NCBI GenBank assembly: GCA_964637115.1
Contig: CAZWVL010000005.1
Coordinates: 1-64,000, forward strand
Origin: an uncultured Methanosarcinales archaeon
GTDB taxonomy: Archaea; Nanobdellota; Nanobdellia; Woesearchaeales; ARS49
Reading direction: 5' to 3'
Length of the DNA: 64,000 nucleotides
Below, piece after piece: positions 1 to 64,000 of the stretch (positions within the stretch are counted from its first letter, which is position 1; each line of letters begins with the position of its first letter). The translations under genes and the position numbers were made by a program. The notes beneath the pieces were generated by a model. That model had not been told where the DNA came from and searched no databases. It saw only the letters and a list, made by a program, of their open reading frames with translations.

Positions 1-97
1 TTATTGCGCCCCTCATTTTTCATTTTCTTTAATTGGAAGGTATATAAAACTTCTGAATAGCAATATCTTTTTATACTCTTTTTCCGATTTAGAATTT

Positions 98-1084
98 ATG
101 GGAGCAATAGCATTAATAACAGGCATTTGCGGCCAGGATGGCAGTTATCTGGCAGAGTTCTTGCTCTCAAAAGGCTATCAAGTATTTGGCTTTAAGCGTC
201 CGGATGATAATTTGGGCAATATTGCTGGAATAAAAGACAACTTGACCTTAATCGACGGCGACCTTTCTAATGCGCAGGACGTGTATGATGCAGTGAAGCA
301 GTCAGTGCCTGATGAAATCTACAATCTTGCAGCTATTGCACACGTTGTTGCTGCTTCCAAGGCAAAAAACCTTTTTGATATTAATGTCGGTGGCGTCAAA
401 AACATAATTGATGCGGTGAAAAAACTTAAGCCCTCAGCAAAAATATTCCAAGCTTCTTCTGCTGAAATGTTTGGCGGAACTGATATTTGTCCTCAGAATG
501 AAAATACTTCTTTTATGCCAGTTAGCGAATATGCAAAATCAAAAGTTGACGCTCATTTGTTGATGGTTCAGGCGCGGAAAGGTCTTTTTGCTGCTTGCGG
601 GATAATGTACAATCACGAAAGTCCCAGAAGAACAACTGATTTTGTCACGAGAAAAATTACGGATGGTGTTGCGCGCATTTCAAAAGGTGAGAATTTTATC
701 TTAAAGCTTGGAAACTTGAACGCTGTTAAGGATTGGGGTTTTGCTGGTGATTATGTGAGAGCTATGTGGCTAATATTGCAGCAGAAGACACCTGACGATT
801 TTGTGATCGGCACTGGTGAAAAACATTCCGTGCGCGATTTTGTCAATGAAGCATTTGTAGTTGTGGAAAAGAAAGTTGAGTGGAGGGGTGTTGGTGCTGA
901 TGAAAAAGGCTTCGTCGACGGAAAATTGGCTGTTGAAATTAATCCTGAGTTCTTCCGTCCTTACGAAACAGCTCCTTCTGTTGCTGATGCTTCAAAAGCG
1001 CATAAAATTCTTGGTTGGAAGCCGGAAGTGTCTTTCAGGCAATTGGTCAGGATTATGATCGATGCTGATCTGAAATCTTTGTAA
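98..1084 (+). CDS. gmd: GDP-mannose 4,6-dehydratase
   Basis: ALITGICGQDGSYLAEFLLSKGY Rossmann motif, YNLAA, YAKSK (YxxxK), NHESPRR, FVTRKI, LGNLNAVKDWGFAGDYV. Confidence 0.93.
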   Translation: MGAIALITGICGQDGSYLAEFLLSKGYQVFGFKRPDDNLGNIAGIKDNLTLIDGDLSNAQDVYDAVKQSVPDEIYNLAAIAHVVAASKAKNLFDINVGGVKNIIDAVKKLKPSAKIFQASSAEMFGGTDICPQNENTSFMPVSEYAKSKVDAHLLMVQARKGLFAACGIMYNHESPRRTTDFVTRKITDGVARISKGENFILKLGNLNAVKDWGFAGDYVRAMWLILQQKTPDDFVIGTGEKHSVRDFVNEAFVVVEKKVEWRGVGADEKGFVDGKLAVEINPEFFRPYETAPSVADASKAHKILGWKPEVSFRQLVRIMIDADLKSL

Positions 1085-1085
1085 T

Positions 1086-2450
1086 CTATTTTTCTGTCTG
1101 CTCAACCAGTTTTGAGAATCTTCTGATAGTTATTCCAACAAAATTATTTACAGTGACATTCGGCAGCGTGTTTTGCAGCGCATTTACAAGTTCTCCTTTG
1201 TCTGATGCGTGGTATGAAATCAACCAAATTGCAGTCTGATTTTGAGTGATTTCAGGCAATTTTGTGACGGTAGAATTGTCTGTTTTCACAAAGTCCTTCT
1301 GTTCAGTGAAATATATTGAAAATGGAGATGCTGCATATTCTGCATCAAACAATATTTTTTCTCCTGAATTGTGCTGCTGTGCAACAAATGCAGCGGCATC
1401 GCGCCATTGATCTTTTGTTCTTCCGTAATAACCTTGAATGGGGATTATGCTGAGCAAGATAACCGCGATAACGGTCAGTATTTTCGGTAGTTTGTTCAGT
1501 TTTTCAAACCCTCCACCTGCTAAGAGAAATAAAGGAAGAATTGCCGGAACGATGTAGCGTTTGTGGAAAAGTTGATGCCAGTTGGAGATTATGAAAGGAA
1601 TTGCTACAGGAATGGTGAGCCATAGAAGGATTAAAGTTCTTTTGTTATTTTTTTCGCAGAAATATTTGCCTGCAAGAAAAGTAATCAAAAGGAGGCCAAG
1701 CGTCCCACCTGCCCATTCTATTGCTATCATAAGGAGATTATTTAAGGTCGGTATGGTTCCAACAAATCGGTTTTCAATTATCATGTTAAACGTGCGTGAA
1801 AATTTAAGCAGCCAAGGAGTGAAAAGAATGCAGGCAATAATCAGTGCGCAGATTAACTCCCTGATGAATTGTTTCTTTTTTTCGAAAATTAAAAACGCAT
1901 ATACTGCCTGTGGAATTATGAAGAAAAAACTGTAATAGTGTGTGTAAAATGAAAGAACGACTGCCAATACATAAAACGCGAGTTTCTTTCTTGTCGGCTC
2001 TTCTGTCCACGAGACAAAAGTGTAATACGAGATGATGATAGTAAGGACAAACAGGAAATATGGCCGTGTTTCCTGCGATGCCCAAATATGGGTTGCTGAA
2101 AGTGTGAACAACAGCGTTGCAAACAACGCCCCTGCTGAGGATAAAAATTTTTGTGCTAAAAAGAAAAACGCAGCAATACTCAGCGTGCCTACGATTGCCG
2201 ACACCACGCGTGAATGTTCCGGAGTATTGAAAAATTTCATCCAAAAGTATAGCAGAAAATGAGACAATGGCGGACTGTGGTCTTCGCGCATTGCGCCCAT
2301 CATGTCTTTAAGTGTCGGTTGTCCTACAATGTATAGTTGAAGGCTTTCGTCCAGCCATATGCTTTGCGTGAAGAGATTGTGGAATCTGAGAAAACCTCCA
2401 ACAAGCACGAGAAGTGTGAGTATTATTAGAATTTCTCTTTTTATTTTCAT
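1086..2450 (-). CDS. GT-C fold membrane glycosyltransferase (GT39/ArnT-PMT-like)
   Basis: About 10 TM segments; QSIWLDE loop motif after the first TM; HSPPL, QETRPY, YTHYY. Confidence 0.8.
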   Translation of the reverse strand: MKIKREILIILTLLVLVGGFLRFHNLFTQSIWLDESLQLYIVGQPTLKDMMGAMREDHSPPLSHFLLYFWMKFFNTPEHSRVVSAIVGTLSIAAFFFLAQKFLSSAGALFATLLFTLSATHIWASQETRPYFLFVLTIIISYYTFVSWTEEPTRKKLAFYVLAVVLSFYTHYYSFFFIIPQAVYAFLIFEKKKQFIRELICALIIACILFTPWLLKFSRTFNMIIENRFVGTIPTLNNLLMIAIEWAGGTLGLLLITFLAGKYFCEKNNKRTLILLWLTIPVAIPFIISNWHQLFHKRYIVPAILPLFLLAGGGFEKLNKLPKILTVIAVILLSIIPIQGYYGRTKDQWRDAAAFVAQQHNSGEKILFDAEYAASPFSIYFTEQKDFVKTDNSTVTKLPEITQNQTAIWLISYHASDKGELVNALQNTLPNVTVNNFVGITIRRFSKLVEQTEK

Positions 2451-2521
2451 AGAGTCTCTTTTCTATGTTGTATGAATTCCTTTTATAAACTATCGCAATA
2501 GTCACACATGGAAAATGCGTA

Positions 2522-3043
2522 TCATAATGTTCTGAGAATTTTCGCAGGATTTCCCGCGACTACTGTTTTTGGAGGCACGTCTCTTGTTACCACGCTTCCT
2601 GCTCCTATCATGCTTCCTTTCCCGATGCTTACTCCTGGAAGAATGACTGCTCCTGCTCCTATGTCAACATTGTCTTCAATGATTACCTTCTTGAATTGCA
2701 ATGGCTTGTTGATGATGATTTCTTCCGGTGAGGACAAATCGTGCTGTGAGGTGATGACAATCACGTTTGCGCCCATTCCAACATTGTCTCCTATTTTAAT
2801 AGTTCCAGGACTTTGTATAAAGCAATTCGGGCCTATCCAGCAATTGTTTCCTATCTTCATTTTGCCGGCAGGATGGCCTTTTATCTGCGTGTGGTGTCCA
2901 AAGTACACGTTATCTCCTATTTCAATCGTTTCTGGAGAAAACACTTTGACTCCGTCTTCAAAGATGACATTTTTGCCTAGTTTTGAAAACTTTGCAGTGT
3001 CCATCTCCCCTTTTCCATGAGAACTCCATTGGCGGAAAGCCAT
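2522..3043 (-). CDS. Hexapeptide-repeat (LbH) sugar O-acetyltransferase
   Basis: IGDNV/IGNNCWIG repeats; C-terminal IGAGAVILPGVSIGKGSMIGAGSVVTRDVPPKTVVAGNPAK. Confidence 0.88.
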   Translation of the reverse strand: MAFRQWSSHGKGEMDTAKFSKLGKNVIFEDGVKVFSPETIEIGDNVYFGHHTQIKGHPAGKMKIGNNCWIGPNCFIQSPGTIKIGDNVGMGANVIVITSQHDLSSPEEIIINKPLQFKKVIIEDNVDIGAGAVILPGVSIGKGSMIGAGSVVTRDVPPKTVVAGNPAKILRTL

Positions 3044-3128
3044 ACAGAAACTTCATTGTTATCCCTTTTTAAGAACTTCTATATTTGATGACAATAATCT
3101 TTTATAACAGGCAGGTGCTTGCAAAGGC

Positions 3129-4244
3129 ATGCGGGTGGTTGTGGTAGGTCCTGTGGCGCCTTGTCGGGGAGGCACTTCTTATTATACGACTGAGCTTTGT
3201 AGGCGTCTTGGGTTGAAGCATCAAGTCACTGCCTACAGTATGGAGCGCCTTTATACAAGCTTCATTTTCTCATTGTTATTTAAGGGCGAAAATGTTTCTG
3301 ATTCCAGCAAACAGCAAGCCTCTATCGGAGTTGAGAAAAGAAACACTATTTCTGTAAATCCTTTTAGCTGGATTAAGGCAGCAGCTAAAATAAGGCAGGC
3401 AGGGCCTGACGTTGTTATCATAACTTGGATTGACCCTTATATGTTTCCTCTTGTTAAGGCGATAGAATGGTTCATGCCGAAGCATTCAAAACTTGTTTTT
3501 ATTTGCCATCGGGTGTTGCCTATCGACAAAAGATTGTTTGCAAGGCAGTTGACGCAGTTTTGTTTTAAGCGTGCGGATGGTTTTATTACTCATTCTGCTG
3601 CTGAGACAAAGGATTTGCTCGAACTGCGTCCGGATGCAAGCTATGCTGAAACGTACTTGCCCGCATATACCTTAAAACATGAAGTTAAATCTATCAAGAA
3701 GCAGTTGAACCTGAGAGAGCATGTGCTTTTGTTTTTTGGATATGTCCGGCCAAACAAAGGTTTGAGGTATTTGCTTCGTTCTCTTCCAAAAATTCTGGAA
3801 AAGGTCGATGTAGACCTGCTTATTGTCGGCGAGTTCTGGGAGGATAAGAGCGAGTATGTTGCACTCATTGACGCGCTCGGAATTTCTGATCACGTGAAAA
3901 TTATTGGGGAGTACGTTCCCAATGAGGAAATTGGAAATTATTTTGCCTGTGCCGATGTTGCCGTGCTTCCTTATGAGTCCGTGAACCAGTCTGCCGTTGT
4001 GCAGATTGCATATGCTCATGACACGCCGGTGATAGCAACAAAAGTGGGCGGTCTTGCCGATACGGTTTTTGATGGAGAAACAGGTTTTTTGGTGGAGCCA
4101 AAGAACGAGAGAGCGCTTGCAGATGTTATTGTCAGGTTTTACAAGGAGAACATGCGTGAGTCGCTTGTTAAAAACGTGAAAAGTCTCAGGCAGAACTTCA
4201 GCTGGGATAAGTATATGAGTCTTGTGGAGTCTTTTTTTAAGTGA
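3129..4244 (+). CDS. GT4 glycosyltransferase
   Basis: LLFFGYVRPNKG, ADVAVLPY, AYAHDTPVIATKVGGL. Confidence 0.9.
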   Translation: MRVVVVGPVAPCRGGTSYYTTELCRRLGLKHQVTAYSMERLYTSFIFSLLFKGENVSDSSKQQASIGVEKRNTISVNPFSWIKAAAKIRQAGPDVVIITWIDPYMFPLVKAIEWFMPKHSKLVFICHRVLPIDKRLFARQLTQFCFKRADGFITHSAAETKDLLELRPDASYAETYLPAYTLKHEVKSIKKQLNLREHVLLFFGYVRPNKGLRYLLRSLPKILEKVDVDLLIVGEFWEDKSEYVALIDALGISDHVKIIGEYVPNEEIGNYFACADVAVLPYESVNQSAVVQIAYAHDTPVIATKVGGLADTVFDGETGFLVEPKNERALADVIVRFYKENMRESLVKNVKSLRQNFSWDKYMSLVESFFK

Positions 4245-4264
4245 TAAAAACGTCTGTATCAGAC

Positions 4265-5563
4265 TTATCCGACGTATCCGAGTGCTTTCAGTTGTTCGCG
4301 CAGTTCTTTAGGAACGGTTACATTTGTTCCAGTGCTTTTTGTCTTGTTTACCTGCTCCGTATATATTGCTGAAAGCTTCTTAGCAATGGAATTGTCTGGA
4401 ACATTTTTTTGTTCTGCCGGATCTCGGGTAAGGTTGAAAAGCCGGCTGAAACTTTTTGCCCAGTAGTATTTCATTTCAGGTGTTTGTATTGTGAATGGAA
4501 CAGGATAGGGGGAGTCCCGTTCGCTGATTGCGTATTCATTTATTTCTGCCAGCGATCTGCCTTCGTAGGTTGCTGGCCTGATTATGTTGAGCATATCCAG
4601 CAAGGTGGGTGCGATGTCGATGCTTCTGACGAGGTGCGTTTTTACTCCTGGCGTTAGGCCTGGCGCATGGAGTATGAGCGGAACGCGCAACAATTCATTG
4701 TAAAGTGAATTGGCGTGCCATCCAACAAAGCCGTGTTCTCCGAATTCCTCGCCGTGGTCTGATGTGAAGATGATAATGGTTTTATTGTATTTGTCAATTG
4801 ATTTTAGCTGGTCAATAAACCATCCGAATGTTCGGTCGACTGATAATATTTCAGCATCGTACATTGAAATTATGTGCTGCAGGTCTTCTGGAGTGATACT
4901 TTTTGTTTTGTTGTTTATCTCTTTGAGGAAACCAATTGTGATATTTGTTCCTATTGTGCCGTTATATGATTCGTTTAATTCCTGCACGTATTCGATGCGC
5001 GGCGTATAGGGGTGGTGTATTTCGTACGTGTGCAGGAAAAGGAAAAACGGAGACGAGTTGTTTTTGAGCCATGCTAATCCTTCTTCTGTTATTTTTCTGA
5101 AATCTTCGTCGGTAAACTCTTCAAACTTGTCGAATCCCTTGTCAAAGCCGTAAATTGCGGACACTTGGCTTGAGCCTGTAAATCCTGCAGTGTGGAATTT
5201 TTCCTGTCCGAGCACCTCTGATAGTAGCAAGTACTCTTTTGAATGGCTCTGGTTGCGTGTGGTGAATGACTGATGGTGCGATGGTATTGCTGACGTTAAG
5301 ATCGATGCGTGTGATGGCTGCGTTGATGGTGCTTGTGAGATTGTGTTGGTGAATAAAATTCCCTCCGTTGCAAATCCGCATATGTTTTTTGTTATGTCAA
5401 CATCGTATTTGTTGTATCCGGCGCAAGTCAGGTGGTCTCCTCTGAACGTATCAATTGAAATCAGAATGACATTGCAGTCTGGGCATTTGTATTCGGACAA
5501 ATCAACTGCTTCTTGTGGTGCGCAGGCCGCTAGTAATACTAGCAAAAATGTTATTCTTTTCAT
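4265..5563 (-). CDS. Sulfatase-like alkaline-phosphatase-superfamily lipoprotein (Thr at the nucleophile position)
   Basis: Lipobox LLAAC; NVILISIDTFRGDHL, STQPSHASILT, FFLFLHTYEIHHPY, TSDHGEEFGEHG, VPLIL, IDIAPT. Confidence 0.85.
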   Translation of the reverse strand: MKRITFLLVLLAACAPQEAVDLSEYKCPDCNVILISIDTFRGDHLTCAGYNKYDVDITKNICGFATEGILFTNTISQAPSTQPSHASILTSAIPSHHQSFTTRNQSHSKEYLLLSEVLGQEKFHTAGFTGSSQVSAIYGFDKGFDKFEEFTDEDFRKITEEGLAWLKNNSSPFFLFLHTYEIHHPYTPRIEYVQELNESYNGTIGTNITIGFLKEINNKTKSITPEDLQHIISMYDAEILSVDRTFGWFIDQLKSIDKYNKTIIIFTSDHGEEFGEHGFVGWHANSLYNELLRVPLILHAPGLTPGVKTHLVRSIDIAPTLLDMLNIIRPATYEGRSLAEINEYAISERDSPYPVPFTIQTPEMKYYWAKSFSRLFNLTRDPAEQKNVPDNSIAKKLSAIYTEQVNKTKSTGTNVTVPKELREQLKALGYVG

Positions 5564-6873
5564 GCGATATACCCGAGTGCTTTCAGTTGTTCGCGCAGTT
5601 CTTTTGGAACTTGTACGGTCTTAGCAGAACTGGATTGTATTTTTTTAAGTGTTTCATCGTATACTTGCGTATACTGATCTTTAATCTCTGGGTGCTGCCC
5701 GATGATGTTATTCTGCTCCAGAGGGTCTCGTACGAGGTCAAATACTGAAATGTTGTAATTGAAATATTTTGTATCTGCCGACTGGACTGTGAAATCGCGG
5801 GTGTCGGTAGTTTCTCGCTCACTAATGGCAAAGGATTGGTTGTCAAAAAGTGAGGTGTGTGAAAATGTTTCTGGTAGAGGGATGCCGAGAATTGATAAAA
5901 TTGTGGGCGCGATGTCAATGCTTCTGACCATGTGCGTTTTCACTCCAGGCTTGAGGCCGGGCGCATAAAGTATGAGTGGAACGTGCAGCAATTCATTGTA
6001 GAGGGTCCACGAGTGTATTGCAACTCTGCCGTGTTCGCCGAACTCTTCTCCGTGATCTGAGGTCAAAACGATAATTGTCTTTTCAAGGAGGTTTTCCCTT
6101 TTTAGTTCTGAAATGAACCATCCTATTCCGTCGTCAGCAGACATTATTTCTGCATCATACATGGCTATGATGTGGTCCAAGTCCTCTTTTGAGAGATTTG
6201 AGGTGTTTTTGTTGAATTTTGTTATATCTAAACTTATGTTTATTCCGAAAGTGCCGTTATAATCAGGGTCTAGCTGTTCTGCATAGGTTTCGTTTGGTGT
6301 GTATGGGTGGTGTATTTCGTATGTGTGTAAAAACAGGAAGAATGGTTTGTTTCGTTGGCGTATCCATTCCATTCCCTTGCTTGCAGTAACCCTGAATTTT
6401 TCCGTTTTCTTGAAAGTTTTATCAGCGTCATCTTGGTACGTATCAAATCCTCTGCTAAAGCCGAAAACTCGCGATACTTGGACGCCTGCAGTAAACCCGC
6501 CAGTTTCGTAATTATTTTTCTTAAGTACTTCAGCCAGTGTAATGGTCTTATTAGATATGCTTGTGTTGCGTGTATTGTAAGATTGGTGGTGTGATGGTAT
6601 GGTTGCCGTGAAAATGCTTGCATGCGATAGTTGTGTTGATGATGCTTGTGCTATCACTCTGGTGAATAGGATGCCTTCTGATGCGAACGCACAGATGTTT
6701 TTTGTTATGTCGACGTCATATTTGTTGTAGCCTGCGCAGGTCAGGTGGTCTCCTCTGAAAGTGTCGATTGAAATGAGTATTACGTTGCAGTCTGGGCATT
6801 TGTATGCTGACAAGTCTGCCTCTTTTGACGCGCAGGCAGCGAGAAGTATTAGCAGCAAGATTATTTTTTTCAA
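5560..6873 (-). CDS. Sulfatase-like alkaline-phosphatase-superfamily lipoprotein, tandem paralog
   Basis: Same motifs as 4265-5563 (STQLSHASIFT, TSDHGEEFGEHG); lipobox LLAAC; 4-bp overlap with the downstream gene. Confidence 0.85.
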   Translation of the reverse strand: MKKIILLLILLAACASKEADLSAYKCPDCNVILISIDTFRGDHLTCAGYNKYDVDITKNICAFASEGILFTRVIAQASSTQLSHASIFTATIPSHHQSYNTRNTSISNKTITLAEVLKKNNYETGGFTAGVQVSRVFGFSRGFDTYQDDADKTFKKTEKFRVTASKGMEWIRQRNKPFFLFLHTYEIHHPYTPNETYAEQLDPDYNGTFGINISLDITKFNKNTSNLSKEDLDHIIAMYDAEIMSADDGIGWFISELKRENLLEKTIIVLTSDHGEEFGEHGRVAIHSWTLYNELLHVPLILYAPGLKPGVKTHMVRSIDIAPTILSILGIPLPETFSHTSLFDNQSFAISERETTDTRDFTVQSADTKYFNYNISVFDLVRDPLEQNNIIGQHPEIKDQYTQVYDETLKKIQSSSAKTVQVPKELREQLKALGYIA

Positions 6874-8714
6874 GTCAATATCTCTCCATCCATATTTTCT
6901 GGCACATCTGCTCCAATTAGCGAAAGAACAGTCGGCGCAATGTCTTTCTGTTCAGGAGTTTCTTTGGTTATTTTGAAATTGGTAAATAATATTCCCGGCA
7001 CGAAAGACGCATCTATCAGATGGTCTGCTTTCCAGTGTTTGTCGTTGTCAAACATGATTTCTTTTGTCAAACCGCCAATTGCTGTTTGCCAGCTTGTTCT
7101 GTAGCCGGGATAATAGCCTATCATTATGTCTGGGCCGTCAGGAACCTGATTGCCTGAATATATGTCTTCGCTTCTGTAAAGTTTGTAGATGACTTTTCTT
7201 CCTTTATCATTAAGGTTAGAAAGTTTTTCAATAAGTTCTTTCTCAACAGCATCAGTGTCTTCAACAATTCCGTGTGTTTCCCTGTCTTTTAGATTGATGT
7301 AAATGCTGTTGAATCCAAGAGCGTATGCTTTTGTTTTGCTCCAGTCGACGTTTGCAAATAACCCTCCATCATCTTCTGGTTCTTCTGTAAGCGTCATGAA
7401 TCCATTGTCAACCAGCCATCTGTTAATGCTGACCGCTCTTTGGAATGAGCTGAAGCCGTGGTCTGATACAATGATGAGCTTTGTATCGTCAAGGCGCTCA
7501 AGCACTTTTCCCAGAAACGCGTCTTTCTTCACGTAATAGTTTTCTATTTCTGGATGTATTTTTAATGTCTTGTTGAACGCGTTCTCTTCCCAGAACATGT
7601 GCTGTAATCTGTCTGAGCTGTCAAACACGAATGCGAACACGCCTGAATTGAAATTCTCGAATTCCGTCCAGAACATTTTTTCGCGTTCTTCTTCCAGCTG
7701 CCAGATTTGTTCGATGAACGTTTTATCGTCTATTTTGTGGTCGTTCAGCGCGCTTGTGTCTTCTGCAATACCAAGGGTGTAGTATAAGCCAATCTGCTTT
7801 GTGAGTTCTGCTGAATATTCATCCGGGTATGAGATTTTGTATAACGGATGCTCGGGGTCTATCTGCACGGCTGTCAAATACATCTTGAATGGCGCTACAC
7901 TCGACAAGTGCGCTTTTGCAATTCCGTGAGCACTGCTCATGAACCCTGTTTTGAATTTTATCTGCATCCATTCAGTCCATCCTCCCACGGCAACTGAATA
8001 TTCTTTGTTGTTTACTGTCAGGACTGCTTTGTTGCCAGTAACGCTTATTTCAAGTGCTGTCTTAATGTCGACGAGCTTGTCCCCCTGTTTTTTGCGTGGC
8101 CCGTAGATTTCTGTTTGTATGTTTTTTTCATTCAACTGGACCTTGATATTCTTTTCAGGGCCTGCTTGGGAGTTGACATCTTCAGTAGTGTAATAGGTGT
8201 ATCCGCTCAACAAGCCTCTGACATCCGGCACTCCTAATCCTGAGAGCAAATGTCCCTCTACTTTTTCCGGCGGGAACGTCACCGGCCAGCGAAGCACGCT
8301 TGTTGGAATTTTGTCGTGTGTGCTTATTCTCCAGAACGGGTCTGACTTGACTATGGACTCATATGCCGTGCCTCCCAGATGCGTTGTGGTCACTTTCGAA
8401 AGAGCAAGTGATGGCAGATATGTTTTCGGGTCTCTTGCAATGAAGTCAAAGATGTTGTGCTTGCCTGGATTCGTTCCTGTTGCAATTGTTGTCCACGCTA
8501 CAGGGCTGTGCGGCGGCATTGAAGTCTGCAGTTTTGTAAAAGTGCCTTCATCGCGCAGCTTTGCAAAGTTCGGAAGCTTGCCCTCGTCCATTAACTGCGT
8601 GAGAACTCTTGGGTCTGCGCCGTCAATTCCTATGAGCAGTACTTTTTTGTGTGTTTCCATAGGTGTGCAGGCAACTAACACTATGAGCAAAATCAAAACT
8701 TTGCGTTGTTGCAA
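6870..8714 (-). CDS. Nucleotide pyrophosphatase/phosphodiesterase-type alkaline-phosphatase-family lipoprotein
   Basis: Lipobox LVAC; VLLIGIDGADP, PPHSPVAWTTIATGTNPGKHNIFDF, DRLQHMFW, IVSDHGF, ADH; TTG start preceded by an SD-like GGGGGT. Confidence 0.85.
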   Translation of the reverse strand: MQQRKVLILLIVLVACTPMETHKKVLLIGIDGADPRVLTQLMDEGKLPNFAKLRDEGTFTKLQTSMPPHSPVAWTTIATGTNPGKHNIFDFIARDPKTYLPSLALSKVTTTHLGGTAYESIVKSDPFWRISTHDKIPTSVLRWPVTFPPEKVEGHLLSGLGVPDVRGLLSGYTYYTTEDVNSQAGPEKNIKVQLNEKNIQTEIYGPRKKQGDKLVDIKTALEISVTGNKAVLTVNNKEYSVAVGGWTEWMQIKFKTGFMSSAHGIAKAHLSSVAPFKMYLTAVQIDPEHPLYKISYPDEYSAELTKQIGLYYTLGIAEDTSALNDHKIDDKTFIEQIWQLEEEREKMFWTEFENFNSGVFAFVFDSSDRLQHMFWEENAFNKTLKIHPEIENYYVKKDAFLGKVLERLDDTKLIIVSDHGFSSFQRAVSINRWLVDNGFMTLTEEPEDDGGLFANVDWSKTKAYALGFNSIYINLKDRETHGIVEDTDAVEKELIEKLSNLNDKGRKVIYKLYRSEDIYSGNQVPDGPDIMIGYYPGYRTSWQTAIGGLTKEIMFDNDKHWKADHLIDASFVPGILFTNFKITKETPEQKDIAPTVLSLIGADVPENMDGEILT

Positions 8715-8726
8715 TATTATACCCCC

Positions 8727-8936
8727 TTATCTTCCTATTTTGTGCCAAATGTGATGACAGGCGTGTTTGATTGGTTTGAAAAACCATTTGACAAAAAACG
8801 CACCAATAGCTGTTAAAATCATCAGGATAAACGGCCATACAGAGCCAGCTATAGCGCTGCCTGTCCCAGGATCTATGTACGCCAGAACAGCGGTTGAACT
8901 TACAATAATCATTAATGCCGCCAAAACCCCTTTCAT
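8727..8936 (-). CDS. Small membrane peptide with YIDPGTGS motif (69 aa)
   Basis: Start reassigned to the ATG at 8936, with a TATA-like TATTATAAAT about 25 nt upstream. Signal-like MKGVLAALMIIVSSTAVLA, then YIDPGTGS, a TM helix and a basic/His tail. Confidence 0.75.
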   Translation of the reverse strand: MKGVLAALMIIVSSTAVLAYIDPGTGSAIAGSVWPFILMILTAIGAFFVKWFFKPIKHACHHIWHKIGR

Positions 8937-8973
8937 AGGCCGAAAAACCAGTCTTAAATTTATAATACTTTTG

Positions 8974-10200
8974 CTAGAATGCCTTGGTAACAATTCCGCC
9001 AGCCACCACGTCATTATTCCTGACAATCACGAATCTGCCAAGCTCAGGAACGTCAGTAAAGTGTGTTACACAGACCGGCTTCTCTGTCTTAACAACCACT
9101 TCTCCCACTTCTGTCTCTTTTATCTGTTCTGCGTTCTGCTCAATGACTCCCATTGTTGAAGAGTCATAACGCGCATTAACAGCCTCGATTGTGCAATTCA
9201 TTTCCTGTGTTGAGCACTTTAAAGTAAGTTGTTCTCCTTTCTTGTAATTTCCAGAAAGCCAGAAGATGGTTGCGTGAAATTCGTTTGTGACAAATGGCCG
9301 TGTTTGCTCGCGTGCAATTACATTTCCCCTTTCCATTGGAAACAGCTCTGCAAGTGTGAGCGAGATGCATTCCCCTGCAACAGCCTCGTTTTTTTCCTTC
9401 TCAAATACCCGTATATCAGAAATTGTGGTTCTTTTGTTCGCCGGCAATACAAGTATCTCTTCATTTTTCGCGAGTCTGCCAGATTCAACGCGTCCAACCA
9501 GCAGTCGTTCGCCAAAATAATAAGTGTCCTGCACGGGGTACACTAATGGCTTTTCATAGTCCGGCTGCTGTCCTTCCAGCATATCCAGCGCGTCCAATAC
9601 AGAAGGTCCTTCATACCAGGGCATTGTTTCTGTGTATTCTGCAACAAAGTCTCCTTTTTTCGCGCTGATGGGAATAACATAAGAAGGCGCAATATCTAGT
9701 GACGCCAAGAATTCCAGAATCTCTTTTTTCACTGCTTCAAATCTCTGTTGCTTGTATTCAATTAAATCCATTTTATTCATCGCGACAATTACTTTTCTTA
9801 TTCCAAGCATTCCAAGAATCACTGAATGCCTTTTTGTCTGGACTTCCACACCTTTCTGTGCGTCTACAATTAGCACTGCCGCGTCTGCCTGTGCAGCCCC
9901 TGTTATCATATTCTTGATAAATTCCACATGTCCAGGGGAATCAATTATGACATATCTTCTTTTGTTGGTCCTAAAAAATATCTGTGCCGTGTCTATTGTC
10001 ATTTCCTGCTCTCGTTCTTCTTGCAAATGGTCTATCAGGAATGCAAATTCTATTTCTTTGCCCAGTTCCTTGGACGCTTTCTTGATTTCTTCAAGTTTTG
10101 CGTCAGGCAGCGAGCCGGTGTCATACAGCAGTCTGCCGGTAAAGGTGGACTTTCCGTGGTCTACCATTCCCACAATTACCAGTTTCATAGTGTCATCCAT
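8974..10200 (-). CDS. cysN: Sulfate adenylyltransferase subunit 1 (GTPase), no APS-kinase fusion
   Basis: [34 protein letters not shown]; 408 aa; directly downstream of cysD. Confidence 0.88.
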
Positions 10201-11004
10201 CTACATGTACCCCAGTGACCTTAATTTCTGCATCGCATAAGCTTTTTCCTTGTCCTGTGACCTTCCTGCTCTTTCAGGAGTCTTGCTCGTCCTGATTTCC
10301 TCAATTATTTTGTCTACGGTATCCGCATTGCTCTCTATTGGCACTGTTATCGGCATGCATCCCAAGCTTCGGTATCGTTTGCCATCCTTTGCAAAGTAAA
10401 GAGAATTAATTGGAATGTTTTCCCGCTTGATGTATTCCCAGATGTCAAGTTCTGTCCAGTGCAAAAGGGGATGTATGCGCACGTGCTCATCTTCTTCTGT
10501 CTTTGACTTGTACTGGTCCCACATTTCTGTTGGTTGGTCTTTGTAATTCCACGTGAATTCCGCATTGCGTGGGGAAAATACTCTCTCTTTTGCGCGAATG
10601 CCGTGCTCATCCCTTCTTATGCCAACAAACAGCGCCTTGAACCTGTGCTGCGCTATTGCCTGCTTGAGCGCTACTGTCTTCAATTCGTGGCAGCACGTTA
10701 ATGCGTCGTGAGTCGCATATCCAATTCCGCGCGCAATCGCTTCTTCGTTCTTGCTTATGATTAAGTTTAATCCCCATTCCCTTGCCCAATAGTCTCTGAA
10801 CGCGTACATTTCGGGAAATTTGAAAGTAGTGTCAATATGCATCACTGGAAATGGAATTTTTCCCAAGAATGCTTTGCGCGCCAGCCACAAAAGTGTTGTG
10901 GAGTCTTTTCCAATGCTCCACAAAAGTCCAAGATGTTTAAACTGGTAGAAAGCTTCTCTGATGATGTAGATGCTCTGGTTTTCCAGCTTGTCCAGATGGT
11001 CCAT
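10201..11004 (-). CDS. cysD: Sulfate adenylyltransferase subunit 2
   Basis: LENQSIYIIREA, WSIGKDS, HIDTTFKFPEM, GIRRDE, RAKER, YRSLGC; start reassigned to MDHLDKLE at 11004 with a TATA box about 24 nt upstream. Confidence 0.92.
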   Translation of the reverse strand: MDHLDKLENQSIYIIREAFYQFKHLGLLWSIGKDSTTLLWLARKAFLGKIPFPVMHIDTTFKFPEMYAFRDYWAREWGLNLIISKNEEAIARGIGYATHDALTCCHELKTVALKQAIAQHRFKALFVGIRRDEHGIRAKERVFSPRNAEFTWNYKDQPTEMWDQYKSKTEEDEHVRIHPLLHWTELDIWEYIKRENIPINSLYFAKDGKRYRSLGCMPITVPIESNADTVDKIIEEIRTSKTPERAGRSQDKEKAYAMQKLRSLGYM

Positions 11005-11051
11005 ATGGTTTTTGAGGATTGACCAGTTTTTAAATATTTGTAGTCCGCGTT

Positions 11052-11969
11052 TTAGAATGCGCGTATTTGTCCAGGTCTTGTGAAATATCGTGGATATATA
11101 ATTCCAAGCAGCATTCCAAATGACTCTATGAGTCTGTAATACGCTATCAGTGCGCACGCGGGATAATATTCATACCATCTTATCTTGAGAAGCTTTCGTG
11201 CGCTTGTCATCCTGCGGATATCCTTGATAACCCGTGGTAAGTAGAAAATGAATGGAAAAAGAATTCCTGTACATTTGAGCAGTTTTGAGAGTGGGAATTT
11301 TTCTTCCACTTTTCGCATTACAATTCCTCCAAATCCTGCATTGAGCCTGTTGCGGAAGACGTACGGGTAATAATTGTGCTGTATTTCCATTCGGGGATTG
11401 AAGAGAATGTTGTAGTGCTGGTGCCATTTCCATCCAAGAATACCAACACTTGCCGCTGTGATGTCTGGCAGTCCTTCAGGGAACTGCAGTGTTTCATAAA
11501 TCTCCCGTTTGACTGCAAGATTGTTCGCGCTGAAGCGGTCTGTATTTTCATATCTGCCTTCCGGCAGGAAGTCGAACACGCTTAGAACTTTTGCTTTCAA
11601 ATTTGTAAGCGGGTAGTGAGTGAAGCCGGTAACAATGGGATTTCCACTTTCCATTGTCTTTTTCATATGTGCAAACCAGTTTTTTTGTATGACGCAATCA
11701 GAATCAAGGAGAACAATGATGTCCCCATTTGAATGCCGAAGGCCTATGTTCTTGCATTCCACGTAGCTCGCGCCCGGTTTTGCTATTCTCTTGACGGGAG
11801 GATATTCTTCAAGAAGTTTTTTTACAGTATCTCCTTCTGTTCCGTCAACGAGAATGATTTCAGCATCTTCACCCTCCGTCTGCAGTATGATTTCTGGAAT
11901 TGCGTGCTGTATGCATATAGTGTTTTCTTCGTGAACATTTGTAGTCTCTATTATGATTGAGAATTTCAT
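11052..11969 (-). CDS. GT2 glycosyltransferase
   Basis: FSIIIET, EIILVD, KNIGL, LLDSDC, FSANNLAVKR. Confidence 0.8.
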   Translation of the reverse strand: MKFSIIIETTNVHEENTICIQHAIPEIILQTEGEDAEIILVDGTEGDTVKKLLEEYPPVKRIAKPGASYVECKNIGLRHSNGDIIVLLDSDCVIQKNWFAHMKKTMESGNPIVTGFTHYPLTNLKAKVLSVFDFLPEGRYENTDRFSANNLAVKREIYETLQFPEGLPDITAASVGILGWKWHQHYNILFNPRMEIQHNYYPYVFRNRLNAGFGGIVMRKVEEKFPLSKLLKCTGILFPFIFYLPRVIKDIRRMTSARKLLKIRWYEYYPACALIAYYRLIESFGMLLGIIYPRYFTRPGQIRAF

Positions 11970-12037
11970 TGTTTACTGGACGTAGAGAGTATTTTTTAAC
12001 TTTTCCGTCAGGTATTTAAACCATATAAGACTAAAAA

Positions 12038-12889
12038 GTGAGCATGGATGTCTCTGTCATAATTCCGAGTTATAACTCAAAGCGTACGATAGAAGGCTGT
12101 TTGTCCTCAGTATGCAATCAGGCCACTAAGCTGCAATACGAGGTTATCGTGGTTGACAGTTCGGATGACGGCACGCATAAGCTTCTTGCGCAATTTCCAG
12201 TCACGCTTATCCGCGCGCAGAAGCGTCTTTTTGCTGGGGAGGCGCGTAATCGCGGAATCAGGCGTGCAAAAGGGCGTATTGTTGCATTTACTGATGCCGA
12301 TTGCGTTGTTTCGCCCACTTGGTTGAGTGAAATTTGTGCTGCGCACAGGAAATACGATTCAGTTGGCGGAAGAATTGTCAATGGCAATCCGAAAAATCTG
12401 CTTGGCTGGAGTTTGTTTCTTCCGCAGTTTGCAGAATTTGGAGTGTCGAAAAAGCGAACAGTGAGAAATATGCCGACGTGTAATGTATCATATGATAAAG
12501 AAATTTTCAAGCGTTATGGCCCGTTTCCAAATGTATTTTGCAATGAGGAATATATATTTAACATGCAGCTTAAAGTGCCGATATTTTTCTCACCTGATGT
12601 TGTCATCAGCCACATTAATCGAACTGATTTTCTTGAAATTGTCCGGCATTCCTATCAGGCCGGGCAGGGCGCGGCTCTTTCACGCAAGAAGACTGGCCAG
12701 CTTGAATTCTTATTTAAGTGGACGCTGTTTATCCCTTTGCTGTTTCTCTATCGCTTTTGCAAAACAGGCCTTAACTCGTTGCGTTCTGGGTGGGGTCTGA
12801 TGTTTGTGCTCACAAGTCCTTTAATATTGATTAATTGTATCGCGTGGAATCTGGGGTTTTTGCAATGGACAGTAAGAAATCGGAATTAA
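12038..12889 (+). CDS. GT2 glycosyltransferase
   Basis: VSVIIPSYN, VIVVDSSDDGT, ARNRG, FTDADC, NEE. Confidence 0.9.
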   Translation: MSMDVSVIIPSYNSKRTIEGCLSSVCNQATKLQYEVIVVDSSDDGTHKLLAQFPVTLIRAQKRLFAGEARNRGIRRAKGRIVAFTDADCVVSPTWLSEICAAHRKYDSVGGRIVNGNPKNLLGWSLFLPQFAEFGVSKKRTVRNMPTCNVSYDKEIFKRYGPFPNVFCNEEYIFNMQLKVPIFFSPDVVISHINRTDFLEIVRHSYQAGQGAALSRKKTGQLEFLFKWTLFIPLLFLYRFCKTGLNSLRSGWGLMFVLTSPLILINCIAWNLGFLQWTVRNRN

Positions 12890-13545
12890 TGCGGGGAAAA
12901 CACAAGGCGGCTAAAATAATGGCCGTTCTTCGCACGGTAAAAGATATTCGCACAGCAGATGTTCTTGATGTGGGTGCTGGCTCAGGTGTGATCGCCTCTC
13001 ATATTGCTGGAAAGTGCAAATCCTTTGTCAGTGTGGACATTTCAGACCGGCGCATAATAAAGAAAGGATACAAGTTCATGAAAGTGTCTGGTGCAGGGCT
13101 GCCTTTCAAAAACAGCAGTTTTGACATTGTCATTTCAAATCAAGTCATCGAGCATACTCCTGCCCAGCAGAAGCATGTGAATGAAATCTATCGTGTTTTG
13201 AAAGAAGGAGGAGTATGCTATCTGGCAACGCCTAACCGTTGGTGGCCTGTTGAGGTGCATTCAAAGCTTCCCTGCATTGGATGGCTGCCTAGGCGCGTTG
13301 CTGGGAAAATGCTGAAGCGTCTTCGTAAGGAGTGGGACGTGTACCCATTGAGTTATCGCCGGCTGCTGAAGCTTGTCAGCAGTTTTTCTGTTTTAAACAT
13401 GACCCCTGACCTTATCAGAAATCCTGATAAATATCAGTTGGATGTGGCGAGAAGCGTCCAGCCTGTTGCAAAGCACATTCCCAGAAAGATTATAGAACTG
13501 CTGAACGTCATGCTTCCTTCTTATGTGTTGATTTTGGAAAAATAG
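12889..13545 (+). CDS. Class I SAM-dependent methyltransferase
   Basis: VLDVGAGSG, LPFKNSSFDIV, VIEH, VLKEGG; start probably at the TAATG overlap at 12889 (alternative 12865). Confidence 0.88.
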   Translation: MRGKHKAAKIMAVLRTVKDIRTADVLDVGAGSGVIASHIAGKCKSFVSVDISDRRIIKKGYKFMKVSGAGLPFKNSSFDIVISNQVIEHTPAQQKHVNEIYRVLKEGGVCYLATPNRWWPVEVHSKLPCIGWLPRRVAGKMLKRLRKEWDVYPLSYRRLLKLVSSFSVLNMTPDLIRNPDKYQLDVARSVQPVAKHIPRKIIELLNVMLPSYVLILEK

Positions 13546-14686
13546 ATTGCAGTATTTTCAGGTACGCTTTGCTTTTAACTTCCCAGTCGTGTGCGGTATT
13601 AGGGCGGGGCCTGGAAGCGTCGCGCAAAGCGGCAAGTATGGCATTCGCCAGCTTCTCCGGTGTAAGTGTGTCAACAACCGTGACGCCTGGTTCAACATGT
13701 TTAATCCCGCTTGCAATGACACGTGTTCCGCTGCTGAGCGCTTCCATTATGGTCACAGGCATGCCTTCACGGTCGCCGCCTTGGGCGGTGGTTGATGGTG
13801 AGATAAACAGGTCTGCAGTGGCATAGTATGAGGGGAGCTCCCGATGGGGTATGCCGCCGGCAAATATGATGTGTTCCTGCATTCCAAGCTGTTTAGCTAA
13901 TTTTTTAAGCGAATCTTCCTCAAAGCCGCTGCCTACAATGAGCAGTTTTGTGCCAGGATTTTGTTGTATGACTATCGGCATTGCATGGATTAGGTATGGT
14001 ATTCCTTTTTTTTCAGCAAGGCGTCCGACAAAGAGCAGGAATGGTCCCCTGATTCCGTGTTTTTTCCTTATGCGTGCATCCTTCCTGCGTGAATGGAACT
14101 GCTGTTGGTCAACACCCATTGATATTACATCAATGTTGAGTCTGGGGTTTATTGCAAGAATCTCGTCCTTAAGCGTGTTGCTGGCTGCAGTAATGCGGTC
14201 TGCATTTTTTAATGCAAATCGTTTGAGCGCAGTGAGCTGTTTAACAGCAAAAATGTCTGCGCCGTGCGCAGTGATTACAAGCGGAATGTGAAATTGTCTC
14301 TTTATCAATGCTGCAAGAAACCCTTGTGGAATTGTCCAGTGCGCTTGAATGATGTCAAACTTTTGCGTGCGGACTAATTTTTTTAGCGAGGCATATGCAG
14401 AGAAAGTGAAAAAGGGTATGAGAATGTAATAAAGCGCGTTTTTTTTGAGCGCAGGAAGTATGCCTCCTGAACAGGCGAGCGTTTCCAGTGGCTCAAGAAA
14501 GTATTTGAATCTGACTACTTTGATGCCGTCCATCATCTCATTGCGCTTGGCTCTTGGATAGTGCGGAGCCAGGACTGTGACATCAAAGTCTTTTGTGAGC
14601 CTTTTGGAAAGCTCGTAAACATGCGGGGGCACGTTGTCATTTTTCCAGCGGGGGAAGGTTGAAGTTAAGACAAGAAGCTTCTTCAT
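13508..14686 (-). CDS. GT4 glycosyltransferase
   Basis: LLVLTSTFPRW, AHW, TAHGADI, FVGRLAEKKG, EGMPVTIMEA. Confidence 0.92.
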   Translation of the reverse strand: MKKLLVLTSTFPRWKNDNVPPHVYELSKRLTKDFDVTVLAPHYPRAKRNEMMDGIKVVRFKYFLEPLETLACSGGILPALKKNALYYILIPFFTFSAYASLKKLVRTQKFDIIQAHWTIPQGFLAALIKRQFHIPLVITAHGADIFAVKQLTALKRFALKNADRITAASNTLKDEILAINPRLNIDVISMGVDQQQFHSRRKDARIRKKHGIRGPFLLFVGRLAEKKGIPYLIHAMPIVIQQNPGTKLLIVGSGFEEDSLKKLAKQLGMQEHIIFAGGIPHRELPSYYATADLFISPSTTAQGGDREGMPVTIMEALSSGTRVIASGIKHVEPGVTVVDTLTPEKLANAILAALRDASRPRPNTAHDWEVKSKAYLKILQSIFPKSTHKKEA

Positions 14687-14767
14687 TGCCAGAAATCCCG
14701 TGGAATGCTCTTATATGTGTTGTGTTTGCAAAATATATAGATTTGGAAATCACTATTTCACAGATAG

Positions 14768-15700
14768 TCAGGTTGTAAATGTGTCTAGTATGCGGCTTCT
14801 TGCTTCAGTGTCTGAAAGCCGGACTTTTTCTTTCTTGAAGTCGAGCTGCGTTATAAGCCTTAACGCCCATATTGGGTTGTGTATTCCTTTTCTGTCTATG
14901 ACTGCTTGAGCGAGTTTGTAGCAAAACACAAGGAGAAACAAAGGAAAACCGAAATGTTTTTTTGCGTAGCGGATGCAGTTTTTTCTCTCAATGTGAAGCA
15001 TTGTCTGCCTTCCTGATTTTTTTTCAATCGTGTTCAATGTTTTTGAGCCGCCGTGCTGCAGGGTCACGTCTGGGGTGTAGAGTATCTTGTAACTTGCCTT
15101 CAGAATCCTTCTGTCAAGGTCGTGGTCTTCATGCCAGAATGGAGAGAATCTTTCGTCCCATAATCCTATTTTTTGCACTGCTTCTTTTTTGATAAGCACT
15201 AAAGCGGCGTAATTGCTGGTGACGTACTGCTTTTTGCTTGGTTCAGGCACTGGGATGCGGTGGCTTACCGTAGCCTGTAGTCTGATTCCATAGTTTGCTC
15301 CTGCATAAACAATTGTTCCATCACCTTGTTTGAATCTTGGTGTTGCGACGGCCGCCTGTGGATCCCTCTCAAGGTCTTGTATAAGTGAAGAAAGCCAGTT
15401 TTTTTGAGAAAAAGTCATGTCGTTGTTGACGAATGCAAGATATTTTGGTGAATGATGTCGCAATGCATACCATGCTCCCATGTTCATGCCTTTTGAAAAC
15501 CCATAGTTTTCTTTCAGTGAAATCACAGTTACTCCTTTGAAAGTTTTGAATGCTTTGACAGAGCCGTCAGTTGAGCCGTTATCGGCAATAATTACTTTGA
15601 AGTTCTTGTATTCGGTATTTTTCAAAATACTTTTGACGCAGTTCAGTGTGAGCTGGCATCCGTTCCAATTGAGTACTATGATGGATACTCTCGGTTTCAT
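14768..15700 (-). CDS. GT2 glycosyltransferase (rhamnosyltransferase-like)
   Basis: VSIIVLNWN, ADNGSTDGS, NYGFSKGMN, FVNND, HEDHD; start at 15700 by ATGA overlap with the upstream gene. Confidence 0.9.
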   Translation of the reverse strand: MKPRVSIIVLNWNGCQLTLNCVKSILKNTEYKNFKVIIADNGSTDGSVKAFKTFKGVTVISLKENYGFSKGMNMGAWYALRHHSPKYLAFVNNDMTFSQKNWLSSLIQDLERDPQAAVATPRFKQGDGTIVYAGANYGIRLQATVSHRIPVPEPSKKQYVTSNYAALVLIKKEAVQKIGLWDERFSPFWHEDHDLDRRILKASYKILYTPDVTLQHGGSKTLNTIEKKSGRQTMLHIERKNCIRYAKKHFGFPLFLLVFCYKLAQAVIDRKGIHNPIWALRLITQLDFKKEKVRLSDTEARSRILDTFTT

Positions 15701-16296
15701 GTTTTGTCTTTTATGCATAGTATTTGGAATGCTTTTTCTGGTTTGTTTCTGACGTATATTTGGGTGATGTTTGAAATGCGCAGCCACGCTCTTTTTGGCC
15801 AGAATCGTATGTCTGCGTTTTCTCCTCTGAGCGGTTTCCAGCCGTTGATTCCAATAACAGTATATCCGTGCGCTTTCATTTCTTCAACAGTCCATCCCGA
15901 CTTGTGCTTCTGCCAGGGGTTTCCATCAGGTGGCTGTGGAAGAAATCCGTTCGGAGTAAAGATGATTATCCTTTTCTTGGCAATGCGTTCCATAGCGCTC
16001 AGAAGTTTCAAACCATCTTGTTTTGTCAAGTGTTCAATTACATCCAATGCCATGACGCAATCGAAAGAGTCTGGCGCAAATTTTTTGTCGATATCAATAA
16101 CATCAAGCTGGCAGTATTCATTATGGATTTTTGATTTTCTGCTCTGTTCGATGCTTGGAGCAAACGCATCAACCCCAACTGCAAAGAATTTCCGCGGGAT
16201 ATGTTGCAAGGGAGAGTTCGAGCCACAGCCCACGTCAAGAATGCTTGTGCATTCTCCAATTGCCTTTTCTAATTCCGTATGATAGTGAACCCCCAT
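15697..16296 (-). CDS. Class I SAM-dependent methyltransferase
   Basis: ILDVGCGS, GVD, FDCVMALDVIEH, FTPNG. Confidence 0.88.
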   Translation of the reverse strand: MGVHYHTELEKAIGECTSILDVGCGSNSPLQHIPRKFFAVGVDAFAPSIEQSRKSKIHNEYCQLDVIDIDKKFAPDSFDCVMALDVIEHLTKQDGLKLLSAMERIAKKRIIIFTPNGFLPQPPDGNPWQKHKSGWTVEEMKAHGYTVIGINGWKPLRGENADIRFWPKRAWLRISNITQIYVRNKPEKAFQILCIKDKT

Positions 16297-16384
16297 ACGC
16301 AGGCGTACTTCTAAAGGGTTAATAAATGTATTTCGTTTCTTTATTACAATAACCTTTTTATAGAGAATGTTATGAGTAAATTAT

Positions 16385-17458
16385 ATGTTAAATGGGGTGT
16401 CTATTCTTGTTACAGGGGGAACGGGCTCGTGGGGTTCGTTCTTTGTAAAGTATGTTCTTGAAAAGTATGATGTGAAGCAGATCAGGGTATACAGCAGAGG
16501 CGAGCATAAGCAGGTTAATCTGAAGCGTGAGCTGAACAACAATCCCAAGGTGAAGTTCATAATTGGTGATGTGCGTGATCTAAATAGATTGGAGGTTTCC
16601 AGCCAGGGTGTTGATTATATTTTCCACATGGCCGCTCTGAAGCACGTTCCTGTGTGCGAGGAAAACGCATACGAAACAATCGCAACAAATGTCGATGGCA
16701 CAAAAAATGTTGTTTTGGCAGCGATTAAGAACAAGGTAAAGAAGGTTGTGTATATTTCTACCGACAAAGCAGTTGATCCGTGCAATATTTATGGAATTTC
16801 AAAAGCTGCTGCAGAAAAGCTCATTGTGAATGCGAACAAGGAAACATCGCACACTTCTTTTGTATGTGTGCGTGCTGGAAATGTGATTGGCACCGAAGGT
16901 AGTGTTTTTCCGCTATTTCGCGAGCAGCTTCTACGAGTGAACAAAATCAGTGTTACTGATAGAAGCATGACTCGTTTTTTTATAGCGCTCAAGGATGCGA
17001 TAAGTCTTGTTCTGAAAGCTACTGAAATGGGTCATGGCGGTGAAATCTTTGTTTTAAAGATGAAATCGATAGGCATAATGGACATCGTAGATGTTATGAA
17101 AATGAGATTTGGCAACGATAAAACTGAAATTGTTGACATCGGCATCCGTCCTGGAGAGAAAATTCATGAAAATCTCATATCAAGAAATGAATCTTCGCGC
17201 ACAAAGGAGACGCCTGAGCATTTTGTAATTCTTCCAACACTAGATTTGGGGCTTGCTCCCTATTACGCTCAGCATCCGAATGTTGTTTTTGAGGAGTACG
17301 CTTCTGATAGGGCACCTAGATTTGCTTTGGACGAATTTACAAAGCTGCTTAAGGAAGAAGGATGGCTTGGGCCTGATCATCAGTTAGTCAGCATGTTCAA
17401 GCAGTTCAGCGACGAAGAAATTATGAATATTTTCAAAAAAGAGGGTTGGATGAAATGA
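16385..17458 (+). CDS. UDP-GlcNAc 4,6-dehydratase (PseB/FnlA/CapD-type polysaccharide biosynthesis protein)
   Basis: ILVTGGTGSWG, GDVRD, HMAALKHVP, STDKAVDP, YGISK, RAGNVIGTEGSV, MTRFF, GIRPGEKIHE. Confidence 0.9.
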   Translation: MLNGVSILVTGGTGSWGSFFVKYVLEKYDVKQIRVYSRGEHKQVNLKRELNNNPKVKFIIGDVRDLNRLEVSSQGVDYIFHMAALKHVPVCEENAYETIATNVDGTKNVVLAAIKNKVKKVVYISTDKAVDPCNIYGISKAAAEKLIVNANKETSHTSFVCVRAGNVIGTEGSVFPLFREQLLRVNKISVTDRSMTRFFIALKDAISLVLKATEMGHGGEIFVLKMKSIGIMDIVDVMKMRFGNDKTEIVDIGIRPGEKIHENLISRNESSRTKETPEHFVILPTLDLGLAPYYAQHPNVVFEEYASDRAPRFALDEFTKLLKEEGWLGPDHQLVSMFKQFSDEEIMNIFKKEGWMK

Positions 17459-18177
17459 TTCTGGTTACAGGAGGCTCCGGCCGGCTTGGATCTGCATTAA
17501 AAATTGTCTTTCCTGATGCACTTTTTCCCACAAGATCCGAGCTCGATCTGTTGTCTTCGGATTCTGTTGGGGATTTTGTGAGTAAATCCAAGCCTTCTGT
17601 TATCATTCATGCCGCTGCCATGACGAGTATCCGAGAGTGCGAGGAGAAAAAAGAGCTATGTTGGAAGACAAATGTTGAAGGCACTCTTAATGTGGTTAAG
17701 GCATGTCTCGAATTCTATCCCAATGTGCATTTCATATACGTGAGCACGGCGTGTGTTTTTGATGGAAATCAGGGAATGTACAATGAAAACGACTTGCCCA
17801 TGCCTAAAAATATTTATGGATTGTCGAAATTTGCTGCAGAGCAAATGTGCAAATTTCTGCAAAAGCATCTGATTGTGCGCACTAATTTTATCCCGAGAGC
17901 GCAATGGCCGTATGAGGGCGCTTTCGCAGACCGTTTTGGCACTTATCTCTTTGCCAAGGATGTCGCTTTTGGCTTGAAAGAGCTTTTGGCTGCAAACATG
18001 ACTGGAACAGTTCATCTTGTTGGAGACAAAAAGATTTCAATGTACGAGCTTGCCTTGTTATGCGGCTCTAATCCCCAAAAAATTACCATGCAGGATTATT
18101 CAGGACCCCCATTGACTATAAACATGACTCTTGATACCGGCCGGTGGAAGAAATACGCGATTGGATTCGCGAAATGA
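17455..18177 (+). CDS. RmlD-like NDP-4-keto-6-deoxyhexose reductase
   Basis: ILVTGGSGRLG, IHAAAMT, STACVFDG, YGLSK; ATGA-coupled to the dehydratase. Confidence 0.8.
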   Translation: MILVTGGSGRLGSALKIVFPDALFPTRSELDLLSSDSVGDFVSKSKPSVIIHAAAMTSIRECEEKKELCWKTNVEGTLNVVKACLEFYPNVHFIYVSTACVFDGNQGMYNENDLPMPKNIYGLSKFAAEQMCKFLQKHLIVRTNFIPRAQWPYEGAFADRFGTYLFAKDVAFGLKELLAANMTGTVHLVGDKKISMYELALLCGSNPQKITMQDYSGPPLTINMTLDTGRWKKYAIGFAK

Positions 18178-19034
18178 AAGTTTCTGTTGTCATTCCTACC
18201 TACAATAGGAGTGAAATCCTGATGAAAAGTCTGCGCGCTTTTGAGCAGCAGTCTTTGAAAGCAGATGATTTTGAAATCATTATCGGCAGCGACGGCTCAA
18301 CAGACGATACCGCGCAGAAGGTGAAGGAGTTTTCGCACGCTTCAAGGCTGGATGTCAAATTTCTTGATTTGCCGCACATTGGTCTTTCTGCCGTGAGGAA
18401 TTCGTGCATCAGGGAGGCGAAGGGAGAAGTTCTTTTGTTTATGAATGACGACACTATGCCGGCGCATCCAGATTTTCTTTCCAGGCATTATTCACGAGTA
18501 ACCCCAGAGACTGCATGTGTTGGTCTTGTTGAGTGGCATCCTGAATTGAGTAAAACAGAAGTGATGGATTATTTGAGTCCCAATGGCCCGCTTTTTGATT
18601 TCTCTAAAATACACAAGTCCAGCGACTGCGGATGGCGTTACTTTATAACCTGCAATATGTCTCTGCATAAGAAGTGGTTTGAGAAGGAACTGTTTGACGA
18701 GCACCATCCGTTTGGCCATGAGGATATTGAGCTGGGTTATCGCTTGTGCAAGCACGGTCTGAGAATTACTTACCAACCGGATATTTCTGTTTTTCATTAT
18801 CATTATTTTCGTGATTTTGAAACTTATTTTGGAGCGAAAAAAAAGCGTGTTGACAGTTACAAGTATCTGATTACAAAGCATCCTGAACTGCGCAGGCCTT
18901 TGTATCGTCGTATTGCCCGCCGCCACCTGCACAAGTTTGTGCACGTTGCATACAAGCTTACAGGACTTAAGACGCTCAGGAATTTCTGGTGGACTTGCCG
19001 TATTTATAGCCTGTTAGAACAGAAAAATTCATGA
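18174..19034 (+). CDS. GT2 glycosyltransferase
   Basis: VSVVIPTYNR, DGSTDDT, RN, FMNDD, EDIELGYRL. Confidence 0.9.
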   Translation: MKVSVVIPTYNRSEILMKSLRAFEQQSLKADDFEIIIGSDGSTDDTAQKVKEFSHASRLDVKFLDLPHIGLSAVRNSCIREAKGEVLLFMNDDTMPAHPDFLSRHYSRVTPETACVGLVEWHPELSKTEVMDYLSPNGPLFDFSKIHKSSDCGWRYFITCNMSLHKKWFEKELFDEHHPFGHEDIELGYRLCKHGLRITYQPDISVFHYHYFRDFETYFGAKKKRVDSYKYLITKHPELRRPLYRRIARRHLHKFVHVAYKLTGLKTLRNFWWTCRIYSLLEQKNS

Positions 19035-20114
19035 CTGTAAACTTAAAAAGAGTTTTTTGTATTCTTTTATCTGTCGTGTGATGTCGTGATGTTTTCGAAC
19101 ATAAGTGCGTGCATTGCGTGATTGTATCTTCCATTTTTTCTTGTCATTTATAGCTTTTCTGACGTCTTTGACAAGCTGTTCAAAGTTGCGTGAATGGTAG
19201 CCAAGGTCGTGCTTGCAAACGCATTCATCAGTATCAACTGTCGTGACTACAGGAGTTTCATTGTTCCAGGCTTCAATGAAGACGTTGCCAAAACCCTCGG
19301 TCAACGACGTGTGCACCAAGATTCTTGCATTTGCAAAAAGAGCATTCATTTTCTCTTTTGGCACGTTTTTCAATATCTTGACATTTGGCGGAACATTCTT
19401 AGGCACGTCGCCTATTATTGCCATTGCAAACTTTTCTTTTGGTAAATTCTGCGCGAGTTTCAGGAAAAGCTCCGGCCGTTTTATCGGGTGATTTCGTCCT
19501 GCCCACAAAACATATTTCCTTTTTTCATAGGGCTTCACTTTCTTGACAATTTGCTTTCCATTGTAGATGACAGTTGTTTTTCTTTGAACTGTGGGTGTGA
19601 GATCATTCAATTGTTGGTGGCTCAGTACAACGACTGCATTTGCCATTTGAAGAGCTGTTTTCATCATGGTTATCCATCTAAATTTGCCTGCAAAACTCGC
19701 CTTTTTGAGATCCTTTTTATTGGCTTCCAGCGATTCTGATAGCACGTGTATGTACTTCTTTCCGTGCAGTTTGCAGAAAAGTCCTGTGAGGAAATACAGC
19801 TCGCGAAGGGAGGCTCTCTGCACATAAATGTCTGCGTTTATTTCCCTTAATTTCCTCCAGAATGCGAGTCTGTATGGGATGAATTCTAGGTTGTTTGTAG
19901 AGCATCCTTTGATTGTCCACACATTTATGTCATGTTGCCTGAATTTTTTTTCTTCATCAGCATCAATGAGCATATGCATTTCGAACTGTTTGTCTTTCGC
20001 AAGTAGCTTTGCATCATCAAACATTGCCGCTTCTGCTCCACCATAGCTCTGCTTGTTAACGTATGATGGCCTCAGCAGACCGTATCCGGCCGGGTTTATG
20101 TAGCAAATTTTCAT
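19029..20114 (-). CDS. GT4 glycosyltransferase
   Basis: YGGAE, LWAGRNHPIKRPE, EGFGNVFIEAW. Confidence 0.85.
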   Translation of the reverse strand: MKICYINPAGYGLLRPSYVNKQSYGGAEAAMFDDAKLLAKDKQFEMHMLIDADEEKKFRQHDINVWTIKGCSTNNLEFIPYRLAFWRKLREINADIYVQRASLRELYFLTGLFCKLHGKKYIHVLSESLEANKKDLKKASFAGKFRWITMMKTALQMANAVVVLSHQQLNDLTPTVQRKTTVIYNGKQIVKKVKPYEKRKYVLWAGRNHPIKRPELFLKLAQNLPKEKFAMAIIGDVPKNVPPNVKILKNVPKEKMNALFANARILVHTSLTEGFGNVFIEAWNNETPVVTTVDTDECVCKHDLGYHSRNFEQLVKDVRKAINDKKKWKIQSRNARTYVRKHHDITRQIKEYKKLFLSLQS

Positions 20115-20863
20115 TTTTGTGCCACCAGCACTATATTGGGCGAGAGTTGTTTGTTAGGTATGTACTTGAGACCTGCTAGCTTGAGAATAAAGTGCAATGC
20201 CTTGTTTGCGAATCCTGCCATTTTCACGAAGGGTTTCAGCATTAATGACTTGTTGACCACCCAGAAATTGAATGTCTCATAATAATTGCAGTAATGTATC
20301 TTGAGCCCGTATTTTTCAGCAAGCTTCCTCCATAAGTCCGGTTCCATGACGCTAAAGTTGTGTGTTTTCAGTGTTCTGGAGTCAAATATGCTGTGCAGGT
20401 AGTATTGCATATTGCGGAAGTTTGGAAGCGAGATTATCAGATAGCCTCCTTTGGCAAGTAAATCAAGATGTTTCTTGAAAACCAGCTCTGGGTTTCCAAA
20501 ATGTTCCACAAAACCATTGCTGTATACCAGGTTGTATTTTTTCCTTGTTTTGAACGTGAAGAAGTCTTGTTTGTGGATTTCTGCTTTTATTCCTTGTTTT
20601 TCAAAATAGTTCCTCACTTCTTCTGTTCTGTCTGAATAATCAATGCCTGATGGCTTGTATCCATAATGCGTGTAAAAATACATCAGGTAATTTCCTGGCA
20701 CGCAGCCTACTTCGAATGCAGTCCAAGATTTGTTTGGTGGCAGTATTTTCCGCAGAAGTCTGTGATAGCAAGGCTTAAAATCACTCGTCGGCTGTATTCC
20801 TGTCCAGAAGCGCTCCCAGTGCTCTTTTGTGCTGTACTCCTCGTAAAAATTTTCAAGTCTCAT
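20111..20863 (-). CDS. Class I SAM-dependent methyltransferase
   Basis: FEVGCVPG, GIDYS, DFF, YNLVYSNGFVEH, LAKGG. Confidence 0.85.
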   Translation of the reverse strand: MRLENFYEEYSTKEHWERFWTGIQPTSDFKPCYHRLLRKILPPNKSWTAFEVGCVPGNYLMYFYTHYGYKPSGIDYSDRTEEVRNYFEKQGIKAEIHKQDFFTFKTRKKYNLVYSNGFVEHFGNPELVFKKHLDLLAKGGYLIISLPNFRNMQYYLHSIFDSRTLKTHNFSVMEPDLWRKLAEKYGLKIHYCNYYETFNFWVVNKSLMLKPFVKMAGFANKALHFILKLAGLKYIPNKQLSPNIVLVAQK

Positions 20864-20951
20864 GACTTCTAAAGTTCAGACAAAAATGGCGCATTTAAAG
20901 ATGTATGTTCTTCACACTAGCTTTTTATATACCTCTGTGCTCCAGCGCATT

Positions 20952-22265
20952 ATGGATTTTGGATTTCGTTCAACGGTGAAGCTTCTTGTTCAGAGAATCC
21001 GCAATCATAACTATATCCTGAAGAATTCTTTGTGGCTCATAGGCTCTGAAATTATTGCAAAGCTGGTGTTGTTTGGTGTTGTAATTCTGCTTGCGCGGCA
21101 TTTGGGCGCAGAGGGCTATGGCAAGCTGCAGTTTGCGCTTTCATTTGCAGGCATTTTTGGCATGTTTATGGATCTTGGCATGAACAGTTTGGCCGTGCGG
21201 GAGCTTTCGCGCATGAGAGAACGGTTTGCCGTATTCACTCCAAATGTTATTTTTCTGAAACTGGTGCTGTTCGTTGCATCGATTGCGATTATGTATGGAA
21301 TTTTAATTGCGATTGGAAAGCCGCCCCAGATAATCGTATTGTCACTTATGGCGTGCTTCTATTACTTATTTCAAAGCCTGATCGAATTTTTGAGGTATGT
21401 CTATCAAGCTTTTGAGAAAATGTACCTGCAGGCTTACTCGCGGCTGTTCTATTGTCTGCTGCTCGGGGCCGGAGTTGCGCTTCTAGTCTTCAAGAATGTG
21501 GGTGTCATTGCAATCATGGCTGGCTACGTGTTTGCCATAGCACTTACTTTTGTTTTCAGTTTTCTGCTATTTTCTCGTAAAATTGGCACGTTTCCGTTCA
21601 AAATAGACGTGGCATTCATCAAACAGTTGCTGAAAGTAGTATTTCCTTTTACTCTTATTGCTGTGATTGCGATTATAAATTTGCGGATTGACACGATTAT
21701 GCTTTCCTTAATGCTCGACGATAAGGCAGTTGGCATATATTCCGTTGCTGTTAGTTTGCTAACCGCTGTAATGTTCGTTCCAGGCTATTTTTCAGTGTCT
21801 CTGGCTCCCTCAATGAATCGTTTTTTTAAGACAGATGTGCGTAAGCTGCTTGTCATGTTCAAGAGTGTGTTTTGGGTGATGCTTCTTCTCGGCGTGGCCG
21901 GCGGTCTTGCACTGTTTTTTGTTTCCAAGCCAGTGCTGACAGTGTTTTTTGGCGCTGAATATGCGCCTAGCGTTCCCGTGCTTCAGATTCTTTCAGCAAG
22001 CTTCTTTTTGTCATTTGTTTTATTAATCGCGGGATCAGTCTGCGTGGCCATTGACAAGCAAAAATTTTATGCTGCAGTAATAGCAGTGTCTGTTTTCATC
22101 AATATAGTCCTGAACTATCTGCTGATTAAGTCAATTGGTATTTCAGGAGCCGCAGTTGGCACAGTAATCGCCCAGCTGTTCCAGGTTGTTGTTATCTTTT
22201 TCTTTTTGAAGCGCCGCGGGTTTTTCTTTGTCGCGCCTGTTCCCAAAGAAGCGAAGCTAAGATAA
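20952..22265 (+). CDS. Wzx/MATE-like oligosaccharide flippase
   Basis: KNSLW, LARHLGAEGYG, DLG, RIDTIML, VGIYSVA, NYLLI, GAAVGT; start placed at 20952, about 20 nt after TTTTTATATA. Confidence 0.88.
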   Translation: MDFGFRSTVKLLVQRIRNHNYILKNSLWLIGSEIIAKLVLFGVVILLARHLGAEGYGKLQFALSFAGIFGMFMDLGMNSLAVRELSRMRERFAVFTPNVIFLKLVLFVASIAIMYGILIAIGKPPQIIVLSLMACFYYLFQSLIEFLRYVYQAFEKMYLQAYSRLFYCLLLGAGVALLVFKNVGVIAIMAGYVFAIALTFVFSFLLFSRKIGTFPFKIDVAFIKQLLKVVFPFTLIAVIAIINLRIDTIMLSLMLDDKAVGIYSVAVSLLTAVMFVPGYFSVSLAPSMNRFFKTDVRKLLVMFKSVFWVMLLLGVAGGLALFFVSKPVLTVFFGAEYAPSVPVLQILSASFFLSFVLLIAGSVCVAIDKQKFYAAVIAVSVFINIVLNYLLIKSIGISGAAVGTVIAQLFQVVVIFFFLKRRGFFFVAPVPKEAKLR

Positions 22266-22557
22266 TGACTGCTGCGCAGCTTAGTGCGGTTGTTGTGGTA
22301 TAGGGGATGTTCAGCAGTCGCAGTAAATATACTGCTTCTGACATAAGCACGATGCCAAGTATTAGGCTCAGGGTATTCTGTTCAAGCACGCTTTCACTTT
22401 TGTATATATTTTTCAAGAAAAGGTATCCGGGCAGATAAAGTAAAAAGTATAGTATTAGGGCCATTCTAATCGCCTGTCCAAACGGCATAAAAATTGAGAG
22501 CGCTGCCAGTAGGAAGAGTGCGAGTGCCGTTGCCCAGGTTAATTTTTTGTTCAGCAT
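22192..22557 (-). CDS. Small membrane protein (DUF1616-like)
   Basis: 4 hydrophobic segments; LLYLPGY...LEQNTLSLILG pattern; overlaps the upstream stop. Confidence 0.6.
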   Translation of the reverse strand: MLNKKLTWATALALFLLAALSIFMPFGQAIRMALILYFLLYLPGYLFLKNIYKSESVLEQNTLSLILGIVLMSEAVYLLRLLNIPYTTTTALSCAAVIILASLLWEQARQRKTRGASKRKR

Positions 22558-24074
22558 GTGTATCGTAAAAGTTCCATCTTGTTGTACTGTGCAACGCGTT
22601 CTGTGCACGTTTCGAATTTTTTTTGTTGTCCGCGGGGGCTTTTCTCTCCAAGGTAAATGTAGAGCGGTTTTGGGTGTCTGTCCATCAATTCTTGTATTCT
22701 GGTGAAGTTTTCAGCGTGCCAGTATTTTGTCCATTCGTTCCGCGTCCACTTGCCTGCATTGAACAATCCTGGTGCAGCCACTGGGCGCTGGCTTAGCGCC
22801 TCTAACCAGTGCGCATCTTCAACCATGTTTGACAGGAGCGTGCTGTTTGCTTCTGTTATGCTGGGGATATCTTTCATGAATGCGTACTCCTCTGGAGAGA
22901 TGTTTGGATGAGCCTTGAGTGCTTCTCTGCCGGTTGTTACTGCCATCGATAGCACAACGGCAATTATCAGCGCAATTGCCAGTTTTCTTTTAACGGCAAG
23001 AATCGTGCTGAACGCGTATCCTGCATAGAGTATGAAAATGACGTCGAGGAATATCACGAATCTGTTGTAGAAGAACAGTTTGAGGAATACAACCACAAAG
23101 TTTATGACAAACCAATAGAACAGCAGGTTAAACTTTCTGCTTTTGAGAGCTATTAAAAATCCGAGAAAGGCAAAACACAAGTAGGGTAGTGTACTGAACA
23201 TGTAATCGGTGAAACTCATAAAGCTTCCGGGAGTGCTGTTGATGAGGTTGCTTGTTGCTGAGATGAACAACGGTCCGATTGCCTGCAGGTAAAACAGTAT
23301 GCCTGCCACCAAAGTAATTGCGCCTGTCGAAACAAGTGCGAACAACTCCTTTTTGTCTCTTATTTTTGTTGCAGTATGTGCAAGATAGCAGAGTCCGTAA
23401 AGGAGAAATGTCGGCTGCTGTACTCCTGCTACAAGCACGCCGGTTAGAACAGCAGGAACATATTTTTTTCTGTGCAGGAAAAGCATCGCTGCGAGCAAAA
23501 GGGATATGCCAAGAATGTTCTTAATATATGTAAGTTCAAAGGTAACGTATTGTGCAAGTGAAACAGAGTAGAGAAGCATGGCAAGTGCGCCTGCTTGCCT
23601 GTTGAAGAATGTTGAGCCTGATAAATAAATCAAGATTCCCAGTAGAATCTCAAGCAGTATGACTCCAGTTGTAAGAAGAACTTCAGTCTGTATTCCAAAG
23701 CGTGTAAATATTGTTGTCAGCATGAACAAGCCTGGCGGAGACCATCCGGCAAACCATTGCTCAACAGCATCCGAAGCGTATTGGTCTATTGCAGCAGTGT
23801 AGAATGCGGCATCATATCCTATCGGTATGTTGTATTGCAGGTAAGGAATGATGCGGAACAGGATTATTAGCGCAACGGCAAGCCAAACAATCCATCCAGT
23901 TCGGATTCTTGACTGCTTCTCATTCAGAGCCAGTGCGCCTATGCCTGCAATTATGACTGCGAATATTTCAAAATGCAGTGCGTATCTTGGCACAATCTTT
24001 ATTGTTACGAGCGCTGCCGTCAGGACGTATATGACTATAAGCTGCCAGAACGACTGTCTTAATATTCGCATCAT
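22551..24074 (-). CDS. Polytopic GT-C-like membrane protein
   Basis: About 12 TM; IGYDAAFY loop motif; soluble C-terminal domain; G-rich SD-like run before the ATG at 24074. Confidence 0.6.
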   Translation of the reverse strand: MMRILRQSFWQLIVIYVLTAALVTIKIVPRYALHFEIFAVIIAGIGALALNEKQSRIRTGWIVWLAVALIILFRIIPYLQYNIPIGYDAAFYTAAIDQYASDAVEQWFAGWSPPGLFMLTTIFTRFGIQTEVLLTTGVILLEILLGILIYLSGSTFFNRQAGALAMLLYSVSLAQYVTFELTYIKNILGISLLLAAMLFLHRKKYVPAVLTGVLVAGVQQPTFLLYGLCYLAHTATKIRDKKELFALVSTGAITLVAGILFYLQAIGPLFISATSNLINSTPGSFMSFTDYMFSTLPYLCFAFLGFLIALKSRKFNLLFYWFVINFVVVFLKLFFYNRFVIFLDVIFILYAGYAFSTILAVKRKLAIALIIAVVLSMAVTTGREALKAHPNISPEEYAFMKDIPSITEANSTLLSNMVEDAHWLEALSQRPVAAPGLFNAGKWTRNEWTKYWHAENFTRIQELMDRHPKPLYIYLGEKSPRGQQKKFETCTERVAQYNKMELLRYTC

Positions 24075-24102
24075 GCCCCCCAATCACAGTTTGGACTGTC
24101 AT

Positions 24103-24112
24103 TATTTAAATA
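24103..24112. promoter_or_regulatory. Palindromic TATA box (TATTTAAATA), probable bidirectional promoter
   Basis: Perfect 10-bp palindrome between divergent ATGs at 24074 and 24135. Confidence 0.55.
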
Positions 24113-24134
24113 TGTGTTCGTTTCCAATCCATCA

Positions 24135-25214
24135 ATGCGGGTTGGGATTTTGGCGTATGCGCTTGATAGGAATAATACGGGTATTAGCCAGTATATTCGT
24201 AAGCTTATCAATAATTTAAAGAAAAATCATGATCTTACAATTGTTCATTTGAGAAAGTCTGGTGATCCGGTGTATGCCGGCACGCGTGAAGTTCTGATTC
24301 CTCGTTTGTTTCACTCGTCGCCTTTGATTCGTTTGTATATGAATTTCGCATTGCGTAACCCGAATGTTGATGTTTTGTATCATCCCGGCCCAATAGGGTA
24401 TCTGATTAAGCCTAATGTGCCGTTTGTGCAGTCAATGCACGATATGACTCCGCTTAAGATTCCAGAATCGCAGAATTTGCTTAGTAGGTGGGGCTATAGG
24501 CTTCTGATGAAAGCATATGCGCGGACAGCTGATGGATTGCTGACATTGAGCGAGAGCTCAAAGAATGATGTATGTTCAATGCTTAACATTTCAAGGTCGA
24601 GAGTTTACGTAACTCCTCTTGCGTCTATTTATCGTATGCCGAAAAGAAGCGAGGCACAGAGAGTGAAAAAGAAGTACAAGCTTGCAAATCCGTATTTTAT
24701 TTTTGTGGGCACTCGCATGGTGCATAAAAATCTGGTTCGAATGCTTGAAGGCTTTGTGCAGTCAGGCAGCCAAAATCATTTTGTGCTTGTGGGTGCTGAA
24801 GGCTACAGAAGTTGGGAGATTCACGCTGCTGTACGGAGGCTGAAGATAGCTGATAAGGTGCACTTTTTGGATAATGTTCCAAATAGCGATTTGCCAGGAT
24901 TGTACGCTTCCGCCGACGCTTTGGTGTTCGTGTCTTTGAGCGAAGGCTTTGGTCTTCCTGTTATCGAGGCCATGTCCTGTGGATGTCCAGTAATAGCCAG
25001 CAGAATTTCAAGCATTCCTGAAGTTGCAGGAGATGCTGCGTTGTACGTTGACCCTTACAATGTTGATGATATTGCGCAGGCTATGCGTGTGGTTGGGAGA
25101 AAGCGGGCGTTTTTGATTCGCAAGGGATTCAGGCAGGCCAGAAAGTTCAGCTGGAAGAAAACTGCTGAGCAAACTAGCAGAGTATTTCGTTTACTTGTTA
25201 AAGGCAAGTCTTGA
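24135..25214 (+). CDS. GT4 glycosyltransferase (WbaZ/MtfB-like)
   Basis: TGISQY, HDMTP, VGT...KN, EGFGLPVIEAMSCGCPVI, SSIPEVAG. Confidence 0.92.
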   Translation: MRVGILAYALDRNNTGISQYIRKLINNLKKNHDLTIVHLRKSGDPVYAGTREVLIPRLFHSSPLIRLYMNFALRNPNVDVLYHPGPIGYLIKPNVPFVQSMHDMTPLKIPESQNLLSRWGYRLLMKAYARTADGLLTLSESSKNDVCSMLNISRSRVYVTPLASIYRMPKRSEAQRVKKKYKLANPYFIFVGTRMVHKNLVRMLEGFVQSGSQNHFVLVGAEGYRSWEIHAAVRRLKIADKVHFLDNVPNSDLPGLYASADALVFVSLSEGFGLPVIEAMSCGCPVIASRISSIPEVAGDAALYVDPYNVDDIAQAMRVVGRKRAFLIRKGFRQARKFSWKKTAEQTSRVFRLLVKGKS

Positions 25215-26211
25215 AAGCATTGATATATTGTTTTGCAATTGTGTTCCAGGAATATTTCCGTCTGGTGAAATCACTGAATTTCCTGTTTCTTGCAAGCTTT
25301 ATGCTTTCTATCTTTTGTTTCATCTCTGCAGGAACTCCTTCGTTCACAAGATACCCATTTTTACCATCAATGATGGCATCAGTGATTCCATCCACTCTTG
25401 TAGCGATGACCGGAAGCCCGGTCGCGGCTGCTTCAAGAGCGACCAGGCCGAACCCTTCGACATCATTTTTGACAGTTATGTTTGGCATGATGAAAATGTC
25501 TGCGGCTTTGTATATTTTTTTGAGTGTTTCATCATCCGCATTTGTGATGAGTCTTACCCTATTTTGCAGGCCGTTCTGCTTGATATGTTCTGCAATAATG
25601 CTTCTTTCCGGTCCTTTGCCGACGATGACATATTCGTAGGACTTGCGCAGGTTCGGAAAGACATCTTTGAGGAACACGAGTACTCCCTTTCGCTTTACAA
25701 GTCTTCCCACGGTAAGCAATAGTTTTCTTTTACCAAATTTTTTATCAGTAAATGAAAAGCTGGAATTGACTCCCACGGGAATCACGATAGTTTTACTGGA
25801 GGGAACCCTTTTGCAGGCAATTCGCTGAGCGTAAGTGCTGATGCAGATATATTTGTCCATCTTTCCCAAAAACAGGTCAAGATATTTTTGATACAGCTGA
25901 TTTGGGTAAGTGAGGTCAAGCCCGTGGCACGTGACTGCAACAGGAATGTTGAATATTTTTTTAAGCGCTACGCCGATAACGCTGAGCACGGGGTCTCCGA
26001 TGTGGATGATGTCAATATTGCGTTTTCTGCAGTGGGCGCACGCTTTTATGAATGCTGAAATTAAAAAAAAAGGCAGCCATTTTTGGCTTCCTCTCCAAGC
26101 GATTTTGTGGCATTCTGCAGCTTTTGATATCGATTCTGTCAGATGGTAGCTTAAGTTTTCCATTCCGCCGCTTGATGGCGGGTGTTTTCTTGTTATGAAG
26201 AGTATTCTCAT
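25198..26211 (-). CDS. GT4 glycosyltransferase
   Basis: GGMEN, HGLD, VGRLVKRKG, EGFGLVALEAAATG. Confidence 0.92.
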   Translation of the reverse strand: MRILFITRKHPPSSGGMENLSYHLTESISKAAECHKIAWRGSQKWLPFFLISAFIKACAHCRKRNIDIIHIGDPVLSVIGVALKKIFNIPVAVTCHGLDLTYPNQLYQKYLDLFLGKMDKYICISTYAQRIACKRVPSSKTIVIPVGVNSSFSFTDKKFGKRKLLLTVGRLVKRKGVLVFLKDVFPNLRKSYEYVIVGKGPERSIIAEHIKQNGLQNRVRLITNADDETLKKIYKAADIFIMPNITVKNDVEGFGLVALEAAATGLPVIATRVDGITDAIIDGKNGYLVNEGVPAEMKQKIESIKLARNRKFSDFTRRKYSWNTIAKQYINAFKTCL

Positions 26212-28256
26212 TTGCTTGGCTGTATCTGATAGAGGGACACGTCTTGCCTGAGTTCATAAAGTTCGTCAGGAAGATAAAAGAGCTTGTGATAATGCGGTTT
26301 CCATTCTTTCTGCCTGCTCATACCTTTCCAGATTACGGTTCTGTAATAAACAGGTTTTAAGCTGAACTGAGTTGAGAGGGAATTCTTTATTTTTTCATGC
26401 GGCAAAAGCACATAGATGTTTTTTTCCTTTGAAAGAGCTGATAGGTATGCGTTTGATTGGTTATTAAGCTCTGTTAAGAGGAGAATGTCCCTGCCGAAAA
26501 TATAACGAAGAGGGGTGGCGTATTTGTGGGAGTCTCCTTCGTTTAAGAATAAAATCAGTGCAGGCTCGGAAATATTCTGGTCGAGTTCTGACAATATTTC
26601 TGCCAACCCTTCAAATTCGTCAGTAGTGAATATTTTTACAGTCGTTGCTGCGAAGGGCACCGCGATGAGAAGGATAAGTAGCGCTGCAAAAATTTTTTTA
26701 GGCAGTGGGCGCATAAATATTTTGTTTTGAAGTATGAAATGGCTGATTCCAATGATTAGCGCCGGCAGTATCACAGGCAGAAATCTTCGCACCCACCATG
26801 GATGCACAGGAGTAATGGCTGACTTTATTGCGTAAAGACTGAGAAAGAGAGAGCAGGTGATGATCAGAAGCACGATATTCTTGTTTTTGTTCCATGGCAT
26901 GATGAGCAGCCCGAGAAATCCCATAAAGAATCCAATCGGAGTTATGTACCAAAACAAATTAGTGAGATTAACTGTAATGTTTGGCAAAATTTTGTGGGAC
27001 AGCACGCTGAAGAGTGCCACGAGCAGCCAGATAATGAGTGAAATTATTAATTTCTGCCTGGGGCTTGTGTCTATGCGTTTATTTGCAATAAACTTGATGA
27101 GCAAAAATAGAAGCAAGCCTCCAACGATAAGTGGCCAATATTGAACGGGCAGCTGGCTGAAGTGCAAAAGGTCTACTTTTACCAGAAAGAGAGTTTTGAC
27201 AAGAAATGAAGCATAATAGCGTGACAGAGTTGCAACAGCAAGTATGCAGTATGCAAAGAGGAAAGCAAACGGGATGAAAAAATATCGCAATTGCGCGTTT
27301 TTTTGGGTCAGGTGTATATATGCCAGGTAGCCGACAATAACCGGGATTACAACAAGAAATTCAACGCGTGTGAGCATGCCGCTGGCCACGGCGAGTGCAG
27401 TCCATGCTCCTGCAGCTGAAATTTTGCTTTCTGTGAATAGGTACAGCAGATAGAGTGTCAGGAAAAAGTAAAATTGCATCATTACTTCAGAATTGGCGGT
27501 TAGCGTGTACCATGCTTGTGCAAAATTAATTGCCAGCAGCGCAGTTGCAAGAATGGCGATATTTGTCCCAAGTGTTTTTTTGAGGAAGAAGAACATGGCG
27601 GCGAGTGATAAAAGAGAGAACAGCGGCGCAACAAACAGGGTTCCTTTTAGTCCGAAAAGCAGATAAAAAATTGCTATCCATACGGGATACATGTGGTAAA
27701 ATTGCGGCGTTATTATCCCATTTTCCGGGTCGGTTATGTAAAATCCTGGCAACTCATTGCCGTAATTTCCCATAAGAGGGGGATCTTTGAATTTATAGAA
27801 CCCGGTTATTTTTGAACGGTACATCTCCTCAATTGTGCTTGATGCAATCAGGATTGCTCCGGTGTTTGCTATGTTAATGCCGGTGCTTATGTACACTCCA
27901 GGATCCAATCCTCCGTGAAATGCTTCCTGTGGGTTGAGGAAGATCAGCGATGCCGCAATCGCCGCAAAACAGGCCATGAAAAAAAGCTTGCGTGATGCAA
28001 ATACAAATTGAGGTTTTCTGATTAAGAAAGTTATTATGCACGTGACGGCGAGAATTGTGCAAAGACGCGGGAGGGAGAAAAGGGCGGTGTGGGCCAAAGT
28101 GAATGCGATTAATCCCGATAATAGTATGCTGGTTGCTATTTCAAAAAAGACCTGTTCAAAATCTCTTGTTTTTGGAGGAAATAAGCGTGAAATACAGTAT
28201 CCTGGCAGGTAGAAAAGAAGGGGTATTCCGAGTAAAGTGAGGAGTATGTTCATCAT
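26208..28256 (-). CDS. GT-C fold membrane protein (GT39-like) with N-terminal DUF1616-like segment
   Basis: YLPGY N-terminus; GGLDPGVY loop; PQFYHMYP; ANSE; more than 12 TM. Confidence 0.65.
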   Translation of the reverse strand: MMNILLTLLGIPLLFYLPGYCISRLFPPKTRDFEQVFFEIATSILLSGLIAFTLAHTALFSLPRLCTILAVTCIITFLIRKPQFVFASRKLFFMACFAAIAASLIFLNPQEAFHGGLDPGVYISTGINIANTGAILIASSTIEEMYRSKITGFYKFKDPPLMGNYGNELPGFYITDPENGIITPQFYHMYPVWIAIFYLLFGLKGTLFVAPLFSLLSLAAMFFFLKKTLGTNIAILATALLAINFAQAWYTLTANSEVMMQFYFFLTLYLLYLFTESKISAAGAWTALAVASGMLTRVEFLVVIPVIVGYLAYIHLTQKNAQLRYFFIPFAFLFAYCILAVATLSRYYASFLVKTLFLVKVDLLHFSQLPVQYWPLIVGGLLLFLLIKFIANKRIDTSPRQKLIISLIIWLLVALFSVLSHKILPNITVNLTNLFWYITPIGFFMGFLGLLIMPWNKNKNIVLLIITCSLFLSLYAIKSAITPVHPWWVRRFLPVILPALIIGISHFILQNKIFMRPLPKKIFAALLILLIAVPFAATTVKIFTTDEFEGLAEILSELDQNISEPALILFLNEGDSHKYATPLRYIFGRDILLLTELNNQSNAYLSALSKEKNIYVLLPHEKIKNSLSTQFSLKPVYYRTVIWKGMSRQKEWKPHYHKLFYLPDELYELRQDVSLYQIQPSK

Positions 28257-28275
28257 GATTCTGGCAGGGCATACA

Positions 28276-28283
28276 TTTTAAAA
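28276..28283. promoter_or_regulatory. Palindromic TATA-like box (TTTTAAAA) between divergent genes
   Basis: 19 nt from the ATG at 28256 (-) and 24 nt from the ATG at 28308 (+). Confidence 0.45.
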
Positions 28284-28307
28284 GAATGACGGTTGTATGC
28301 GCGAAGT

Positions 28308-28508
28308 ATGGACAGTAAGTGGAGAGATGTGTTGTTTGTTTGCTGCTCAGTGCTTGTAGCGCTTGTCATCTTTTTCCTGTTGACCGAACTGGTATTGCAA
28401 AATCGGTTTGCAGCGATTCACTTTTTTGGGATTAATATTGTTTTTTTCATCGTGCTGTTTACTGGTTGGTCTGTTATTGTCCTTCAGTATATTCGTGATG
28501 TTGAGTGA
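28308..28508 (+). CDS. Small 2-TM membrane protein
   Basis: Two hydrophobic helices; fills the gap between genes; TATA upstream. Confidence 0.5.
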   Translation: MDSKWRDVLFVCCSVLVALVIFFLLTELVLQNRFAAIHFFGINIVFFIVLFTGWSVIVLQYIRDVE

Positions 28509-29454
28509 TGCGCGATTCCATCTTTTTTATTCTATACAGCGCTTCTTCATTTATGCTTCGCTCTGCATCAATCGTGTCCGCCAGCAGCGCCAGCATGATT
28601 AGCTGGAATCCGACAATGAGGAAAACTGCTGCTGCTATTAGTGACTGGACGTGTCCTGCGTGCTGTCCGTTGAGCCAGAAAATTAGATATCTGAGCGCAA
28701 ATAATAATCCTGGCAGACTAACAAGTGCTCCTGAAAGTAAAAAAACTTTCAATGGCCTGTATCGGACGTAGCTTCTTATCAGCATGCTGCCCGCTCTTTT
28801 TGCATAGCTCCATATGTTCGAGATTAATCTTGACTGGCCTGTTCTTTTTTTGAACGTGCAGTCTGTCTGCACTATGTGCAGCCGTTTGTCCACTGCTTGT
28901 ATGATGGTTTCCTGGACATAGGTGTAATTGCTTCTGACATTTATCCGTAATGCTGCTTCTCTTGAAAATGCTCTGAAACCGGACTGCGCGTCTCTGACTG
29001 GGAATCCTGACACGTGGCGTGTGACGCAGCTCGCTACAATATTGCCATATTTCTTGCCAAACGGCATGTGGTCGAGTGAATGGACATTTCTGTTGGTAAG
29101 AACAACATCCGCCCATCCTTCAACAATTGGCTTGATTACTTTTGGGATTTCTTCACTATTATACTGTCCGTCGCCATCAATATTAACTATAATATCCGCG
29201 CCGTGTTTCAGGCAGAAATTGAGCCCGTGCTGGAATGTCTGCGCAAGTCCTTGCTGGGTGTGATTTGGTACAACATATGCTCCTGATTCTTTTGCTCTTT
29301 GAGCAGTTCTGTCTGTGCTGCCGTCGTCTATCACAACAGAAGTTATCCTGTCAACCCCTGCTATCTGTCTTGGAATGGTTCTGATGACCTGCGAAATAGT
29401 TGATTCTTCATTGTGCGCAGGTATCATTACAAAAAGATGCATTTCAGCCCCCAA
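28474..29454 (-). CDS. GT2 polyprenol/dolichol-phosphate glycosyltransferase (DPM1-like)
   Basis: IPAHNEE, DDGSTDRT, GL, NIDGDGQY, DAQSGFRAFSR, two C-terminal TM helices. Confidence 0.9.
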   Translation of the reverse strand: MGAEMHLFVMIPAHNEESTISQVIRTIPRQIAGVDRITSVVIDDGSTDRTAQRAKESGAYVVPNHTQQGLAQTFQHGLNFCLKHGADIIVNIDGDGQYNSEEIPKVIKPIVEGWADVVLTNRNVHSLDHMPFGKKYGNIVASCVTRHVSGFPVRDAQSGFRAFSREAALRINVRSNYTYVQETIIQAVDKRLHIVQTDCTFKKRTGQSRLISNIWSYAKRAGSMLIRSYVRYRPLKVFLLSGALVSLPGLLFALRYLIFWLNGQHAGHVQSLIAAAVFLIVGFQLIMLALLADTIDAERSINEEALYRIKKMESRITQHHEYTEGQ

Positions 29455-29569
29455 TTTGACTCTCGTTCAGGCACTTATTAAAGATTTCGCGAGAGCACTA
29501 TATGATATGAACGACCCAAAAGCTTAAAAAGGAAACTTACAGTTATATGACAAAAGAGCTGATTACAAT

Positions 29570-30628
29570 ATGTTTGCAAAAGGAGCTTTGAAGAAGTACA
29601 GTTTTAGCATTCTGTTAACTCTTGCCATTATTGCTATTGTTTTCTTGATTGGTCCTGCTGTTGCTTTGGTCCTTTCTATAGATGGTTTGCCCCCGGTATT
29701 TGTTGTTCCGGGTATGGTTATGTTTTTCCTGAATTTCAACCTTGATCCTGGAGAGTTGCTTCCTGGCGGGTTTACTTTGACTATTGATGGGTCCTCTTGC
29801 AGCTTTGATGTTGATGCTAACGAGCTTGGAGGTCCTCTTTGCCCTGATGTTTCTTGTGTTGTTGTTACTAAAGTCATGGGTTCTTTCGGACATTTTAATG
29901 CAGATGGTTTCTTTGATCCCACCAATTATGGTTACGGTTACGGTTATGGTTACAAGTATGGTTACGGGTACAAAAACGGAGAATTGCGTTACAAATGTAC
30001 GTGGACCTTGCCTTGCATCACTGGTCCTCCGGCATTTTCGTCAATATCATTCAGCACTACGGTAGATGGTATGGTGTTTGGCTCGCCGGCAAGTGCGATA
30101 TTTGTTACAGGCGAATCTTGTACTACGCCTACTCCGACAGTTACTCCGACAATTACGCCTCCTCCGCCTCCTCCTCCGCCTGGTGTAGGTGGTGCAGGTG
30201 GCAGCAACAGCGCTGTTGGCGCTGCTCACTGCTGTGATCCTATTGTTAACTTTGGAAAATGGCATTGCTGTCAGAAAGCTTACATTGCAAGAATCCAGTG
30301 CTGTGCTCAGCCGCAGCATCCTGATTGCAGTAAATATTGTGAGTTGCTTGCATGCATTCCGCCTTATATGCTGGACCCGATTGTCGGAAGATGTGTCTTG
30401 CCTTCTCAGAATGCGCCTGGACATGGCGGTGAAGGAGCAACACCTACACCTTCAGAAACCGGACTTGTAGGTCGGGCAATCACGCAAGGCGCGCCAAGTG
30501 GTTCTGAAGATAAAAAACCACGTACTGGGGGCTTTGATCCTGCAAACTGGATATGGTTGCTTGCTCTTCTGTTGCTATTAATTGCTGCTCTTGTATACTG
30601 GCGTTCGCGGCGTAGAAATATTGCTTAA
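29570..30628 (+). CDS. Cell-surface protein with Gly-Tyr repeat, poly-Pro linker, Cys-rich module and C-terminal membrane anchor
   Basis: N-terminal hydrophobic signal; YGYGYGYGYKYGYGY; TPTVTPTITPPPPPPPP; 16 Cys; KPRTGG + TM + WRSRRR. Confidence 0.75.
   Translation: MFAKGALKKYSFSILLTLAIIAIVFLIGPAVALVLSIDGLPPVFVVPGMVMFFLNFNLDPGELLPGGFTLTIDGSSCSFDVDANELGGPLCPDVSCVVVTKVMGSFGHFNADGFFDPTNYGYGYGYGYKYGYGYKNGELRYKCTWTLPCITGPPAFSSISFSTTVDGMVFGSPASAIFVTGESCTTPTPTVTPTITPPPPPPPPGVGGAGGSNSAVGAAHCCDPIVNFGKWHCCQKAYIARIQCCAQPQHPDCSKYCELLACIPPYMLDPIVGRCVLPSQNAPGHGGEGATPTPSETGLVGRAITQGAPSGSEDKKPRTGGFDPANWIWLLALLLLLIAALVYWRSRRRNIA
29927..29971 (+). repeat. In-frame hexanucleotide (GGTTAY) repeat encoding YGYGYGYGYKYGYGY
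   Basis: tatggttacggttacggttatggttacaagtatggttacgggtac. Confidence 0.85.
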
Positions 30629-30629
30629 A

Positions 30630-30872
30630 TAGTAAACGCTAAAAGTAATAGGACAAGATTGTGGCGTTTACTAGTTAGTGAAGGACACAAATGTCCAATG
30701 AATGATGTCCTTCACTAAAAACACGAAATTCTTTCTATTTTGTTTCTCATTTCTAGTTAATTCACGCGCTGCCTCGGCAAGCTGAGGTGATTTTAGTCTC
30801 CCCTTGCCTGCACAGGGGAGACTAAAATCAGTCTAAGACAGGCGTGGGGCAAGATTTTTAAGTCACGCCCGT
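30630..30872 (+). other. Intergenic array of five inverted repeats/hairpins (candidate structured RNA or MITE remnant)
   Basis: IRs 30630-39/30664-73 (10 bp), 30675-87/30706-18 (13 bp), 30771-88 (G-U-containing stem), 30788-803/30815-30 (16 bp perfect), 30841-46/30864-69. Confidence 0.6.
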
Positions 30873-30884
30873 AGGCAAGGATCT

Positions 30885-31943
30885 ATGATCGCAATTATCG
30901 GTGCTGGTCCTGCGGGTGCTTATGCTGCTTTGAAGCTTGCAGAAGCTGGAAAGAAGGTTGTCCTGTTTGAAGAGCATTCTGTTGTTGGAAAGCCTGTACA
31001 GTGCACTGGAATTGTTACTAAAGCTTTGTTTGACCTTGTTGAGCCTTCTGACGAGTATTTGATTAATGAGCTTGACAGCGTTAAGGTGCACGGTCCAAAT
31101 ACGAGTATTGAAGTTCCTCTTCACGAGCACGTTTTGTGCCGTGACAAGTTTGATCCGTGGCTTGTTAAAAAGGCAGTTGCTGCCGGTGCTGAATTGCGTT
31201 TGGGCCATCGTTTTACTGGTTTTAAGGATAATAAGGCGTTTTTTGATGGCAAAGAGGCTGTTGAGTTTGACGTTCTTATTGGCGCAGATGGTCCTTCAAG
31301 CACTGTTGGCAGGTGTGCTGGTTTGTTGAAGCAGAGGGGTTATTATGTTGGTGCGCAGGCAACGATTAAGGGAGAGTTTGATCCTAAGTCTTTTTCGGTT
31401 TATTTTGGGAATATCGCGCCTGATTTTTTTGCGTGGGTTGTGCCTGAGAGTTCTACTCGCGCCCGGGTTGGTATTGCTGCGCAGAAGTATGGTTTTAATG
31501 CGTATGATAAATTGCTGGAATTGTGTCCTGGCGAGATTGTTGACAAGCAGGCAGGTCCTATTCCTTTGTTTGACAGCCAGGGTGCGCAGAAAGATAATGT
31601 TTACCTTGTGGGAGATGCTGCTGCTTTGTGCAAGAACACGACTGGCGGCGGCATTATTACTGGAATGATGTCTGGCAAGTTTGCTGCAGAAAGCATTCTT
31701 ACAGGTAAAAGTTATGAGAAATTGCTGAAGCCGTTAAGAAAAGAGCTCAAGATTCATCAGAAGCTGAGAGACACGTTAAACAAATTTTCTGATGCTGATT
31801 ACGAAAAGCTCATCAGCTGGATGTCCGTTCCTAAAGTGAAGGATATTCTGCACAAGTATCCCAGAGAATTTCCTTCAAGATTTATGCTTAAACTTTTGCT
31901 GGCTCAGCCGAAATTCTTGTATTTCTTGAAGTACGCGTTTTAA
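30885..31943 (+). CDS. Geranylgeranyl reductase family FAD oxidoreductase (archaeal lipid/dolichol saturation)
   Basis: IIGAGPAG, GKPVQCTG, RDKFDPWL, GADG, FFAWVVP, VGDAA...TTGGGI. Confidence 0.9.
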   Translation: MIAIIGAGPAGAYAALKLAEAGKKVVLFEEHSVVGKPVQCTGIVTKALFDLVEPSDEYLINELDSVKVHGPNTSIEVPLHEHVLCRDKFDPWLVKKAVAAGAELRLGHRFTGFKDNKAFFDGKEAVEFDVLIGADGPSSTVGRCAGLLKQRGYYVGAQATIKGEFDPKSFSVYFGNIAPDFFAWVVPESSTRARVGIAAQKYGFNAYDKLLELCPGEIVDKQAGPIPLFDSQGAQKDNVYLVGDAAALCKNTTGGGIITGMMSGKFAAESILTGKSYEKLLKPLRKELKIHQKLRDTLNKFSDADYEKLISWMSVPKVKDILHKYPREFPSRFMLKLLLAQPKFLYFLKYAF

Positions 31944-32140
31944 GGGTTCCATTCGCTTGCTTTGGCCATTGCTTTGGAAAGCTGGCGAAGAAGCTTCATT
32001 TTGTCTCTGTCTTCCACCGCTACCGTCGCGCCGGTAAGAATAAGCCTGAGATCATTTTGTATGGCCTTTGCTCTGGCCTCAGCAGCTTCTTTTTCTGCTT
32101 TCTCAGCTTCTTTTTCCGCAACTTCTGTGGCTGTTGTCAT
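31940..32140 (-). CDS. Small hypothetical helical protein (start uncertain; ORF extends to 32221)
   Basis: Glu/Lys/Ala-rich helical sequence; AT-rich box about 22 nt upstream of the ATG at 32140. Confidence 0.45.
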   Translation of the reverse strand: MTTATEVAEKEAEKAEKEAAEARAKAIQNDLRLILTGATVAVEDRDKMKLLRQLSKAMAKASEWNP

Positions 32141-32245
32141 GCCAAATACTTTCTTGCACGAATTTAATAATCTTTTGCCGTACGTTACCTTTAAATATCT
32201 CCTCTCCATTAATTTGTTCAATAAAAGCTTAAGGGGTGGTATTGA

Positions 32246-32581
32246 ATGGGAGCAAATCAGACGTGGGCCAAGGTGATTGGAGTTGTGCTCATATTGGTGG
32301 GCCTTCTAGGCTTCTTTATGGGCGACAATGTATTCGGATTCCAGGTGAACCTGTTGCATAACCTTGTGCACTTGATTACTGGAGTAATTTTTGCTTGGGC
32401 TGGATTCTCAGCAGGCGCGCCGACAAAGAAAGTCAACACCTGGCTTGGTGTAATATACCTGTTGTTAGGCATTATTGGTTTCTTCGCATTGCAGGACTTG
32501 CTTGCGTTGAACACTGCAGACAACTGGTTGCACATCGTTATCGGTGTTATTTCAGCCTGGGTTGGCTGGAAGGCTGAGTAA
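32246..32581 (+). CDS. DUF4383-like 4-TM membrane protein
   Basis: LLHNLVHLITG and ADNWLHIVIG motifs; SD-like GGGGTGG upstream. Confidence 0.75.
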   Translation: MGANQTWAKVIGVVLILVGLLGFFMGDNVFGFQVNLLHNLVHLITGVIFAWAGFSAGAPTKKVNTWLGVIYLLLGIIGFFALQDLLALNTADNWLHIVIGVISAWVGWKAE

Positions 32582-32601
32582 GCCTTCATTTTTTTCTTAT
32601 T

Positions 32602-33213
32602 ATGATTTTTCTTTTCGACTGCTTTGGCGTAGTTGTAGATTGGAAGTCAGAATACATTATTCCTTTCTGGGCGAAATATGCAAAGATTTCTGATGCTGAT
32701 GTCAAGAGCGCGCTTTCTGAAGTGGGCCATCTTGCTGATACCGGCCAGATTTCAATGGATGAGTTGTGGCAGCGTTTTGGGGAGAAATGCCGTGTTGACC
32801 CTGCAGGTCTTGAGCATATTTTTGTCGAGTGTTTCAAGAAAAAGGCGCGTCTTGATGAAGGTGTTGTGAAAATTGTGAAAAGCTTGCACGATCCTTGTGT
32901 GCTTTCTAACCAATGGCCGTGGCATACCGAATATTTGAAAAGAATTGGATGGCTTTCTTATTTTAAGCGCGTGTTTATCAGCAATGAGCTGAATTATTGC
33001 AAGCCTGACCCCAGGGTTTATCTGGCAGTCATTAAGGAGCTTAGCGTTCCTCCTGATAGTATTGTGTTGATTGATGACAAAAGAGAGAACATTGATGGTG
33101 CTTTAAAGTGCGGTATGAAAGGTATTGTTTTTTCAAGTGCTGAACAATTGCGCGGTGATTTAGAAAAGCTTTATAATATCAAATTCAATCAGAGGAAGCA
33201 TGGCGTCGCTTGA
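32602..33213 (+). CDS. HAD-superfamily phosphatase (YihX-like)
   Basis: FDCFGVV (motif I), LSN (II), KPDPRVY (III), IDDKRENIDGA (IV). Confidence 0.88.
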   Translation: MIFLFDCFGVVVDWKSEYIIPFWAKYAKISDADVKSALSEVGHLADTGQISMDELWQRFGEKCRVDPAGLEHIFVECFKKKARLDEGVVKIVKSLHDPCVLSNQWPWHTEYLKRIGWLSYFKRVFISNELNYCKPDPRVYLAVIKELSVPPDSIVLIDDKRENIDGALKCGMKGIVFSSAEQLRGDLEKLYNIKFNQRKHGVA

Positions 33214-33844
33214 ATTTGCAAAAGAGGTTAAGGATTGGCTGCAGGATGTTCTGAAGCAGATTGATCCAAAGATTAAAATTTCTATTAAACAGCCGTGGGA
33301 AGCTTTGAAATTGTTGGACAAGCTCGAACTTGAGAAAGAGAGCATTCAGGGCCAGATAGAGACTGGTGTCAAGTGGGACGTGCCTATAATTTTGGGCAAG
33401 GGTTCTGTTATCAAGTTTCCTACGAGAATTGATGGTCCTGTTATTATTGGTGAGAACACGGTCATTGGCCCATACGCTTACTTGCGCGGTCCTGTCATTA
33501 TCGGCAAGGACTGCAAGATTGGCTCTTCTGAGGTTAAGAACTCAATAATAATGGACAATTCTTTTGTAGCGCACTTTAATTACGTTGGCGACAGCATTTT
33601 AGGCAAAAAGTGTAATCTGGGTGCTGGCACGAAGCTTGCTAATTTGAGATTTGATGGCGAAATTGTCAAAGTTTCTGCTGGTAAAGATACTAAAGAAATG
33701 TACAGCACTGGCATGCGAAAATTAGGGGCTATTATGGAGTCAAGTTCACAAACTGGCTGCAATTCTGTTCTGAACCCTGGCACGTATGTTGCGAAGAAGG
33801 CTAAAGTTATGCCCGGCGCTGTTGTATCGGGCTATGTTGAGTGA
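33200..33844 (+). CDS. Stand-alone LbH acetyltransferase domain of archaeal GlmU-type protein (probable GlcN-1-P N-acetyltransferase)
   Basis: PWEAL, GPVIIG repeats, EVKNSII, HFNYVGDSILG, NLGAGT, NLRFD, KLGA; no nucleotidyltransferase domain. Confidence 0.8.
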   Translation: MASLEFAKEVKDWLQDVLKQIDPKIKISIKQPWEALKLLDKLELEKESIQGQIETGVKWDVPIILGKGSVIKFPTRIDGPVIIGENTVIGPYAYLRGPVIIGKDCKIGSSEVKNSIIMDNSFVAHFNYVGDSILGKKCNLGAGTKLANLRFDGEIVKVSAGKDTKEMYSTGMRKLGAIMESSSQTGCNSVLNPGTYVAKKAKVMPGAVVSGYVE

Positions 33845-34856
33845 AAAAGTCCTTGTATTGTTCTATTACCTGCTGCACGTCGTGATGTTTTTTAACATAT
33901 TTGTATCCGTTCTCTGAGAGTTCTTTCCATTTTTTCTTGTTTCTTAGAAGAAGCTTGACGTCTTTTATTAAATGTTCAAAACTTCCTGAATGTAGTCCTG
34001 TATTGTGTTCTTTCAGCACGTCGTCAGGGTCCACGCTTAAGCTGATAATTGGTGTTTTGTTCTTCCATGCTTCGAGGAATATGTTGCCAAACCCTTCGCT
34101 GCAGGACGTATGGACGACTATTTTGGCTGATGAGTAGTATTTGTTTACTTCATCGTGAGGCACGTCTGGCAAGACTGTGACGTTGCGGGCAATGTCGTGT
34201 TTGAGTTTTCCAGCAACGGCCATCACAAAGCGTTCTTTTGGGAATTCTTTTGCTAATTTAAGAAAAATTTCTGGACGTTTGAGCGGATGAGCGCGTCCCA
34301 CCCATAAGATGTGCTTCCGCTTCATTAAGAGTGGCTTGTCCATTTTTGTTGAAATGTTTATGTTGCGCACTGGTCTTTTGGTGAACAATTGTAGATTTTC
34401 TTGTATTAAGCGCGCATTCGAAATTATGTGGCTGGCAAGTGCCAATCCAACGCGGTAAGCATATCTTTTGAGCCCTGACTGTCCCATGATTAGTATTGGG
34501 TCACATACTTCGATAAAGGCGTATTTTTTCCCGAGTAATTTGCATATTATGGGTTCGTAAATGCGTTGTTTTTGTTTTGATGAGCGTTCCAAATAGAAAT
34601 CGGCATTTATGTGTTTGAAGAGAGTAAAAGTGCGTAGGAATGCCTTCAAAAGAGGTTCTTTTGGGACAATCCAGAAAGTAACATTGTACTTTCTGAATGT
34701 TTTGAAGCTATCTCCTTCAACAATCATGTGCACGTCAAATCTTTTGTCTTTTGCCAGTTCGCATGCTTCATTATAACGCGCAATCTCAGCCCCTCCACAG
34801 GACCTTGAGTCTGTGATGGTCGTAAAACCCAACCGGTTCATGTAGCAGATTCGCAT
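33807..34856 (-). CDS. GT4 glycosyltransferase, paralog of 19029-20114
   Basis: CGGAE, LWVGRAHPLKRPE, EGFGNIFLEAW. Confidence 0.85.
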   Translation of the reverse strand: MRICYMNRLGFTTITDSRSCGGAEIARYNEACELAKDKRFDVHMIVEGDSFKTFRKYNVTFWIVPKEPLLKAFLRTFTLFKHINADFYLERSSKQKQRIYEPIICKLLGKKYAFIEVCDPILIMGQSGLKRYAYRVGLALASHIISNARLIQENLQLFTKRPVRNINISTKMDKPLLMKRKHILWVGRAHPLKRPEIFLKLAKEFPKERFVMAVAGKLKHDIARNVTVLPDVPHDEVNKYYSSAKIVVHTSCSEGFGNIFLEAWKNKTPIISLSVDPDDVLKEHNTGLHSGSFEHLIKDVKLLLRNKKKWKELSENGYKYVKKHHDVQQVIEQYKDFFTQHSPIQQRRA

Positions 34857-34875
34857 TATTTATCGTCGGCTGGCA

Positions 34876-34890
34876 AGATTTAATAAATCT
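34876..34890. promoter_or_regulatory. Inverted-repeat TATA element (AGATTTAATAAATCT) between divergent GT4 genes
   Basis: 7-bp arms around one central base, about 18-19 nt from both ATGs (34856 and 34909). Confidence 0.5.
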
Positions 34891-34908
34891 TTCAATTTCC
34901 CGGAGTGT

Positions 34909-35979
34909 ATGAATATTGGTTTGTATACTGAATGTTTAACACAACCCTATACTGGTGTGGAAATTCAGACAAAAGTTCTGATTGAAGGGTTGAGCAAAAC
35001 GCCGCATAAGATTACCTGTTTTCATTCCAATGATTCGCGGCATCCAAAATTCGAAAAAGTCAGCCACTTTTTGTTTCGTAAGCCTCCGTTCAGAGTGCCG
35101 TTTTACCAGAGGACTGCGGCGCTTTTTCATTATAATTGCTTCAGTCATCTTGACGTTCTGCACCTTCAGCATCCTCAGATGCCTTATGTTTTCAAGCCAA
35201 AAGTTCCGGTTGTCATGACGATTCATGACATAAGCCCTGTTTTTCTTCCTCATTTTCACAATATGCGAAGAATTGTGTTTTTCAGGGATGTTCTTCCTTT
35301 CTATCTTAAAAGAGTTGACGCCGTTCTTGCCAGCAGCGAGTCAACCAAGGCGGATTTGATTAAGTATTACAGCATTCCCGAGGAAAAAATTCAGGTGGTT
35401 CATCTTGCCCTGCCGTTGAAAATCTCTTCTGAAAAAAAGAAGGAGCCGTTTATTCTTTATGTTGGTACTTTGGAGCCTAGAAAGAATGTTGAAGGGCTCG
35501 TCAGGGCATATGCCATTCTAAAGTCGCAGGGTTTTAGGCAAAAACTGGTTATTGCAGGCAGGAAGGGATGGAAATATGAGAATATTTTCAGGCTAATAGA
35601 ACAGCATAATCTGCAAAATGATGTTATTTACAGGGGTTACGTGTCTGAGGAAGAAAAAGAAGAATTGTACAAAAAGGCAGAATTGTTTGTCTGGCCTTCT
35701 TTCTATGAGGGTTTTGGTTTGCCTGTTCTTGAGGCAATGGCGCGCGGAACTCCGGTTGTAACGTCCAGAAGTTCTTCCCTGCCTGAGGTTGTTGGCGATG
35801 CAGGTGTTCTGGTCAATCCAAACAGTCCTGAGGATATCGCGCGCGGCATACAGGAAGCATTATCTTCACCAGCAAATTATAAAAGGATGGTCAGGGAAGG
35901 ATTAAAAAGAGCCAAAAAGTTTACCGTGAAAAAGATGATTAAGGATACACTCGCAGTGTATGAGGGGGTTGTTAAGTGA
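34909..35979 (+). CDS. GT4 glycosyltransferase
   Basis: TIHDI, YVGTLEPRKN, YEGFGLPVLEAMARGTPVV, SSLPEVVG. Confidence 0.93.
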   Translation: MNIGLYTECLTQPYTGVEIQTKVLIEGLSKTPHKITCFHSNDSRHPKFEKVSHFLFRKPPFRVPFYQRTAALFHYNCFSHLDVLHLQHPQMPYVFKPKVPVVMTIHDISPVFLPHFHNMRRIVFFRDVLPFYLKRVDAVLASSESTKADLIKYYSIPEEKIQVVHLALPLKISSEKKKEPFILYVGTLEPRKNVEGLVRAYAILKSQGFRQKLVIAGRKGWKYENIFRLIEQHNLQNDVIYRGYVSEEEKEELYKKAELFVWPSFYEGFGLPVLEAMARGTPVVTSRSSSLPEVVGDAGVLVNPNSPEDIARGIQEALSSPANYKRMVREGLKRAKKFTVKKMIKDTLAVYEGVVK

Positions 35980-36902
35980 AAGCAAGCGTAATTATTTCGG
36001 ATACAGAGTCGCAAAACAGGCTGCTTGTTGACGTGCTTGCCTTGTGCAAGCAGGACCTTCCATCCCATCAATATGAAGTTATACTTCCTGATTTGGGGCA
36101 TTTTAGCGCTGAGGAAAAGACAATACTTGCAGAGTTTCAAAAGCAATATCCTAATTTCAGAGTGATCGGCAACAGGGGAAAAAGGAGCTTTATGCTGAAC
36201 GAAGCAGTTCGTCAGTCAAGGGGCGAGCTTCTTTTTTTTGTTGAATCACACTGCTTGATGCATAAAACCTGGTTGCGGGAATTTGTTGATTTGTTCAAGA
36301 ACAAAAAAGTGCAGGCAGCGCGCGGCTTCATTAATACAGTGCCGACTGATTCATGGCCTGGGCAGGGTGAAGAGCAGTACAGGAAGCGTGTAATGCATTA
36401 CTTTGAAGAATTGAAGGTTGCCGACTCTTATTTTGACTTTCATAATTCTGCGATTACGCGGAAGTGTTTTGATTCAATGGGCGGCTTGTCAGAAGATATC
36501 CCTACCCTGGCAGAATTTGAATTGGGAGCTGTTTTGCATCAGAATGGCATAAAAATTGTCAAGTTTCCTCAATGTGCGGTCTGGCATTTTAACGATGCTG
36601 CTTTTTCAAGTTATTCTAGAATTGTGGGCGCGCAGGGTGCAGATAAGACAAGGCTGCTGAAAAGGCGTGGTGCGAAATTTATGCGCCAATATTTCCCTCT
36701 CAGCAGAACTTTTATGAGGTGCCAGGCATTTTTCAGGCTGTTTAGGTTTCCCCTTCTTCTGATGGAAAAAACGCTGATTTACGGAGGGATTGCAGGTTTT
36801 ACGTGTGCAAAAAAGCTCCATATGAACAGGCTCGCCATGCGTTTCTTCAAGGTGTTTGCAGAAAGCAGCCACAGGTATGGACTGCTGAGCGGATTAAGAT
36901 GA
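35976..36902 (+). CDS. Divergent GT2-like protein (ESH in place of DxD)
   Basis: ASVII, YEVI, LNEAVRQSRGELLFFVESHC, HNSAITR. Confidence 0.65.
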   Translation: MKASVIISDTESQNRLLVDVLALCKQDLPSHQYEVILPDLGHFSAEEKTILAEFQKQYPNFRVIGNRGKRSFMLNEAVRQSRGELLFFVESHCLMHKTWLREFVDLFKNKKVQAARGFINTVPTDSWPGQGEEQYRKRVMHYFEELKVADSYFDFHNSAITRKCFDSMGGLSEDIPTLAEFELGAVLHQNGIKIVKFPQCAVWHFNDAAFSSYSRIVGAQGADKTRLLKRRGAKFMRQYFPLSRTFMRCQAFFRLFRFPLLLMEKTLIYGGIAGFTCAKKLHMNRLAMRFFKVFAESSHRYGLLSGLR

Positions 36903-37969
36903 ACATTTTGCAGTTGGGCAAGTATTATCCGCCTGTAGTTGGAGGAATTGAGTCGCACGTTAGAGAGTTGTGCGAAGGCCTTGTTAAAAGTGGAAATAAA
37001 GTTGTCTGTATTGTTTCTTCAGCTTCAAATAAAAGTTCCAGTGAAATCATTAATGGGGTTAAGGTGGTGCGGCTTGCAAAGCTTGTCGGGATTAATCATC
37101 CGGTCAATCTTTCTCTTCCTGGATACGTGAAGAAACTGCGGAATTTTGATGTCGTTCATCTGCATATGCCGAATCCGTCTGCTGAAATGAGCTGTTTGCT
37201 GGCAAAGCCGAAGAAGCTTATCGTGAGCTATCATGCAGACGTTGTCGGCAAGTTCGGTGCTGGAATATATCTTCCTTTCCAGAAGAGAGTATTGCGTATG
37301 GCGGATAAAATTATTGTATCATCCCCGCAGTATGCTGATTCTTCTCCTGTGTTGGAAAAATTTAGGCACAAGTGCGTCGTGATTCCATATGGTATTGACA
37401 TGAGAAAGTTTTCAGATAAACGTGGAATGTTTCTTGGCAAAAAGCCTGTTTTTCTTTTTGTTGGCAGGCTTGTTCGGTATAAGGGTGTTAAATATTTGAT
37501 TGAAGCAATGAAAAAAGTTGATGGGACTTTGGTTGTAGTAGGCATGGGGCCCCTGCTGAGTTCATTGCAGCTGCAGGTTGCAAAATTAAATTTGAATGGC
37601 AGGGTTAAGTTTTTCACTGATGTCAAGAGCAAGGACTTGCCGGACTTTTATCACTCTGCTGATGTTGTTGTTCTTCCGTCAATTAGCCGTGCTGAAGCAT
37701 TTGGGATTGTCCAGCTTGAAGCAATGGCGTGCAGCAAGCCTATAATCAGCACTTATGGCATTGTTAACCGGCATTTGAAAACAGGGCTTGTGGTTTCTCC
37801 TGCCGACAGCGGCAAACTGGCTTCCGCAATGAATAAGCTTTCTCAGAACAAGCAATTGTGCTCTAAATTGGGAAAAAATGGAAAAAGATTAGTGCAAAGG
37901 CATTTTGAAGTTAGTCTGATGGTGGATAGGATTGTTGATGTTTATAATCTAAAATCTTCCACGTCATAA
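36899..37969 (+). CDS. GT4 glycosyltransferase
   Basis: YYPPVVGGIE, HLHMPNP, YHAD, FVGRLVRYKG, EAFGIVQLEAMAC; ATGA-coupled start at 36899. Confidence 0.92.
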   Translation: MNILQLGKYYPPVVGGIESHVRELCEGLVKSGNKVVCIVSSASNKSSSEIINGVKVVRLAKLVGINHPVNLSLPGYVKKLRNFDVVHLHMPNPSAEMSCLLAKPKKLIVSYHADVVGKFGAGIYLPFQKRVLRMADKIIVSSPQYADSSPVLEKFRHKCVVIPYGIDMRKFSDKRGMFLGKKPVFLFVGRLVRYKGVKYLIEAMKKVDGTLVVVGMGPLLSSLQLQVAKLNLNGRVKFFTDVKSKDLPDFYHSADVVVLPSISRAEAFGIVQLEAMACSKPIISTYGIVNRHLKTGLVVSPADSGKLASAMNKLSQNKQLCSKLGKNGKRLVQRHFEVSLMVDRIVDVYNLKSSTS

Positions 37970-40322
37970 TTCTTTCCGGTTTGAATGCGCGGTGGACAGC
38001 CGTAAATCCTTCTATTTTATCCTCTACAAACAGGCGCACGAGCAAGGTGTTTAAGTATTCTGGCGACATTAGAATGGCGCGGTAGTCATCATTTTCCTTG
38101 TAGATGAGTAGAGCTTGCCGTGTTTTTCCTTCCGGGAAAACGGTTTGCGTTCGTGTCCCGTTTCTAATTATTGTCAGGCTGTACGGGTATATGTTATTGA
38201 GTGATGCAGTGGTGTTTTCAATGTTAACAATGTAACCGGCACATTCAAGAATGGTTGTGTTAATTTCATTGCACGTTTTAATTGTTGAAATGGTTTTATC
38301 TGTGGGAATTAAGGCTTCTTCTTGTACGGCAAAGTACATTTGTCTGGCATCGTCGCCAGTAAGTCCTGTTACTTGTTCAATGTGTGCAAGTGTTTCTTTT
38401 TCAGTCATGCCTGCTGTTCGTTCACGGATGCTGCTTAAATCAGAATTTAATGTCGCAATCGAATATATCGTGCTTATTACGTCTAGCATGTTTTTGTCAA
38501 CAATGACGTATGCTTCTGGGAGCTCGCAGTGAGTGAGGTTGATCAAGTCAGCAATATTTTTTTTGGCAAGTGTTTTCTCGGCGTGTTCTTTTGGCTGCCG
38601 TAAAACTTCTTCTAGCACTGTTGTGCTGTTTGCGCCGAGTTCTTTTCTGTACGTGTTGTATGCAGTAAGTCCTTTGCAATCAAGCATGCGGAATACGTTT
38701 TTTGCATAAAGTTCGTCTTCTGAAATTAACGCTTTTGCAATCCAGTGTGATCTCGTGCTTGGTCCTGCGTCAATAAATGTTGGCCTTCGTGCAGAGTACT
38801 GCCAGACATAACCGTAATCCCACCACGTGTTTATGATTGCTCCAGGGCCGGTATTTTGTCTTAGCCAAAGGGCAGTTTCTGCAGTTGCATCGGTCATTGG
38901 TGATAATGGAACGTTGCTGGTGTCAAGCATTGTTGCTCCCACAATAAATGGTAAAAGTATTAACAACAAAAATGATGCAATTCGTTTTGAAGCAATGTGC
39001 AGAGAGCTGGTTAATCCCGCTGAAGACTGTTGCATTTTTAGCATTAGCCCTCCGACGAGAATTGTTGCGGGTGGTACAACGAAGAACATGAATCTTAGTG
39101 TTCGAAGTGCGGGAAGAAGCATAATTATTAGCCAGATGAAAATGAACAGCTCTGGAAGACTTGCATTCCTTCGTATTATGCGGTAGCAGAGCCATCCGGC
39201 TGCAATGAGCAAAATAAGGCTGAATAGCGGGTCGCCGAGTGCGCTGATGAATTCAGGAAATGTTGGCCGTGCAAGTTCCTTGACTGTTGTCTGTATGCCT
39301 TGCATGCCCGTGAGTTGTAATTTTACCATTATTTTGCGTACGTATCCTTGTTGGAAAAGGAGCAGTATGAGGGCCGTGCCTATTCCAAGGGTCGTGAACA
39401 ATATTTTTTTCCTAACTCCTTGCTTTATGATTGTGTAAATTCCGGCTGAAATGCAGAATGCTGCTGCAATGCCGAGAACAAAGAACCATCCGTTCCACGT
39501 ATGTTTCAGGGCAAACAAGCTTGCAATTACTCCAATGCCTGCTGTTACGCGCTGCCACTTGTTTCCTTCTATCAGCCATAGTATGCTTAAGAAAAATGCA
39601 AGTGAGAGCGGCATGATGAGGCTTGGCGTGTCTGTGAAGCCTGCCATGTTTTGCCTGAACAAATAGGGATGGACTGCAAACAATAGTGATGCGAAAAAGG
39701 CAGCCTCTGTTCGTTTGAAAATTGTGAATGCCAGTGCAAAAATTAATGCGATTGATATGATGCCCAACGCAACCGGCAGGAAAAACGATGTTCTGAGGAT
39801 TGTTGTTTCGGGCGATAAAATCCGTGCTAACTTGAACCAGCCTGCTTCTACAGCAGGCAGAAGCGTCCAGGGCGCCTCAGCACCTTGTGGCGCGTGTCTT
39901 AGTGTGTCGAACGGTCTGCCGTCTTCAAGTGTTTCTCCTTGGTGGCCGTGGTTGGCAATGTTTTCTGCATAGCGTAAGTAATAGTATGCGTCTGGTTCAA
40001 GCAGGTAAGGCGTTCCGTGTTCGTCTTGGAAGAGCGCTTTTTGTTCGTTCGCTATTTTTTGTATGGTTTGTTTTGTGCGCGGGTCTTTGAGTGTTGTGTG
40101 TATTTGTTCCTGGACTATGGGGATGATTTTACGGTCTTCAAGCTGCGGGTATTGCGCACGTGCTTTCTGAAGTGCTGATGCAGAAACTGAGTTTTCAACG
40201 TGCTTTGATACTAGTTCTTCAAGTTTGTCCAGCGAGGCGGAGGAGGAAAGCACGTATCCGCCGACAATCATTGAAATAATGAGCAGAATCCACCATGGGC
40301 ATTTTATTTCGTCCGGGTCCAT
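37911..40322 (-). CDS. aglB: Archaeal oligosaccharyltransferase (STT3/AglB)
   Basis: EPDAYYYLR, FTDT, TVKEL, WWDYG signature, FIDAG; about 13 TM plus a C-terminal soluble domain. Confidence 0.92.
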   Translation of the reverse strand: MDPDEIKCPWWILLIISMIVGGYVLSSSASLDKLEELVSKHVENSVSASALQKARAQYPQLEDRKIIPIVQEQIHTTLKDPRTKQTIQKIANEQKALFQDEHGTPYLLEPDAYYYLRYAENIANHGHQGETLEDGRPFDTLRHAPQGAEAPWTLLPAVEAGWFKLARILSPETTILRTSFFLPVALGIISIALIFALAFTIFKRTEAAFFASLLFAVHPYLFRQNMAGFTDTPSLIMPLSLAFFLSILWLIEGNKWQRVTAGIGVIASLFALKHTWNGWFFVLGIAAAFCISAGIYTIIKQGVRKKILFTTLGIGTALILLLFQQGYVRKIMVKLQLTGMQGIQTTVKELARPTFPEFISALGDPLFSLILLIAAGWLCYRIIRRNASLPELFIFIWLIIMLLPALRTLRFMFFVVPPATILVGGLMLKMQQSSAGLTSSLHIASKRIASFLLLILLPFIVGATMLDTSNVPLSPMTDATAETALWLRQNTGPGAIINTWWDYGYVWQYSARRPTFIDAGPSTRSHWIAKALISEDELYAKNVFRMLDCKGLTAYNTYRKELGANSTTVLEEVLRQPKEHAEKTLAKKNIADLINLTHCELPEAYVIVDKNMLDVISTIYSIATLNSDLSSIRERTAGMTEKETLAHIEQVTGLTGDDARQMYFAVQEEALIPTDKTISTIKTCNEINTTILECAGYIVNIENTTASLNNIYPYSLTIIRNGTRTQTVFPEGKTRQALLIYKENDDYRAILMSPEYLNTLLVRLFVEDKIEGFTAVHRAFKPERIMTWKILDYKHQQSYPPSD

Positions 40323-40371
40323 TATGACGGTTGTATGCAGGGGAGTATTTAAAAAATATGTGAGTCTTTAT

Positions 40372-41673
40372 ATGCGAATTGTCTCTTTTGAATTTGAAAT
40401 GTTATCGCGCACGAAAAGCAATATGTCTGCCAGAATAATTAACGGTCTTTCTAATTCATTGCAGATTGACGTTTCTTATTTTGCAAGGGCGGGTTTCTGG
40501 GTTGTTGTGGGGTATGCTGGCAGTGCATTGCTTCGGATTTTGCAGATTATTATTTTGGCCCGCGCCATTGACCGGCAGCTGTATGGTGAGTATCAGTTTG
40601 TTCTTGTTTTGATAGCTGCTGTTGCAGTGTTTTCGCTGCCTGGAATGGACAGCGCCATTGTTCGTTCTGTCGCGAATGGCTACTTTTCTTCATTTGTTGC
40701 AGGAACAAAGGCAAAATTGAAGTGGGCGCTTATCGGCACTCTGGTGTTGCTGGGTATGGCAGTGTTCTTTAAGTTCTTCCAGCCGAAGCCTTTCTGGCAT
40801 CTTTTCATTTTTGTTGCTCTGCTGTTTCCGTGCTACACTGGTTTTACAGGGATATCTGCTTATTATAGGGGCAGGGAAAAGTTTCGCGCGGCTGCATTGT
40901 ATGATTTGCTTGTTGCAGGAGTAAGCACTTTTTCAGTCGTGGTTGCGTTGTTAATCGAAAAATCAGTCTTTTCCATTATTCTTTCTCTGATGATCTTTAA
41001 CATTCTCTTGTATCTTTATTTTTATGTTAAGACGTGCAAGCAAATTCCACATAAACCTTTAGACCGCGCAGTTGTCAGGGAAGGTGTTCACTATTCTGTT
41101 ATTGGTGCGCTGAGCTATCTGACTCCGTATGTGGATAAGTTCATTATTGCGTTTATTGTTGGTTTTGAAGGTCTTGCCATTTATGCTGTTGCAGTTTCTT
41201 TGCTGCTGAATCTTTCAAATGGAAGTTATCTGATTTCGATGCTTTTGCTGCCGAAGCTTTCCCGTGCCAAGTCGCATCATGCAGTGCGTATTAGGGGTCT
41301 TTTTTGGCTGATGTGTCTTAGTATTGCAGGTATTGTTGCACTTGTCATACTGCTCACTCCTTTGCTCTTGCCGCTTTTGTTCTCCGTGAAATATGTTGAA
41401 TCTGTTCGGTATGCGCAGATCGCACTTGTTTCTTTGGTGTTTATGCTTCCTTCAGCAGTGCTTGTTACTTATTTCAGGGCTGGAAATAGGACGAAGTTTC
41501 TCTACGTGTACTCGTTGGGCATGGGAGTGATGAATATTGTCTTGCTCGGCATTGGCGTGCCGTTGTTTGGTATTCTTGGCGCAGTGCTGAGCAAGGTTTT
41601 GTTGGGCTTTCTTGGTTGCGCGTTTTTGACAATCTCTTTTTTTTCTACCACAAACATTAAAAGTCGGCAGTAA
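40372..41673 (+). CDS. Oligosaccharide flippase (Wzx/RfbX-like); start uncertain (40372/40399/40423)
   Basis: LARAIDRQLYGEY, LPGMD, VDKFII, LAIYAVA, GILGA; 12-14 TM. Confidence 0.85.
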   Translation: MRIVSFEFEMLSRTKSNMSARIINGLSNSLQIDVSYFARAGFWVVVGYAGSALLRILQIIILARAIDRQLYGEYQFVLVLIAAVAVFSLPGMDSAIVRSVANGYFSSFVAGTKAKLKWALIGTLVLLGMAVFFKFFQPKPFWHLFIFVALLFPCYTGFTGISAYYRGREKFRAAALYDLLVAGVSTFSVVVALLIEKSVFSIILSLMIFNILLYLYFYVKTCKQIPHKPLDRAVVREGVHYSVIGALSYLTPYVDKFIIAFIVGFEGLAIYAVAVSLLLNLSNGSYLISMLLLPKLSRAKSHHAVRIRGLFWLMCLSIAGIVALVILLTPLLLPLLFSVKYVESVRYAQIALVSLVFMLPSAVLVTYFRAGNRTKFLYVYSLGMGVMNIVLLGIGVPLFGILGAVLSKVLLGFLGCAFLTISFFSTTNIKSRQ

Positions 41674-41676
41674 TCC

Positions 41677-42678
41677 GTGTCCGTTATGATTCTTTTGCAG
41701 ATTGCAGTGGCTGTCGGAGTGAGTTTTTTATTTACTCTTGTTGCACTGCCCTATTGGATTTCACGTTCAAAGGCGCATAAGCTGCTGATTCAGGATTCTC
41801 AAAAGATGCCTGTGCGGAGAATTCCGTATCTTGCTGGTTTGATTGTTGTGTTTGGTGCCGTATTGGGCATTCTTTCTTTTGTTTTCGCGCAGACGTTCGT
41901 GTATCCGGGCAAGGAGGGCATTACGGTGCTTTTGGCTGCAGTTGCAACTATTCTTATCGCGCTTATTATAGGTATTATTGATGATTTGTTGGGTGAGAAG
42001 ATTGGGCTGAGGCAGTATCAAAAGCCGATCTTGACACTCGTTGCTGCCCTGCCAATTATTGTAGTTAATGCCGGGCAGAATATCATGTCGTTTCCGTTTA
42101 TCGGGCAGGTGATGTTGGGCAATCTGTACGCGTTTGTGGTTGTTCCGATCGGTATTGTCGGCGCGACAAATGGGTTTAACATTATTGCCGGCGTGAATGG
42201 ATTGGAAGCAGGAATGGGCATTATTATCTTGAGCACGCTGGGCTATTTGGCTTGGACTTTTGAAGGTTTTTCTGCTGCGGTTATAGCAGCTTGCATGGTG
42301 GCAGCATTGCTCTCGTTTTTGTGGTATAACCGGTTTCCAGCGCGCATTTTGCCTGGCAATGGTTTTACGTATGCTGTTGGTGCGGCTATTGCAGTGGTTG
42401 CCATCGTCGGCAATCTTGAACGCGCTGCATTGCTTCTTTTTATTCCGTATTTCATCGAGTTTTTCTTGAAGCTCAGGGGTTTGTTTCAGAAGGAAAGTCT
42501 TGCACGTCCGTTGTCTGACGGTTCGCTCGTGAATAATTACAAGCATTGGTATTCGTTGAATCACGTGGTTATTTCTTTGTTGAGAAAGCTGAAAAGAAAA
42601 GCAAGAGAGTGGGAAGTTACTTTAGTGTTGCTTGGCTTTGAAGTTCTTATTGCTTTTGGCACTCTTGCGTTGTATTAG
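41677..42678 (+). CDS. aglH: UDP-GlcNAc:dolichyl-phosphate GlcNAc-1-phosphotransferase (AglH/GPT, MraY-like)
   Basis: GIIDDL, KP, NGFNIIAGVNGLEAG, YNRFPARILPGNG, FIPYFIEFFLK. Confidence 0.75.
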   Translation: MSVMILLQIAVAVGVSFLFTLVALPYWISRSKAHKLLIQDSQKMPVRRIPYLAGLIVVFGAVLGILSFVFAQTFVYPGKEGITVLLAAVATILIALIIGIIDDLLGEKIGLRQYQKPILTLVAALPIIVVNAGQNIMSFPFIGQVMLGNLYAFVVVPIGIVGATNGFNIIAGVNGLEAGMGIIILSTLGYLAWTFEGFSAAVIAACMVAALLSFLWYNRFPARILPGNGFTYAVGAAIAVVAIVGNLERAALLLFIPYFIEFFLKLRGLFQKESLARPLSDGSLVNNYKHWYSLNHVVISLLRKLKRKAREWEVTLVLLGFEVLIAFGTLALY

Positions 42679-42731
42679 AAATAAGTTTTTAAAGTGTGTT
42701 CTATATCCTATATGTATAAGAGGTGATTGTA

Positions 42732-42956
42732 ATGCATAACTGCAATTTCAACAAGACCGCGTTATTGACTGATGTGAGACGGATTATCTGGCGTTTGGAA
42801 AATTACAAGAAGGATGCCAAGACTGCAAATCATCCATTATGTGGCAAATTATTGGATGACATGGAAGTAGATTTGAAGAAGTACAGCAAGAAGCTGGAAG
42901 ACGCCATCGTTGGACTGGCAAAGGAAGGCAAGTTCACTTTTTGCGAAAAGTGTTGA
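42732..42956 (+). CDS. Small Cys/His-containing helical protein (ferritin-like fragment?)
   Basis: HNCNFN, IWRLE.YKKDA, HPLC, C-terminal FCEKC. Confidence 0.6.
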   Translation: MHNCNFNKTALLTDVRRIIWRLENYKKDAKTANHPLCGKLLDDMEVDLKKYSKKLEDAIVGLAKEGKFTFCEKC

Positions 42957-43028
42957 TTACTGGCTTGTAGTCTCAAATCATTTTAAAGGTAAGTTCATTT
43001 ACTTCACCAAATTGGGTTGAGGTGAATT

Positions 43029-43289
43029 ATGGAAGATGTTGCTGTTGAGCCGTCTAAGGTCTCTAGCGCAAAACCGGTTTCTATTGTTGATGCTTTTGGC
43101 TTGGAAAAGCTTTTGTCAACAGGCTTGAAAACCGAACTTGTTGCAATGGAAGCGCAGGTGAAAAGAAGCAAAAGCGAAGGCTTGGTGTATACTATGTATT
43201 TGAAAATTGCAAAAGATCTGGTCGCGCAAAACATGCCTGGACCTGCAGGATTTACACACGCTGCCGTGCTGGATTTTTATAAGCTCTGA
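43029..43289 (+). CDS. Hypothetical protein
   Basis: 86-aa ORF with SD-like GAGGTG upstream. Confidence 0.55.
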   Translation: MEDVAVEPSKVSSAKPVSIVDAFGLEKLLSTGLKTELVAMEAQVKRSKSEGLVYTMYLKIAKDLVAQNMPGPAGFTHAAVLDFYKL

Positions 43290-44202
43290 TTGCCTCTGCA
43301 AAAAGGGGTTCCAATGGAATTGTGCGTATTTTTTCGTGTGCTGCCTTAAGCGGGATTGTGTTGCCGAAGACTATTTCTTTTACAAAAGCGTCATTGCACA
43401 GATCTCGTAATCTGGGTTCAAATCCTTGGCCAAGAACAGGATGTATGATTATTATGTAAGCTTCTTTTGCCCCGCGTTCTTTTATGGCCCGTACTGATTC
43501 GTGAATTGTGCCTAGCGTGTCGCCGATGTCGTCATATAAGAAAACGGTTTTTCCTTTCACATCTCCCTTGATGTTCAAAATTTCTGTTTTATCATCTTCT
43601 GGTCTGCGCTTCTCTCCAATTGCAATGTTTGTTTTTAATGTGCTGCTCTTAGCTACAATGTTTTGTGTTTCGCGCACTCTTCGCGCTCCCCCTTCATCCG
43701 GGCTAGCAAGTACTATGGTGTTCTCTTTGTCAGCTGTTTTGATTATGAAACTGGCTGCCAGATGATTGAACGTCAGGTGTTCCATTTTGATTCCTGCCTC
43801 GGAAAATATTTTCTCAGTCTCGTCTGCGTGCAGGCCTATTGTTATGATTCTATTTACTCCCATTGCTTTCAATGTGCGCGCCACAACCCCTGTTTGTATC
43901 GGTTGTTGATCGATTTGTTTTTCGCCTCTCATTCCAAAGCAGTACGGCATTACAATTGTGATGTTTTTTGCAGTTCGCGCTGCGCTGATTGCATTGAGAA
44001 GTTCGTAGAAGCGCTCTCCGATTGGAGGAGTATAGCTCTGAAAGATGTACGCGTCCTTTTCTTTGACGTTTTCTTTTATTTTGATGCTGGTTTCTCCATC
44101 TTTTAATTTTATGACTTCAGTGGAATGAGGACTTGTGTTTAGTAGTCTTGCCACAGTGTTTGAGAATGCTTTGTCCTGTGAAACGTCAATTATTGCTATC
44201 AT
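43252..44202 (-). CDS. prs: Ribose-phosphate pyrophosphokinase family protein (divergent motifs)
   Basis: KDGETSI, MPY, LH, SPDEGG, KRR, GDVKGK, DDIGDTLGT; start reassigned to MIAII at 44202. Confidence 0.75.
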   Translation of the reverse strand: MIAIIDVSQDKAFSNTVARLLNTSPHSTEVIKLKDGETSIKIKENVKEKDAYIFQSYTPPIGERFYELLNAISAARTAKNITIVMPYCFGMRGEKQIDQQPIQTGVVARTLKAMGVNRIITIGLHADETEKIFSEAGIKMEHLTFNHLAASFIIKTADKENTIVLASPDEGGARRVRETQNIVAKSSTLKTNIAIGEKRRPEDDKTEILNIKGDVKGKTVFLYDDIGDTLGTIHESVRAIKERGAKEAYIIIIHPVLGQGFEPRLRDLCNDAFVKEIVFGNTIPLKAAHEKIRTIPLEPLFAEAIRAYKNPARQRV

Positions 44203-44250
44203 AACCCACTGCGTTAGAAAACCAGTTATTGCTTTTATTGTTTTCGGAAG

Positions 44251-44413
44251 AATAGGTGAGTAGCGAGGGGGCTTGCGCCCCCTTCGCACACTCGTGGATG
44301 GTGGCTTTGTGGATTTAGCTCATTGGCACCTATTAAATAACTCCGTGAAACAAGGTGAAACGAGTTGGAACGACCGCGGAGGTCGAGAGGAGGGCGGCGG
44401 TTGAGCCCTCCTC
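44251..44413 (-). ncRNA. Candidate structured RNA/leader upstream of the prs-like gene
   Basis: Outer IR 44251-58/44327-34; GGGGGC-GCAA-GCCCCC GNRA hairpin on the minus strand (44263-87); hairpins 44371-85 and 44387-413; GTGAAAC direct repeat. Confidence 0.4.
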
Positions 44414-44443
44414 GGTATGATTACGCAGTCTAGAATCAAAATG

Positions 44444-45325
44444 CTACTTCTTCAGCGCTATCTTATTCGTATTGCCGTAAATCGTCTTTGTTATTACCCC
44501 TCTTTCTTCTAAATTCCGTAATATCCTGCTGACTTTGGCTTTTGAGAAGTTTGTCGTTTGTTGTATCTGTTTCTGCCATACTTCGCCGTTTTGTTTCAGG
44601 AAATCTACAACTTGCTGTTCTTTGTCGATTAAAGTGGGAACGATGACTGTTTTCTTCTTTGTAGTCTTGTTTTTTGGCGTTCTTTGGCGTATTTGTGACA
44701 GTATTGTCCAGGCAACGCCCATGGCGGTTAAAATCACTAGCGCTGCTGTTGCTGCTATCCAGCCGAATGGGGGTCCTATGACTCTTCTTGCTATGACTGA
44801 AACAGGCAGTTCTTGTCCTTTCTGCTCCCAGTTTAGTATGATTCTCTGCCCGTCAGAGTATACTTCTTTTGGTTTTGGTGAGACGTAAAAGCTTTCATCT
44901 TTGCCTTTTTCTCTTGGAATGATGTATCCGACAGGCAGCACAAGGGTTATTTGCTGGCTTCGTGAAGGATACGGCAGCTTGTCGGTGTAGCGGAACAGCG
45001 TGTTTTCTCCAACCGTGGCAATTGGATAATCTGTTTCATAGCTTATGTTGATGTTGTATGCCCCTGCCGGAATGCTGCCGCAGCGTGCAAACTCTGCTTG
45101 TATTAAACAATCTGTAATTCCGCCGTTTATGGATATTTCAACATCCCTTGGGTTTGGGCTTAAGATTAATGTCAGATTTCCTATTGAGTCTGAGATGAGT
45201 ACTAGGTTGCTCTGGACAAACGTTGTGCTTCCTTCAAGCTCTATTTTGGTCTCTGAATTATTTATTACATTGGTTGCAAAGACCATAGGCACAAGTAGCA
45301 GTGCCACCACCCAAACTTGTTTCAT
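44444..45325 (-). CDS. Membrane-anchored protein with C-terminal winged HTH (COG2512-like)
   Basis: Signal peptide, extracellular beta-rich region, TM helix, then EQQVVDFL..GEVWQKQIQQTTNFSKAKVSRILRNLEERGVI. Confidence 0.8.
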   Translation of the reverse strand: MKQVWVVALLLVPMVFATNVINNSETKIELEGSTTFVQSNLVLISDSIGNLTLILSPNPRDVEISINGGITDCLIQAEFARCGSIPAGAYNINISYETDYPIATVGENTLFRYTDKLPYPSRSQQITLVLPVGYIIPREKGKDESFYVSPKPKEVYSDGQRIILNWEQKGQELPVSVIARRVIGPPFGWIAATAALVILTAMGVAWTILSQIRQRTPKNKTTKKKTVIVPTLIDKEQQVVDFLKQNGEVWQKQIQQTTNFSKAKVSRILRNLEERGVITKTIYGNTNKIALKK

Positions 45326-45414
45326 GTTGTTTCACTTATGCTGCCGAGCGTATTTAAAACTTATGTACATTTGCTTACAAAATCTTTATATATCTGTTAG
45401 TGTCATTTGCAATT

Positions 45415-46242
45415 ATGCGTGGATGGATTGTAGTTGTAATGGTGCTGCTTCTTGCAGTTGTTGTTTCAGCCGGTAACGTGAGTTTGTGTTCTGATACTGA
45501 TGGCGGCGGTGCAAAGTCTAGGGATGCTGCTTTGAAAGTAAGGGGTGAAGTGAAGTACGGTATTACCTCTCAGGTCGATACTTGTTTGACTTCAGAAGAG
45601 GGTGTTTCTACTAATCAGAGCAAGTGGTTGAAGGAATATTTTTGTGCACTTGACAAAAGGGAATCTGAAGCTTACGATTGTGTGAGGCTTGGCTTTTCTG
45701 GTTGTAAAAACGGTGAGTGTGCTGGTGGAGCTTCTGCAGCCCAGAACCAGTCTCAGCAGACTCAGCCGGTAGCTGCTTGTGGCAACAAGATTCTTGAGAA
45801 GGACAAGGGCGAGGAGTGCGATCCTCCTAACAAGATTTGTTTTGGCAAGACAAAGGATCAGTATGGCTTGTGTGACGCGGTTTGCAAGTGTAAGGTTTCT
45901 GGTGCTTCTGCTGCCGCGCACGTTCCTGCGTGCGGCGATGATGTGCGAGAGGGCACTGAAGAATGCGAGAAAGATGATGAATGTCCTGATAATCACGTTT
46001 GTTCATCGTGTAAATGTGTTAAACAGTTGACAGCTGCAGATATTGAGGCTATGAAAAAGCAGGCTGCTGAGGGAAAGACCGAACCTTCAAAAGAGATTGA
46101 TGAGAAGTACAAGGCGCCTGATATGCACGAAGTTGATCTTAGTGTCAAGAACTTTTCTGAAGAGCCTGGCATGAAGGCTACCTCGGGAATTGCGAACTTT
46201 TTCAAGAGTATTTTTGGATGGATTGCTGCTTTGTTCAGCTGA
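45415..46242 (+). CDS. Secreted cysteine-rich surface protein
   Basis: Signal peptide, CSDTDGG, 18 Cys, two CG(N/D)...EEC modules, amphipathic C-terminus GIANFFKSIFGW. Confidence 0.75.
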   Translation: MRGWIVVVMVLLLAVVVSAGNVSLCSDTDGGGAKSRDAALKVRGEVKYGITSQVDTCLTSEEGVSTNQSKWLKEYFCALDKRESEAYDCVRLGFSGCKNGECAGGASAAQNQSQQTQPVAACGNKILEKDKGEECDPPNKICFGKTKDQYGLCDAVCKCKVSGASAAAHVPACGDDVREGTEECEKDDECPDNHVCSSCKCVKQLTAADIEAMKKQAAEGKTEPSKEIDEKYKAPDMHEVDLSVKNFSEEPGMKATSGIANFFKSIFGWIAALFS

Positions 46243-46666
46243 CTTTTCTGACTTCCTGCGCCGCTCTGATCACGTAAGGTGGTGTTTCTTTCCAGCCAAA
46301 TATGCCTCCGACTAATATGTGGGTTGCAAAGCGCGTGAATTCTTCTGTTCTTATTTGGTACTTGCCAATTCTGATCGTTTCTCCGATTTGTTCAGGGTAT
46401 TCGTATAATCGGCATCTTGCCAGTCGTACGTCAAGGCCGGATTCTGGTATTTGTATGTGTTGGCTGATTTTGCTGAATGCCTGTCTGACGTAGGATGGCG
46501 TTTGCTGCCATCCTCGTTTTCCCCCGCTTAACACGTATGCAGCAAATCCTGTGAACTCGCGGGTTGGTATTTCGTAGTCTCCGATGCGCAGGTATGCTGT
46601 GTGCGGTTTGCAGAATCCGCAGTTGTCCAGTTCTCCGTGGTTTAGTGTTTTCAATACCAGGCTCAT
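46235..46666 (-). CDS. Hypothetical protein with an internally duplicated ~38-aa domain
   Basis: RIG.Y.I.T.EFT.FA...L.GG..GW..TP.YV twice; N-terminal CxxC; ATGA-coupled to the MBL gene. Confidence 0.7.
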   Translation of the reverse strand: MSLVLKTLNHGELDNCGFCKPHTAYLRIGDYEIPTREFTGFAAYVLSGGKRGWQQTPSYVRQAFSKISQHIQIPESGLDVRLARCRLYEYPEQIGETIRIGKYQIRTEEFTRFATHILVGGIFGWKETPPYVIRAAQEVRKVS

Positions 46667-47526
46667 TTTCTTTCTCCTGCTGCTGCAAGTTCGCGTGTTT
46701 TTGTGTCGTAGTCGAGATTCAGTTCGTATCCTTCTCTTGCGGCTTTTGTTCGTGGGAAGTCTAGCTGTGCTCTTTCAACGATTTTGTCAATTGTTTCATC
46801 TGAGTGTGTTGGGTCGTGGTGGAAGAGGTGGAGTTCCTTCACATTTGATGCTTTTGCTATTTTGATTCCTTCTTCAAATGTGCTGTGTCCCCATCGCTGT
46901 TTTTGCGGGTATTCTTCTGGCGTGTACTGTCCGTCGTAAATCAAAACGTCGGCGTCTTTTGCCAGTTTGATCAGTTTTCCGTCTGGCACAGAATAGTGTT
47001 CTGTGTCTGTTGCGTACACGATGCTTTTTCCAGAGTGCTCAATTTTGTAGGCGAACACGCCGTTGGGGTGATTCAGTCGTGCGGGTGTTATTTTTACTTG
47101 TCCGATGTCGAAAGGCTGCCATTCTTTTAATTCATGGAAGTTCAATGTTGCGGTGAATTTCGCGTCTTCTGGAAAGCAAGGAGGCTCTTGCTGTCCGTCT
47201 ATCGCATCCTGCACTGTTTTGCCTAACCTTTTTTCTCCGTAGAGGTCAAATTCGTTTCCTCTGATGTACGCTGGGATGAAGAATGGCCAGCCTTGTATGT
47301 GGTCCCAGTGCGTGTGGCTGATGAGCACGTGTGCTTTGCCTTGTCCTTTTGAGTAGTCTCTTGCCATCAGCTCAAGTCCTAGTTTTCTTATTCCGCTTCC
47401 GGCATCGCAGATGATTAATTGGTTGTCTGCTTCTACTGCCACACAGCTCGTGTTTCCTCCGTACTTTACTGTTTCTGGTCCTGGTGCTGGTATGCTTCCT
47501 CTTACCCCATAGTATTTTAGTTTCAT
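46663..47526 (-). CDS. MBL-fold metallo-hydrolase (phosphodiesterase/RNase Z-like)
   Basis: GVRGSIP, YGGNTSC, DAGSG, SHTHWDHIQG, HPNG, TDTE, WGHS, HHDP. Confidence 0.9.
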   Translation of the reverse strand: MKLKYYGVRGSIPAPGPETVKYGGNTSCVAVEADNQLIICDAGSGIRKLGLELMARDYSKGQGKAHVLISHTHWDHIQGWPFFIPAYIRGNEFDLYGEKRLGKTVQDAIDGQQEPPCFPEDAKFTATLNFHELKEWQPFDIGQVKITPARLNHPNGVFAYKIEHSGKSIVYATDTEHYSVPDGKLIKLAKDADVLIYDGQYTPEEYPQKQRWGHSTFEEGIKIAKASNVKELHLFHHDPTHSDETIDKIVERAQLDFPRTKAAREGYELNLDYDTKTRELAAAGERK

Positions 47527-47741
47527 TTTTCATCACCAAATAACATATTGGCTTGTGGCTACAAGAAACCTGTGGGTGGAAACTGCGCTAAATCAGCAAA
47601 AAGCGGTATTTATTTGAGGTTTTTGAGAGTTAATTGCCAAGAATATAGAACGATTGCGCAAAAAACGTAAAGTATATAAATACGAATCGTGAAAATGCTG
47701 AATTTGATGGCTGTAGTTTTATATAGTGTAGAGGTAATATT

Positions 47742-48758
47742 ATGGGCATGAAGGTTTTGCAGGTCAAGCCAGAAGCTGCCAAGGTGCAGTTGGATGCGTA
47801 TGATAGGAAGATTTTGTTTGCTATGGCTCAGAATTGTAGGACTCCTACAAATCAGATTGCCAAGAGTGTTGGCTTGAGCAGGGATGCCGTGCGCTATCGC
47901 ATCAAGAGGCTTGAGGACGCAGGAGTTATTCAGGGGTATAGGACTATTGTTAACGTGACGCGTCTTGGTTTCTTGAACGTTCATTTGTTGTTGCAGTTGA
48001 ATCAGCCTAATGTTGAGGCTGAGAAGCGGTTGGTTGAGAAGTTCAAGGCGTATCCTTTTGTCAGAGCGATTATCAAGTTTAGCGGTAAGTATGATTTTGA
48101 GCTGGCTTTGATTGCGAGAGACGTGCACGAGCTCGAGGGAGTTCTTTCTCGTGTTATCGAGGATTGTGGTGAGTTCTTGCAGGATTATAATTTGCTTTTT
48201 ATTACCAAGACTTTTTCAGGGAAGACTTTTCCTGATAACTTTTTGAAGGCGCCTGCAGAGGTTAAGCAGGTTCAATATGATGAGCCTAAGCTTGACGAGC
48301 TTGATTATAAGCTTCTTAGCGTTATTTCTGATCATGCATACCTTCCTTTGCAGCATATCGCGCAGAAGCTTGGCGTTTCTGCTGATACTGTTAAATATCG
48401 GATGAAGAATTTGAAGCAGTGTGGTGTTATTGCTGGTTTCGTTCCTGTTATTAATTATGATTTGATTAATTATAACGTGTATGCTATTTTGTTGAGCATT
48501 GCGGGTTTTAGTGAGAAAAGGGAAGCTACTCTGCGGGAATTCTTGAGGACGAACAAAGATGTTTTGTGGGGTGTGAAGACGATTGGCAAGTATAATGTGT
48601 TTCTGTATATTTGCACTTCCAATCCTGATGATTTGGTCAAGACCACTGCAGAGCTGAGGAGTTACTTTACTCAGTCAGTGCGTGATTACGAAACATTGAT
48701 TAATTATGAAGAATACACGTATACGTATTTCCCTGAAGTTGCGAGAAAGATGAGATGA
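47742..48758 (+). CDS. Tandem-domain Lrp/AsnC transcriptional regulator
   Basis: Two HTH+RAM modules (LDAYDRKIL...RYRIKRLEDAGVI; LDELDYKLL...KYRMKNLKQCGVI); TATA TTTTATATA upstream. Confidence 0.9.
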   Translation: MGMKVLQVKPEAAKVQLDAYDRKILFAMAQNCRTPTNQIAKSVGLSRDAVRYRIKRLEDAGVIQGYRTIVNVTRLGFLNVHLLLQLNQPNVEAEKRLVEKFKAYPFVRAIIKFSGKYDFELALIARDVHELEGVLSRVIEDCGEFLQDYNLLFITKTFSGKTFPDNFLKAPAEVKQVQYDEPKLDELDYKLLSVISDHAYLPLQHIAQKLGVSADTVKYRMKNLKQCGVIAGFVPVINYDLINYNVYAILLSIAGFSEKREATLREFLRTNKDVLWGVKTIGKYNVFLYICTSNPDDLVKTTAELRSYFTQSVRDYETLINYEEYTYTYFPEVARKMR

Positions 48759-49165
48759 GCTGGAAAAAAGAGTTGTATAGGGATATTGAATCATTGGGTT
48801 CTTTGTTATTTGTTGTTATAGTTGCAGCTCGGTCATTAGTGGGCTCTCATTGGAGGTTTTTCCTATCTTTGGTGATTGCTGTTGTATTGAGTTATGTCTT
48901 CTGGCAGGCCATTAGGAAATTGACTGGTGTGAAGGCCAGTTCGCATGTTTCTAATGCAATGATTCTGTTTATCGTGATTGGCGGATTTTACCAGTCAATA
49001 GGATTCACTCTGTTTACCATTGCAGTGGGTTGTTTGCTGCTGTATGGGCATTCGCAGATACGGAAACATAAGAAAGGCGAGATGGTGTGGGGCGTTGTTA
49101 ATGGCGTTGTTTCTGCCGGTCTTGGCGCTTGGATTACATACGGATATTTGTTGCCCAAAACTTGA
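48755..49165 (+). CDS. 4-TM membrane protein (PAP2-like?)
   Basis: Hydrophobic; SH and RKH...G...G near the C-terminus. Confidence 0.5.
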   Translation: MSWKKELYRDIESLGSLLFVVIVAARSLVGSHWRFFLSLVIAVVLSYVFWQAIRKLTGVKASSHVSNAMILFIVIGGFYQSIGFTLFTIAVGCLLLYGHSQIRKHKKGEMVWGVVNGVVSAGLGAWITYGYLLPKT

Positions 49166-49177
49166 TTATTGCTTATA

Positions 49178-49531
49178 TTAGATTGGTTCTACAGTTAATA
49201 TGTTTCGGCCAGGCATTAGGAAGGAAACTGAGTGTTTGAGCAATTCCATCCCTATAAGGGCAAAATCTGTATCAGACGCGATGACGTTGACTTTTATGCG
49301 TTTGTTTAACCATTCTATTTCTGCTTCGTACATCTCGGTTCTTGAAGGGACGCCATCAGCCATCACGTAACGCACATTTCCAATTTTTGGAAGATTGTGT
49401 TTCTTTATGAGTGTTATCGGAAGAAGCAGAGAGCCGTTAAATCCTGTGTCAACCAAGCATTCGATGTCCTGATTCTGTACTCGAAGAGTTGCAAAAGGCA
49501 TTCCAAAAAGATAACGTGCGTTCATACGCAT
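49178..49531 (-). CDS. Clan AA aspartic protease (AF_0612-like)
   Basis: LVDTGFNG catalytic motif; ADG; ALIGMELL. Confidence 0.85.
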   Translation of the reverse strand: MRMNARYLFGMPFATLRVQNQDIECLVDTGFNGSLLLPITLIKKHNLPKIGNVRYVMADGVPSRTEMYEAEIEWLNKRIKVNVIASDTDFALIGMELLKHSVSFLMPGRNILTVEPI

Positions 49532-49740
49532 CCGATAAAATAGGTTGCACGTGCACCAACACGCATAAAGAAAAATTCCTTGCCCGGGTGCTTCTGACGT
49601 CCTTTTTCGAGCGCTTCCATAGTGTCAATTCCTAGGAAGTAGTCGCCGCTGTCTGGCTCTATTGCAACAATATTTCCCTCTTTTCCTTTTAGTTTGCTTT
49701 TGATATGTTCGTATATTTCTTCCGCGCGTTCAATGTTCAT
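49522..49740 (-). CDS. Small DUF5678-like partner protein
   Basis: GNIVAIEPDSGDYFLG...EALEKGRQKHP; overlaps the protease start. Confidence 0.7.
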   Translation of the reverse strand: MNIERAEEIYEHIKSKLKGKEGNIVAIEPDSGDYFLGIDTMEALEKGRQKHPGKEFFFMRVGARATYFIGCV

Positions 49741-49803
49741 TGAAAGCATAACGTCGTGGTGGTTAATAAATCCATCGTCGACAAAGTTGTAAACTTTACG
49801 GAT

Positions 49804-50400
49804 TCAGGCGTTTAGATGTTTCACACACATTAGCGCATGTATCTTGTGCCCTTTCTCATCTATTTCTAGAATTGTTACTGCGCAATTTTCATGGATGTAT
49901 TCCAGCCACTTTTCTTTTGGCACTTTTAGATAGTGTAAGAGAAATTGCCTTATTGGTCCTCCGTGGCTTACTATTAGAACTGTCTTGTCGTGTTCTTTTT
50001 TTATTAGCTGTTCCATGAATGTCGTAATTCTTTTTCTGAGTTCCTGGAATGATTCTCCGCCTTCTGGTTTTAGTTCATATGGATCTATTCCTGCTGCTTC
50101 AGCAGCTTTTCTCATTGAGCCGTGCGTCATTCCTTCAAATATGCCTAGATTTTGTTCTCTGACTGCCGGTTCGTAGATGACTTCTGCTTTTGGGTGAAAT
50201 TTGATGATTTCTGCAGCCGTATCTACACATCTTTTCAGGTCGCTGACAAATATTTTGTCTATTTTCTCGTCTTTTAGCCTCAATGCTAATTTCTTGGTCT
50301 GCTCTATGCCTTTCTGCGTTAGTTTGCCGGGCATATGTCCCTGGTTTATCTTGGCAACGTTCTCTTCTGTTTCTCCGTGTCTGACTAATATGAGTCTCAT
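49804..50400 (-). CDS. Histidine phosphatase family (phosphoglycerate-mutase-like)
   Basis: LVRHGET, SDLKR, REQ, GGES, VSHGG. Confidence 0.92.
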   Translation of the reverse strand: MRLILVRHGETEENVAKINQGHMPGKLTQKGIEQTKKLALRLKDEKIDKIFVSDLKRCVDTAAEIIKFHPKAEVIYEPAVREQNLGIFEGMTHGSMRKAAEAAGIDPYELKPEGGESFQELRKRITTFMEQLIKKEHDKTVLIVSHGGPIRQFLLHYLKVPKEKWLEYIHENCAVTILEIDEKGHKIHALMCVKHLNA

Positions 50401-50445
50401 TTAGAGTGGGCAAAATTCATAACCTTTAAATATTACTATCGCTTC

Positions 50446-50471
50446 CGATATATCTCAATCGATATATCGAT
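50446..50471. promoter_or_regulatory. Probable PadR operator: CGATATATC repeat and 14-bp palindrome ATCGATATATCGAT
   Basis: Lies between TATA TTTAAATA (50425-32) and the PadR ATG (50478); palindrome at 50458-50471. Confidence 0.6.
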
Positions 50472-50477
50472 ACCGAC

Positions 50478-50987
50478 ATGGCTAGCTCAATGCTTCGTGG
50501 ATTCCTGAAAGTGGTTGTTTTGAAAGCGTTAGCTGAATCTCCTAAGTCTGGCTATGCGTTGATGAAATACATTGAGAGCAAGGTCGGCTCAAAGCCAAGT
50601 CCGGGCAGTATGTATCCATTGCTTGAAGCTTTGGAAAAGGAAGAATTGGTTGAGGTCAAAGGCGTTGGTCGAACTAAAGAGTACAAATTGACTGTTGAAG
50701 GCAAGCACACTATTGAATCAATGGAAGAAAAGCGCAATGAGTGTCTGAAGAACATGCTTGAGGGCATGAAAATGATGTCTGCCTTGACTGGCGAGGACAT
50801 GAGTTTTCCAATGGCGATGGTTGAGAGCATTCGCAAGGGTGAGTTTCCATTCAAGGAAGTCAATCCTGAGTGGGATAATTTGAGAAATCAGATGTTTGTG
50901 ATGTGGAAAACGGGCGTTTTGAAAATTAAGGCTCCGAAAGTCCGCAAAATTCTATCAGCATCATATAAGGAGTTGAAATCGGTATGA
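50478..50987 (+). CDS. PadR family transcriptional regulator
   Basis: LRGFLK..VL, SGYALM, PSPGSMYPLL, YKLTVEG. Confidence 0.9.
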   Translation: MASSMLRGFLKVVVLKALAESPKSGYALMKYIESKVGSKPSPGSMYPLLEALEKEELVEVKGVGRTKEYKLTVEGKHTIESMEEKRNECLKNMLEGMKMMSALTGEDMSFPMAMVESIRKGEFPFKEVNPEWDNLRNQMFVMWKTGVLKIKAPKVRKILSASYKELKSV

Positions 50988-51664
50988 AGAAGCCGATTAT
51001 TGAGCTGAGGAGAGTCTGGAAGACTTATAAGATGGGTGAGAATCTTGTGCACGCTCTTCGCGGTATTGATTTGGACGTCCGGCAGGGAGAATTTTTGGCA
51101 ATTCAGGGTCCGTCAGGAAGTGGCAAGTCTACTGCAATGAATCTTGTTGGCTGTCTTGACATTCCAACTAGAGGCGAGATTTATCTTGATGGTCAGAATA
51201 TTGGCAAACTGCACGAGAGTGATTTGGCTCAGATTCGCGGCAGGAAAATCGGCTTTATTTTTCAGAAGTTCAACTTGATTGAAACCCTTACTGCGTTTGA
51301 AAATGTGATGCTGCCAATGACTTTTCAGGGTATTCCTGAGAATGAGCGCAGGAAGCGGGCTGTAAAATTGCTGACTCAATTCGGCCTTGGTGAAAGAATG
51401 CACCATAAACCGAATGAGTTGTCTGGCGGTCAGCAGCAAAGAGTGGCAATTGCCCGTGCTCTTGCAGTTGATCCTGAAGTTATTCTTGCAGACGAGCCAA
51501 CTGGCAACTTGGACAGCAAGACTGGTCACGAAGTTATTGATTTCCTTAAAATGATTAACAAAAAGGATGGCAAGACGATTGTTATGGTGACGCACGAAGA
51601 CTCACTTGCCAAGCATGCTGACAGGATTGTGTATTTGAAAGACGGTTTGACCGTCAGGAGGTAG
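50984..51664 (+). CDS. ABC transporter ATP-binding protein (LolD/MacB-type)
   Basis: [31 protein letters not shown]. Confidence 0.95.
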
Positions 51665-51668
51665 GAAA

Positions 51669-52841
51669 ATGAGAAAAATTATTGCAATTGTACTATTATT
51701 GGCGCTCGCATTGAGCGTGCATGCTGCGAGGGCTCCTGAAATTACTGCGTCGATTTTGCGGTATACGCCTACACCTGCTGAACAGGGTAATACTGTTGAT
51801 ATTTGGATTTCTCTGGAAAATGCAGGCACTACTGCGAAGAATATTGTGGTGAAGTTCGTGCCTGAATACCCGTTCAACCTGCCAGAGGGGCAGAAGGGCG
51901 AGATTAATGCCGGTTCTGTTGCGCAGACTGAGAGCAAAGTTGTAAAGTTTACGGTGTTTGTTGACCAGAACGCTCCGAATGGTGATTCTAATATTAAGTT
52001 CCAGTATTCTGTTGATGGCGGGCAGTGGGCTCAGTTGGAAGCTCCTATTAGCTTGCAGACGCAGAACGCTGTTATTGTGGTTGATGAATATGTGGTTAAT
52101 CCTTCTCAGATTGTTCCTGGCCAGATTGTTGATGTTAAGCTTAAATTGCGTAATGCGGGAAGGATTGCTGTTAAGAATGTTGATGCGAGCATTGACTTGG
52201 TTGATGGCAAGTTCTCAACTATCGGCATGGGCGCGATGAAGCGTATTGATTTTATTGGCGCTGGTGAGACTGAAGAGTTAACTTTCAAGCTGGCATCTGA
52301 TACTTCAACTGAAGTTAAAGTTTACAATATTCCTGTGTCGCTTTCGTATCAGGATGAGCGCAATAAAGTTTTGAGCTCAACTGCAAAGATTAGTCTTGTT
52401 GTCAATGCAAAGCCGGAACTTTCACTTACTATAGACAGCACTAAATTTGACAGCAAGAAAGTTCCTGGCACTGTTTCTTTGAAAGTCGTGAACAAGGGTG
52501 TTGTTAATTTGAAATACGTTACTGTTCGCCTTGTCCAGACTCCTGACTACGAAATCCTGAGCACGTCAAACGAAGCTTATGTTGGCAACTTGGATTCTGA
52601 TGACTTTGAGACTGTTGACTTTACTGTCAAGCCTCTTGTTGCTTCTCCTCGTCTTTCAGTGCAGTTGGAGTTCAAGGATCCGTACAACGTGGACTTTAGC
52701 CAACAGTATGATTTGCCATTGCGCATTATTACTGAGAAAGAATTGGGCAAAGAAGGATTCCCGTGGGGAAAAGTTGTCGTTGTGCTGCTGATTATCGGCG
52801 GTATCGTTTACTGGTACTTCAAGAGAAAGAAGAAACGGTAA
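51669..52841 (+). CDS. COG1361 S-layer-family accessory protein
   Basis: Signal peptide, repeated Ig-like L.N.G...A.NV segments, YVGNLDSDD, C-terminal TM + KRKKKR. Confidence 0.8.
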   Translation: MRKIIAIVLLLALALSVHAARAPEITASILRYTPTPAEQGNTVDIWISLENAGTTAKNIVVKFVPEYPFNLPEGQKGEINAGSVAQTESKVVKFTVFVDQNAPNGDSNIKFQYSVDGGQWAQLEAPISLQTQNAVIVVDEYVVNPSQIVPGQIVDVKLKLRNAGRIAVKNVDASIDLVDGKFSTIGMGAMKRIDFIGAGETEELTFKLASDTSTEVKVYNIPVSLSYQDERNKVLSSTAKISLVVNAKPELSLTIDSTKFDSKKVPGTVSLKVVNKGVVNLKYVTVRLVQTPDYEILSTSNEAYVGNLDSDDFETVDFTVKPLVASPRLSVQLEFKDPYNVDFSQQYDLPLRIITEKELGKEGFPWGKVVVVLLIIGGIVYWYFKRKKKR

Positions 52842-52844
52842 GCA

Positions 52845-54059
52845 ATGCTAAAAGATTATTTTTTAATTGCTTTTGGCAGTCTTCGTAAGAGATTTCTTCG
52901 CACGTCTCTTACGATGCTTGGCATTTTCATCGGCATAGCTGCAGTCGTAGCTCTTATCTCGTTAGGTCAGGGCATGCAGGCTGCTATTAACCAGCAGTTT
53001 TCTAGTATAGGTACTGACAAGATAGTTTTGCAGGGTGTGCAGGCTGGTTTTGGCCCTCCTGGACAGCTGGCTGCCGGCAAAGTGACCGAAAAAGATCTTG
53101 ATTTGTTACGCAGCGTGCCTGGAGTGAAGCGTGCTGCTGGCAGATTGCTGCGTTCTGTGAATGTTGAGCTTGCCGACCATGTTGAAGTGATTTTTGGCGT
53201 GAGTATTCCAGAGGAAACAGAAGATCGCGATCTTGTTGTCGAGTCTCTTGATATTAAAGTTGCGGAAGGCAGAATGTTGAAGCCGGGAGAAAGGGGCAAA
53301 CTATTGGTTGGTGAGCATTATTGGAGTGACGAACATTTTCCTAAGCCGATTGTTGTTGGGACAAAGCTTTTGTTGAATGGCAAGTCGTATGAAGTTGTTG
53401 GCTTGCTGGCGAAGGGTGCTGCGTTCGTGAATGGCGCGCTTGTGTTGAATGAAGATGACCTTCGGGAGTTGACGAATGCGGGTGACGAGTTAAGCGCTAT
53501 TGTTGCGCAAGTTGTTCCTGGAGAAGTTCCTAGTGATGTTGCGGATAGAGTGTTGCGTGCTGTTCGTCGTGACCGTCATCAGAAAGAGGGTTTTGAAGAC
53601 ATTACGGTTGAGACTTCTGAAGAGCTGATTGACAGCATTAATACAATTCTTGGTGTTGTGCAGGCTGTGTTTATCGGCATCGCGGCTATTTCATTGCTTG
53701 TTGGCGGCATCGGAATTATGAACACGATGTACACTTCTGTTCTTGAAAGAACTCATGATATTGGCATTATGAAGGCGATTGGCGCGCGTAATTCGGATAT
53801 TTTGTGGATTTTTTTGCTTGAGTCTGGCTTGCTTGGTATGGCCGGCGGTGTTGTTGGAATTGCTTTAGGTGTTGGTCTTTCCAAGCTTGTCGAGTTTGTC
53901 GGCCAGGGTTTTGCTGGCAGTTTGTTGAAGGCTTCTTTCCCGCTGTCATTGATTATTGGCGCTTTGTTGTTTTCTTTCCTTATCGGCACGATTTCAGGTG
54001 TGTTTCCTGCACGGCAAGCGTCTAAGTTGCCGCCGGTGGAGGCGTTGCGCGGTGATTGA
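52845..54059 (+). CDS. ABC transporter permease (MacB/FtsX-type)
   Basis: RTSLTMLGIFIGIAAVV, SLLVGGIGIMNTM, ERTHDIGIMKAIGA. Confidence 0.93.
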   Translation: MLKDYFLIAFGSLRKRFLRTSLTMLGIFIGIAAVVALISLGQGMQAAINQQFSSIGTDKIVLQGVQAGFGPPGQLAAGKVTEKDLDLLRSVPGVKRAAGRLLRSVNVELADHVEVIFGVSIPEETEDRDLVVESLDIKVAEGRMLKPGERGKLLVGEHYWSDEHFPKPIVVGTKLLLNGKSYEVVGLLAKGAAFVNGALVLNEDDLRELTNAGDELSAIVAQVVPGEVPSDVADRVLRAVRRDRHQKEGFEDITVETSEELIDSINTILGVVQAVFIGIAAISLLVGGIGIMNTMYTSVLERTHDIGIMKAIGARNSDILWIFLLESGLLGMAGGVVGIALGVGLSKLVEFVGQGFAGSLLKASFPLSLIIGALLFSFLIGTISGVFPARQASKLPPVEALRGD

Positions 54060-55263
54060 GCTCTTTAAACTGGCGATTAGGAATATCGGGAAGCGCAAGA
54101 AGCGCACTGCTTTGACTTTGCTGGGTATTTTTATTGGTATTGCCGCTGTTGTGGCTTTGGTTTCTCTTGGCCAGGGCTTGCAGGGTACTATTAATGCGCA
54201 GTTTGAGAAGATTGGTGCTGACAAAATCTTTGTGCAGGCTAAGGAGATTGGTTTTGGCGGCGAAACTGCCCCGGGTCAGCTGAAGGAGCGTGAGCTTGAT
54301 ATTGTTGAGGATGTGAATGGTGTGGTCGCTGTTTCCGGGCAGTTGTTCAGGGCTGTGCAGGTTGAATTTAATGATGTTCAGCGTACTTTGTTCGTGATTG
54401 GGAATCCTGAGAAGGCTGCTGAGGTGCAGTTGGCGCGCGCCGCGAATACGTGGGAGGCTGAGTCTGGCAGGTTGTTGACGCATACTGATAAGGAAAAGGC
54501 TGTTGTCGGGTATAATTTGGCGCACAAGCAGCAGTTTTTGAGGGATGTTCGTATTGGCGATAAGCTGAAGATGGGTAACCGGACGTATGATGTGGTTGGC
54601 ATTTTGGCGCGTGTTGGCGATCCTAATGCTGACAGCGGTGTTATTATTCCTGAGCTGGAATTGCGTGATATTTCAGGTGCTCCTGATTCGTATTCCTATA
54701 TTGTTGCGCAGACAGTTGCTGGCGTGAATCCTGATGATGTTGGTGAAAGGATTGAGAAGGCTATCCGCAGAGACCGTCACCAAAAAGAAGGCAAGGAAGA
54801 CTTTTCTGTTCAGACTTCTACTGAACTTATTGCTTCTTTCAACGCTGTTTTCAATATTATTCAGGTTGTGTTTGTCGGCATTGCCGCAATTTCTCTTTTA
54901 GTCGGCGGCATTGGTATCATGAATGTTATGTTTACTGCAGTTCTTGAGCGTACGCGCGAGATTGGAGTTATGAAAGCGATTGGCGCGCGTAATTCTGATG
55001 TTCTTACTTTATTCTTGATCGAGTCAGGCTTGCTCGGTGTTGCAGGCGGCATTATCGGGATTATTTTGGGCGCTGCTATCAGCAAATCTGTCGAGTTTGG
55101 AGCAAATACTGCCTTTGGTCCTGGAACAATTACTGCAGTGTTTCCAGTCTGGCTGATTGTTGGCGCTTTAGTGTTTAGTTTTGTGATTGGCGCAGTTTCT
55201 GGCGCTTTGCCGGCGAGAAGGGCGAGCAAGTTGAGGCCGGTTGAGGCCCTTCGTTACGAGTAA
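54052..55263 (+). CDS. ABC transporter permease (MacB/FtsX-type), paralog
   Basis: Same motifs; GTG start at 54052 overlapping the upstream stop; ends PVEALRYE. Confidence 0.93.
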   Translation: MIELFKLAIRNIGKRKKRTALTLLGIFIGIAAVVALVSLGQGLQGTINAQFEKIGADKIFVQAKEIGFGGETAPGQLKERELDIVEDVNGVVAVSGQLFRAVQVEFNDVQRTLFVIGNPEKAAEVQLARAANTWEAESGRLLTHTDKEKAVVGYNLAHKQQFLRDVRIGDKLKMGNRTYDVVGILARVGDPNADSGVIIPELELRDISGAPDSYSYIVAQTVAGVNPDDVGERIEKAIRRDRHQKEGKEDFSVQTSTELIASFNAVFNIIQVVFVGIAAISLLVGGIGIMNVMFTAVLERTREIGVMKAIGARNSDVLTLFLIESGLLGVAGGIIGIILGAAISKSVEFGANTAFGPGTITAVFPVWLIVGALVFSFVIGAVSGALPARRASKLRPVEALRYE

Positions 55264-55295
55264 CCTTTTTAACCCACCTCATTTTCCAATCCTTT

Positions 55296-55661
55296 ATGTA
55301 CAAACCATTATGCTTGCTGTTATTATTCCTCATAGCCTGTACTACAATCCAGCAGCCAGAAGTAGTCACTCCAACTGATACGCCATCTGTTGTTGAGGAA
55401 GTTGTTGTGTCTGATTCAACTCCTAAAACAACTTCGAAAGTTTATACAGTTCCTGAAGTGCCTCCCATTGAAATGGTAGAAAATGAGTGTTCGGATATTG
55501 GCTGCCCTCTTGGCACAACTTTGATTGGTGATGCAAAAACAGACTTGTATTATGAATGTCGTTGTACGTTTGTGAAGTGGATTAAGCCAAGTGATTTGCT
55601 CTGTTTTGACTCAGAAGAAGAAGCTAAGGAAAGAGGTTATAGGGTAGCTCAGAGTTGTTAG
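55296..55661 (+). CDS. Lipoprotein with C-terminal Ada-metal-binding-like domain
   Basis: Lipobox LIAC; Pro/Thr/Glu linker; CRC...CFDSEEEAKERGYR..SC. Confidence 0.65.
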   Translation: MYKPLCLLLLFLIACTTIQQPEVVTPTDTPSVVEEVVVSDSTPKTTSKVYTVPEVPPIEMVENECSDIGCPLGTTLIGDAKTDLYYECRCTFVKWIKPSDLLCFDSEEEAKERGYRVAQSC

Positions 55662-55928
55662 ATGAATCGTTACAATGGCTGGACTAGGGTGGAGAATGGT
55701 TTGTGTTATTTGATTTCTCCGGACAACACCAAGATTGCTTACAAGAACGGAAAAATGGTTGAATTAACGTGGGTGCGCCGGATGGGTGGCGGTGTTTGCC
55801 CTAGGGAGCACGAGAGTGCTGAGGATTATGTGAGAAGAAGATTCAGTGGCAGTTTGAAGAAGAAAGATGTGAGAAATCTGGCTAGTGTTCTTGAAAATTT
55901 AGAAGAAAAATATAAGAAAAAATGTTAA
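55662..55928 (+). CDS. Hypothetical protein
   Basis: 88-aa ORF starting immediately after the upstream stop. Confidence 0.5.
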   Translation: MNRYNGWTRVENGLCYLISPDNTKIAYKNGKMVELTWVRRMGGGVCPREHESAEDYVRRRFSGSLKKKDVRNLASVLENLEEKYKKKC

Positions 55929-55985
55929 ATTCCATGTGTAATGTTTATAAGCTCATTTTAACTTCGAAATACAAAAGAGGCTAAA

Positions 55986-56462
55986 ATGCAAAAATTCATT
56001 TTGTTACTTCTTGTTTTGGTAGCAACGGTTGCTTTAGTTGGCCTGTTCTCTATCTCAGGCGCAGTGATGATGCCACTTCAAGATACAAACATAAGAGAAT
56101 TAAGAGGAATTATAAGTGACAAAAATGGCAAGAATTTGCCTACCGGTCAGATGAGGGCCTCAGCCCCGGATGGCACAGTGATTGGTCAGGGTGAGGTAGA
56201 CCAAATTAAGTACCAATTACAGCTAGCCAAAAAATGGATTGATTACCCCATTCTGAATGTCGAAGTAAATTCAGTGCGTCATTCTAGCTTTTCAGAGCGT
56301 ACATATAAGGATTACAAGCCAATGGATTGGCTTAGCTGTACAGAAATCAATGTACAACAATTATTGCAGCATGCACGTATGAGTCAAGCGTATATTGTAG
56401 TAGATTTGCAATGCGATAAACTTGAAACATTTGCACCTTTTTCGCAAAGACAAATGGAATAA
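55986..56462 (+). CDS. Secreted/membrane-anchored hypothetical protein (paralog family 1 of 3)
   Basis: N-terminal hydrophobic helix ending ISGAV; APDGTVIGQG...YQLQL...W. Confidence 0.65.
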   Translation: MQKFILLLLVLVATVALVGLFSISGAVMMPLQDTNIRELRGIISDKNGKNLPTGQMRASAPDGTVIGQGEVDQIKYQLQLAKKWIDYPILNVEVNSVRHSSFSERTYKDYKPMDWLSCTEINVQQLLQHARMSQAYIVVDLQCDKLETFAPFSQRQME

Positions 56463-56506
56463 ACTTATTTCATCCTTCTAAACAGAGCTTGAATAAAAAA
56501 ATAAAA

Positions 56507-57646
56507 TTAAGGCGAGTTGTAAGCTACTGCCGCTTGCGCGTCTATTCTTCCCCAGCCAAAGCTGGTGTCCTTGCCTGCTTTGCCAAGGTCTTTGGCTGTC
56601 TTAATCAAAGCTGTCTCGACTTGCGAAGCGCTGTAGCTTGGATGCGCTACTTTAATCATGGCAACTGTTCCTGAAACTACTGGTGTTGCCATGCTTGTTC
56701 CTGAGTAGCTGGCATAATTGCTTCCAAGCACGCTTGACCAGAGACTTACTCCTGGTGCAGTTACGTCAACTGCGCCTCCTCTTCCTGAGAAGCTTGCTAT
56801 CTTGTCAAGTTTGTCTACTGCGCCTACAGTTGTAGAGCTGCTGATGCAGCCTGGTATTGAGACTCCAGGATTGCCGCTATTTCCTGCCGCAACCACTACA
56901 AGCACTCCTTTGCTTCTTGCATAGTCGATTGCTGCTTTCATGTCTGGCATGACTGTGTCGCAAGTGCTTTTGTATAAGTATGGTGCTGAGCTTCCAAGCG
57001 ACATGCTGATTGCATCAACGCCTGACTCGTCTCCGGTGGCGTAAATGCCGTCTGGACCGTCGATTACCCAGTAAATTGCTGCTACTGAGTCTGAGAAGTA
57101 TCCGCCGCCTGCAGCGTCAAGTACTTTTGCTGAAACTATTCCTGCGTCTGGCGCGACTCCTTTTGCTTTCGAGTCTATTCCATCTGCTGTGATTATGCCT
57201 GCTACGTGGCTTCCGTGGCTGTTGTCGTCCATTGGATCATTATCGCCATTGACAAAGTCCTTGCCGCCCAAATAGCTTGAGCTGAGTTCTGGATGGTTGT
57301 AATTGTAACCGGTGTCTAGAATTGCTATTTTTCTTCCTGCACCCGTATTTCCTGCTGATTGTACAAGGTTTGCCTTGATTTGAGTGTTTGCTCCAGAATC
57401 AACGGCGTATAAGCGGATGTCTTCCTGCAGTCCGAGTTCTGTTGCAGTGCTTTCAGTGCATAGTAATGCAGTCATGCCGCGTGTCTCGCGTGCAATGCTG
57501 CAGCCTTGCGCAAGTGCTGCTTCAATTTCTTCTGCGCTGTGTGCAATGACTCGCTTGTCTTTGTCCTGCTTGGCAACTGCCACTGCAGAAAACACCAGAA
57601 TTGAAAATATTGTTAGTAAAAAAATCCAGCTTAGTTTAGTGTTCAT
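56507..57646 (-). CDS. Secreted S8 subtilisin-like serine peptidase
   Basis: Signal peptide plus short propeptide; catalytic ILDTG, HGSHVAG, GTSMATP; AAGN. Confidence 0.95.
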   Translation of the reverse strand: MNTKLSWIFLLTIFSILVFSAVAVAKQDKDKRVIAHSAEEIEAALAQGCSIARETRGMTALLCTESTATELGLQEDIRLYAVDSGANTQIKANLVQSAGNTGAGRKIAILDTGYNYNHPELSSSYLGGKDFVNGDNDPMDDNSHGSHVAGIITADGIDSKAKGVAPDAGIVSAKVLDAAGGGYFSDSVAAIYWVIDGPDGIYATGDESGVDAISMSLGSSAPYLYKSTCDTVMPDMKAAIDYARSKGVLVVVAAGNSGNPGVSIPGCISSSTTVGAVDKLDKIASFSGRGGAVDVTAPGVSLWSSVLGSNYASYSGTSMATPVVSGTVAMIKVAHPSYSASQVETALIKTAKDLGKAGKDTSFGWGRIDAQAAVAYNSP

Positions 57647-57705
57647 AGTAATCCTCCTTCTGAATTAAAAAGTCTGTGTTCGCTATTTAAAGGTTGTGTC
57701 TGACA

Positions 57706-57921
57706 TTACTTCATGCGCCGTACTTCTTTCCAGAGCTTGATAACCCATAGCCAGACCAGTAGTATCAGGCCGATGGAGAATATTAGCCATAATATTCCGT
57801 GCAGTGCTGAGCCGCCGTACATGCCGTCCATCATGCCTGCTCGTCCCGCTCTGCCCCAGTCTCCTGTTGGCTGCGCAACAACAGATGCTGCTGCCAGAAT
57901 TGCTGCCAATAATGCTTTCAT
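57706..57921 (-). CDS. Small membrane protein (Gly/Met-rich)
   Basis: SD GAGGTG; signal-like N-terminus, GMMDGMYGG, one TM. Confidence 0.6.
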   Translation of the reverse strand: MKALLAAILAAASVVAQPTGDWGRAGRAGMMDGMYGGSALHGILWLIFSIGLILLVWLWVIKLWKEVRRMK

Positions 57922-58013
57922 AAATATCACCTCTTTAGTATAATATCTCTTCAAAGTTTAAAACCTTAACCTTTTTAAACAGTGAAAGTATCTCAAAGTG
58001 AAAAGAGGCTTAA

Positions 58014-58391
58014 ATGGAAAAAATTGGAGTGGCATTGTTGGTTCTTATTGCGGTTGTTGCATTTATCGGTTTGGTAAACCTTGACACGAGCACTGGCCAG
58101 GTCTATTATACTTCTTACCAGTACAAGACTCAGATAGTTACTGGCAACATTCTGAACGCGCCAGCTGGCGAATACGTTTTAGGCGTTGCTGATGGAGTTC
58201 AGGTTGGTATTGGCGAGATTGCTAATGGCCAATATCAGATGACTGTTTCTGGATCTTGGAGAGAGCATTTGGGCATTGATGTTATGATTAACGGCCAGAC
58301 TTATTGCGCAACTATTCCTGTTGCGAGACTTCTTGACCCGAGTCAGATTATGTATGATGGCAGGGTTGCCTTAAGCATTGAGTGCGTGTAA
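58014..58391 (+). CDS. Secreted/membrane-anchored hypothetical protein (paralog family 2 of 3)
   Basis: N-terminal TM; ADGVQVGIG...YQMTVSGSW. Confidence 0.65.
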   Translation: MEKIGVALLVLIAVVAFIGLVNLDTSTGQVYYTSYQYKTQIVTGNILNAPAGEYVLGVADGVQVGIGEIANGQYQMTVSGSWREHLGIDVMINGQTYCATIPVARLLDPSQIMYDGRVALSIECV

Positions 58392-58398
58392 AACAAGT

Positions 58399-58884
58399 AT
58401 GAAGCATGCTATTGCGTTGGCATTGTTGGGATTGATTGCAGCAGTCGCTCTGGTTGGCTTGATTAATCTGGATTCGAAGACTGGTATGCAGTTTATTATC
58501 AGGGGAGATGTTGTGTTGAATGGCGGCATTTACGATCAGGATGGTTATGTTCTCTTTACTAAGCACCAGACGAGGTATCAAAAATTATACAATTCTATTG
58601 TTGCTGTTGCGCCGGATGGCAGGATTGTTGGCACTGGTCCTTTAAGTCCTGGACAGTATCAGCTGACGCTGTATGGTGATTGGAGAAATTATGACACTTT
58701 ATATCTTCAGATTGGATTTTATGATGCTGTAAGGCCTGAAAGAAACACTTTGTATGACTGCGCTCCTTTGAACACAGAGGAACTTCAGGGCAGGGCTGGA
58801 AGGAGGAGCAGTGTGAGAATTCCGATGGACTTGTACTGTAATGCGGAAACTTTGCAGAAAGCGTCGACGTTAAGGTATCGTTAA
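58399..58884 (+). CDS. Secreted/membrane-anchored hypothetical protein (paralog family 3 of 3)
   Basis: N-terminal TM; APDGRIVGTG...YQLTLYGDW. Confidence 0.65.
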   Translation: MKHAIALALLGLIAAVALVGLINLDSKTGMQFIIRGDVVLNGGIYDQDGYVLFTKHQTRYQKLYNSIVAVAPDGRIVGTGPLSPGQYQLTLYGDWRNYDTLYLQIGFYDAVRPERNTLYDCAPLNTEELQGRAGRRSSVRIPMDLYCNAETLQKASTLRYR

Positions 58885-59660
58885 AGGCTTTTTTTGGCTT
58901 TTTCCTGTTTTTGTTTTTCGTGTTCTTCTGTCATGGAATTGTAGAGAGAGCGTATTGTTTCTTGTTGTTCTTGCAGTTTTTTGTTCTTTAATGGCTTGTC
59001 GGAATCAATGAGCTCGATTGCGGTGCTTAATGCTCGGTATGCTTCATCTTTTTTTTCTTTGTCTTGTTTTAGGAAACTGAGCATGCTCAGTGTTTTATAA
59101 TGGTAAACGTGCGCGTCTGGTTCTTCTTTGTTTGATTCAACGTATTTTTTGATGTCTTTAAGGGCTGCCTCGATTCCTTCAATTATGAACGTGTTGTTTT
59201 CAGTTGAGAATGCCATGTATGAATTGTAGCGCGCAAGTCTGGTTTTTGGATCGTCATTTATTTCAATGGATTTTGTGAATGCACCTATTGCCATGGCATG
59301 CCAGCCCTGTTGCTGGCAGAGAATTCCTTTTGCGTAAAGTCCTTCTTTCGGATTTTTCTCGATTGACTTGTCTGCAAGTTCAAATGCTTTGAGCATCTGT
59401 CCAAGTTGCGAATGGCAGTATATTTGTTTTAGAATGCTGTCTGTTGGTTTGCTTTTTTCTGCTTGTTGGAATAAGTGCAGGGCTTCTTTGAGCAGATCAT
59501 ATCTTTCCAGTTCATTTGTTTCCTGTTCAGCTCTTTGTTCAAGTTCAAGGCCGTGGCTGTAGTGGTCTATTTTTTGTTCGAGTTTTGTTTCAGTGTTTTC
59601 TTTCGTCGCACAGCTGCCTAATAGAAGTGCTGCTGCCAGCCCCCACTCACGTAAGCCCAT
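58881..59660 (-). CDS. TPR-like lipoprotein
   Basis: LLLGSC lipobox; repeated helical A..LF..A / A...F.KSI / A...L..AI patterns. Confidence 0.65.
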   Translation of the reverse strand: MGLREWGLAAALLLGSCATKENTETKLEQKIDHYSHGLELEQRAEQETNELERYDLLKEALHLFQQAEKSKPTDSILKQIYCHSQLGQMLKAFELADKSIEKNPKEGLYAKGILCQQQGWHAMAIGAFTKSIEINDDPKTRLARYNSYMAFSTENNTFIIEGIEAALKDIKKYVESNKEEPDAHVYHYKTLSMLSFLKQDKEKKDEAYRALSTAIELIDSDKPLKNKKLQEQQETIRSLYNSMTEEHEKQKQEKAKKSL

Positions 59661-59705
59661 TTATAAGACGAGAAATCAGAGATTTATAAGGGTTGCGACA
59701 TATTT

Positions 59706-60848
59706 TTAGACGAATGCGAGAACTACGTTTGTTATCAATACTGCCAGTATTGCAAAGCTGACTGATTTCCAGATGGTGCTTGCGTGTTTGTGGTGCAGCC
59801 TGCCCTGCAGTGCTGTCAGGAACATTCTGCCGCCGTCAACCGGGCCTAATGGAATCAAATTGAACAATCCTACTCCTAGTGAAAGTAAGTACATCCAGAA
59901 GATTAGGTCTTTGAACCATAGAACAACGTGCGTGGCCCAGGTTGGCGCTTTCAATGGCTGGTCTATGAATACTCCTAGCCAGGCTCTTTTGTTGGTTGGA
60001 TTCTCTCCCAGAGTTATGTCTCTGACAGCATTGGACGTGACTACACTTATAGTGTCTCCTGGTGAAGAATCTTTCAAAGCATTGCTGAAGTCTGCTGTCT
60101 CTCTGATTGCCTGGCCGTTTATCTCGGTTATTTTATCGCCTATTATCATTCCTGCTTGTTGTGCTGGCGGGTTTCCGTCCATTAAGTCTGTTACAACAAC
60201 GCCGTCCTTTGAGTAGAAGGTATTGGTGAAAGGTGTAATGATTGTGAACATCAATAACATTAGCAATAATCCTGTTACGATGTTTGCTACTGGGCCTGCT
60301 GCGTAGACTGCCAGTTGTTTTTTGCGCGATGCTTGCATTAATTTTTTTTCGTCTGGCTCTACAAACGCTCCTGGAATCAATGGAATTAGTGCGCCAAGGA
60401 CAACTAGTCCTGAATTCTTGACCTTTAATCCATAAACGCGTGCCATGACGCCGTGCATTCCTTCGTGTATTATTAGTATGGCAAAAATGCTGATTATCCA
60501 GTAGAAAAAGGGCACGTAGAATACTCCTTTTGCTTTGAATGGCAGAACTACTCCAACAGTCGGCGTTGCAGTGCCGATTAGGATTTGTATGAGAGAGCGT
60601 GCGAGGTCAAATGTTACCAATGCCATTCCGATAAATCCTAAGCCGATTATCCAGGGTGTTGCGATTTCCCAGAAGCGTTTGTATTTTCTGGCAAGCCTGT
60701 CCATTGTGATTATGCCTGCCTGTGTTCTGTACATTGCTGCGTAGAATATGCCCCATCTGTGGAATGAAAGCTTGTGCCTGTTAACATACACGATTAGCGC
60801 AAGAACAATGACAAGGGAAATTGTTGCTGCTGTGTCCACAGAAACCAT
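59706..60848 (-). CDS. Site-2 protease (peptidase M50) with PDZ domain
   Basis: HEGMHG (HExxH), GAFVEPD, AGP, PDZ segment (PAQQAGMIIGDKI), NLIPLGPVDGG. Confidence 0.93.
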   Translation of the reverse strand: MVSVDTAATISLVIVLALIVYVNRHKLSFHRWGIFYAAMYRTQAGIITMDRLARKYKRFWEIATPWIIGLGFIGMALVTFDLARSLIQILIGTATPTVGVVLPFKAKGVFYVPFFYWIISIFAILIIHEGMHGVMARVYGLKVKNSGLVVLGALIPLIPGAFVEPDEKKLMQASRKKQLAVYAAGPVANIVTGLLLMLLMFTIITPFTNTFYSKDGVVVTDLMDGNPPAQQAGMIIGDKITEINGQAIRETADFSNALKDSSPGDTISVVTSNAVRDITLGENPTNKRAWLGVFIDQPLKAPTWATHVVLWFKDLIFWMYLLSLGVGLFNLIPLGPVDGGRMFLTALQGRLHHKHASTIWKSVSFAILAVLITNVVLAFV

Positions 60849-60919
60849 GGTTTTTGCATTGTCAATGGCTATATAATAAATGTTTGTTTTGGTTAGCCTG
60901 TTGACTTAGCTGAATAAGC

Positions 60920-61534
60920 TTATTTCAGGTTGTTCTTCTGAATGCAGTATTCTATAAAAGTCAGCATTGGAAGCACAATCACGTTATTTTGATATTTTAT
61001 TACTGCTACAAAATTCTCTCTTGCTGCCACGCTTATGCCGAATTGTATGCCGCCGTGCGGGATGTGCATGTGAACTGGGCTCGAGTCTCTTATTGCCTGC
61101 AGATATTCATCTGCAGTTCGGATATGTGTATGTGTTAGCTTTTCAACTTCTATGATTTCTGGCTGCCATATACCGGCGTGTGCTGTTCTGTAGAGTATCC
61201 GTCTTAATACGCTTTCGGCTTCTGCTTTCTGCAATGGGGTTCCCCCTGTGAAAATGCACATATCATCTTTACCTTGTTTTATTCCTTCCATTCGTGTTCC
61301 AAGCGCTTTTTTTGCAGGGTAGAACTCTTCAATCACTTTGATGTATCCGTCAGTGTATATCCCGTCTTTTATTTCGATACCTTTGCCTATAATTTCGTCT
61401 AATCCTCTTGGGTCTGGTGCAAATTTTACCTCTGGTTGCTTGGGTTTTTCAATTTCTTTTTCCGGGACATCTTTCCCTCTGATGTTGTAATCAATTGGGT
61501 GTTCTGGGTCCGCAAAAGGGTTTTTTGGTGTCAT
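60920..61534 (-). CDS. NPF-DPEHPIDY-leader protein D (unknown 204-aa protein)
   Basis: Starts MTPKNPFADPEHPIDYNIRGKDV; ATGA-coupled to the upstream gene. Confidence 0.8.
   Translation of the reverse strand: MTPKNPFADPEHPIDYNIRGKDVPEKEIEKPKQPEVKFAPDPRGLDEIIGKGIEIKDGIYTDGYIKVIEEFYPAKKALGTRMEGIKQGKDDMCIFTGGTPLQKAEAESVLRRILYRTAHAGIWQPEIIEVEKLTHTHIRTADEYLQAIRDSSPVHMHIPHGGIQFGISVAARENFVAVIKYQNNVIVLPMLTFIEYCIQKNNLK
61466..61534 (-). repeat. Leader repeat copy 4 (69 nt)
   Basis: atgacaccaaaaaacccttttgcggacccagaacacccaattgattacaacatcagagggaaagatgtc. Confidence 0.9.
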
Positions 61535-61839
61535 CTTAATTTATTATTCAGTGAGATGTTTTTATACAATTCAGTGATTTCAAGATTGCTGGTTTTTGTA
61601 ATGTTAAATTTTTCTTTTGTATCGATTATTATTTTGGATAAACAACTTTCAAAATAATCCAAGTGTTTAAAATATTTCATTTTTTCCAAATCAAGTTTTA
61701 CTTTTCCAATTAGACCTTCAAGGAAGGGTTTACTTTCTGGTTTGTTCTGTGGCTTTTCAACTTCGTTAGGAACGTCTTTCCCACAAATTCCATAATCAAT
61801 CGGATGTTCTGGGTCCGCAAATGGGTTTTTCGGAGTCAT
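61531..61839 (-). CDS. NPF-DPEHPIDY-leader protein C (102 aa, AT-rich body)
   Basis: True start MTPKNPF at 61839 (ATGA overlap); the first 19 aa of the listed ORF are the alternative frame of gene B. Confidence 0.7.
   Translation of the reverse strand: MTPKNPFADPEHPIDYGICGKDVPNEVEKPQNKPESKPFLEGLIGKVKLDLEKMKYFKHLDYFESCLSKIIIDTKEKFNITKTSNLEITELYKNISLNNKLR
61771..61839 (-). repeat. Leader repeat copy 3 (69 nt)
   Basis: atgactccgaaaaacccatttgcggacccagaacatccgattgattatggaatttgtgggaaagacgtt. Confidence 0.9.
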
Positions 61840-62591
61840 TTTTTTGTTCGTACCCCACGCGACGCCCTGCTGTCGTAGTAGCCGTAGACGTTGCACATGC
61901 CGTCGAAGTCGGCACGGCCAACAGGCCGCGCAGCACCATCAGGAGGCAAACTCATGCGCGCTTTGAAGTTGCCTTCACGCACCTCTTGTGGCAAATCCTT
62001 GAACTTCCGCCCATAGATGGCTTGAACCAAGTCATCACTGAATTCATCGAGTGGAATCCACGTGTTTGATTTTTTACCTGCAATGTCAAACTCCTGCTTG
62101 TCGACAAATTTGAAAGAGGAATTTTTCACGTACGTATTGCTGTTCCACACCAATCCTTCAGGGTCGAGATATGCGATGAGAATGTTTCCTTTGCGTTCGA
62201 ATGCCATGCTGAACCATTCGCCATAGCTTGATAACATATCGGCATGCATATTTCTGAATGAAGTATCTACGAGCTTTCCCTTTATACCATCCATGATAAG
62301 ACCAAGTGCTTCCTGAGGTCTCGGGTGACGCTCAAAGCCGGGCTCAAGGCCGTCTATGGTCAAGCGAACCAAACTGTTATTGAAATAGAACAACATCTTT
62401 TCTGATGCTCCTTGCTTACGACATGCAAGCGGCTCAAACTCAATACCCTTGTAAGAGGCTGTTACGATTCTGTTTTGCAGTGGAGTTTCAGGTTTTTCTT
62501 TCTCAGCATTTGCAGGTTCCTTCACATCCTTCCCTCTAATATTGTAATCTATCGGATGCTCTGGATCCTCGAATGGGTTTTTCGGAGTCAT
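61836..62591 (-). CDS. NPF-DPEHPIDY-leader protein B; probable CLec-like domain with DGR-type variable region
   Basis: Leader; GEW; C-terminal RPVGR...RASRGVR; 14 of 15 consecutive codons end in C at 61869-61913. Confidence 0.75.
   Translation of the reverse strand: MTPKNPFEDPEHPIDYNIRGKDVKEPANAEKEKPETPLQNRIVTASYKGIEFEPLACRKQGASEKMLFYFNNSLVRLTIDGLEPGFERHPRPQEALGLIMDGIKGKLVDTSFRNMHADMLSSYGEWFSMAFERKGNILIAYLDPEGLVWNSNTYVKNSSFKFVDKQEFDIAGKKSNTWIPLDEFSDDLVQAIYGRKFKDLPQEVREGNFKARMSLPPDGAARPVGRADFDGMCNVYGYYDSRASRGVRTKK
62523..62591 (-). repeat. Leader repeat copy 2 (69 nt)
   Basis: atgactccgaaaaacccattcgaggatccagagcatccgatagattacaatattagagggaaggatgtg. Confidence 0.9.
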
Positions 62592-63382
62592 TTCTTTCCT
62601 CTTGAGATTTTTTGCGCGCGTATGCCGATGGCTGGTCCCAAATAGGTCATATCGGCAGTGGCTTTGATTCTGAACTGGCCAATGCCGGCTTCTCCCATGA
62701 TGACAGCAAGCTCAGTTGTTTCTTGCGGCGTCTTGTCAAGGCGCCAAAGGTACGTGTCGTAACCGCTTATCCAATGATAAACATCATTGATTTCTTCTAG
62801 GTTGTCTGTGCCGAGTATTGCTTTGCAAGCTTTTCTGCCATGCTTGGAGGTTTTCAACCATTCGTCTGGACCTATGATATTCTCGATTAATCTTTCAGTA
62901 GGAAGGTTATGTGCCACGTGATCAGGCGGGCCTATGTGTGCGTAATACGTGACGCTGGAAAGCGTGTACACCACATTCCGGTCAAACGTATCGTGCAGGA
63001 AAGTCCTGACTTTCTCCATCAATCCTTTGTGTTGTGCAACGTCTTTGTTCCGGTAGAGTGCTGTGAACAATGCGTGATACATCGGTGCAGAAACCAGCGC
63101 AAAGACTTTGTCTTTTGCAGCTTTCTTAGAGTAAGCAAGCCAACCGTCGTGATTATACTTCGCGCCTCCCAAAAGAAGCTCTTTGGCAATATCGATAACA
63201 TAAGTGTCGTTCTTGAACGGTACACCGTAAACGCGATATTTCTCAGCGAAGTCCTCAAGGCTGAATACGGAAGATGACGGTGCAGGTTCTCTTTTCTCAA
63301 CCTTTGCCTCCTTCACGTCCTTCCCTCTAATATTGTAATCAATCGGGTGTTCCGGGTCCGCGAAAGGATTGTTTATAGGCAT
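62588..63382 (-). CDS. NPF-DPEHPIDY-leader protein A (264 aa; possible CLec-like C-terminus)
   Basis: MPINNPFADPEHPIDYNIRGKDV; ends LAVIMG...FRIKA...GPAIGIR; overlaps the VWA stop by 10 bp. Confidence 0.8.
   Translation of the reverse strand: MPINNPFADPEHPIDYNIRGKDVKEAKVEKREPAPSSSVFSLEDFAEKYRVYGVPFKNDTYVIDIAKELLLGGAKYNHDGWLAYSKKAAKDKVFALVSAPMYHALFTALYRNKDVAQHKGLMEKVRTFLHDTFDRNVVYTLSSVTYYAHIGPPDHVAHNLPTERLIENIIGPDEWLKTSKHGRKACKAILGTDNLEEINDVYHWISGYDTYLWRLDKTPQETTELAVIMGEAGIGQFRIKATADMTYLGPAIGIRAQKISRGKK
63314..63382 (-). repeat. Leader repeat copy 1 (69 nt)
   Basis: atgcctataaacaatcctttcgcggacccggaacacccgattgattacaatattagagggaaggacgtg. Confidence 0.9.
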
Positions 63383-64000
63383 CTTGCCACCTGTTTGTAC
63401 TTGTCGCTCGCCACTTTTACCATGAGTTTGGCCAAGTCATCATTTTTGCCAACGTAGTAGACTGCCACTCCCCAAGATTCGAGGTCTTCGCTGAACTGGT
63501 TTTTGCCTCCTATTTGTATGTGTGCAGTTGAGCATTGCTGTGCAAGTGTTTTGTAGTCATCTTTGATGCTTTCCCAGTTGCCTATTGCTCCGTCTGATAA
63601 CGTCAGCAAAAATGTTTCTTCTTTCACTCGTTCTTTTAATTTGTTGATGTCGAGTGTTGTTACGCCCCATTGTGGTGTTAACAGAACTTTGTGCGCTTCT
63701 TGTCCGCTTCCTGCAATTGTTTCTGAGCTGAAGTTTACAACTCCTGCATCCACGTATGGTGCTATGTGCTGCTGTTGCAGGTATCTTTCTATGCCGTAGT
63801 ATCCTAAGAGTGCGTAGTGGTATTTGCTTTTGTCTCCCCAGGGAATGAATGCCTTATTTCCGACGTTTTCTGTATTATTAGGAGCCAGTTCCATGCTTCC
63901 GCTGGAGTCTATGACTGCCAGCCTGAAGTTTGGGAATTTCTTGATATTGTGCTTGTATACTTGTTCTGTTTCTATCCAGCCCCTGTTCACCATTAATCCT
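63373..64000 (-). CDS. VWA-domain protein (5'-truncated by the window edge)
   Basis: AVIDSSGSM MIDAS motif (DxSxS), VVNFSSET, LTLSDG, IQIG; frame stays open past 63993 to the window end. Confidence 0.85.
   Translation of the reverse strand, partial: GLMVNRGWIETEQVYKHNIKKFPNFRLAVIDSSGSMELAPNNTENVGNKAFIPWGDKSKYHYALLGYYGIERYLQQQHIAPYVDAGVVNFSSETIAGSGQEAHKVLLTPQWGVTTLDINKLKERVKEETFLLTLSDGAIGNWESIKDDYKTLAQQCSTAHIQIGGKNQFSEDLESWGVAVYYVGKNDDLAKLMVKVASDKYKQVARCL

Follow-up and report, generated by a model that had tools for sequence, protein, structure and literature searches.

In the genome of an uncultured Nanobdellota-like archaeon, eight neighboring genes begin with the same 23-residue peptide joined to different protein bodies, most of which belong to families of variable proteins of diversity-generating retroelements (DGRs), and comparison with related genomes suggests that this peptide is an address label matching them to a putative two-protein, ATP-driven machine encoded in the same operon. 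The stretch of DNA analyzed here (the window) covers the first 64,000 nt of contig CAZWVL010000005.1 (C5) and cuts a 10-gene operon on the minus strand (C5:60920-69406), the order of which is a MoxR-like AAA_5 ATPase, four leader genes (T1-T4), a 562-aa HExxH/VWA(MIDAS) protein, and four further leader genes (T5-T8). The original prediction, that four coupled genes share an N-terminal leader on unrelated bodies, proved correct as an observation, although it understated the array, because four more leader genes lie just beyond the window at C5:65082-68210. All eight leader copies in the 1.27-Mb genome reside in this tightly overlapping operon.

Organization of the operon

The features within the window are as follows, in the order of transcription.

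63373-64000, minus strand: C-terminal VWA domain of the 562-aa HExxH/VWA protein, the gene for which continues beyond the window to C5:65061; the MIDAS motif DSSGS lies at residues 385-389.
62588-63382, minus strand: T5, a leader, a linker and a family B body (264 aa); paralogues T3 and T4 lie outside the window.
63314-63382, minus strand: leader of T5 (MPINNPFADPEHPIDYNIRGKDV).
62630-62719, minus strand: approximate relic of the variable region in T5 (residues about 222-251), inferred only from homology to the variable region of a relative's protein (G032_a).
61836-62591, minus strand: T6, with a leader and a family A body; paralogues T1 and T2 lie outside the window.
62523-62591, minus strand: leader of T6 (MTPKNPFEDPEHPIDYNIRGKDV).
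61863-61922, minus strand: variable-region-like hypervariable patch of T6 (residues 224-243).
61848-61865, minus strand: conserved ASRGVR-coding 3' flank of the variable region, a candidate homing (IMH-like) sequence.
61531-61839, minus strand: T7, a leader, a linker and a roughly 60-aa AT-rich orphan body (102 aa).
61771-61839, minus strand: leader of T7 (MTPKNPFADPEHPIDYGICGKDV).
60920-61534, minus strand: T8, a leader, a linker and an unnamed domain of about 160 aa (204 aa in all), the last gene of the operon.
61466-61534, minus strand: leader of T8 (MTPKNPFADPEHPIDYNIRGKDV).

Each of T5-T8 begins with M-x3-NPFxDPEHPIDYxIxGKDV, in which 17 of 23 positions are invariant among the four, the variable positions being 2, 3, 4, 8, 17 and 19. 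The three junctions between these genes are ATGA overlaps, as had been claimed, whereas the junction between the VWA gene and T5 is a 10-nt overlap and not ATGA. None of the ten proteins has a signal peptide or a hydrophobic stretch, the highest Kyte-Doolittle 19-residue mean being 1.39, and no membrane or secretion component is encoded in the operon. Rfam and tRNA scans of the window were empty.

The leader as a selected and modular peptide

The eight leaders evolve under strong purifying selection. Over codons 2-23 of all eight copies, mean pS is 0.59 and pN is 0.07, a ratio of 0.12, and between T1 and T6, 10 of the 11 leader differences fall at third codon positions, confirming the claim that selection acts on the peptide rather than on the DNA. 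Because synonymous sites are saturated, a leader that is an RNA or DNA element, or an artefact of translational coupling, was rejected. A RiPP-type leader was also rejected, because the bodies are folded domains of 100-260 aa and no modification enzymes are encoded. Pfam and NCBIfam returned no match for the leader or the bodies, and outside this genome the leader type appears only on homologous family A and B proteins from metagenomes. In the T6 model, residues 1-44, that is, the leader and linker, are predicted to be disordered, with pLDDT below 50 for residues 1-9 and 13-44.

The leader sits on four body families. The four bodies within the window show no pairwise BLAST similarity, which was one of the points on which the original prediction could have failed, although T5 and T6 each have two paralogues among the four genes outside it, and a profile-profile comparison of family A against family B aligns only the leader. 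The T8 domain occurs elsewhere without any leader: while a word-index search with the T8 body found nothing, an exhaustive search recovered about 45 clusters matching residues 45-201, mostly stand-alone proteins of 150-190 aa without a leader, none of which has a Pfam family, and one of which, P0019, lies next to EF-1alpha and not in an AAA/VWA operon. In a feature search of the ESM Atlas, all scores for the T8 body were at or below 0.81, which is noise level. The T7 body has a GC content of 23-29%, against 42-47% in the neighboring genes, and no homologue was found among the retrieved loci.

It could be argued that the leader has no function of its own and is a conserved remnant of tandem duplication, or is homogenized by gene conversion among paralogues. 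The operon clearly grew by duplication, given that T1 and T6 are 68% identical, that there are 300-nt repeats at 87% identity, and that the T4/VWA junction is homologous to the T5/T6 junction. However, this reading is disfavored and appears very unlikely, because synonymous sites in the leader are near saturation while the peptide is almost invariant, which excludes recent conversion and demands selection, because the T8 domain family lacks the leader elsewhere, because families A and B share nothing but the leader, and because the same pattern recurs with different leaders in 16 operons.

Variable-protein families of DGRs

The original prediction missed what the bodies are. Families A and B are variable-protein families of DGRs, whose relatives have a reverse transcriptase (RT), a template repeat and adenine-specific variable regions. 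A variable region matching a template repeat with adenine-specific mismatches is found for family A in one relative, G081 (template repeat at L067:11685-11735, L067 being the locus), for family B in a second, G032, and for a third family in G058. The T5 body is 29-30% identical over its full length to G032_a and G032_b, whose C-terminal variable regions match a template repeat next to an RT. For family A, in the hypervariable patch, T1 and T6 are 20% identical, against 72% in the body, and the differences fall at codon positions 1, 2 and 3 as 12, 9 and 5; in T6, 15 of the 20 codons of the patch end in C (NNC), and local GC is about 61%. The patch aligns to the template and variable repeats of G081, and the flank that follows it is equivalent to their invariant 3' end: S244, R245 and G246 are invariant in 15 family A members, and GGCCTCGCGCGG is shared by the template repeat and both variable regions in L067.

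The T6 model has the C-type-lectin fold. The best PDB matches are 5ioo_B, which is AvpA, a nanoarchaeal DGR variable protein, at Z 8.3 with 170 residues aligned, and 5vf4_A (TaqVP) at Z 6.8, followed by many C-type lectins at about Z 4. These matches came only from an exhaustive structure search (VIA), whereas Foldseek against the PDB found nothing for the T6 model, and PDB sequence searches with the VWA and family A profiles gave nothing meaningful; for family B, the fold is inferred rather than modeled. Both AvpA (PDB 5IOO; Handa et al. 2016, PMC5006420) and the T6 body have a C-terminal variable region followed by a conserved G-[VF]-R type motif. No sequence similarity was detected, however, the AvpA motifs GxxVVVYAH, HPxxxPFxG and RFxGV are not seen in families A or B on inspection of the alignment, and no shared N-terminal tag or AAA/VWA partners are described for AvpA in the literature examined.

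In this genome, no complete DGR was found. PF00078 (RVT_1) gives no match in a six-frame search of the assembly, which is 98% complete in 27 contigs, and tblastn with the RTs of two relatives gives nothing below E 0.8, although an RT hidden in an assembly gap cannot be excluded. A repeat search and blastn-short for a template repeat were negative in both the locus and the genome. Nor was archaeal SSU rRNA found in the assembly, so that the assignment to DPANN/Nanobdellota is indirect, resting in part on the taxa of ESM Atlas clusters.

The AAA+/VWA pair

The ATPase matches AAA_5 (PF07728, E 1e-10, above its cutoff), and its Walker A and B motifs can be read as GDTGEGKT and VIDE. The AF2 model of the VWA protein has a pLDDT of 87.7, and its fold matches are 4fx5_A at Z 15.3, NorD-VWA and Rea1-MIDAS. 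The residues of a complete MIDAS site (DxSxS..T..D), D385, S387, S389, T468 and D490, are invariant in 26 homologues. A structure search of the ESM Atlas returned unnamed archaeal VWA proteins.

The N-terminal domain of the same protein carries HExxH, of which H86, E87 and H90, together with N133 and D137, are invariant in the 26 homologues, and the predicted topology of three strands, the HExxH helix and a second helix carrying E136/D137 is compatible with a zincin. Pfam has no hit in any of the 26 members, and the fold searches, made with the whole protein, were filled by matches to the VWA domain. A feature search of the ESM Atlas with the N-terminal domain returned unnamed clusters, with one weak lead to a viral cluster labeled CobT/peptidase at 0.88. 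It is conceivable that the leader is a propeptide, which the HExxH domain would cleave off together with the linker to activate or release the lectin domains, possibly after ATP-dependent unfolding by the AAA+ ring. The substrate-like leader is predicted to be disordered and is followed by an exposed linker, and peptide-processing zincins accompany some MoxR-vWA systems (PMC7159879). On the other hand, no cleavage site is conserved across operon-specific leaders, a zincin fold is not confirmed by these searches, and many effector-position peptidases in MoxR-vWA systems are inactive (PMC7159879). This reading, which overlaps the docking model and does not exclude it, is considered possible but rather unlikely.

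Distribution and operon specificity of the leader

The VWA-zincin family occurs in 48 of 401 sampled genomes of the phylum, and in 16 of 24 neighborhoods examined, 2-15 tandem genes share an operon-specific leader. Orthologous bodies may carry unrelated leaders in different operons: T4 and G012_a, from the relative G012 (leader MKHVHIPTIEELM), are 46% identical in the body but match at only 4 of 20 leader positions. In total, 13 operon pairs have bodies at least 40% identical but leaders at chance level, whereas all six pairs with similar leaders have VWA proteins 31-93% identical, and the closest VWA (that of G310, 59-60%) goes with the closest leader, NPFADPEALIEDGLKVKDV. Leader similarity follows the VWA protein and not the cargo. 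It should be noted that such co-variation is also what simple co-inheritance of an operon would give, that the operons compared are relatives of one another, and that the Spearman correlation of leader with VWA over all 120 pairs is only 0.23. Moreover, leaders of different operons share only a loose pattern, so a single conserved binding mode is not established.

A proposed recognition tag

With regard to interpretation, the original prediction of a common docking or targeting tag that plugs interchangeable domains into one machine is partly supported, its modular part being well supported and physical docking onto the VWA/AAA machine remaining an inference. The explanation we favor, with about even confidence, is that the leader is a disordered N-terminal recognition tag, held on a flexible K/E/P-rich linker, that marks a set of interchangeable proteins as clients of the machine encoded in the same operon. 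In this view, most clients (T1-T6) are C-type-lectin-fold variable proteins of the kind that DGRs hypermutate, probably ligand sensors or binders, and T8 and T7 are other cargo. The anatomy of the operon, selection on the peptide, the modularity of the tag, its co-variation with the VWA protein and the DGR nature of the bodies are established by the analysis, while binding, the binding site and any downstream action are inferred. A complex prediction of the VWA-zincin protein with the leader (ESMFold2, with our own alignments) scored 0.00 and is counted neither way.

The likely mechanism is inferred by analogy with NorQ/NorD, CbbQ/CbbO and Rea1-MIDAS, in which an AAA_5-class motor uses a VWA/MIDAS adaptor that captures clients through an acidic residue (PMC9976466). 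The VWA protein would act as the adaptor on the ATPase ring and capture the tag, most plausibly through one of its invariant acidic residues (D9, E11, D15, D22) completing the MIDAS metal site, or through the zincin groove, after which the ATPase would remodel the bound client or transmit its state. The receptor could equally be the ATPase, the zincin domain or something outside the operon. In Rea1/Midasin, different clients, Ytm1 and Rsa4, share an N-terminal docking module, but this is a folded UBL domain, whereas the docking element proposed here is a disordered peptide of about 23 residues rather than such a domain or a surface patch. By analogy only, the cargo-loading or encapsulation peptides of encapsulins and bacterial microcompartments are likewise short conserved terminal peptides grafted through a flexible linker onto unrelated cargo proteins encoded next to the receiving machine; those peptides, however, are usually amphipathic helices or C-terminal, no shell protein is present here, and the receptor would be an ATPase/VWA machine.

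Alternatively, the leader may be an unconventional export or assembly signal, the tagged proteins being subunits or tips of a surface structure used for host attachment and the AAA+/VWA pair its assembly chaperone, as proposed for p618/p892 of Acidianus two-tailed virus. DGR variable proteins of DPANN archaea have been proposed to mediate cell-cell attachment (PMC6349945, citing Paul et al. 2017, Nat Microbiol 2:17045, the main survey of DPANN DGRs), most cellular DGR targets are surface proteins (PMC8144416), and MoxR-vWA pairs assemble an archaeal virus tail (listed in PMC7159879). Nevertheless, this is thought to be unlikely, given the absence of signal peptides, hydrophobic segments and secretion components noted above, and given that the leader is acidic and proline-rich, unlike class I-III archaeal signal peptides.

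Relation to MoxR-vWA conflict systems and implications

The closest systems described to date are the MoxR-vWA (VMAP-type) ternary conflict systems with DGR-diversified FGS/C-type-lectin sensors (Kaur et al. 2020, PMC7159879; Dore et al. 2024, PMC10907252). As in those systems, a MoxR-like AAA+ ATPase and a vWA protein sit in one operon with C-type-lectin proteins that are DGR targets, and an RT and a template repeat lie next to the homologous operons of at least 10 relatives. In contrast, in the bacterial systems the lectin domain is usually fused to the vWA protein and there are one or a few targets, whereas here 2-15 separate lectin genes each carry an operon-specific N-terminal tag, and the vWA protein carries an HExxH domain. 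No VMAP protein or known effector domain was detected: no operon protein other than the AAA_5 ATPase has a Pfam hit above threshold, bpMoxR scoring E 0.15, below its cutoff. In the view proposed here, a peptide tag would replace the fusion, so that many alternative sensors can share one machine.

More speculatively, a lineage of DPANN archaea (Nanobdellota-like) may use a plug-in receptor system, in which a single MoxR-like AAA+/VWA-zincin machine reads out a library of separately encoded lectin sensors, each addressed to it by a fast-evolving, operon-specific N-terminal peptide that co-evolves with the machine. The library would be diversified either somatically by a DGR (2-4 genes with RT and template repeat) or in the germ line by expansion to 5-15 tagged paralogues once the RT is lost, which would be a prokaryotic parallel to the alternative ways in which immune receptor repertoires are built. 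This remains doubtful on present evidence, but the contrast between RT-linked small arrays and RT-less large arrays could reflect a general trade-off between hypermutation and gene-family expansion. DGR variable proteins are among the most variable proteins known, and an operon-specific tag would give a direct experimental handle on what the variable lectins of DPANN archaea, for which neither partners nor read-out are known, report to. It would extend MoxR-vWA sensor systems from multicellular bacteria to ultra-small episymbiotic archaea and would also define two uncharacterized protein families, the zincin-VWA adaptor and the T8 domain.

A tandem array of genes with a shared N-terminal leader

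On the minus strand, four ORFs that start at 63382, 62591, 61839 and 61534, termed T5, T6, T7 and T8, each begin with M-x3-NPFxDPEHPIDYxIxGKDV, in which 17 of the 23 residues are invariant, and this leader is followed by a K/E/P-rich stretch of about 15-20 residues. The original prediction of four coupled genes that carry a common leader is thus confirmed, although it captured only part of the array, as the window cuts it. A search of the 1.27-Mb genome (G000; 27 contigs, 98% complete) with the first 40 residues found eight copies, all of which lie within positions 60920-68210 of the same contig (C5). The three junctions between T5, T6, T7 and T8 are ATGA overlaps, as predicted, whereas the upstream VWA gene overlaps T5 by 10 nt; in the operon as a whole, nearly every junction is a 4-nt overlap.

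Gene order of the operon on the minus strand of contig C5 (gene, coordinates, length)
AAA ATPase, 68207-69406 (-), 399 aa
T1, 67476-68210 (-), 244 aa
T2, 66691-67479 (-), 262 aa
T3, 65870-66694 (-), 274 aa
T4, 65082-65873 (-), 263 aa
VWA protein, 63373-65061 (-), 562 aa
T5, 62588-63382 (-), 264 aa
T6, 61836-62591 (-), 251 aa
T7, 61531-61839 (-), 102 aa
T8, 60920-61534 (-), 204 aa

Directly downstream of the operon lies a gene at 59706-60848 (- strand) for a 380-aa multi-pass membrane protein with an HEGMH motif, which by eye looks like a site-2/M50-type protease. Further on, at 58014-58391 and 58399-58884 (+ strand), there are two adjacent paralogous small proteins whose N-terminal hydrophobic segments (MEKIGVALLVLIAVVAFIGLVNLD.. 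and MKHAIALALLGLIAAVALVGLINLD..) resemble archaeal pilin-type (class III) signal peptides. The 64-kb window gave no tRNA or Rfam hit, and no archaeal SSU rRNA match was found in the assembly.

Across the eight leader copies, codons 2-23 have a mean pS of 0.59 and a pN of 0.07, a ratio of 0.12. T1 and T6, whose bodies are 72% identical, differ at 11 leader nucleotides, 10 of which are at third codon positions. The peptide is therefore conserved by selection, not by recent gene conversion or a nucleic-acid constraint. In the AlphaFold model of T6, residues 1-44 have pLDDT below 50, as expected for a disordered tag plus linker.

The bodies behind the leader

BLAST groups the bodies into family A (T1, T2 and T6), family B (T3, T4 and T5) and two singletons, T7 and T8. 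A profile-profile comparison of A against B aligns only columns 1-25, which is the leader, and the original claim that the bodies are unrelated holds at the sequence level; however, T5 and T6 each have paralogues just outside the window. A trace of duplication of a B-A module is evident in that the end of T4 plus the start of the VWA gene (C5:65057-65098; L009:7058-7099 in the extracted locus) is homologous over 42 nt, at 83%, to the T5/T6 junction (62587-62628; L009:4588-4629), with a stop codon in T4 cutting off the last roughly 8 codons (..GVRV-stop against ..GIRAQKISRGKK-stop).

Families A and B are variable-protein families of diversity-generating retroelements (DGRs), which use a reverse transcriptase (RT) and a template repeat (TR) to rewrite a variable region (VR) in their target genes, changing the positions that are adenines in the template. 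In relatives, homologues of the VWA protein sit in the same kind of operon, often with an RT. In the relative G058 (locus L024), an RVT_1 gene (E 2.7e-24) is preceded by a 93-nt A-rich TR that matches the C-terminal ends of four tagged genes, with mismatches at template adenines. In G032 (locus L025), the TR next to the RT matches the ends of two family B genes, and in G081 (locus L067), the TR at 11685-11735 matches the ends of two family A genes, its invariant 3' part encoding ASRGVR. T6 and T1 keep exactly this layout: a patch (T6 residues 224-243) is 20% identical between the two, changes there fall at codon positions 1, 2 and 3 as 12, 9 and 5, 15 of 20 codons end in C, and an invariant ASRGVR follows. 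The T6 model matches the nanoarchaeal DGR protein AvpA (5ioo_B, Z 8.3, 170 residues aligned) and TaqVP (5vf4_A, Z 6.8), followed by a long list of C-type lectins at about Z 4. Despite this, the assembly of this genome has no RVT_1 match, no tblastn match to relatives' RTs and no TR; the array is either a DGR whose RT and TR are unassembled, or a fossil.

An exhaustive HMMER search with T8 found about 45 clusters matching residues 45-201, most of which are stand-alone proteins of 150-190 aa in which the match starts near residue 10 and which therefore have no leader; none has a Pfam family. One of them, P0019, lies beside EF-1alpha on a 1.36-Mb contig and not in an AAA/VWA operon. T8 is thus a pre-existing domain onto which the leader was grafted. 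T7, in contrast, has a body of about 60 residues (about 61531-61725) with 23-29% GC, against 42-47% in its neighbours, and no relative was found in the fetched loci. T7, together with T8, sits where relatives have the TR and RT; it could be a young or decaying ORF behind an intact leader.

The ATPase and the VWA protein

The first gene of the operon matches AAA_5 (PF07728, E 1e-10) and has Walker A (GDTGEGKT) and Walker B motifs. The 562-aa protein has no Pfam family, and neither does any of 26 homologues. Its model (pLDDT 87.7) has a C-terminal VWA fold, with matches including 4fx5_A at Z 15.3, NorD-VWA and Rea1-MIDAS. D385-x-S387-x-S389, T468 and D490 are invariant, so the MIDAS site is complete. 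In the N-terminal half, H86-E87-x-x-H90, N133 and D137 are invariant, and the order of three strands, the HExxH helix and a second helix, as predicted in the model of the whole protein rather than of this domain alone, is compatible with a putative zincin.

Operon-specific leaders in related genomes

A profile of the VWA protein found the family in 48 of 401 sampled genomes of the phylum, all within one class. Many of the homologous operons lie at the ends of short contigs of 2-6 kb, consistent with assembly breaks at the repeated leaders or at template and variable repeats, so surveys of metagenome-assembled genomes will undercount these arrays. In 16 of 24 neighbourhoods examined, 2 to about 15 tandem genes around the AAA and VWA genes share an N-terminal leader that is specific to the operon, such as MTNITKPIGKRNRLVSKEEAKAMLERV in about 14-15 copies (genome G361), MPDRFAGFSKDDALRQL in 7-10 copies (G178 and G200), MAKIIGDKGKSxFDPDLAREINEK in 6 copies (G194), MTNALKPIGYGKKILSVEEALKGLEGY in 4 copies (G147), and MKHVHIPTIEELM in 7 copies (G012, of the same genus as the window's genome). 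While leaders within an operon match at 10-20 of 20 positions, those of different operons share only a loose theme, that is, a short Pro/Phe/Gly motif, then acidic residues, then a charged or proline-rich linker.

The leader follows the machine, not the cargo. T4 and a tagged protein of G012 (G012_a) have bodies 46% identical, but their leaders are unrelated and their VWA proteins are 24% identical; likewise, family A bodies in G081 are 50% identical to T6, again with an unrelated leader. In the public protein collection, family A bodies carry at least five leader types. (On one contig of JGI metagenome 3300023219, the sequence downstream of a leader-plus-family-A gene, L010:800-2615, has ORFs that look like mammalian or ruminant interspersed repeats; the contig may be chimeric or the sample host-associated.) Conversely, the closest VWA protein (G310, 59-60% identical) goes with the closest leader, M-x2-YNPFADPEALIEDGLKVKDV. 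Over 16 operons, 13 pairs have bodies at least 40% identical with chance-level leaders, whereas all six pairs with recognisably similar leaders have VWA identities of 31-93%. This is what a tag matched to an operon-encoded receptor would show, but it is also partly what co-inheritance alone would give, and the operons are not independent samples.

The number of tagged genes appears to vary with the presence of an RT. Operons with an adjacent RT (G058, G032, G176, G081, G380, G424 and G109; loci L024, L025, L058, L062, L063, L067 and L073) have 2-4 tagged genes, whereas six genomes with no RT anywhere in their assemblies (loci L009, L059, L060, L065, L068 and L027) have from 5 to about 15.

Tagged genes in six genomes without an RT in the assembly (genome, tagged genes)
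G000, 8
G178, 10
G200, 7
G361, about 14
G272, 5
G012, 7

These counts suggest that gene-array expansion may be an alternative to hypermutation, a possible trade-off, although the sample is small, its members are related, and RTs are often unassembled. In the wider family-level tally, 12 of 40 genomes have an RT match, including one, G428, that is unpublished and on which nothing else here rests.

A proposed role for the leader

MoxR-class hexamers use a VWA adaptor whose MIDAS metal is completed by an acidic residue of the client, as in NorQ/NorD (PMC9976466), CbbQ/CbbO, and Rea1 with the N-terminal UBL domains of Ytm1 and Rsa4. In bacterial MoxR-vWA systems linked to DGRs, the lectin (FGS) sensor is fused to the vWA protein (PMC7159879, PMC10907252). 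In the literature searched, only Dore et al. 2024 mention MoxR, vWA and DPANN together, and Roux et al. 2021 and Wu et al. 2018 do not describe these operons or a shared tag, although prior description in Paul et al. 2017 cannot be excluded.

The original interpretation, a common docking or targeting tag that plugs interchangeable domains into one machine, is partly supported. The array, the selection on its peptide and the correspondence of leader with VWA protein are observed here, whereas docking, which is probable but unproven, and any cleavage are inferred; the single complex prediction gave no verdict and counts neither way. Cleavage by the HExxH domain is a compatible alternative to docking. 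The operon is closest to the MoxR-vWA systems with DGR-type lectin sensors, from which it is distinguished by unfused, peptide-tagged clients in multi-gene arrays, by a VWA adaptor with a putative zincin domain and by an archaeal DPANN host. In the favoured reading, the leader is the non-covalent equivalent of the bacterial fusion: it would be a disordered, acidic docking peptide that lets many alternative lectin sensors, plus T7 and T8, use one AAA+/VWA machine.

Follow-up and report, generated by a model that had tools for sequence, protein, structure and literature searches.

A probable fossil DGR variable region in a tagged MoxR/vWA-like operon of a small-genome archaeon

The operon and the predicted fold of gene B

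The window analysed here is a stretch of 64,000 nucleotides, C5:1-64000 of an assembly with 27 contigs, a size of 1.27 Mb and 98% completeness. A strong MCM match in the assembly indicates that the genome is archaeal. Gene B, the subject of this study, belongs to a minus-strand operon that extends past the window end. In the direction of transcription, the operon and the gene directly downstream of it are as follows.

C5:68207-69406, minus strand: AAA_5/MoxR-type ATPase (AAA_5 at 1e-10)
C5:67476-68210, minus strand: L1, tagged paralog of B
C5:66691-67479, minus strand: L2, tagged
C5:65870-66694, minus strand: L3, tagged
C5:65082-65873, minus strand: L4, tagged
C5:63373-65061, minus strand: 562-aa putative vWA-like protein with a DSSGS motif; its C-terminal part (63373..64000) lies in the window, and its N- and C-termini resemble those of the counterpart on relative contig L064
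62588..63382, minus strand: L5, 264 aa, tagged; upstream neighbour of B, its stop overlapping the B start
61836..62591, minus strand: gene B, 251 aa; open reading frame with a 23-aa N-terminal tag, a K/E/P-rich linker, a predicted C-type-lectin-fold (CLec) domain and a terminal variable region (VR)
61531..61839, minus strand: L7, 102 aa, tagged, with an AT-rich body; its start overlaps the B stop as ATGA
60920..61534, minus strand: L8, 204 aa, tagged; last operon gene
59706-60848, minus strand: M50/PDZ protease, directly downstream of the tag operon

The proteins L1-L5, B, L7 and L8 all start with MTPKNPFADPEHPIDYNIRGKDV. Their genes form a series of eight consecutive tagged genes (60920-63382 and on to C5:68210), joined mostly by stop/start overlaps and carrying at least three unrelated bodies. 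A Pfam scan detected no vWA domain in the 562-aa protein; we infer its vWA-like assignment from the DSSGS motif, and its gene is the counterpart of a 572-aa gene that in relatives lies between two targets of a diversity-generating retroelement (DGR). A structural model of L5 built from only three sequences had a pLDDT of 46, too low to place its fold. Beyond the operon, the M50 (site-2) metalloprotease with its PDZ domain is followed by a TPR protein (58881-59660), an order that is the same in the JGI strain considered below.

Within gene B we distinguish the following parts, the VR being delimited by end-to-end alignment with the template repeats (TRs) of relative contigs L065/L066 and L064 and of genome G019, and its 5' flank by nucleotide comparison with the paralog and relatives.

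62523..62591, minus strand: N-terminal 23-aa tag, MTPKNPFEDPEHPIDYNIRGKDV, common to eight operon proteins
61851..61933, minus strand: VR in the DGR sense, 83 nt, CTGCGCGGCCTGTTGGCCGT...GCGTCGCGTGGGGTA
61914..61933, minus strand: constant 5' flank of the VR, encoding A-A-R-P-V-G-R
61869..61913, minus strand: hypervariable core of 15 codons, 14 of them NNC, encoding ADFDGMCNVYGYYDS
61851..61865, minus strand: constant GC-rich 3' end of the VR, GCGTCGCGTGGGGTA, IMH-like and encoding ASRGV, the last beta-strand

The B family comprises about 25 known members and has no Pfam match; neither B nor its neighbours gave more than sub-threshold noise when scanned with Pfam and PADLOC. An AlphaFold model of B built from the family alignment (25 homologs) reached a mean pLDDT of 84.7 and places a CLec-fold domain at about residues 46-251, with the variable region at its end. 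Among 48,161 PDB representative chains, the top fold match was the DGR variable protein AvpA (5IOO; Z 9.2, 172 residues aligned, model residues 46-249 against chain residues 2-210), and the second was TaqVP (5VF4; Z 9.0, 184 aligned). Below these two, at Z 6-8, came over 40 C-type lectins and FGE-type domains. Foldseek again returned AvpA and TaqVP as its top four matches, with weak E-values of 0.03-0.1. A first-pass annotation made from the letters of the window had named a CLec fold as a check on its DGR reading of B, and the model supplies it: the best matches are two DGR variable proteins, then C-type lectins. In the predicted structure the VR sits at the C-terminal end of the CLec-fold domain, the position of the variable region in DGR targets, and the end points of the alignment place the variable tract and SRGVR strand of B opposite the AvpA VR (181-203) and its beta5 strand RFxGV. 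A profile of the 25 family members searched against the PDB gave no AvpA chain at E <= 10 and no relevant match.

The variable tract and the templates of its relatives

On the minus strand, positions 61913-61869 read GCC GAC TTC GAC GGC ATG TGC AAC GTC TAC GGC TAC TAC GAC AGC. The first-pass annotation had singled out this run for having C in the third position of 14 of its 15 codons, in a tract of 53/80 GC (61851-61930) flanked by RPVGR and RASRGVR; its coordinates and codon counts are exact, a recount returned the same GC figure, and both flanks are found around the tract in gene B. Genome-wide, GC is 42.9% and 21.5% of codons end in C. The codon run is real and not due to chance, because the encoded residues lead one to expect only 5.8 C-ending codons in the 15-codon core (P(>=14) = 1.9e-6) and because the run is unique in the genome: among 349,359 15-codon windows from 1,107 long open reading frames of the 1.27 Mb genome, a count of 13 or more C-ending codons is reached in only four overlapping windows, all of them in gene B. 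A GC content of 66% over 80 nt is reached in 35 genome regions, two of which are the B tract and the corresponding paralog tract at C5:~67485.

The paralog L1 lies 5.6 kb upstream of B, just outside the window. The bodies of the two genes share 85-93% nucleotide identity, which collapses abruptly between the conserved flanks CCTGTTGGCCGT and CGTCGCGTGGGGTAC. In the 5' flank, 17 of 18 nucleotides of B are the same as in the paralog, and the flank is near-identical to relatives' VRs and TRs; across genera, VR flanks are conserved at synonymous sites. The variable part of L1, with its VR at C5:~67491-67570, has 10 of 16 codons ending in C.

The closest homologs of B outside this genome (P0004-P0006, 55-64% identity as listed) adjoin a TR and a DGR-type reverse transcriptase (RT). 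In relatives the cassette runs in the order AbrB-like small open reading frame, MoxR (AAA_5/bpMoxR), target T1, 572-aa protein, target T2, TR, RT, with the TR and RT immediately behind the last target in five complete cassettes out of five. A metagenome scan for the TR turned up a further two contigs that bear this cassette, and cassette contigs of relatives also carry archaeal genes such as MCM, TBP, eRF1 and L37ae. DGR RTs are marked by [ILV]GxxxSQ; the RTs of the relatives' cassettes contain LGNWTSQ and YVDD. No accessory Avd gene was seen in these cassettes. TR/VR pairs within them differ by 7-10 mismatches, all or all but one of which fall at TR adenines. Both DGR targets of one complete cassette bear the same cassette-specific tag, of which two types occur among the cassettes (MTKNPFADPKHPIDY... 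and MNPNTFAGFNLDDVF...); a tag shared per cassette would fit a docking role.

Aligned over 83 positions with the TR that is identical in L065 and L066, the VR of B has mismatches on 11 of the 23 adenine sites and on 2 of the 60 others (Fisher p = 4.7e-6), together with one 3-nt deletion; every TR seen is longer by one codon. Of the 11 differences at adenines, nine lie in the core, at AAC/TAC/GAC codons, and the other two make up the difference at the 3' end, where B reads GGGGTA and the TR GGAATA. The same VR-versus-TR difference occurs in every relative pair: B and L1 read CGCGTGGGGTA, and all relatives' TRs read CGCGTGGAATA or CGTGAATAG. By sequence, B thus has a constant, GC-rich, IMH-like 3' end that differs from the IMH* of the TR. 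Away from the adenines, B departs from the TR twice, by TGG -> CGG in the 5' flank and by AGG -> ATG; all other such positions agree, synonymous sites included (GTC, GGC, TAC, AGG GCG TCG CGT). The adenine-biased mismatches to the relatives' TR, the matching synonymous sites and the VR-type 3' end together indicate, from sequence comparison, that the B tract is a DGR variable region by descent. The adenine-specific pattern is seen with a foreign TR, not with a resident one.

The paralog L1 is biased in this way too when compared with the relatives' TR (mismatches at 16 of 22 adenine sites versus 7 of 58 others, p = 3.4e-7). Its VR has more non-adenine changes than that of B, plus a 6-nt deletion, and is therefore an older, decayed VR. 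The corresponding comparison for L2 gave no adenine bias. Together with the predicted fold, these results show that adenine mutagenesis wrote the exposed loop at the C-terminus of B, a CLec-fold protein.

Codon CGG at 61926-61928 encodes R222 of B, at a position where nearly all relatives, paralog L1 included, have Trp (TGG, in a WPVG motif). The replacement could reflect relaxed constraint on B and counts, with the shortened VR, in favour of a frozen tract.

Retroelement content of the genome and rival explanations

In this genome (G000, 98% complete) RVT_1 gave no match, relatives' RTs gave no match in tblastn (best E above 0.2), and blastn at word size 7 found no TR-like repeat in the 1.27 Mb assembly. 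Nor do a TR or RT follow L8, the last operon gene, where the contig is continuous, as it is for 30 kb to either side. The first-pass annotation had noted that TR and RT were absent from the window, which is correct and holds for the whole assembly; the repeat and RT that it proposed to look for genome-wide are missing here, and are present beside the closest homologs. With no RT in the genome, we file B as an orphan or former VR and not as part of a functioning DGR.

An AAC-rich scan of the genome for a hidden TR matched linker repeats rich in Thr and Pro only. AAC/ACC-rich, Thr/Pro/Ser-rich linker-like stretches lie at C3:~100-102.6 kb and C13:~22.0-22.4 kb and are not TRs. A 16-mer scan of genome contigs for the TR 3' end GCKTCGCGTGRAATAG returned more than 120 matches across unrelated bacteria and was discarded as uninformative, because 14 specified bases in 596 Gb are expected to give thousands of chance matches.

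The exact B protein was assembled from three further Logan sequencing runs, with DNA 100% identical over ~2.7 kb, so that these contigs may sample one population. The JGI strain is 99.7% identical over 13.5 kb, with 41 SNPs, none in the VRs of B, L1 and L2. Across the three runs and this strain, consensus sequences, in which minority variants are hidden, gave no sign of ongoing diversification of the VR of B. Identity of the VR in three runs and a second strain argues against ongoing diversification. The first-pass annotation had called B a current or former DGR target and had proposed a look at sequence diversity; at the consensus level the VR is invariant, and together with the fold and the relatives' TR and RT this favours the former over the current state. 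In the JGI strain (L058), 36 of the 41 SNPs fall within ~800 bp (C5:70827-71643), away from the VRs, in a hotspot that covers the 3' end of a 216-aa open reading frame and the 5' part of a 553-aa one (70961-72622, with a signal/lipoprotein-like N-terminus). The Logan assemblies (L067-L069, window 60515-63347) all break at 63347, in the tag repeat of L5, and in the M50 gene; short-read assemblies of the locus are fragmented by tag repeats, not by the VR.

The VR of B is probably a frozen fossil, an orphan DGR variable region inside a MoxR/vWA tagged-sensor operon. On this reading, gene B would encode a cytoplasmic-type CLec-fold binding protein whose C-terminal 83 nt (61851-61933) are a DGR VR. 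In an ancestor or donor, a DGR RT would have copied an AAC-rich TR, placing random bases opposite template adenines, and the resulting cDNA would have been pasted over the B segment to leave a run of NNC codons with a constant flank on either side, GC-rich and IMH-like on the 3' side. The template would have been essentially ...GGCCGT GAC AAC TTC AAC AAC AGG TAC AAC GTC AAC GGC TAC AAC TAC AAC AAC AGG GCG TCG CGT GGAATAG, a sequence still present in relatives. TR and RT would later have been lost from this genome, leaving in B a frozen, recently written copy and in L1 an older copy decayed by ordinary mutation. We infer this order of events, loss as against acquisition without RT. By analogy with what has been proposed for bacterial MoxR-vWA-DGR systems, the variable loop most likely forms the surface by which a sensor, acting together with the MoxR ATPase machine, recognises its ligand, and the MoxR/vWA-like pair may act as the transducer.

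B, and perhaps L1, might instead still be an active target served in trans by a TR and RT located on a plasmid or virus, on a contig left out of the bin, or in a repeat that assembled poorly. We consider this unlikely, although it has more in its favour than the readings that follow. The assembly has no match to an archaeal SSU rRNA (16S) gene despite 98% marker completeness, so the metagenome bin lacks an rRNA operon, some DNA of the organism is missing and the genome is not truly complete. RTs are common in the family, occurring in 11 of 36 other same-family genomes searched, including G019, G022 and G025, all three of which carry NNC-rich homologs. In G019 a B homolog has, 280 nt downstream of it, an AAC-rich TR, translating to AWPVGRGNYNNRFDVNGYNYNNRASRE*, that differs from the adjacent VR at 13 positions, 11 of them TR adenines; no RT was found on the 10 kb of contig beyond this TR, and other contigs hold three RTs accompanied by TR/VR sets of their own, so that RTs acting in trans may exist in the lineage. 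The near-pristine NNC pattern of B, with only 2 non-adenine differences from the relatives' TR, points to a recent last rewriting and leaves room for a still-active element. Against such activity, the 1.27 Mb contain no TR-like sequence, even though so short a repeat assembles easily, and no RT fragment is found either. The site after the last target, filled by TR and RT in all five complete cassettes, is contiguous and empty here; the VR is invariant in five independent assemblies, with Logan breaks at tag repeats and not at the VR; and every TR seen has one codon more than the VR of B.

The operon could also have been gained horizontally as a target-only fragment, its VRs diversified in the donor and the lineage never possessing RT or TR, a history that differs from loss of TR and RT in this genome solely in the place of the loss. 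A homolog, and a distant one (34% identity), occurs in only 1 of 14 other genomes of the genus, the cassette recurs on contigs with adjacent integrase or transposase genes, and the tag array appears rearranged relative to the two-target cassette. No donor was identified, however, and the bodies of B and L1 are 85-93% identical while their VRs are very differently decayed, which suggests rewriting after duplication, when the copies shared a genome with an RT; we hold such a transfer to be improbable. Least credible of all is an origin without any retroelement, through chance, codon bias or a selected Gly/Tyr/Asp/Cys-rich loop combined with RNA or DNA structure at a coupled gene junction. All the encoded residues do have NNY codons, CGGCCTGTTGGCCG could, from its sequence, fold as a small hairpin, and the tract lies 30 nt upstream of an ATGA-coupled start. 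Yet the run departs far from the 5.8 C-ending codons expected and is found nowhere else in the genome, and such an origin predicts neither adenine-specific mismatches to real TRs beside DGR-type RTs nor flanks kept at synonymous sites across genera. The TR/VR comparisons already effectively refute it, and a hairpin as the cause of the GC spike is ruled out by flanks that match TR and VR boundaries.

Relation to known variable proteins and MoxR systems

B is a DGR CLec target of a small-genome archaeon and is structurally nearest to AvpA. Both are single CLec-fold domains of ~200 residues from small-genome archaea (AvpA from Nanoarchaeota), with a short VR (27 residues in AvpA, ~27 in B) just before a last beta-strand encoded by invariant IMH-like DNA (RFxGV in AvpA, SRGVR in B). 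In AvpA the IMH element encodes the invariant beta5 strand with its RFxGV motif, and AvpA-like proteins without a DGR have already been noted in Woesearchaeota (Handa et al. 2016, PMC5006420). The first-pass annotation had cited AvpA as an archaeal example; the likeness of B to it stands as a structural one, AvpA being the best fold match, and does not extend to homology detectable in sequence, with ~10% identity over the aligned residues. Of the AvpA motifs GxxVVVYAH, HPxxxPFxG and RFxGV, only the last has a loose counterpart in B, SRGVR. AvpA continues for 46 residues after its VR, whereas the VR of B ends 5 residues before the stop, and B, unlike AvpA, has an N-terminal tag, a MoxR/vWA-like operon and no TR or RT in its genome. 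With Mtd of Bordetella phage BPP-1, TvpA and TaqVP (5VF4), B shares a C-terminal VR on a CLec scaffold, NNC codons from an AAC-rich TR, adenine-specific mismatches and a GC-rich IMH at the VR 3' end. Its VR is about half the length of those of Mtd and TvpA, it falls by sequence outside the FGE subclass, with no match to FGE-sulfatase in Pfam, and, unlike canonical DGR targets, it is an orphan.

Bacterial vWA-MoxR ternary conflict systems include CLec/FGS sensors diversified by DGRs (Kaur et al. 2020, PMC7159879; Dore et al. 2024, PMC10907252). As in those systems, a MoxR-type AAA+ ATPase (AAA_5/bpMoxR), a vWA-like partner and CLec DGR targets are encoded together here, and in complete relatives the TR and RT are in the same cassette as MoxR and the CLec targets. 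Here the MoxR-type ATPase is present by its AAA_5 match, and by bpMoxR in relatives, and the putative vWA partner shows a DSSGS motif but no vWA domain in Pfam. The proposed logic, in which an ATPase switch is linked to a hypervariable sensor of ligands, is also alike. The bacterial systems are found in cyanobacteria, gammaproteobacteria and other multicellular bacteria, in contrast to the small-genome archaea considered here, and they usually have the CLec fused to the vWA protein, together with a VMAP component; here the targets are separate, small and tagged, and no VMAP was identified. DGRs of the CPR/DPANN clade 5F were described as lacking conflict-system domains (Dore et al. 2024, PMC10907252).

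The less ordinary features of the locus would be an archaeal MoxR/vWA-like cassette with separate tagged targets and an apparent expansion to eight tagged payloads after RT loss. Tentatively, and with more doubt than confidence, we suggest that the archaeal cassette (AbrB-like, MoxR, tagged CLec target, vWA-like, tagged CLec target, TR, RT) might join a DGR to a MoxR/vWA-like machine by docking tags, and that this genome might represent a second state, in which somatic diversification has been dropped for a germline array of eight tagged payloads, with frozen VRs and unrelated bodies, feeding the same machine. If true, the bacterial vWA-MoxR-DGR conflict systems would have a modular counterpart in archaea, one not reported for DPANN DGRs in Dore et al. 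2024 (PMC10907252).

The orphan VR of B reveals no new mechanism. It does indicate that a DGR VR can be recognised from raw sequence, as an NNC run between conserved GC-rich flanks, even without its retroelement; standard DGR finders require an RT and a TR/VR pair and so would miss an orphan VR. The previously unannotated B family gains a predicted fold, a likely ligand-binding role and a history of diversification, and it ties archaeal DGRs to MoxR/vWA-type machinery so far discussed mainly for multicellular bacteria. Complete cassettes, the orphan TR of G019 and the orphan VRs of B and L1 at two stages offer a natural series for the decay of DGR targets after RT loss. At the G019 locus (L054, G019:C26, 9340-12775), the B-type domain occurs twice in tandem, fused to a protein kinase C-lobe in an open reading frame of 721 aa that is cut by the contig end; it is followed by the orphan TR and then by a HEPN/nucleotidyltransferase pair.
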